Shown here: piece by piece, positions 1 to 20,228 of the stretch
Position numbering within the stretch: the stretch's first letter is position 1
Layout: each line of letters starts with the position of its first letter
From: Perkinsela sp. CCAP 1560/9
Lineage: Eukaryota > Protista > Euglenozoa: Kinetoplastea
Direction of reading: 5' to 3'
Length of the DNA stretch: 20,228 nt
Assembly (NCBI GenBank): GCA_965644495.1
Contig: CBFFSA010000102.1
Span: 1-20,228 of the forward strand
Position numbers and translations under genes: made by a program
The notes under the pieces: generated by a model
Seen by the model: the letters and a program-made list of their open reading frames with translations, nothing else
What the model was told of the DNA's origin: nothing
Databases searched by the model: none

Positions 1-1
1 A

Positions 2-181
2 CAACTGAAGACACCTGAGGAGTCTCAGACAGACAAATCTTTGCAAAAACTGCTTAAAAATAGAGCCTTAGACAAGGGAAAGGCGAAAACTTTGCCAGCA
101 CCCAAGCGCGGGGCTGAGGCAAAAGGGAGACCCCAAGGGAAAGTAGCGAGAACTGGTGGCAAGAGGAAACCCTCTGAGTAG
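2..181 (+). CDS. Possible basic C-terminal end of an ORF entering from the left
   Basis: Frame 2 is open from the window start: QLKTPEESQTDK...GGKRKPSE*. No recognisable motif. Confidence 0.3.
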   Translation, partial: QLKTPEESQTDKSLQKLLKNRALDKGKAKTLPAPKRGAEAKGRPQGKVARTGGKRKPSE

Positions 182-861
182 GTGTGATAAGACGGAAGTG
201 TTCTCCGCTGGTAGGCCTGGGATACCCTGAGGAATATTTGTAAGATTAACGAAAAGTAATGCGTGTTTTCAGGAGTAGTACACATATAAACTCTGAATTT
301 GGAGGTGGAAGAGTATAAGTTTGAGAGAACAATGTTATGTATTCTAACCGACTTACGTCGGTCTATTGGATTGGATGGATTGGATTGGACCTTTTCATTA
401 GTTCAAATGAGGTAGGCCGATGGACAGCCTTTAAACATTGGAACAAAGATCTGAACTGTACTCTATTCTATGCATTTGGTTCTTGCCTTATCGTTCAGAA
501 TGTTGAAATGTTCCTTCGTCATCGAGAAAAGTGTAAGTATAAACCTATTAACGAAGCTGGGAAAGCATTGTTGGTGAAGAAGTTCAAGGAGCACAAGCCC
601 ATTCCACCGAGGTACCCCAACCCTACGACGCGGAGTCCTTGCGCGGAGTTTCAGTCAACTATACCTACGTACTTCTCTCGTAAACGAAACGTGGAAAATA
701 ATACTCAGTAGCTATAAATAAATAAATAATGCTCATTTCTCGACATCATACTGCATATTCATTTAACAACTTTTCATTACCGCTTCTTTTCATTACCGTT
801 CTTTTTGGGGTGCAGTCAGTTTGCTATTTCAATTGCACCTTGTTTAAATTGCTTTTGGACC

Positions 862-2700
862 AAACCTTTTGTTACGTTTACTGTTTCGAAATCATGGATA
901 TGCTAACCTCCTTAACCACCGATCTTTTGAGGTCCTCTTCTCGTCTTTCAGGCTCTTCCGAGAAAAAAAAATACCCACAGCTACCCACAGATACTCACAG
1001 CAGCCCACAGCGATTCACAGAAATTTACAGAAACTCACACATACCTACAGATACTAACTACATATTTAGGCTCTTCGTTAAACGCGGTGGTTGTTTTCAA
1101 CTTAGAAGTCACTCATGCTGCGCTCTTCGCGTTGAAAACTACCACCGCGTTTAACGAAGAGCCTAAAAAAGAAAATTTAGCCTGGAAAACGGAAAGATTA
1201 TAGCCAAAAATAGCCGAATTTCGGGTAAAAATGGGGTGATTTTCGCGTATTTTTGCTGTCAGAGCACTAAATCCGACATTTGCGCGTTGGAAATCACTCG
1301 TAGGCATGAATGGAAGCCTACCGAACTGTTGTACTTATTGTTTTGGGTAGAGAATGTGACTCCAACCATACCATTCTTTCGACACAAAAATGCCCCTTTA
1401 GGGCCGAAAAATACTTTTTCACCTTTTTTAATCAAAAATGGGTCATTTTGAGGGGCGCACCACGGTTCGAAGAATGGATACCTTGCGAAAACAACTGCGG
1501 AGAAAGCTAGTGTAAGTCCCAAACTATCAAAATACAATAGGGGAAATGATTTTGGAAAAATATGTTTTTTGCCATTTTTTTCCCCAAGTTGAAATCTTTT
1601 TCAAATTTTTTTTTCCGAAAAAATCCGTACTTGGCGGACCCGTCCTGCGGATACGCGGGGGTTTTACTAACAAAAGTAACCTTTTGTTACTTTTACTGTT
1701 TCGAAATCATGGATATGCTAACCTCCTTAACCACCGATCTTTTGAGGTCCTCTTCTCGTCTTTCAGGCTCTTCCGAGGAAAAAAAATACCCACAGCTACT
1801 CACAGATACTCACAGCAGCCCACAGCGATTCACAGAAATTTACAGAAACTCACACATACCTACAGATACTAACTACATATTTAGGCTCTTCGTTAAACGC
1901 GGTGGTTGTTTTCAACTTAGAAGTCACTCATGCTGCGCTCTTCGCGTTGAAAACTACCGCCGCGTTTAACGAAGAGCCTAAAAAAGAAAATTTAGCCTGG
2001 AAAACGGAAAGATTATAGCCAAAAATAGCCGAATTTCGGGTAAAAATGGGGTGATTTTCGCGTATGTTTGCTGTCAGAGCACTAAATCCGACATTTGCGC
2101 GTTGGAAATCACTCGTAGGCATGAATGGAAGCCTACCGAACGTATTGGGTAGAGAATGCGACCCCAACCATACCATTCTTTCGACACAAAAATGCCCCTT
2201 TAGGGCCGAAAAATACTTTTTCACCTTTTTTAATCAAAAATGGGTCATTTTGAGGGGCGCACCACGGTTCGAAGAATGGATACCTTGCGAAAACAACTGC
2301 GGAGAAAGCTAGTGTAAGTCCCAAACTATCAAAATACAATAGGGGAAATGATTTTGGAAAAATATTTTTTTTGCCATTTTTTTCCCCAAGTTGAAATCTT
2401 TTTCAAATTTTTTTTCCGAAAAAATCCGTACTTGGCGGACCCGTCCTGCGGATACGCGGGGGTTTTACTAACAAAAGTAACCTTTTGTTACTTTTACTGT
2501 TTCGAAATCATGGATATGCTAACCTCCTTAACCACCGATCTTTTGAGGTCCTCTTCTCGTCTTTCAGGCTCTTCCGAGGAAAAAAAATACCCACAGCTAC
2601 TCACAGATACTCACAGCAGCCCAAAGCAACTGCGGAGAAAGCTAGTGTAAGTCCCAAACTATCAAAATACAATAGGGGAAATGATTTTGGAAAAATATTT
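862..2700 (+). repeat. Head-to-tail ~0.8-kb unit: 862-1677, 1678-2478 and an internally deleted third copy 2479-2700
   Basis: Near-identical sequence and recurring ORF-track peptides. Copy 3 jumps from CAGCAGCCCA (~2623) to CAACTGCGGAG. A partial fourth copy lies at ~16180-16757. Confidence 0.93.
1065..1167. repeat. 37-bp inverted repeat with 29-nt spacer (also at ~1880-1982 and ~16180-16271)
   Basis: TTTAGGCTCTTCGTTAAACGCGGTGGTTGTTTTCAAC / GTTGAAAACTACCACCGCGTTTAACGAAGAGCCTAAA, one mismatch. Confidence 0.9.
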
Positions 2701-2703
2701 ATT

Positions 2704-2955
2704 ATGTGGCGCTCCACGGGCCCAGAGATCATGCGAGGGCGAACGGGCTTGCTTTCCAAGTGTCTCTTGTATACTCTCTCAGCACGGGTGGCCTCGTACC
2801 GCCGACCCCGTTTTTTATTTCTGGCCAGCTCGCGGCTAACGGTGCTATGTGATTTTCCGATAGCCCTGCCGATCCCACGTCTCGTGGATCCCGCCTCGAA
2901 AATCCCTTGTATTGTGCGTCTCTCTCCTTCACTGAGCCGCCTATACTTTGTCATG
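2704..2955 (-). pseudogene. IS30-like transposase HTH fragment, copy 2
   Basis: MTKYRRLSEGERRTIQ...HSTVSRELARN...ISGPVERHI; near-identical to 7866-8108. Confidence 0.75.
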
Positions 2956-3010
2956 ACGAAGGAAGGAAAAAAATCGAGTACAGTGCGGGGCTTTAGGCTA
3001 TGTCTCGGGT

Positions 3011-3058
3011 TCGTTGAAATTTCAACGACGTGGCTACACTTCGTTGAAATTTCAACGA
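3011..3058. repeat. Two copies of the perfect 18-bp palindrome TCGTTGAAATTTCAACGA, 30-bp period
   Basis: 3011-3028 and 3041-3058. Confidence 0.9.
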
Positions 3059-3964
3059 GTGTGATTCTGCAGACAATCAATGACAAAGTTTGCGAGCAAT
3101 GCCTCTGTTTGCGCGAGCGAATCTATTTTTAAGAGAGCCCGGGAGGTCGAGCGGGCGGGTGAACCAACGTCTGCGACTACCGCAGGATTGTGTATAGACA
3201 TTTGGTTGAGGGACCCATGCACTGTTAACGAAGTTGCTGCCAGTTCTAAACTCGTAGGGGAGATTGTGCAAGGTGATGTGGGCGACTAACGGACAATTTG
3301 CAGACGAGTAACGCGCGGTACGGAGTTAACCATGTGGATTTAATTCAGTGATAAAAAAATTTAAACTAAAACAGAACAAAGGATGTGCATTGGGCTGATT
3401 TTATATAGGAAGTGAGTCACCCGTTTCTTATGAAAATTTTTTTCTGTGTCACTAAGCGCGCGTAGTAGAATAAGTACCTGAACATAACTTCGAGGATTTA
3501 CATGACACCGAGCAAAACCACAGAAAAGTTCAGTTTCGACGTAATTAGAAAAATAAAATGTACATGAAAACGTTGCTGTGGACGAGAGATCGTGGGGGTG
3601 GGGGTCGCTAGGCCCCCTGACCTGTGGCCACTAGCCTGGCCTTCAAAGTATGTACAGAAAGATATGTACAGAAAGTATGTACAAAAAAAGAAAGATTGTT
3701 AATTTTCAGGTTATGATGATGATGATGATAATTTTCAGGTTATAAATGGGGTAATTTTCGGGGATATAATTTACTCTTTTTCAATCTATTGTTCAATAGT
3801 GTCTGATTCTTCTCCTTCTCCTGCTACTTCTTCGGCTTCCGTCGATAATATGTCACGATCATCCGAGGAGTGGCTGCAGTGAATGTCGCTGACATCTTCG
3901 AATTCGTCGCGTGCCTCCCATCCGTAGTGATTCCGGATGCACTCCAAGATGTTCATGAAACGAA

Positions 3965-4433
3965 GAAGAAGAAGAACAAGAAGAAGAACAAGAAGAAGAA
4001 GAAGAAGAAGAAGAAGAAGAAGACACGGAGGTCTCTGCAGCGCCAACCGTTAGGGTAGAGTCTCAGGCCACCGACCTTCATTGTCTTGCCACCCACTTCC
4101 CAGACGGCACTCGACGCCTTGCGGCCCGAGCACGGCTACCCAACCGTAGCTACCAGGACGGGCGTCCAACCCCGTTGCATCGTGTAGGCTGTGTCTCAAG
4201 CCTCCTTTGCGTAAGCAGCTCGCAATTTAGCGGCTGCTCTGGAGCCTGGTTCAGCTCGGCGGTTCCGGGTCGGTCCTCCAGGGGAGCGGGGTTGGGTGTG
4301 GGCCTTGAAGGCACTCCTGATCGCTTTCCCTTTGTAATGAGGCCGCCAGGTTGCGAGTTTTGTCGATAGCGGGAATCGAACCCACAACCTGCAGGTTGTA
4401 AGGCCCACCGTCTAACAACTACGCCCACGCCGC
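3965..4433 (-). mobile_element. tRNA-derived SINE with (CTT)n tail
   Basis: The minus-strand head has A-box-like TGGGCGTAGTTGTTAG, a CTTACAA loop and B-box GGTTCGATTCC. It is followed by a GC-rich body and a (TTC)n tail. 12-bp TSD TCATGAAACGAA at 3953-3964 and 4434-4445. Confidence 0.85.
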
Positions 4434-5614
4434 TCATGAAACGAACCTGCCATGCTTCTCTGCGCTTCGTGTGTGGGGGCTCCGCCTTCTGCCTTTTTGC
4501 CTTGCGCCTCCACCTTCCTCTACGGCCTTGTGTATCCCAAACTTCAATTGGAAAAAAGCATACGCGGAAAATCGGACTTTCCAAATCGCTTCCGAAGAAG
4601 GGGGTCTCGAGTCGTCCAAAAGGTGCTTTTTTCTTTCCTAAAACTATCTATTTATGCTGCAGCCTTTCGTTCTTTGCGAAAAAAACTTTTTCCGAAAATA
4701 TATTTTTTCGTGCCAAATTTCGGGCTAAATATCGGGCCAAATTTTACATCACACACTTCCGGGTAAAGTTTGGCCTTTGTAGGTGCACTATCGGAACAGG
4801 GTGGAGAAATATCAAATGAAACCAAAGAGTATACAGGTATAGAAGGCTCTAAACTCTCAAAAAACGGTCTAGGAGTTGATTTGGGAAAAATGTATTTTTT
4901 GACTTTCACCCATAATTTTTCAGTTTTCTTTTTCAAAATTTCAAAAATTGCTAGGATCACCCTAGTGGGGAGGGGGGGCAGTGGATACCCATCGGAATTG
5001 TTGAAAAACTAGTGATCTCGTCGCTTAATTCGATTCATACGTCTGTCTTTTTTCCTTGCGCCCCCTCCTTCCTCATCGGCATTGCATGTCACACACTTCC
5101 GGGTAAAGTTTGGCCTTTGTAGGTGTATTACCGGAACAGGGTGGAGAAATATCGAACGAAACCAAAGAGTATGCTTGTCTTCATGCCATAAGGGAGATAA
5201 CGTTTTTCCTGTGGAAACTACCGCACCTACACTGTTGGTATCTCCCTAGTCCCCTTTACCCTGGGTTACATAGTAAAAACATGTTCCCTAGGACTCCTTA
5301 CAGATTCCCACGCGAGGAAGTCGTCGTCGCTGCGGTAAAAGGGAAGAAAGCTCCGCCTTCTACTTTTTGCCTTGCGCCTCCTCCTTCCTCTACGGTCTTT
5401 TGTATCCCAAACTTCAAGTTGAAAAAAGCATACGTGAAAAATCGGGCTTTCCAAATCGCTTCCGAAGAAGGGGGTCTCGAGTCGTCCAAAACGTGCTTTT
5501 TTCTTTCCTAAAACTATCTATTTATGGTGCCGCCTTTCGTGCTTTGCGAAAAAAACTTTTTCCGAAATTGTTTTTTTCGGGCCAAATTTCGGGCAAAATA
5601 TGGGGCCAAATTTT

Positions 5615-5725
5615 ATTAATACTGGGTAGCGAGAGAGTTATATCTCCCTCAATAAGAAACATCCTAGGAAGAGGGTTTGGCACCCACTCAATGAAACGCG
5701 GGGCAACCAGGGTAAACTGGACGAG
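5615..5725 (+). pseudogene. Possible tyrosine recombinase fragment (DIRS/TATE-like)
   Basis: The peptide IRNILGRGFGTHSMKRGATR resembles the HS(I/L)(K/R)RG(A/G) catalytic box. It is very short and bounded by other repeats. Confidence 0.45.
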
Positions 5726-5897
5726 GGAGGCGGAGGTGGCGGAGTGGCAAGAATTCAAAGTTTGAAGCACATGGTGCTCAGACGGCGAGTTCAAACCCGT
5801 TCATCGCAATATTCCTGGCGGCCTCACTCTAAGAGGCTGAGCCTCACCTCAGGGAACCAGCTCTCTTACCCGGCTTACACCTCTTGGGTAAGAAAGA

Positions 5898-6046
5898 GCC
5901 CGTTTTTTATTTCTGGCCAGCTCGCGGCTAACGGTGCTATGTGATTTTCCGATAGCCCTGCCGATCCCACGTCTCGTGGATCCCGCCTCGAAAATCCCTT
6001 GTATTGTGCGTCTCTCTCCTTCACTGAGCCGCCTATACTTTGTCAT
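5898..6046 (-). pseudogene. IS30-like transposase HTH fragment, copy 3
   Basis: Matches copy 2 over ~180 bp including the upstream flank; truncated after ELARNKKR. Confidence 0.75.
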
Positions 6047-7699
6047 GACGAAGGAAGGAAAAAAATCGAGTACAGTGCAGTTTGAAGCACATGGTGCTCA
6101 GACGGCGAGTTCAAACCCGCTCATCGCAATATTCCAAGCGGCCTCACTCTAAGAGGCTGGGCTGATAACCGACTAGGCCCAGTACTCGTAAGACCGTCCC
6201 GGACCCTCCCCTCATGGAACCAGCTCTCTTACCCGGCGTACACCTCTTGGGTAAGCCGTGTTGACGTACAGTTCGTCGACGCAGCGTGTTGGCAACAGCA
6301 CGTTGCTGCAGCCTTGGACAAGCGGAAACTGGTAGAGGACGTCGGCCTCGGAACTTCCAAATCTGTCTGTGAAGGGTCTGGCTTGCCAGTGAACATCCGG
6401 AGCGATCCGGAATGATTTGGATTGTTTTGGGACGAAGGATATACCAACAGTGTAGATGCGGCAGTTTCCACAGGAAAAACGGCATCTCTGCCTTTTTAGG
6501 CGCTTGTCTTCATGCCATAAGGGAGATAACGTTTTTCCTGTGGAAACTACCGGACCTATACTGTTGGTATCTTCCTCATCCCCTTTACCCTGGGTTACAT
6601 AGTAAAAACATGTTCCCTAGGACTCCTTACAGCTTCCTACGCGAGGAAGTCGTCGTCGCTGCGGTAAAAGGGAAGAAAGCTCCGCCTTCTGCTTTTTGCC
6701 TTGCGCTTCCTCCTTCCTCTACGGTCTTGTGTATCCCAAACTTCAAGTTGAAAAAAGCATACGTGAAAAATCGGGCTTTCCAAATCGCTTCCGAAGAAGG
6801 GGGTCTCGAGTCGTCCAAAAGGTGCTTTTTCCTTTCCTAAAACTATCTACATGTATTTATGGTGCTGACTTTCTGTATCTCCCTCAATAAGATCCATTCT
6901 TATTGAAAGGAAGCCCCTGTCCCTTGGGGAATGACCTGAATCTTGTCCGGTACTCCCCATGTACTAAATAACTAGGACGAGATGATGGAAAGTGACAAGT
7001 TTTTGCCGTCTGCCATGATGCCAATTTTGGTCGTCGTCGGGCAAAAACTCCTCTCACAAAGGGCGCTAAGGGCATTGGTTGCCTTCTTTGAAGGCCGCTG
7101 GTGAGCGAGCTTCGCAAGCTCCGCGTACCCTGGCGAGTTACCTCCCCTGGTGGAAAGTCAAAGTATCGACTTTCTAGCTCATTATTTTAATGAGCTCACG
7201 GGAGGTTGACGAGGGCTTTCTCCCTCGCGTGGATATCGTTTATCGACACGTGTGTCGAAACCGTAATTACTTACAGCGCAGTCACCGACCCCTTTTTTAT
7301 CAAGTTTTACCAATTTTATCACTCCTGGAGGCATAAGCCCCCGTTTGCGAGCAAGGCCCAACTGTGTGCGTAGCCCTGGGACATAATAATGTCGCGCACT
7401 GAGAACCTATGTCTTCTACTTCCGCAGGATTGTCAAGTGGCAAGGCTAGTTGACCCGTTCGCGATCAATTTTCTTCTTATCACGAAAAAATTACTCCCCT
7501 AAAAAAATTGATTTTTTGTGAACGCATCTTAGAAACTTCACGCCGCTTTTTTTTGTGGAAAAAAAAACGCTCGTTTACTAAGTGATAGTAAAAGTTTTGT
7601 ACTCTCTTAATCCCTTGATGATTTGATTCGCCACTTCTTCGGCATGCTTCGATCGCAGAACACGCAGAACAAGGGATCTGCTCTTCAGCTCACACAAGG

Positions 7700-8108
7700 T
7701 CAAAATGTAACCTGAGTCCGAAGAGGTTTGTACAGTTTCCCACATACGTGCTTATCACGTGCCACGTGGCGATAAACAGTAGCCACAGAAGGCGAATCTT
7801 GCGTCCCAACAACTAGAGTGTTGGCAACCTGTTCTGGACTGTGAAGCTGCCCTAAGCGCTTCTCGATGTGGCGCTCCACGGGGCCAGAGATCAGGCGAGG
7901 GCTTGCTTTCCAAGCGTCTCTTGTATACTCTCTCAGCACGGGTGGCCTCGTACCGCCGACCCCGTTTTTTATTTCGGGCCAGCTCGCGGCTAACGGTGCT
8001 ATGTGATTTTCCGATAGCCTTGCCGATCTCACGTCTCGTGGATCCCGCCTCGAAAATCTCTTGTATTGTGCTTCTCTCTCCTCCACTGAGCCGCCTATAC
8101 TTTGTCAT
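7700..8108 (-). pseudogene. IS30-family-like transposase N-terminal fragment (HTH), frameshifted, lacking the DDE domain
   Basis: YRRLSGGERSTIQ..GSTRREIGKAIGKSHSTVSRELARN, then after a frameshift IEKRL..HSPEQVANTL..SVATVYRHV..D...GKLYKPLR. This matches the IS30 N-terminal pattern (SPSTISRELxRN; WSPEQI; ETIY). Confidence 0.8.
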
Positions 8109-8263
8109 GACGAAGGAAGGAAAAAAATCGAGTACAGTGCGGGGCTTTATTACGGGGACGGGTTAATTAATGGACACCCCCTTAAACCCGTCCCTTAATT
8201 CTCCATTTTGTTTTCTAAGAATCTCTATACCTTTTTCTTTCAATTATCTTCCTTTACTTTTTG

Positions 8264-11200
8264 ACCATCTTTTTGTTAAGACCATCTTTTTGTTAAGACC
8301 ATCTTTTTGTTAAGACCATCTTTTTGTTAAGACCATCTTTTTGTTAAGACCATCTTTTTGTTAAGACCATCTTTTGTTTAAGACCATCTTTTTGTTAAGA
8401 CCATCTTTTTGTTAAGACCATCTTTTTGTTAAGACCATCTTTTTGTTAAGACCATCTTTTTGTTAAGACCATCTTTTTGTTAAGACCATCTTTTTGTTAA
8501 GACCATCTTTTTGTTAAGACCATCTTTTTGTTAAGACCATCTTTTTGTTAAGACCATCTTTTTGTTAAGACCATCTTTTTGTTAAGACCATCTTTTTGTT
8601 AAGACCATCTTTTTGTTAAGACCATCTTTTTGTTAAGACCATCTTTTTGTTAAGACCATCTTTTTGTTAAGACCATCTTTTTGTTAAGACCATCTTTTTG
8701 TTAAGACCATCTTTTTGTTAAGACCATCTTTTTGTTAAGACCATCTTTTTGTTAAGACCATCTTTTTGTTAAGACCATCTTTTTGTTAAGACCATCTTTT
8801 TGTTAAGACCATCTTTTTGTTAAGACCATCTTTTTGTTAAGACCATCTTTTTGTTAAGACCATCTTTTTGTTAAGACCATCTTTTTGTTAAGACCATCTT
8901 TTTGTTAAGACCATCTTTTTGTTAAGACCATCTTTTTGTTAAGACCATCTTTTTGTTAAGACCATCTTTTTGTTAAGACCATCTTTTTGTTAAGACCATC
9001 TTTTTGTTAAGACCATCTTTTTGTTAAGACCATCTTTTTGTTAAGACCATCTTTTTGTTAAGACCATCTTTTTGTTAAGACCATCTTTTTGTTAAGACCA
9101 TCTTTTTGTTAAGACCATCTTTTTGTTAAGACCATCTTTTTGTTAAGACCATCTTTTTGTTAAGACCATCTTTTTGTTAAGACCATCTTTTTGTTAAGAC
9201 CATCTTTTTGTTAAGACCATCTTTTTGTTAAGACCATCTTTTTGTTAAGACCATCTTTTTGTTAAGACCATCTTTTTGTTAAGACCATCTTTTTGTTAAG
9301 ACCATCTTTTTGTTAAGACCATCTTTTTGTTAAGACCATCTTTTTGTTAAGACCATCTTTTTGTTAAGACCATCTTTTTGTTAAGACCATCTTTTTGTTA
9401 AGACCATCTTTTTGTTAAGACCATCTTTTTGTTAAGACCATCTTTTTGTTAAGACCATCTTTTTGTTAAGACCATCTTTTTGTTAAGACCATCTTTTTGT
9501 TAAGACCATCTTTTTGTTAAGACCATCTTTTTGTTAAGACCATCTTTTTGTTAAGACCATCTTTTTGTTAAGACCATCTTTTTGTTAAGACCATCTTTTT
9601 GTTAAGACCATCTTTTTGTTAAGACCATCTTTTTGTTAAGACCATCTTTTTGTTAAGACCATCTTTTTGTTAAGACCATCTTTTTGTTAAGACCATCTTT
9701 TTGTTAAGACCATCTTTTTGTTAAGACCATCTTTTTGTTAAGACCATCTTTTTGTTAAGACCATCTTTTTGTTAAGACCATCTTTTTGTTAAGACCATCT
9801 TTTTGTTAAGACCATCTTTTTGTTAAGACCATCTTTTTGTTAAGACCATCTTTTTGTTAAGACCATCTTTTTGTTAAGACCATCTTTTTGTTAAGACCAT
9901 CTTTTTGTTAAGACCATCTTTTTGTTAAGACCATCTTTTTGTTAAGACCATCTTTTTGTTAAGACCATCTTTTTGTTAAGACCATCTTTTTGTTAAGACC
10001 ATCTTTTTGTTAAGACCATCTTTTTGTTAAGACCATCTTTTTGTTAAGACCATCTTTTTGTTAAGACCATCTTTTTGTTAAGACCATCTTTTTGTTAAGA
10101 CCATCTTTTTGTTAAGACCATCTTTTTGTTAAGACCATCTTTTTGTTAAGACCATCTTTTTGTTAAGACCATCTTTTTGTTAAGACCATCTTTTTGTTAA
10201 GACCATCTTTTTGTTAAGACCATCTTTTTGTTAAGACCATCTTTTTGTTAAGACCATCTTTTTGTTAAGACCATCTTTTTGTTAAGACCATCTTTTTGTT
10301 AAGACCATCTTTTTGTTAAGACCATCTTTTTGTTAAGACCATCTTTTTGTTAAGACCATCTTTTTGTTAAGACCATCTTTTTGTTAAGACCATCTTTTTG
10401 TTAAGACCATCTTTTTGTTAAGACCATCTTTTTGTTAAGACCATCTTTTTGTTAAGACCATCTTTTTGTTAAGACCATCTTTTTGTTAAGACCATCTTTT
10501 TGTTAAGACCATCTTTTTGTTAAGACCATCTTTTTGTTAAGACCATCTTTTTGTTAAGACCATCTTTTTGTTAAGACCATCTTTTTGTTAAGACCATCTT
10601 TTTGTTAAGACCATCTTTTTGTTAAGACCATCTTTTTGTTAAGACCATCTTTTTGTTAAGACCATCTTTTTGTTAAGACCATCTTTTTGTTAAGACCATC
10701 TTTTTGTTAAGACCATCTTTTTGTTAAGACCATCTTTTTGTTAAGACCATCTTTTTGTTAAGACCATCTTTTTGTTAAGACCATCTTTTTGTTAAGACCA
10801 TCTTTTTGTTAAGACCATCTTTTTGTTAAGACCATCTTTTTGTTAAGACCATCTTTTTGTTAAGACCATCTTTTTGTTAAGACCATCTTTTTGTTAAGAC
10901 CATCTTTTTGTTAAGACCATCTTTTTGTTAAGACCATCTTTTTGTTAAGACCATCTTTTTGTTAAGACCATCTTTTTGTTAAGACCATCTTTTTGTTAAG
11001 ACCATCTTTTTGTTAAGACCATCTTTTTGTTAAGACCATCTTTTTGTTAAGACCATCTTTTTGTTAAGACCATCTTTTTGTTAAGACCATCTTTTTGTTA
11101 AGACCATCTTTTTGTTAAGACCATCTTTTTGTTAAGACCATCTTTTTGTTAAGACCATCTTTTTGTTAAGACCATCTTTTTGTTAAGACCATCTTTTTGT

Positions 11201-11577
11201 TAAGACCATCTTTTTGTTAAGACCATCTTTTTGTTAAGACCATCTTTTTGTTAAGACCATCTTTTTGTTAAGACCATCTTTTTGTTAAGACCATCTTTTT
11301 GTTAAGACCATCTTTTTGTTAAGACCATCTTTTTGTTAAGACCATCTTTTTGTTAAGACCATCTTTTTGTTAAGACCATCTTTTTGTTAAGACCATCTTT
11401 TTGTTAAGACCATCTTTTTGTTAAGACCATCTTTTTGTTAAGACCATCTTTTTGTTAAGACCATCTTTTTGTTAAGACCATCTTTTGTTAAGACCATCTT
11501 TTTGTTAAGACCATCTTTTTGTTAAGACCATCTTTTTGTTAAGACCATCTTTTTGTTAAGACCATCTTTTTGTTAAG
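8264..11577 (+). repeat. Tandem array of 195 x 17-bp ACCATCTTTTTGTTAAG
   Basis: 3314 bp, equal to 195 units with one 16-bp unit (~11480). One other variant unit is seen (~8375). The array ends 11 nt before the ATG at 11589. Confidence 0.98.
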
Positions 11578-11588
11578 ATTTTAACAAA

Positions 11589-14500
11589 ATGACGACGGAT
11601 GCGTCCGGTGCGGTCGAGGTGCGCGTTGTTCGCGAACGTCTCGATCGTTCCACGCTTGGTCGGGGCTCTCTTTTTCTGCCGCCTATTCCGGTTGAAAATA
11701 AGGGCGCAAAACTCCGTCGCAGTGCGTTATCAAGTCTCATGCGCTGGATGCGTAGAGGTTGCCATATTGCAGTCGTATGGCGGTATGATGGTTCTCGGAA
11801 ATACCGACTATGGGAGGGAGATGTTATGGGAAACTTTGAGGATACTGATCGCTTCAGCGTGAAGTATCATCAAAGAGCTGACCTGGTGTTTCCCTTCCCC
11901 CCCATTTCCGCAAGATTTATCATATGCGCTGTTCGAATGAGATCGGCTCCCTCCCGGCGTAAGAGGCGATGGCGTCGCTGCGCTACCAAATCGACGTCGC
12001 CCGGCGAGCATGTCGATCGCGCTTTGGAGAACCAAAATGGTTCGGCTGTGAAGGAGAAGTTGTCGATAGCGACCCTGAATGTGACCTCATTAAAATTAGA
12101 GGGGGGGGATTTGTTTTCTATTCGATCGTGTGTCCGATTGAAGGAAATATTGAACCTTATGAGTAGCAAGAGGATTCACATACTGGGGTTGCAGGAAACG
12201 AGGTTCCGTTTTGATTCTCGTCTCTTTGGTGAGATTCTACGTCAGCAAACGGAGGACACCGGCGTTACGTATTACTTATATTTTTCCTCAGCAACGTCCG
12301 ACCGTTCTTACAACGGAATGGCGCTCGTTAGTACTTTTCCATTGGAAAAGGTGCGGGTTATCTCAGAACGGATTATGACTGCACAGTTTCCTTGGGAAAA
12401 CGGGAACGCTACACTATTCAATGTGTACGGTCCCATTAGGGATTCTTCTAAGGAAATGAAATCTACCTTCGACGCTTCTTTAAGAAAGGCCGTTCGCGAT
12501 CTTGAATCCACGAACCCCCAACGACCTACGATCTTAATTGGAGATTTTAATTCCCCTTTAACGCTGGTCAACAAAACTGCTGAAGACAAAGCAGCTGTAG
12601 CACGATTTCGCGCCTTACTTGTAGACGTTGGTTGCAAGTCTGCCCACACTCTCTCACCAAGCTCTCGAAAGTGGACTTGTAAACTTCCCAATGGCGCTGA
12701 GAGACAACTAGATCATATTATAATTTCCAATCGATACGCGTCAGCAATACAACATCATAAAGTTTTACTTGCTCCTTTCCCAACGCAGCACTGCTCGGTT
12801 GTCACCCGTCTCAAGATTAAGTGGAAAGCGCATGAAACACAACCTGGCAATCATTTGCCATGGTACAACCTAAAATCAGAAAATATTTGCAAGGAATTCA
12901 ATAAATGTACCCAACAAGCTGTTTTCAAAGTAATCGGAGAGGGAAGACCCGACCCGTGGGAGGTTTTATCAGAGGGGATACTATATGCGGCACAGAAAAC
13001 ACTTCCGGATTTCGAGGCACCAAGTGACTTAAGTAAATCCAATGGGCAACGAGAAGAAACAAACAAACAAGAGGAAATATTATCACTCAGCGCCCTGTAC
13101 AAATCTAGTCGAAATGCGCATACATTCAAAGGTCTTGTAGACAAGAGTCGTGAGCAAATTGAGGAAACAATTGAAGCTGAATGTGCAATTCTCCAAGAAA
13201 AACTACGGAAAAACCATTCCAGCCCTTGGAGATTCATTCGCGAAATATGCGGAATGAGGAAAACAGTTTTTAATTATGGCGCAGGTCAATCAAACCGGAA
13301 ACGACTAGCAGCCGTTAAGGACTTTTTCTCTAAAATTGCTAACCGAGGTGTTGGAGACACAAAAGTTGAATTTGATGAGACCAAAAACTTTGAAGGAGAA
13401 ATCATGGATTCACCTTTCACAGAAGATGAACTTGCATGCGCTGCGCGTAGACTTAAACGAGGAAAAGCTCCAGGACTCGACGAGATACCAGCGGAAGCGT
13501 ACATATCCATACTCGAAGAAAATTCTTTACGCCATCTCCTTCTTGGAATCATCAACAAAGCCCTTGAAACGGGAAAGACGCACCATCTCTGGAAAACCGT
13601 TCTGCAAGTCCCCGTACCGAAAAAAGGTGATCTTTCCGAGCTGCGGAATTGGCGCCCAATATGTCTTGTCAACGTTATCCTCAAGCTAATTAACGGTATG
13701 ATTTTGAATCGTATTCGGCCCTCGACCGAGCGAGTTCTACGCGAAAATCAATATGGTTTCCGCCCGGAGAGGTCCACCTGTGGAGCCCAAATTATTCTCA
13801 ATGAAATCCTCACGAAATCAAGACGGAATCGAAGTCACGAAAATGTCATGATTGCTTTCATCGACTTCGCGAGTGCCTTTCCATCGCTTTCACACTCATC
13901 TATCAGGGCAGCGTTACATTCGTTCCACGTAGGACCTCGAATGACAACCCTTGCAATGTCGGCCTACGAGGGCTTAGAGGCCATTGTACGTACCCCGTTT
14001 GGGAAAACCAGCTCCTTTCCTATTACCTCGGGTATTTTGCAAGGGGATGTGCTGGCTCCGTATTTATTTATCATGGTTCTCGATCGCATCCTTCACGCGG
14101 CATTGAAAAATAAAGATGATGGACTAACGCTGAGCTCCGCCGGAACCAGAAAACGTGGATATAAATCAACACGAGTGACTGATATTGATTACGCTGATGA
14201 TTTGATCCTGTTTTCCGACTCCAAACGTTCATTAGAAAGGATGGTCGACAGCGTCGCTACTGAAGCATCCAAAGCTAATTTGAGTATAGCCGCTGGTGTC
14301 AACAAAACGGCATGGATGTCCATCTCGAAGAATGAGAATAAGGATGGCGATCTCCTTTCATCAACTTGTGGGAACATTCCGAAAGTAAAATCGTACCGCC
14401 ATCTGGGGCATGTTCAGCATGAAACCGAGCCTAAATTAACATTAACCGACAGATTACGTTTGACGTGGGCGTGTTTTAGCAAACTACGAGGTATTTGGAT

Positions 14501-15749
14501 CTCGCCTCTTCGCGTAAAGGCTAAGCTTCGAATTTTTGACACCCTTGTCTATCCCATACTAAACTACGGTACGTCATCCATGGTGATATCGGCATCGCAG
14601 GTGAGAAACGTTGAAGTACAGGTAAACAACATGAGGCGCATCGTGTGTGACGCCGTAGGAGTTGATGAGAATGGGCATTGTTATCCTATTGAATCTCTGT
14701 ACCACAACACGCTACATTTCAATACAATACATCGTATTAATCGGGCGCGCCTTGTGGGTCACCAAATTAGGCACTCTGAGATCTACCGCTCTTTAGTAGG
14801 ATGGGGCTCCCGGGAAAAGGCGAGATTTCCATCGCCTTCCGAAGCATGCGCACAAGACCTTGGGATTGAGATGGAAGAAATGCTTGTATATGCCTCTGAT
14901 CGCGCACACTGGGCCAAATTAATTGAAAACCTCTCAGAGAGACTCGAGCCCTCAGAGTCTTATATTGGCTACAAAAGTCCTAAATGGAAACTAGCATACA
15001 AAAACGCTTTAAAAGAAACAGTGTGTAATAAATTACAATTTATCGAAGAAGGGGAAACCCCTTTTCCTGTAAAACCAGAGGAAATGCATGCGTACGTGGA
15101 TGCTTCTATCTCCGATGATACGGACACAAGGGTAAAGGTAGCAGTTGGATGTGTAATAGTAAACGCAGAGAAGCATGAAAGTTTTTCGTCCTCCCTATCC
15201 TACCTGGAAACCAAATCTCCTGAAAGAGCCGAAATTCACGCTGCCCTATTTGGTTTGAGTAAACTAAAAGAAGTTGAAAATGTTGTTGTACACACAGATT
15301 CGTATTATGTGTGGAATTTTGTAAATATGCGCCGAAGGAAAGATCGACTGGTTGGTTTTGAAGGCTCGAATTCCGATCTGCTTAGTTTTCTGGATAGTTT
15401 TATTCGATCAGCGCATTGTCAGGGGAGAACCATCACCTTTATTAAGGTCCGAGGCCATTCAGGGAATAAATGGAATGAAGAAGCGGATACCTTAAGTAAA
15501 AAGCTCGTTAGTTCGGAACCTATTTCTAAACGAAGAAAAAACCTGAACCGAGGAAATGAATCGGCCCACTCCGAATATGAGTGGATAGCGTGCCTTAAAA
15601 CAATAGAAAAGAAAACCACGAACCCAACCCGTGAGGAGCGTCGGATGCGGCGTAAGAGAAAAGGTAAGTTACTAGACACCGCGTCCTCGCTTGCTAACGC
15701 AGAATTTGAACAAAGCGAAAAGAAACATTTCCGAACATCCAACCTGTAA
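11589..15749 (+). CDS. Non-LTR retrotransposon polyprotein: unassigned N-terminal region + APE endonuclease + reverse transcriptase + RNase H (RTE-like, 1386 aa)
   Basis: Uninterrupted ORF. APE motifs IATLNV, LGLQETR, NVYGP, LIGDFN, LDHIII. RT motifs KAPGLDEI, KKGDL..NWRPICL, QYGFRPERS, FIDFASAF, GILQGDVLAPYLF, YADD. RNase H motifs YVDAS, RAEIHA, HTDS, KVRGHSGNKWNEEAD. Confidence 0.97.
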   Translation: MTTDASGAVEVRVVRERLDRSTLGRGSLFLPPIPVENKGAKLRRSALSSLMRWMRRGCHIAVVWRYDGSRKYRLWEGDVMGNFEDTDRFSVKYHQRADLVFPFPPISARFIICAVRMRSAPSRRKRRWRRCATKSTSPGEHVDRALENQNGSAVKEKLSIATLNVTSLKLEGGDLFSIRSCVRLKEILNLMSSKRIHILGLQETRFRFDSRLFGEILRQQTEDTGVTYYLYFSSATSDRSYNGMALVSTFPLEKVRVISERIMTAQFPWENGNATLFNVYGPIRDSSKEMKSTFDASLRKAVRDLESTNPQRPTILIGDFNSPLTLVNKTAEDKAAVARFRALLVDVGCKSAHTLSPSSRKWTCKLPNGAERQLDHIIISNRYASAIQHHKVLLAPFPTQHCSVVTRLKIKWKAHETQPGNHLPWYNLKSENICKEFNKCTQQAVFKVIGEGRPDPWEVLSEGILYAAQKTLPDFEAPSDLSKSNGQREETNKQEEILSLSALYKSSRNAHTFKGLVDKSREQIEETIEAECAILQEKLRKNHSSPWRFIREICGMRKTVFNYGAGQSNRKRLAAVKDFFSKIANRGVGDTKVEFDETKNFEGEIMDSPFTEDELACAARRLKRGKAPGLDEIPAEAYISILEENSLRHLLLGIINKALETGKTHHLWKTVLQVPVPKKGDLSELRNWRPICLVNVILKLINGMILNRIRPSTERVLRENQYGFRPERSTCGAQIILNEILTKSRRNRSHENVMIAFIDFASAFPSLSHSSIRAALHSFHVGPRMTTLAMSAYEGLEAIVRTPFGKTSSFPITSGILQGDVLAPYLFIMVLDRILHAALKNKDDGLTLSSAGTRKRGYKSTRVTDIDYADDLILFSDSKRSLERMVDSVATEASKANLSIAAGVNKTAWMSISKNENKDGDLLSSTCGNIPKVKSYRHLGHVQHETEPKLTLTDRLRLTWACFSKLRGIWISPLRVKAKLRIFDTLVYPILNYGTSSMVISASQVRNVEVQVNNMRRIVCDAVGVDENGHCYPIESLYHNTLHFNTIHRINRARLVGHQIRHSEIYRSLVGWGSREKARFPSPSEACAQDLGIEMEEMLVYASDRAHWAKLIENLSERLEPSESYIGYKSPKWKLAYKNALKETVCNKLQFIEEGETPFPVKPEEMHAYVDASISDDTDTRVKVAVGCVIVNAEKHESFSSSLSYLETKSPERAEIHAALFGLSKLKEVENVVVHTDSYYVWNFVNMRRRKDRLVGFEGSNSDLLSFLDSFIRSAHCQGRTITFIKVRGHSGNKWNEEADTLSKKLVSSEPISKRRKNLNRGNESAHSEYEWIACLKTIEKKTTNPTREERRMRRKRKGKLLDTASSLANAEFEQSEKKHFRTSNL

Positions 15750-15903
15750 ACTCAGGGGTGTACTCAAAACGAAAGTAATGGAAAAATATATCTACCAATA
15801 GGGCGCACGATGGTGTGGGAATCAAATTCTATTAGTTCTAGTTTTAGGAGCATATATTTAGTGAAGCTTGAACAGTTTCTCAATTGAAGGGTAATGCCTT
15901 CAG

Positions 15904-15927
15904 TGTTGTGTGTGTGTTGTGTGTGTG
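15904..15927 (+). repeat. (TG)n-like microsatellite 3' tail of the retrotransposon
   Basis: TGTTGTGTGTGTGTTGTGTGTGTG, ~155 nt after the stop codon and abutting the TSD. Confidence 0.8.
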
Positions 15928-16128
15928 CTTCCTTTACTTATCTTCTTTTCGTTCAGTTATCTTACAAATACACTTTGATGTGTACCTGATGACTTGCGCG
16001 CTCTGTTACTTGGGCGCTACATTCGTAGTTCTTTCGTCCCATTCCAAAGGGATGACCCCACCCCTATATTGTCCCTTAAATACCCGTCCCGTAATTAACC
16101 CGTCACGTAATTAACCCGTCACATAATA

Positions 16129-17052
16129 ATCGAGTGTAGAGCGGTAGTTTTACAACCACCGCAATATTTCTTTTTTAGTCTCTTCGTTAAACGCGGTGGT
16201 TGTTTTCAACTTAGAAGTTACTCATGCTGCGCGCTTCGCGTTGAAAACTCCCGCCGCGTTTAACGAAGAGCCTAAAAAAGAAAATTTAGCCTGGAAAACG
16301 GAAAGATTATAGCCAAAAATAGCCGAATTTCGGGTAAAAATTGGGTGATTTTCGCGTATTTTTGCTGTCAGAGCACTAAATCCGACATTTGCGCGTTGGA
16401 AATCACTCGTAGGCATGAATGGAAGCCTACCGAACGTATTGGGTAGAGAATGCGACTCCAACCATACCATTCTTTCGACACTAAAATGGCCCTTTAGGTC
16501 CGAAAAATACTTTTTCACCTTTTTTAGTCAAAAATGGGTCATTTTGAGGGGCGCACCACGGTTCGAAGAATGGATACCTTGCAAAAACAACTGCGGAGAA
16601 AGCTAGTGTAGGTCCCAAACTATTAAAATACAATAGGGGAAATGATTTTGGAAAAATATTTTTTTTGCCATTTTTTTCGCCAAGTTGAAATCTTTTTCAA
16701 ATTTTCTTTTCCGAAAAAATCCGAACTTGGAGGACCCGTCCTGCGGATACGCGGGGGGGTCACCCCCGGGTAGGGGGGTGGAAAATACGCGCCAACACCC
16801 CGGCTACCCTTTCTGCGGTTTGTTTTCGAAAACTAATTTTTTCGAAAAAATTTGCACGACCATGACCCCTCCCTGAACCCCCCCCTGGACCCCCCATTTT
16901 TTTCGATTTTTTTTTTTTGTTTTGGTCCACCGGAGCCCCCTTTTATATTTTTTTCTTCTATTATATTACTGTGTTCCTCTTTATATTTTCACTGTTTTTG
17001 TTCACTTTTTTTTCAATAATCGAGTGTAGAGCGGTAGTTTTACAACCACCGC
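16129..17052. mobile_element. Non-coding insert bounded by 34-bp direct repeats and a 16-bp TSD-like duplication
   Basis: ATCGAGTGTAGAGCGGTAGTTTTACAACCACCGC at 16129-16162 and 17019-17052. AACCCGTCACATAATA at 16113-16128 and 17053-17068. The interior (~16180-16757) matches the ~0.8-kb unit at 862-2700. Confidence 0.65.
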
Positions 17053-17827
17053 AACCCGTCACATAATAGCACCACGCACTGTAACGTATGCGATGCCCGA
17101 TCGCATATTTATTTTATCGCCTTCCCGTGCATTTCGCGTACTTTGTGCCATTGGGGGTAACGCATCGTCTGGCCCCTCAAACTGATAATCAATGTTTCTA
17201 ATGGAAGCTTTGCAAGGATGAAGGCAACCTAATCTGTTAAATGCGGCAAAAACAACATACGGACATTTTTTATAAGAACACACTTTTTATAAAGAACACA
17301 CTTTTTATAAGGAACCCAGATTGAAAGGGGCGAGGGAGATACGAAGCAACAGGCGTGGCAGATTCCCACTGAAAAGAAATGGTATCTCCCGCACGAAGTT
17401 TTTCCCCGAGCTAGAAAGCGCAAAGGCTTCTCTCGTGCGGGGAGAAAGATATAATTGAATTCATAATCAGAGATCATATGCCTCGTAGGGCCATTTGAGA
17501 AAAAGAAGTCTTTTCAAATTCGTATTTGTTCTCGTCTAAATTTCCTCTCGTAAACTATCATGGTTAAAAAATTCTCGATTCTGATATGGACGAGCATAAA
17601 AACTCGCTTTGTCCAACGAATCGTGCAGATTTGAGACGAGAGATCGCTTCTGGGGTCGAAAAATTAGAAGAGGCGCAATACGATGTATTTTTGAGGACTT
17701 TGAAGAGTGTTTCAACCTGTGTGAAAATTGTGCTGGAGAAAAAAGGTGGAAATTGTGGATACTAACTTTTTTCTTACCAGAAAAAAAACTTGCAGTTGCC
17801 CTTTTTACGGGATTCAGGAGAATGCCA

Positions 17828-18217
17828 AAAATCCAAAAAATCCAAATCATTCCGGATTGCTCCGGATGGTCACTGGCAAGCCAGACCCTTCACAGACATA
17901 TTTGGAAGTTCCGAGGCCGACGTCCTCTACCAGTTTCCGCTTGCCCAAGGCGGCACCAACGTGCTGTTGCCAACACGCTGCTTCGACGAACTGCACGTCA
18001 ACACAGCTTACCCAAGAGGTGTAAGCCGGGTAAGGGAGATGGTTCCCTGTGGGGAGGGTCCGGGACGGTCCTCCGAGTACTGGGCCTAGTCGGTTATCAG
18101 CCCAGCCTCTTAGAGTGAGGCCGCCGGGAATATTGCGATGAACGGGTTTGAACTCGCTGTCTGAGCACCATGTGCTTCAAACTTTGAATTCTTGCCACCC
18201 CGCCACCTCCGCCCTCC
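17828..18217. repeat. Inverted diverged copy of ~6080-6431 and ~5725-5891
   Basis: Reverse-complement match; ORFs 6144-6485(-) and 17609-18118(+) share the SLASQTLHR...GYQPSLLE peptide. Confidence 0.88.
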
Positions 18218-18409
18218 AGGAGAATGCATATACCTGGAAACTACGTAAAACGTTATATCACATGACACGTAACTCTGTGAGAGCTCTCGAATGCGCTATT
18301 ATTTTCCAAAATTGGCCGAGTTGTAAGAATTTTGACCCCCCCCCATAATTTCGCGCACCCCCTGTATTTACGTATCGTGCTGACGATGCTTGCAACCCAT
18401 GTCGTGCGC

Positions 18410-19039
18410 GAGCGTTTCTATTCTCCCCTTTTTTTGAACAGTCGCTCTGGAGTGGATATAGATACTCTTCTTCTAATATGGGGGGACATCGCGAACAACC
18501 TCACGACAGGGCAAATCAGTCGTAACCGTGGAGTGCGGCAAGGCACTGTCACAAAGTTCCTTCACATGGTAGGTAAAGCAGCGTTCCACCAAGAAAACAC
18601 GGATTTTAACTTTTCCAAACTGCAAGTGGATGAAACATTCATAGGAAAACGGAAATACAAACCGTGGAAAAAGGGTATAACCGTGGAAAAAGGGTCCGAA
18701 AAATAGGATGGTGGTTCGTCACGGTGACAGAAATCGATGATCAGAAAATGGGCCGAACACACTGGAAACTCGTAAAGCGCCGTGATCAAGAAACCCCTCT
18801 GAACTTTATAACCCCTCATCTAACAAGCACTCGGTCCGTCGTGGTTACGGATGAATGGCGAGGGTATTGGAATCTTGGGGATTATTTCCGGCATTTCACT
18901 GTAAACCACAGCAAGGAGTTTGTCACTATACCACTTGGGCCACCATACCAATCACGCGGAAACTGCGCATCGAACCATTAAACAATGGACGAAACAGCAA
19001 CACTACAACTATGGGGCGACACCCATGGACCTTCGGTGA
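18410..19039 (+). pseudogene. Merlin/IS1595-family DDE transposase with two frameshifts
   Basis: QVDETFIGKRKY / NRGKRVRKIGWWFV..VVTDEWRGY..VNHSKEFV / HTNHAE (18944-18961, third frame). All three catalytic motifs are present across frames. Confidence 0.88.
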
Positions 19040-19092
19040 AACGTGGCTCTCCAATGCGTCAAATATGGCTACGGAAAAACAGTAGCGAAAGC

Positions 19093-19325
19093 CAGCTCGC
19101 CACCCTTCCACAACATGGCCAGCTGGCCACCCTTCCACAACATGGCCAGCTGGCCACCAAAAAAAAAAAAAAAAAATGGCCAGCTGGCCACCCTTCCACA
19201 AATTGGCCACTTCTAAAACATGGTCACTTCCACAACATGGCCACTTCCAAAACATGGTCACTTCCACAACATGGCCAGCTGGCCACCCTTCCACAACATG
19301 GCCAGCTGGCCACTCTTCCACAACA
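19093..19325 (+). repeat. 27-bp minisatellite CAGCTGGCCACCCTTCCACAACATGGC with shorter variants and an A-run
   Basis: Direct tandem copies just downstream of the Merlin coding region. Confidence 0.88.
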
Positions 19326-19371
19326 CTCTCCCACCCCCGTGGGACTCACTCAGTGGACTCACCCAACGTGA

Positions 19372-19771
19372 GTCACTGCCCCACGTGGCAGTACACTTAC
19401 TCTCTCACGTGCCACTGTATCTACACTGCAGTCGCTGCCTCACGTGACACTTCTCTTACTCTCGCACGTGCCAATGCAGCTGCACTGCGATCACTGCCTC
19501 ACGTGGCAGTACTCTCACTCTCTCACGTGCCACTGTAGCTACACTGCAGTCACTGACTCTCTCACATTCCACTGTATCTACACTGCAGTCACTTCCCCAC
19601 GTGGCAGTACTCTCACTCTCTCAGGCGCTACTGCAGCTACACTGCAGTCACTGCCTCACGTGGCAGTACTCTCACTCTCTCACGTGCTACTGCAGCTACA
19701 CTGCAGTCACTGCCTCACGTGGCAGTACTCTCACTCTCTCGCGTGCTAGTGCAGCTGCACTGCATCACTGC
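19372..19771 (+). repeat. ~59-bp diverged minisatellite (~7 units) rich in CACGTG and CTGCAG palindromes
   Basis: Unit TCACTGCCTCACGTGGCAGTACTCTCACTCTCTCACGTGCCACTGTAGCTACACTGCAG. Confidence 0.88.
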
Positions 19772-19772
19772 A

Positions 19773-19937
19773 TAAGACCATCGTTTTTTGTAAGACCATC
19801 GTTTTTTGTAAGACCATCGTTTTTTATAAGACCATCGTTTTTTGTAAGACCATCGTTTTTTGTAAGACCATCGTTTTTTGTAAGACCATCGTTTTTTGTA
19901 AGACCATCGTTTTTTGTAAGACCATCGTTTTTTGTAA
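19773..19937 (+). repeat. Tandem array of 9 x 18-bp ACCATCGTTTTTTGTAAG
   Basis: Direct count; the third unit has a G>A variant. It shares the TAAGACCATC junction core and the T-run with the 17-mer array. Confidence 0.97.
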
Positions 19938-19952
19938 TCTAATTATAAAAAC

Positions 19953-20228
19953 ATGGCGGATGCTTCCGGCACGTGTAAGGGGACAGAGGTTTTTGAAACC
20001 CTTACACGGACCAAGCGTGGTCGGGGGGTCATCTTTCGTTCACCCGAGCGAGAGGGGCCTGCTAAACTCCGCCAGAGGGCGGTGCGGGCGCTCTGTAAGT
20101 TTGTCCGCGTTGGGGCTCATCTTCGCGTCGCGTGGAGACACGACAACTGTTGCGACACTTTGTTTGTTTGGGAGGACGAGGTCGTGTGTGAGGGGCCGGC
20201 TTATCTGAAAAGCGTAGGCTGGCATACT
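19953..20228 (+). CDS. N-terminus of a second, related retrotransposon ORF (runs off the window end)
   Basis: Hand translation is open for 92 codons: MADASGTCKGTEVFETLTRTKRGRGVIFRSPEREGPAKLRQRAVRALCKFVRVGAHLRVAWRHDNCCDTLFVWEDEV... About 30 of ~80 residues match the N-terminus of 11589-15749 (DASG, GRG, AKLR, GxHxxVxWRxD, WE). Confidence 0.85.
   Translation, partial: MADASGTCKGTEVFETLTRTKRGRGVIFRSPEREGPAKLRQRAVRALCKFVRVGAHLRVAWRHDNCCDTLFVWEDEVVCEGPAYLKSVGWHT

Follow-up and report, generated by a model that had tools for sequence, protein, structure and literature searches.

The 5' ends of mouse L1 elements of the A, Tf and Gf types carry tandem monomers of ~200 bp that act as Pol II promoters; the outermost monomer is often truncated, and how units are regained is unclear. 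Short tandem repeats also adjoin the LINEs SART, TRAS and Waldo, for which the repeat is the insertion target and lies on both sides of the element, outside the target-site duplication (TSD), while SVA and LAVA elements carry 5' hexamer and VNTR arrays of unstable length that lie inside the TSD. The structure of LAVA has been described (PMC5174737). Among kinetoplastid LINEs, L1Tc and ingi have a single 77-nt promoter (Pr77), unspliced transcripts and an A-rich tail (PMC1874656). Dinoflagellate retrogenes tagged with a spliced leader (SL) carry tandem relict SLs, with the SL added once per cycle (PMC5585692, PMC6050394), and are the only comparable link between trans-splicing and retroposition found in the literature searched (PMC5585692). 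Ordinary promoters lie upstream of the RNA start, yet it is through this RNA copy that every LINE must pass on its expression signal; where all mRNAs are SL trans-spliced there is a matching problem, namely that splicing removes the acceptor.

Here we describe a LINE that carries a long array of very short units at its 5' end. The window analysed, 20,228 nucleotides of DNA, is the complete contig C102 of a genome of 21 Mb in 110 contigs (features are listed in Table 1). The element is an APE-type non-LTR retrotransposon with RNase H, assigned to this class because an AP-endonuclease and an RT share one ORF, its TSDs are variable, 5'-truncated copies exist and the 3' tail is a simple repeat. 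Pfam matches to the ORF are Exo_endo_phos (9e-10), RVT_1 (1e-29) and RNase_H (7e-16), and no named ingi or L1Tc protein is among its 24 homolog matches. An Rfam search of the window returned zero matches and no ribozyme. The array itself was reproduced as an earlier, sequence-only reading of this DNA had described it, a near-perfect tandem array of 195 copies of a 17-mer with two variants: unit starts in the contig assembly span 8263 to 11560, 192 units read GACCATCTTTTTGTTAA, and the variants are one T/G transposition and one 16-mer that lacks a T. After the last unit come GA and a further ten bases, which lead directly to the ATG.

Table 1. Features of the window element and of the related element downstream.
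Feature	Position	Strand	Remarks
Left target-site duplication CTTCCTTTACTT	8248..8259	+	Abuts the 5' side of the element
Three extra T at the 5' junction	8260..8262	+	Neither target nor unit sequence
195 tandem 17-nt units, then GA	8263..11578	+	T-run in each unit, AG at each joint
Last unit plus inverted part-unit (TTTTAACAAA)	11560..11588	+	Predicted hairpin up to the AUG
Single ORF, 1386 aa	11589..15749	+	APE ~12132-12731, RT ~13614-14408, RNase H ~15078-15503
3' UTR, 153 nt	15750..15902	+	
TG-rich simple-repeat tail	15903..15927	+	Length differs among copies
Right target-site duplication CTTCCTTTACTT	15928..15939	+	Abuts the TG tail
Family B, second related LINE: 9 x 18-nt units plus linker	19776..19952	+	Units at 19776-19937
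Family-B ORF start	19953..20228	+	Continues beyond the window end

The boundaries of the insertion place the array within it. The sequence-only reading had held that the array lies inside a 12-bp duplication and came in with the element, and both points stand: the two copies of CTTCCTTTACTT enclose array, ORF and TG tail, and a pair of this kind would abut the element at both ends by chance with a probability of ~7e-6. The window flanks are the two halves of a ~350-bp repeat whose ends are inverted. An empty-site paralog on C18 (L056) runs contiguously across the junction with one 12-mer carrying one mismatch, and holds neither array nor LINE, which bears on the question, raised by the same reading, of whether empty sites already contain the array. 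Genome-wide, the dimer of the unit occurs 657 times, all within the 5' arrays of this LINE family and in four short runs of 2-7 units; this census found no long array of the window unit without the element, and therefore no free satellite was available as an insertion target. A pre-existing satellite target was thus ruled out by the array-free paralog together with the absence of long solo arrays. It had also been stated that no unit lies 3' of the element, which is correct for the exact unit but not for related ones, since the family-B array (Table 1) and three units of a third type, at 17263-17315, lie downstream. C1 holds a second copy of the last 5.2 kb of the window, in which only the final 0.9 kb of the element precedes this 3' junction; C102 may be a haplotig or may represent one side of a rearrangement, and its own flanks and duplication still match the empty-site paralog.

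Across the genome, the pattern of the array/ORF junction located eight 5'-intact copies of the window family. Array length, which the sequence-only reading had suggested tabulating, runs from 1 to 341 units in these eight: 341 in C52 (244 + 97, interrupted by an antisense retroelement that is nested there and flanked by a separate 9-bp duplication), 195 in the window, 83 in C22, 22 in C2, 18 in C65, two in C11 (from the pattern match alone), and one each in C8 and in C1:1467016, which is headed by an SL. The loci known by pattern match alone are C11:637516, C7:23967, C16:222869, C17:151211, C1:2381714, C20, C32, C33 and C37. Four of the eight 5'-intact copies have clear TSDs of their own; those around array plus tail read AGTGTCTA in C65, CCAGAACCT in C52 and CGTTACTA in C8, and TSD length is 8-12 bp across C102, C65, C52, C8, L007 and L008. 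A partial first unit abuts the TSD in both C65 and C52. Copies truncated at the 5' end were found as well (L007-L015), and L007, L008 and others adjoin their duplication without any unit. The run sizes for the window unit, 341, 195, 83, 22, 18, 7, 3, 3, 2, 2, 1 and 1, match the outcome expected when long parental arrays are truncated again and again.

Over 4329 nt of body sequence, C102, C22 and C2 are 1-2 nt apart, yet their arrays hold 195, 83 and 22 units. The 16-mer variant is common to C102 and C22, where it lies 5 and 4 units, respectively, from the 3' end of the array, and therefore at least the proximal units were inherited through RNA in this pair. Unit number shifts fast, and one-unit slips occur too, as the comparison of C102 with C22 shows. 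In C52 the variant stands 66 units from the array 3' end, and C65 and C2 are without it; we therefore dropped the shared 16-mer as a general proof of inheritance, and it is informative for C102 and C22 alone. That C2 does not carry a variant unit common to its sisters C102 and C22 counts against the inheritance account. The window array looks like an inherited, length-unstable part of a young LINE.

The architecture recurs in related families at 44-59% amino acid identity, each of which has its own unit of 17-19 nt straight upstream of the conserved ORF start: GACCATCGTTTTTTGTAA in family B, GACCAACTTTTTGTTTA in family C, GATCAAGTTTTTTGTAA, with or without one further A, in family D, GATCAACCTTTTTATTAA in family E and GAACACACTTTTTATAAA in family H. 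Arrays in these families reach at least 86 units, many exceeding the 1.5 kb of flank examined; long arrays are usual in families D and E, and single-unit copies occur as well (L014, L026 and L027). A metagenomic relative at 32% identity, L061, has six 18-nt units at its start, running up to the ATG, while metagenomic contig L060 has a single unit before the P0003 ORF and, at another place, seven tandem copies of a similar unit. What is constant across unit types is a run of 4-7 T and, 3-6 bases on, an AG made by the joint of two units. In all nine cases tested (9/9), an A-rich, inverted part-unit whose end lies 0-3 nt short of the AUG is predicted to pair with the T-run of the last unit. The predicted stems are 8-11 bp long, with G-C/A-U exchanges among families, and the z-scores of the hairpins are modest because the sequence is A/U-rich.

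Two copies connect the units to trans-splicing. The head of C1:1467016 is a stretch of 37 nt that also heads unrelated sequences in L010 and L014; its last bases, ACAGTTTCTGTACCTTGTTG, closely match the spliced leader of kinetoplastids, and we take it to be the SL. None of the papers searched contains the SL string. A pattern count finds the SL core 499 times, dispersed through the genome. In C1:1467016 a single unit is kept, and the SL runs straight into ACCATC..., the junction lying immediately behind the inter-unit AG. The second SL-headed copy, C20:50733, is family-B-like, with a unit type that forms arrays on C32 and C37; it also keeps one unit, and its junction falls one base earlier than the AG-exact position. 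Both junctions thus lie within the first two positions of a 17-18-nt unit, for which the chance is ~0.013. Only these two SL-headed copies were found, one of them with its junction a base off the AG, and the window copy has no SL at its head. A third candidate, C33:69911, in which an SL precedes a unit-like 17-mer, was set aside since the downstream sequence is not the ORF start of the clade. We also considered the units as SL relics in the dinoflagellate style, given that the family-D unit resembles the SL core by eye, and rejected this because neither unit length nor the SL junctions fit a relic series. Because the SL is joined at a unit joint in two copies that keep one unit each, we conclude from these sequences that the unit joints probably serve as SL trans-splice acceptors. 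The mature mRNA would then probably consist of the SL and the last unit, with the U-run held in the predicted hairpin. Most array-bearing copies are without an SL, and therefore the usual template for retroposition is not the mature mRNA.

The positions at which element 5' ends fall within the unit point the same way with respect to the template. Across families, the 5' junction could be read in 15 cases; 9 of these (as many as 11 if two ambiguous ones are included) are at unit positions 1-3, where 17% would be expected (p ~2e-4). These unit-start ends include SL-less copies with 43, 59 and 195 units, some with an extra G or T. Since 5' ends are in unit phase in SL-less copies with long arrays as well, most templates must have ended 5' at a unit start far upstream in the array. 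Such an end could reflect transcription that can start at every unit, RNA processing, or the point at which reiterated copying stopped.

Taken together, the data lead us to favor, with moderate confidence, a reading in which an active APE-RT-RNaseH LINE of a kinetoplastid-like protist has the array built into its 5' end as a heritable module, with the units acting as SL acceptors. It starts from the observations that the array lies inside the insertion, varies in length and occurs clade-wide, that the SL is found at a unit joint, and that 5' ends are unit-phased. The array would be co-transcribed with the element, and each 17-nt unit would supply a short U-run, the AG of the SL acceptor being formed where it meets the following unit. 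The U-run of the last unit would be paired with the inverted part-unit just upstream of the AUG, so that one unit stays in the mRNA. Reiteration of acceptors may leave a working acceptor in copies made from processed or truncated RNA, just as the monomers of mouse L1 preserve a promoter, and 5' truncation or downstream 5' ends would give new copies shorter arrays. Truncation alone would erode the arrays, and a growth step is therefore required; some process would have to lengthen them again.

How that step might work bears on the mechanism proposed in the sequence-only reading, in which the RT reiteratively copies the 5' end of an RNA holding one or two units. The copies speak against this mechanism. 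Were repeats added to any RNA end, units would be expected on 5'-truncated copies; none of these carries one, and the TSD is adjoined directly. Nor do copies that reach the unit-phase RNA end necessarily have many units, as C8, L026, L027 and L014 each have one, C8 within the clean TSD CGTTACTA, and the SL-headed copies likewise have just one; the variant inherited between C102 and C22 is a further point against it. A related possibility is template switching by the RT, in which cDNA that has reached a unit-start, possibly capped, RNA end would re-pair with a unit, either in that RNA or in a second element RNA, and be extended, rebuilding arrays lost by splicing or truncation. A growth step of this kind is logically needed, unit-phased 5' ends are the residue it would be expected to leave, and 5' template jumps are seen in other retroelements of this genome (L024). 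Family D provides a hint that growth could take place distally, in the course of reverse transcription: L016 and L019 have 19 and 13 proximal 18-mers, respectively, followed distally by homogeneous blocks of 17-mers (65-72 or more), with the difference between the two forms lying precisely at the unit joint. The single odd unit of L019 lies at the block boundary, with a G where a cap-templated base would fall, and the family-D body tree, ((L017,L019),L018),L016, disagrees with the array types, L017 showing 18-mers only. Against this, unequal exchange or replication slippage would also yield block patterns, the boundary G may be a point mutation and marks a single seam, the RNase H of the element should remove the copied template, the truncated copies are unit-free, and the TSD-flanked single-unit copies mean that reiteration is not obligatory. 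We regard template switching as an unlikely, if the most viable, alternative account of the arrays.

A somewhat less likely alternative is that the units are reiterated mini-promoters or initiators, with transcription starting at any unit and the SL-joined copies arising as by-products of ordinary mRNA maturation. The long SL-less copies that begin at unit positions 1-3, some with the extra G or T that capped ends would show, fit this idea, and the internal 5' promoter of L1Tc yields unspliced transcripts (PMC1874656). However, it is the T-run and the AG that are conserved among unit types, with no initiator-like motif. The mini-promoter reading is compatible with the acceptor-module reading and the two are not exclusive. 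A transcribed monomer promoter had been offered as an alternative in the sequence-only reading as well; its transcribed monomer array comes closer to the data, but the units appear to serve SL addition.

We consider it improbable that elements insert with one or a few units and that the arrays later expand through DNA-level processes alone, whether replication slippage or unequal sister exchange. Perfect 17-bp arrays are indeed prone to slippage, and C22 has one unit fewer than C102 on the 3' side of the variant they share; but with bodies only 1-2 nt apart in 4.3 kb, tens to hundreds of units would need to have been gained almost instantly, the partial first units at the TSDs of C65 and C52 fit truncation of a longer RNA, and families D and E typically have long arrays. 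That array length is an assembly artefact is very improbable, for although long perfect repeats assemble poorly and C102 is a short contig whose 3' ~5 kb are duplicated in C1, several arrays, of differing length, have unique flanking sequence in their contigs and TSDs that match, and variant units occupy defined places.

We found no description of 5' acceptor arrays in LINEs in the literature searched. The empty site, the copy census, the SL junctions, the conserved predicted hairpin and the phase bias of 5' ends are contributed by the present analysis. On the acceptor-module reading, a tandem acceptor array combined with a unit-retaining hairpin would be a previously undescribed answer to the problem of carrying an expression signal through RNA, in parallel to the monomers of mouse L1. 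The arrays offer a compact, naturally occurring system for studying how kinetoplastids choose acceptors and, as they must regrow, a concrete place to look for RT-driven repeat expansion.

Compared with known systems, the locus resembles telomerase and DRT2 (PMC12039810) in outcome only, in that a long head-to-tail array of short units is tied to an RT; unlike in those systems, arrays here are confined to copies whose parent RNA could have contained them already, and a dedicated template or cyclic copying is unsupported. As with SART, TRAS and Waldo, a LINE adjoins a short tandem repeat, but here the array is inside the TSD, on one side only and absent from the empty site. With SVA and LAVA it shares 5' simple repeats that are unstable in length and enclosed by the TSD; those elements, unlike the window LINE, are non-autonomous, and we know of no splice-acceptor role or hairpin for their repeats. 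Like L1Tc and ingi, it is a kinetoplastid APE-RT-RNaseH LINE with its own 5' expression signal inside the element, whereas the 10-12 nt between array and ATG leave no room for Pr77 and the tail is TG-rich. The dinoflagellate retrogenes share with it the copying of trans-spliced RNA into DNA, an SL at the head of the copy and 5' repeats tied to repeated splicing; their repeat is an SL relic, in contrast to the repeat here, which appears to be an acceptor module that is not SL-derived. By analogy, the 5' architecture of the window element appears to work most like the monomers of mouse L1: in both, tandem 5' units of variable number lie inside the TSD and would carry the expression signal of the next generation, while the units here are 17-19 nt long, number up to 341, probably serve SL trans-splicing and end at the AUG in a predicted hairpin with an inverted part-unit.

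The repeat that hosts the insertion of the main LINE of the window (family A) occurs in numerous diverged copies and lies in two parts on either side of the element (see the table). The LINE copy on another contig, C8 (locus L006), is interrupted by one copy of the MITE-like palindromic repeat.

Features of the window and of locus L032, with their positions
Feature	Location	Description
Insertion host repeat, two parts	window 8133-8259 and 15928-16129	~350 bp, inverted ends, GGGACGGGTTAATTA-type
MITE-like palindromic repeat	window 16167-16283	>80 genome copies, near-identical
Three family-H-like units	window 17263-17315	resemblance to family-H unit
Nested complex tandem repeats	window 19091-19771	periods of 27, 59, 98 and 157 nt
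Second LINE, related family (B)	window 19776-20228	~45% aa identity; contig ends within element
Antisense RT element, 5'-truncated, 2.35 kb	L032 5987-8339 (contig C52)	inside 341-unit array

The antisense RT element nested in the C52 array is bordered on both sides by duplicated unit sequence of 9 bp (TTTTGTTAA), and the 3' flank of the family-A copy on C2 (L003, C2:958438-965595) directly abuts an inverted array of the related family C; this C2 copy, which has no recognisable TSD, is a LINE beside or within the 5' array of another LINE.

The 5' part of the family-B LINE consists of nine 18-nt units followed by a 15-nt linker, with the ORF starting at 19953; the nested tandem repeats lie directly upstream of its array. 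This family-B locus is also present in contig C1 (L028), where the 3' 5.2 kb of the window (15021-20228) is duplicated at 1425627-1430834 with 99.9% identity. The C1 duplicate contains the LINE body only from position 15021 on, the sequence upstream being unrelated; the duplication may reflect a haplotig, rearrangement or misjoin. Neither a linker nor an ORF start lies behind the three family-H-like units, which represent either an isolated remnant or an element that has been decapitated.

At oriented position ~5720-5780 of L024, the head of another retroelement comprises a 3'-cut part of the spliced leader (SL) and then a nearly full SL, an arrangement suggestive of template jumping at the 5' end of the RNA. 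Genome-wide, the SL 3' end is followed by GTACATTTTGCTAGC or GTACATTTTCCCTTT at ~60 dispersed sites, which represent either SL RNA genes scattered over the genome or a further pair of SL-headed repeat families. A 35%-identity relative on the metagenome contig that encodes the protein homolog P0001 (L058, 1-130) starts with an SL-like sequence, ACAGTTTCTGTAATTTATTG, that belongs to another euglenozoan, so copies of this LINE clade with an SL at their head are not confined to the Perkinsela genome.

Follow-up and report, generated by a model that had tools for sequence, protein, structure and literature searches.

Positions 19773–20228 of the window, which is the whole stretch of DNA analysed here (contig C102 at its full length of 20,228 bp, taken from a 21-Mb assembly), very likely represent the 5' end of a second subfamily within a family of single-ORF AP-endonuclease non-LTR elements whose members are headed by an array of very short tandem repeats. 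This high confidence is a joint one and applies to the family identity, to an array that is transposed, inherited and co-diverging, to a hairpin at its final unit and to a kinetoplastid-like host that uses a spliced leader. That the family carries a 5' micro-repeat array which is heritable and element-specific and has a covarying hairpin is near certain. The origin and the use of the arrays can be stated with less confidence and are discussed below.

The second element (element 2, subfamily E2) is located at the very end of the window and comprises the following parts:

19371–19772, plus strand: 59-bp satellite identified by Tandem Repeats Finder, the insertion target of element 2; its final 10 nt, CATCACTGCA (19763–19772), are the 5' target-site duplication (TSD)
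19773–19937, plus strand: 5' array of element 2, 9.2 copies of the 18-mer AAGACCATCGTTTTTTGT, the first letters being TAAGACC
19953–20228, plus strand: first 92 codons of the ORF of element 2, truncated at the end of the contig

The preliminary description of this DNA had placed an ORF outside the ORF track, starting at 19953 and 15 nt behind nine copies of an 18-mer. Tandem Repeats Finder returned this array (TAAGACCATCGTTTTTTG, 19773–19937) with a period of 18, 9.2 copies and 98% matches, and the frame beginning with the ATG at 19953, 15 nt 3' of the array, was open to 20228, the end of both window and contig. The ORF is absent from the ORF list solely because its frame runs off the window. 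Homology to the N-terminus of the 1386-aa protein encoded further upstream, estimated by eye as about 30 of 80 residues, was corroborated by BLASTP of the 92 residues against the first 204 aa of that protein (31 of 79 identities, 39%, E 2e-12). Likewise, the junction core that both repeat units had been proposed to have in common, TAAGACCATC, occurs 203 times in the window, in every case within one of the two arrays, 0.01 occurrences being expected by chance. All sequence statements of the earlier description hold.

Over its last 1776 nt the window is 100% identical to a twin locus on contig C1, through which element 2 was followed beyond the contig end. At the twin (C1:1425627–1425902) the ORF goes on, bears an endonuclease and has an in-frame stop at codon 297; its continuation is 99% identical to an intact 1420-aa copy (L036/L050) with endonuclease and RNase H matches, and the downstream sequence is a retrotransposon, as had been anticipated. 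The 3' end of the twin is an (ATAGG)n tail, followed by CATCACTGCA and then by the resumed satellite, and the same 10 nt precede the array at 19763–19772 of the window. A TSD matching the sequence just before ~19773 is thereby found, although the 10-mer also occurs in every unit of the target satellite and is for this reason weaker than the other TSDs described below. From the tail and the recurring CATCACTGCA at the twin locus we read element 2 as a full-length insertion into the 59-bp satellite. No Rfam family was matched in the window. Other independent E2 insertions carry ~15, ~15 and ~11 units, a locus present in four tandem duplicates has ~6 units, and single copies have less than one unit, or the spliced leader plus one unit. 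A truncated E2-type 5' part was also observed in at least six tandem repeats of 3420 bp (G000, C15:27728–47404; L040–L043), in which the 5.4-unit array was identical in all four copies read.

The first element (element 1, subfamily A) is made up as follows:

8248–8259, plus strand: 5' TSD of element 1, CTTCCTTTACTT, a 12-mer present exactly twice in the window
8263–11578, plus strand: 5' array of element 1, 195 copies of the 17-mer GACCATCTTTTTGTTAA (Tandem Repeats Finder, 99% matches), inside the TSD
11589–15749, plus strand: single ORF of element 1, 1386 aa (ORF list, Pfam, translation)
15750–15927, plus strand: 3' UTR of element 1, closing in a TG-rich tail (15903–15927)
15928–15939, plus strand: 3' TSD of element 1, CTTCCTTTACTT, the second of the two copies of the 12-mer in the window

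Three extra T (8260–8262) precede the array, in which 193 of the 195 units are identical and which ends 10 nt before the ORF; no second ORF was found between array and tail. The ORF consists of an N-terminal domain (aa 1 to ~150), an AP endonuclease (182–381), a reverse transcriptase (676–940) and an RNase H (1164–1305), with Pfam matches to Exo_endo_phos (9e-10), RVT_1 (1e-29) and RNase_H (7e-16). The TG-rich 3' tail also ends four other subfamily A copies. For the N-terminal domain (aa 1–150, window 11589–12038), which is specific to the family, two helices and a five-stranded barrel were predicted (model pLDDT 73), and the model gave only weak Spindlin/Tudor-like matches (E 0.06–0.2, rmsd ~2.6 Å over 64–70 columns); this predicted likeness is taken as a lead and not as a result. 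The Protein Atlas returned generic endonuclease–reverse transcriptase–RNase H clusters only. Element 1 itself was observed to lie within a repeat with inverted ends (GGGACGGGTTAATTAA / TTAATTAACCCGTC; window 8150–8200 and 16070–16130), and the sequence at 16140–16290 adjoining this repeat is found again, inverted, in the 5' flank of copy L013. The inverted-end repeat is possibly a MITE-like element of the host to which insertions are attracted.

When the N-terminal 204 aa were searched against all six frames of the genome, 149 matches were obtained, for ~57 of which the 5' ends were read. At least two units were present at ~46 of these ~57 N-termini, the remainder carrying one unit or less, or the spliced leader; that most homologues lack upstream arrays, an outcome considered beforehand, is therefore not what was found. 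All 19 subfamilies, whose N-termini are 33–100% identical to that of element 1, have a 17- or 18-nt unit of their own in an array ending 0–16 nt before the start codon (the ATG lies 10–16 nt past the array in most), which supports the earlier suggestion of a conserved family trait with element-specific units. The unit is built alike in all subfamilies, a T-rich tract being followed by AAG (GAG in one, ATG in one) and an A; in subfamily R the unit has TG in place of AG. Furthermore, unit similarity follows protein similarity over the first 50 aa (Mantel r 0.33, 0 of 10000 permutations), and of the reciprocal nearest neighbours by protein, A-B, D-G, E-F, H-R and K-L, four of the five pairs (not D-G) are also nearest neighbours by unit. 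The arrays of the 19 subfamilies are 96–100% homogeneous; protein and repeat have indeed diverged together while each array stayed homogeneous. A further trace of the family was found in the window between the two elements:

17263–17315, plus strand: orphan array fragment, three units like AAGAACACACTTTTTATA of subfamily H (Tandem Repeats Finder), with no ORF behind it

That the array belongs to the element follows from five insertions in which TSDs of 8–12 bp enclose it, the TSDs being non-array sequence; examples are copies L002 (TSD CCCCCTCG) and L004 (TSD AGTGTCTAC) and the L036/L050 insertion, the intact 1420-aa relative of element 2 (TSD CAACAGAGC). These five TSDs, lying outside the array, also bear on the idea that the arrays are pre-existing satellites for which the elements are site-specific, in the manner of microsatellite-targeting LINEs. 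Element 2 does sit in a satellite, though one whose 59-bp unit is unrelated to the 18-mer; against the idea, however, the array unit occurs on the 5' side of the elements only and is absent 3' of them, and the flanks are unrelated between copies, leaving it with a probability close to nil. Both the array as a target satellite and the array as the tail of an upstream element were rejected on the TSDs.

Several related arrangements were noted in the course of the search. A subfamily A and a subfamily B copy stand head to head at C2:961984–967025 (L003 / L011), a reverse-oriented B array flanking the A copy on both sides as if A had inserted into the B array. In a SINE-like family (L206, C35:20610–20770; L072, minus strand, C1:3269439–3269898), an internal copy of the spliced leader and a common body are preceded by an array of 17–18-nt units, AAGACCCTTTCTTTTGTT in L206 and the 17-nt variant TTTCTTTTGTTAGACCC in L072; the array module therefore also heads non-autonomous elements. 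A more distant member with endonuclease, reverse transcriptase and RNase H at 38% identity (L060; ENA ERZ24900291, ctg3674c, 2161–6015) is without an 18-mer array and has 177-bp tandem repeats directly before the ORF, ~18 copies facing one way and 2.5 the opposite way. The evidence is confined to one organism, and the best database relatives (P0001–P0004) all belong to one ENA assembly, which has a locus identical to one in the genome studied here and is thus the same organism. A protein-pattern scan of JGI metagenome contigs gave no relatives, and a DNA scan of metagenome contigs for AAGACC at an 18-nt period gave unrelated repeats only. No description of such 5' arrays was found in the literature searched.

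The transition from array to ORF is marked by a hairpin, which in the two elements of the window has the following positions:

11565–11592, plus strand: element 1 hairpin, T-rich 3' part of the last unit (11565–11576) paired with the pre-ATG segment and start codon (11581–11592), loop GATT
19929–19951, plus strand: element 2 hairpin, TTTTTGTAAT (19929–19938) paired with ATTATAAAAA (19942–19951), loop CTA, one G.U pair

Such a hairpin was found in 16 of the 19 subfamilies, with stems of 7–13 pairs (10–13 in 15 of them) and loops of 3–11 nt, the T-rich 3' part of the final unit being paired with A-rich sequence before or including the start codon. The final unit lacks the AG in most subfamilies and ends with AAT instead of AAG in element 2. 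Folding each 5' arm with its own 3' arm gave −7.05 kcal/mol, compared with −3.34 for foreign arms (0 of 20000 permutations). The stems contain 162 Watson-Crick pairs, 14 G.U and only 3 A.C pairs, and this excess of G.U over A.C points to a structure of the plus-strand RNA. The pairing is kept even where it is coding, namely in subfamilies K, L, M and P, in which the 3' arm falls into the first codons of an N-terminal extension. The hairpin may mask the final tract and thereby retain one unit in the mRNA; another possibility is that it is a tag bound by the co-diverging N-terminal domain.

The organism trans-splices. Its spliced-leader gene consists of a 38-nt mini-exon followed by GTATGAG (reading ...CTGTACCTTGTTG/GTATGAG, the slash marking the junction) and is arranged in a tandem array, which was located at G000 C1:~661300 (L046, L047) with a 297-bp period. 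The 3' 19-mer of the leader occurs 495 times in the genome; many of these copies run into GTAC..., which points to a repeat family derived from the leader. An L1Tc-like transcript of Perkinsela with a 5' leader has been amplified (PMC5601477, supplement), and hundreds of leader fragments, but no 5' arrays, have been reported from that organism (PMC5601477).

Two copies of the present family carry the leader at their head. In the subfamily A copy L010 it is joined exactly at AAG/ACCATC with one unit kept, and in the E2-like copy L037 a 5'-truncated leader is joined within 1 nt of the AAG/ACCATC site. On the strength of these two fossils, the AG region of the unit appears to have served as a trans-splice acceptor, and spliced mRNA can apparently be copied back into the genome. 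Since just 2 of the more than 55 copies are leader-bearing, the usual template would be unspliced RNA and not spliced mRNA. Furthermore, the array starts within −4 to +2 of AAG/A in 15 of 21 independent insertions (P 0.0026), and this non-random position of the 5' ends suggests a defined RNA 5' end in each unit. As a separate observation, locus L083 (C5:655222–655681, minus strand) consists of a 19-nt leader, five units and A16, followed at once by the same leader with nine units and the ORF; it may represent a short polyadenylated array-only retrocopy beside a full element.

The abundance of leader sequence raises the question of whether, as in dinoflagellates, repeated rounds of trans-splicing and retroposition could have stacked up relict spliced leaders to give the units. 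Trans-splicing and the re-insertion of cDNAs with a leader both occur in the organism, the leader 3' 19-mer being present 495 times, and the units of subfamilies E and F match the middle of the leader at 12 of 14 nt. However, the best local alignment of the 19 units with the leader is no better than that with shuffled leaders (P ~0.19), the unit differs by subfamily whereas the leader is a single sequence, and recycling adds one leader per cycle and not 195 identical units. We consider this origin of the units highly improbable.

With respect to function, we propose that the arrays are selected as a 5'-end buffer of acceptor and start modules, a proposal to which we give an even chance. Each unit would provide a pyrimidine tract and an AG able to accept the spliced leader, and perhaps a start site too, so that a loss of units by RNA processing or 5' truncation would still leave daughters with working units; the hairpin would keep one unit in the shortest mRNA or mark the element's own RNA. 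An acceptor upstream of the mature mRNA and a start site upstream of the transcript would both not be heritable through RNA in a trans-splicing host, and a battery of identical modules, topped up in each cycle, would solve both inheritance problems. The acceptor role is supported by the two leader fossils, and an additional start-site role is favoured by the clustering of the array starts together with the rarity of leader-bearing copies. The latter two findings could also be read to mean that transcription start is the main role of the units, as an internal promoter repeated in the manner of Pr77 of L1Tc, and that acceptor use of the AG is incidental. The array 5' ends cluster at TAAG/AC, no 5' transduction of donor flanks was seen, the unit of subfamily R is without AG and Pr77 of L1Tc yields unspliced transcripts (PMC1874656). 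The two fossils, however, indicate that the AG region of the unit has been used for leader addition, and the two functions are compatible with each other; units serving mainly as start modules are accordingly a possibility of which we are doubtful.

The formation of the arrays can be approached from their unit numbers. Independent subfamily A insertions have 195, 84, at least 88, 23, 19, 2 and 1 units, their proteins being 98–100% identical, and in duplicated loci unit number and variant units are unchanged; judged by these comparisons, the copy number is set at insertion. In L022 and L025 of subfamily F, ancestral 18-mers adjoin the ATG, and the distal, 5' side is taken up by a long block of a 17-mer variant; growth is therefore polar and takes place at the 5' side.

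A particularly telling insertion is L036, which within one TSD pair shows the order [5S nt 1–18 + A] twice, complete 5S rRNA (Rfam 99 bits), 14 units, ORF and tail. The duplicated 5S junction was found nowhere else in the genome, and no microhomology explaining the 5S jump-back was detected. On this sequence order, we read L036 as a single event in which the reverse transcriptase left the element RNA, copied the 5S rRNA and re-copied its terminal 18 nt twice. Furthermore, L005 has a 17-nt duplication at its head, and L002 and L004 have re-copied target pieces between TSD and array. Reiterated spliced-leader heads were found on at least five independent retrocopies with periods of 15–23 nt (18 in two loci; control pattern 0), the extra copies being one or two partial 5' heads (first 14–18 nt) upstream of the full leader; a partial head before the full leader is the opposite of the order predicted for re-splicing. 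These retrocopies (L205–L209; C4:369050, C35:20678, C53:9975, C10:186650 and C1:2355191) were also seen to have TC in place of the AC of the gene at leader positions 2–3. The reiterated leader heads may have been made by another reverse transcriptase of the genome. No end reiteration was found at the two 5'-truncated copies examined (L008, L026), and reiteration is therefore not a property of every cDNA end.

Based on this material, we suggest that the arrays are probably made and renewed during retrotransposition by template jumping. On reaching the 5' end of its template, the reverse transcriptase would jump back ~15–20 nt, or to another RNA, and re-copy the terminal stretch. With two units present, the nascent cDNA end would be complementary to every unit, and in-register jumps could then expand the array by any number of units. 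Template jumping would explain the near-perfect homogeneity of the arrays, the range of 1 to 195 copies among near-identical elements and the growth on the 5' side.

A competitor of this proposal is an array of promoter or acceptor monomers as in mouse L1, inherited through RNA and changed in length only by slippage or unequal exchange of DNA, the reverse transcriptase taking no part. Tandem 5' monomers of variable number are present in mouse L1, and a 16-mer variant that the window array and the L002 array both have near the 3' end fits partial inheritance. Higher-order block repeats inside the L030 array fit as well, and these block duplications could equally be due to unequal exchange at the DNA level. 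Changes at the DNA level alone are, however, difficult to reconcile with duplicated loci that are the same in number and variants while independent insertions differ up to 195-fold, with 193 of 195 identical units in one array, with the polar position of the variant blocks on the 5' side, and with the TSD-bounded 5S chimera and the reiterated leader heads, which are instances of end reiteration during reverse transcription. Length change without the reverse transcriptase is consequently regarded as unlikely.

Taken as a whole and with its inferred steps included, the explanation by jump-renewed arrays serving as a 5'-end buffer seems to us more probable than otherwise. A bolder version of it, which we put forward tentatively and rate at somewhat below an even chance, is that the reverse transcriptase acts somewhat like a telomerase: it would re-copy the last 17–18 nt of its own RNA repeatedly, with a built-in ruler, and provide each copy with a fresh array of modules, while the subfamily-specific unit and the hairpin would be the tag by which the protein recognizes its own RNA.

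The wider relevance of the family lies in a general difficulty. Nearly every round of copying costs a LINE-type element its 5' end, and in trans-splicing hosts the mature mRNA cannot hand on the splice acceptor, which is located upstream of it. How promoter monomers are regained, as in mouse L1, is to our knowledge unsolved. The present family is a compact system with fossils for each step, namely acceptor units, a TSD-bounded chimera of jumping and terminal reiteration, and arrays growing at the 5' side. If the proposed mechanism is true, the family would preserve its head in a manner new for retroelements, by a self-renewing 5' end that replaces the losses to 5' truncation and RNA processing, and would provide a natural case, besides telomerase, of reverse transcription that is reiterative and ruler-like. 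An enzyme of this kind could serve cDNA tagging, and the arrays are a ready marker for annotating such elements in early-branching kinetoplastids.

In comparison with known systems, the elements are AP-endonuclease non-LTR elements (LINEs) by the order of AP endonuclease and reverse transcriptase, TSDs of 8–12 bp, (TG)n or (ATAGG)n tails and the presence of 5'-truncated copies (L008, L026). The nearest known layout is that of the 5' monomers of mouse L1 (A, Tf, Gf), which are likewise tandem 5' repeats inside the element, specific to the subfamily, variable in number and often truncated in the first repeat. Mouse L1 monomers are ~200 bp long, number from a few to about a dozen and are taken as the expression signal of the element. 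The arrays described here are likewise taken to supply an expression signal and may have a promoter role. In contrast to mouse L1, their units are only 17–18 nt long, number up to 195 and are 99–100% homogeneous within the arrays considered in this comparison, a covarying hairpin links the last unit with the start codon, and the host trans-splices.

Biologically, L1Tc and ingi of trypanosomatids come closest. The ingi/L1Tc clade is defined by a C-terminal C2H2 motif and, in L1Tc, by an N-terminal 2A self-cleaving peptide. Neither a 2A peptide (NPGP motif) nor a Cys/His finger after the RNase H is present in the 1386-aa translation, and no trypanosomatid protein was among the named database matches of the reverse transcriptase region. 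With the ATG 10–16 nt past the array in most subfamilies, a 77-nt non-coding leader would not fit in between, and the tails differ from poly(A). Because of the missing 2A peptide and zinc finger, the tails and the lack of trypanosomatids among the named matches, we would not file the family in the ingi clade on its sequence. Like L1Tc and ingi, it has a single ORF with endonuclease, reverse transcriptase and RNase H, a kinetoplastid host and a short 5'-terminal module that would settle the problem of expression and of the 5' end (PMC1874656, PMC3383444). RNAs both spliced and unspliced would be a further likeness. Unlike the array unit, Pr77 (L1TcRz) is a single 77-nt sequence without a repeat.

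U6-L1 chimeras, which arise by template switching of LINEs, and the template jumping of the R2 reverse transcriptase resemble the TSD-bounded 5S-array-ORF order, which corresponds to a switch to a small RNA once the 5' end of the element RNA has been reached. Unlike in these cases, the last 18 nt of the new template are re-copied repeatedly here, and the same activity is proposed to build the element's own head. The relict leader arrays of dinoflagellates are also short tandem repeats at the 5' ends of retroposed sequence in a trans-splicing host, from which the present units differ in being element-specific and not leader-derived. Finally, although the arrays are found here without telomeric context, with a unit for each subfamily and without a dedicated template RNA, they are comparable to the products of telomerase and to MoTeR and FoTeR (PMC12857005) in the reiterative reverse transcription of a short template or in their short 5' repeats.
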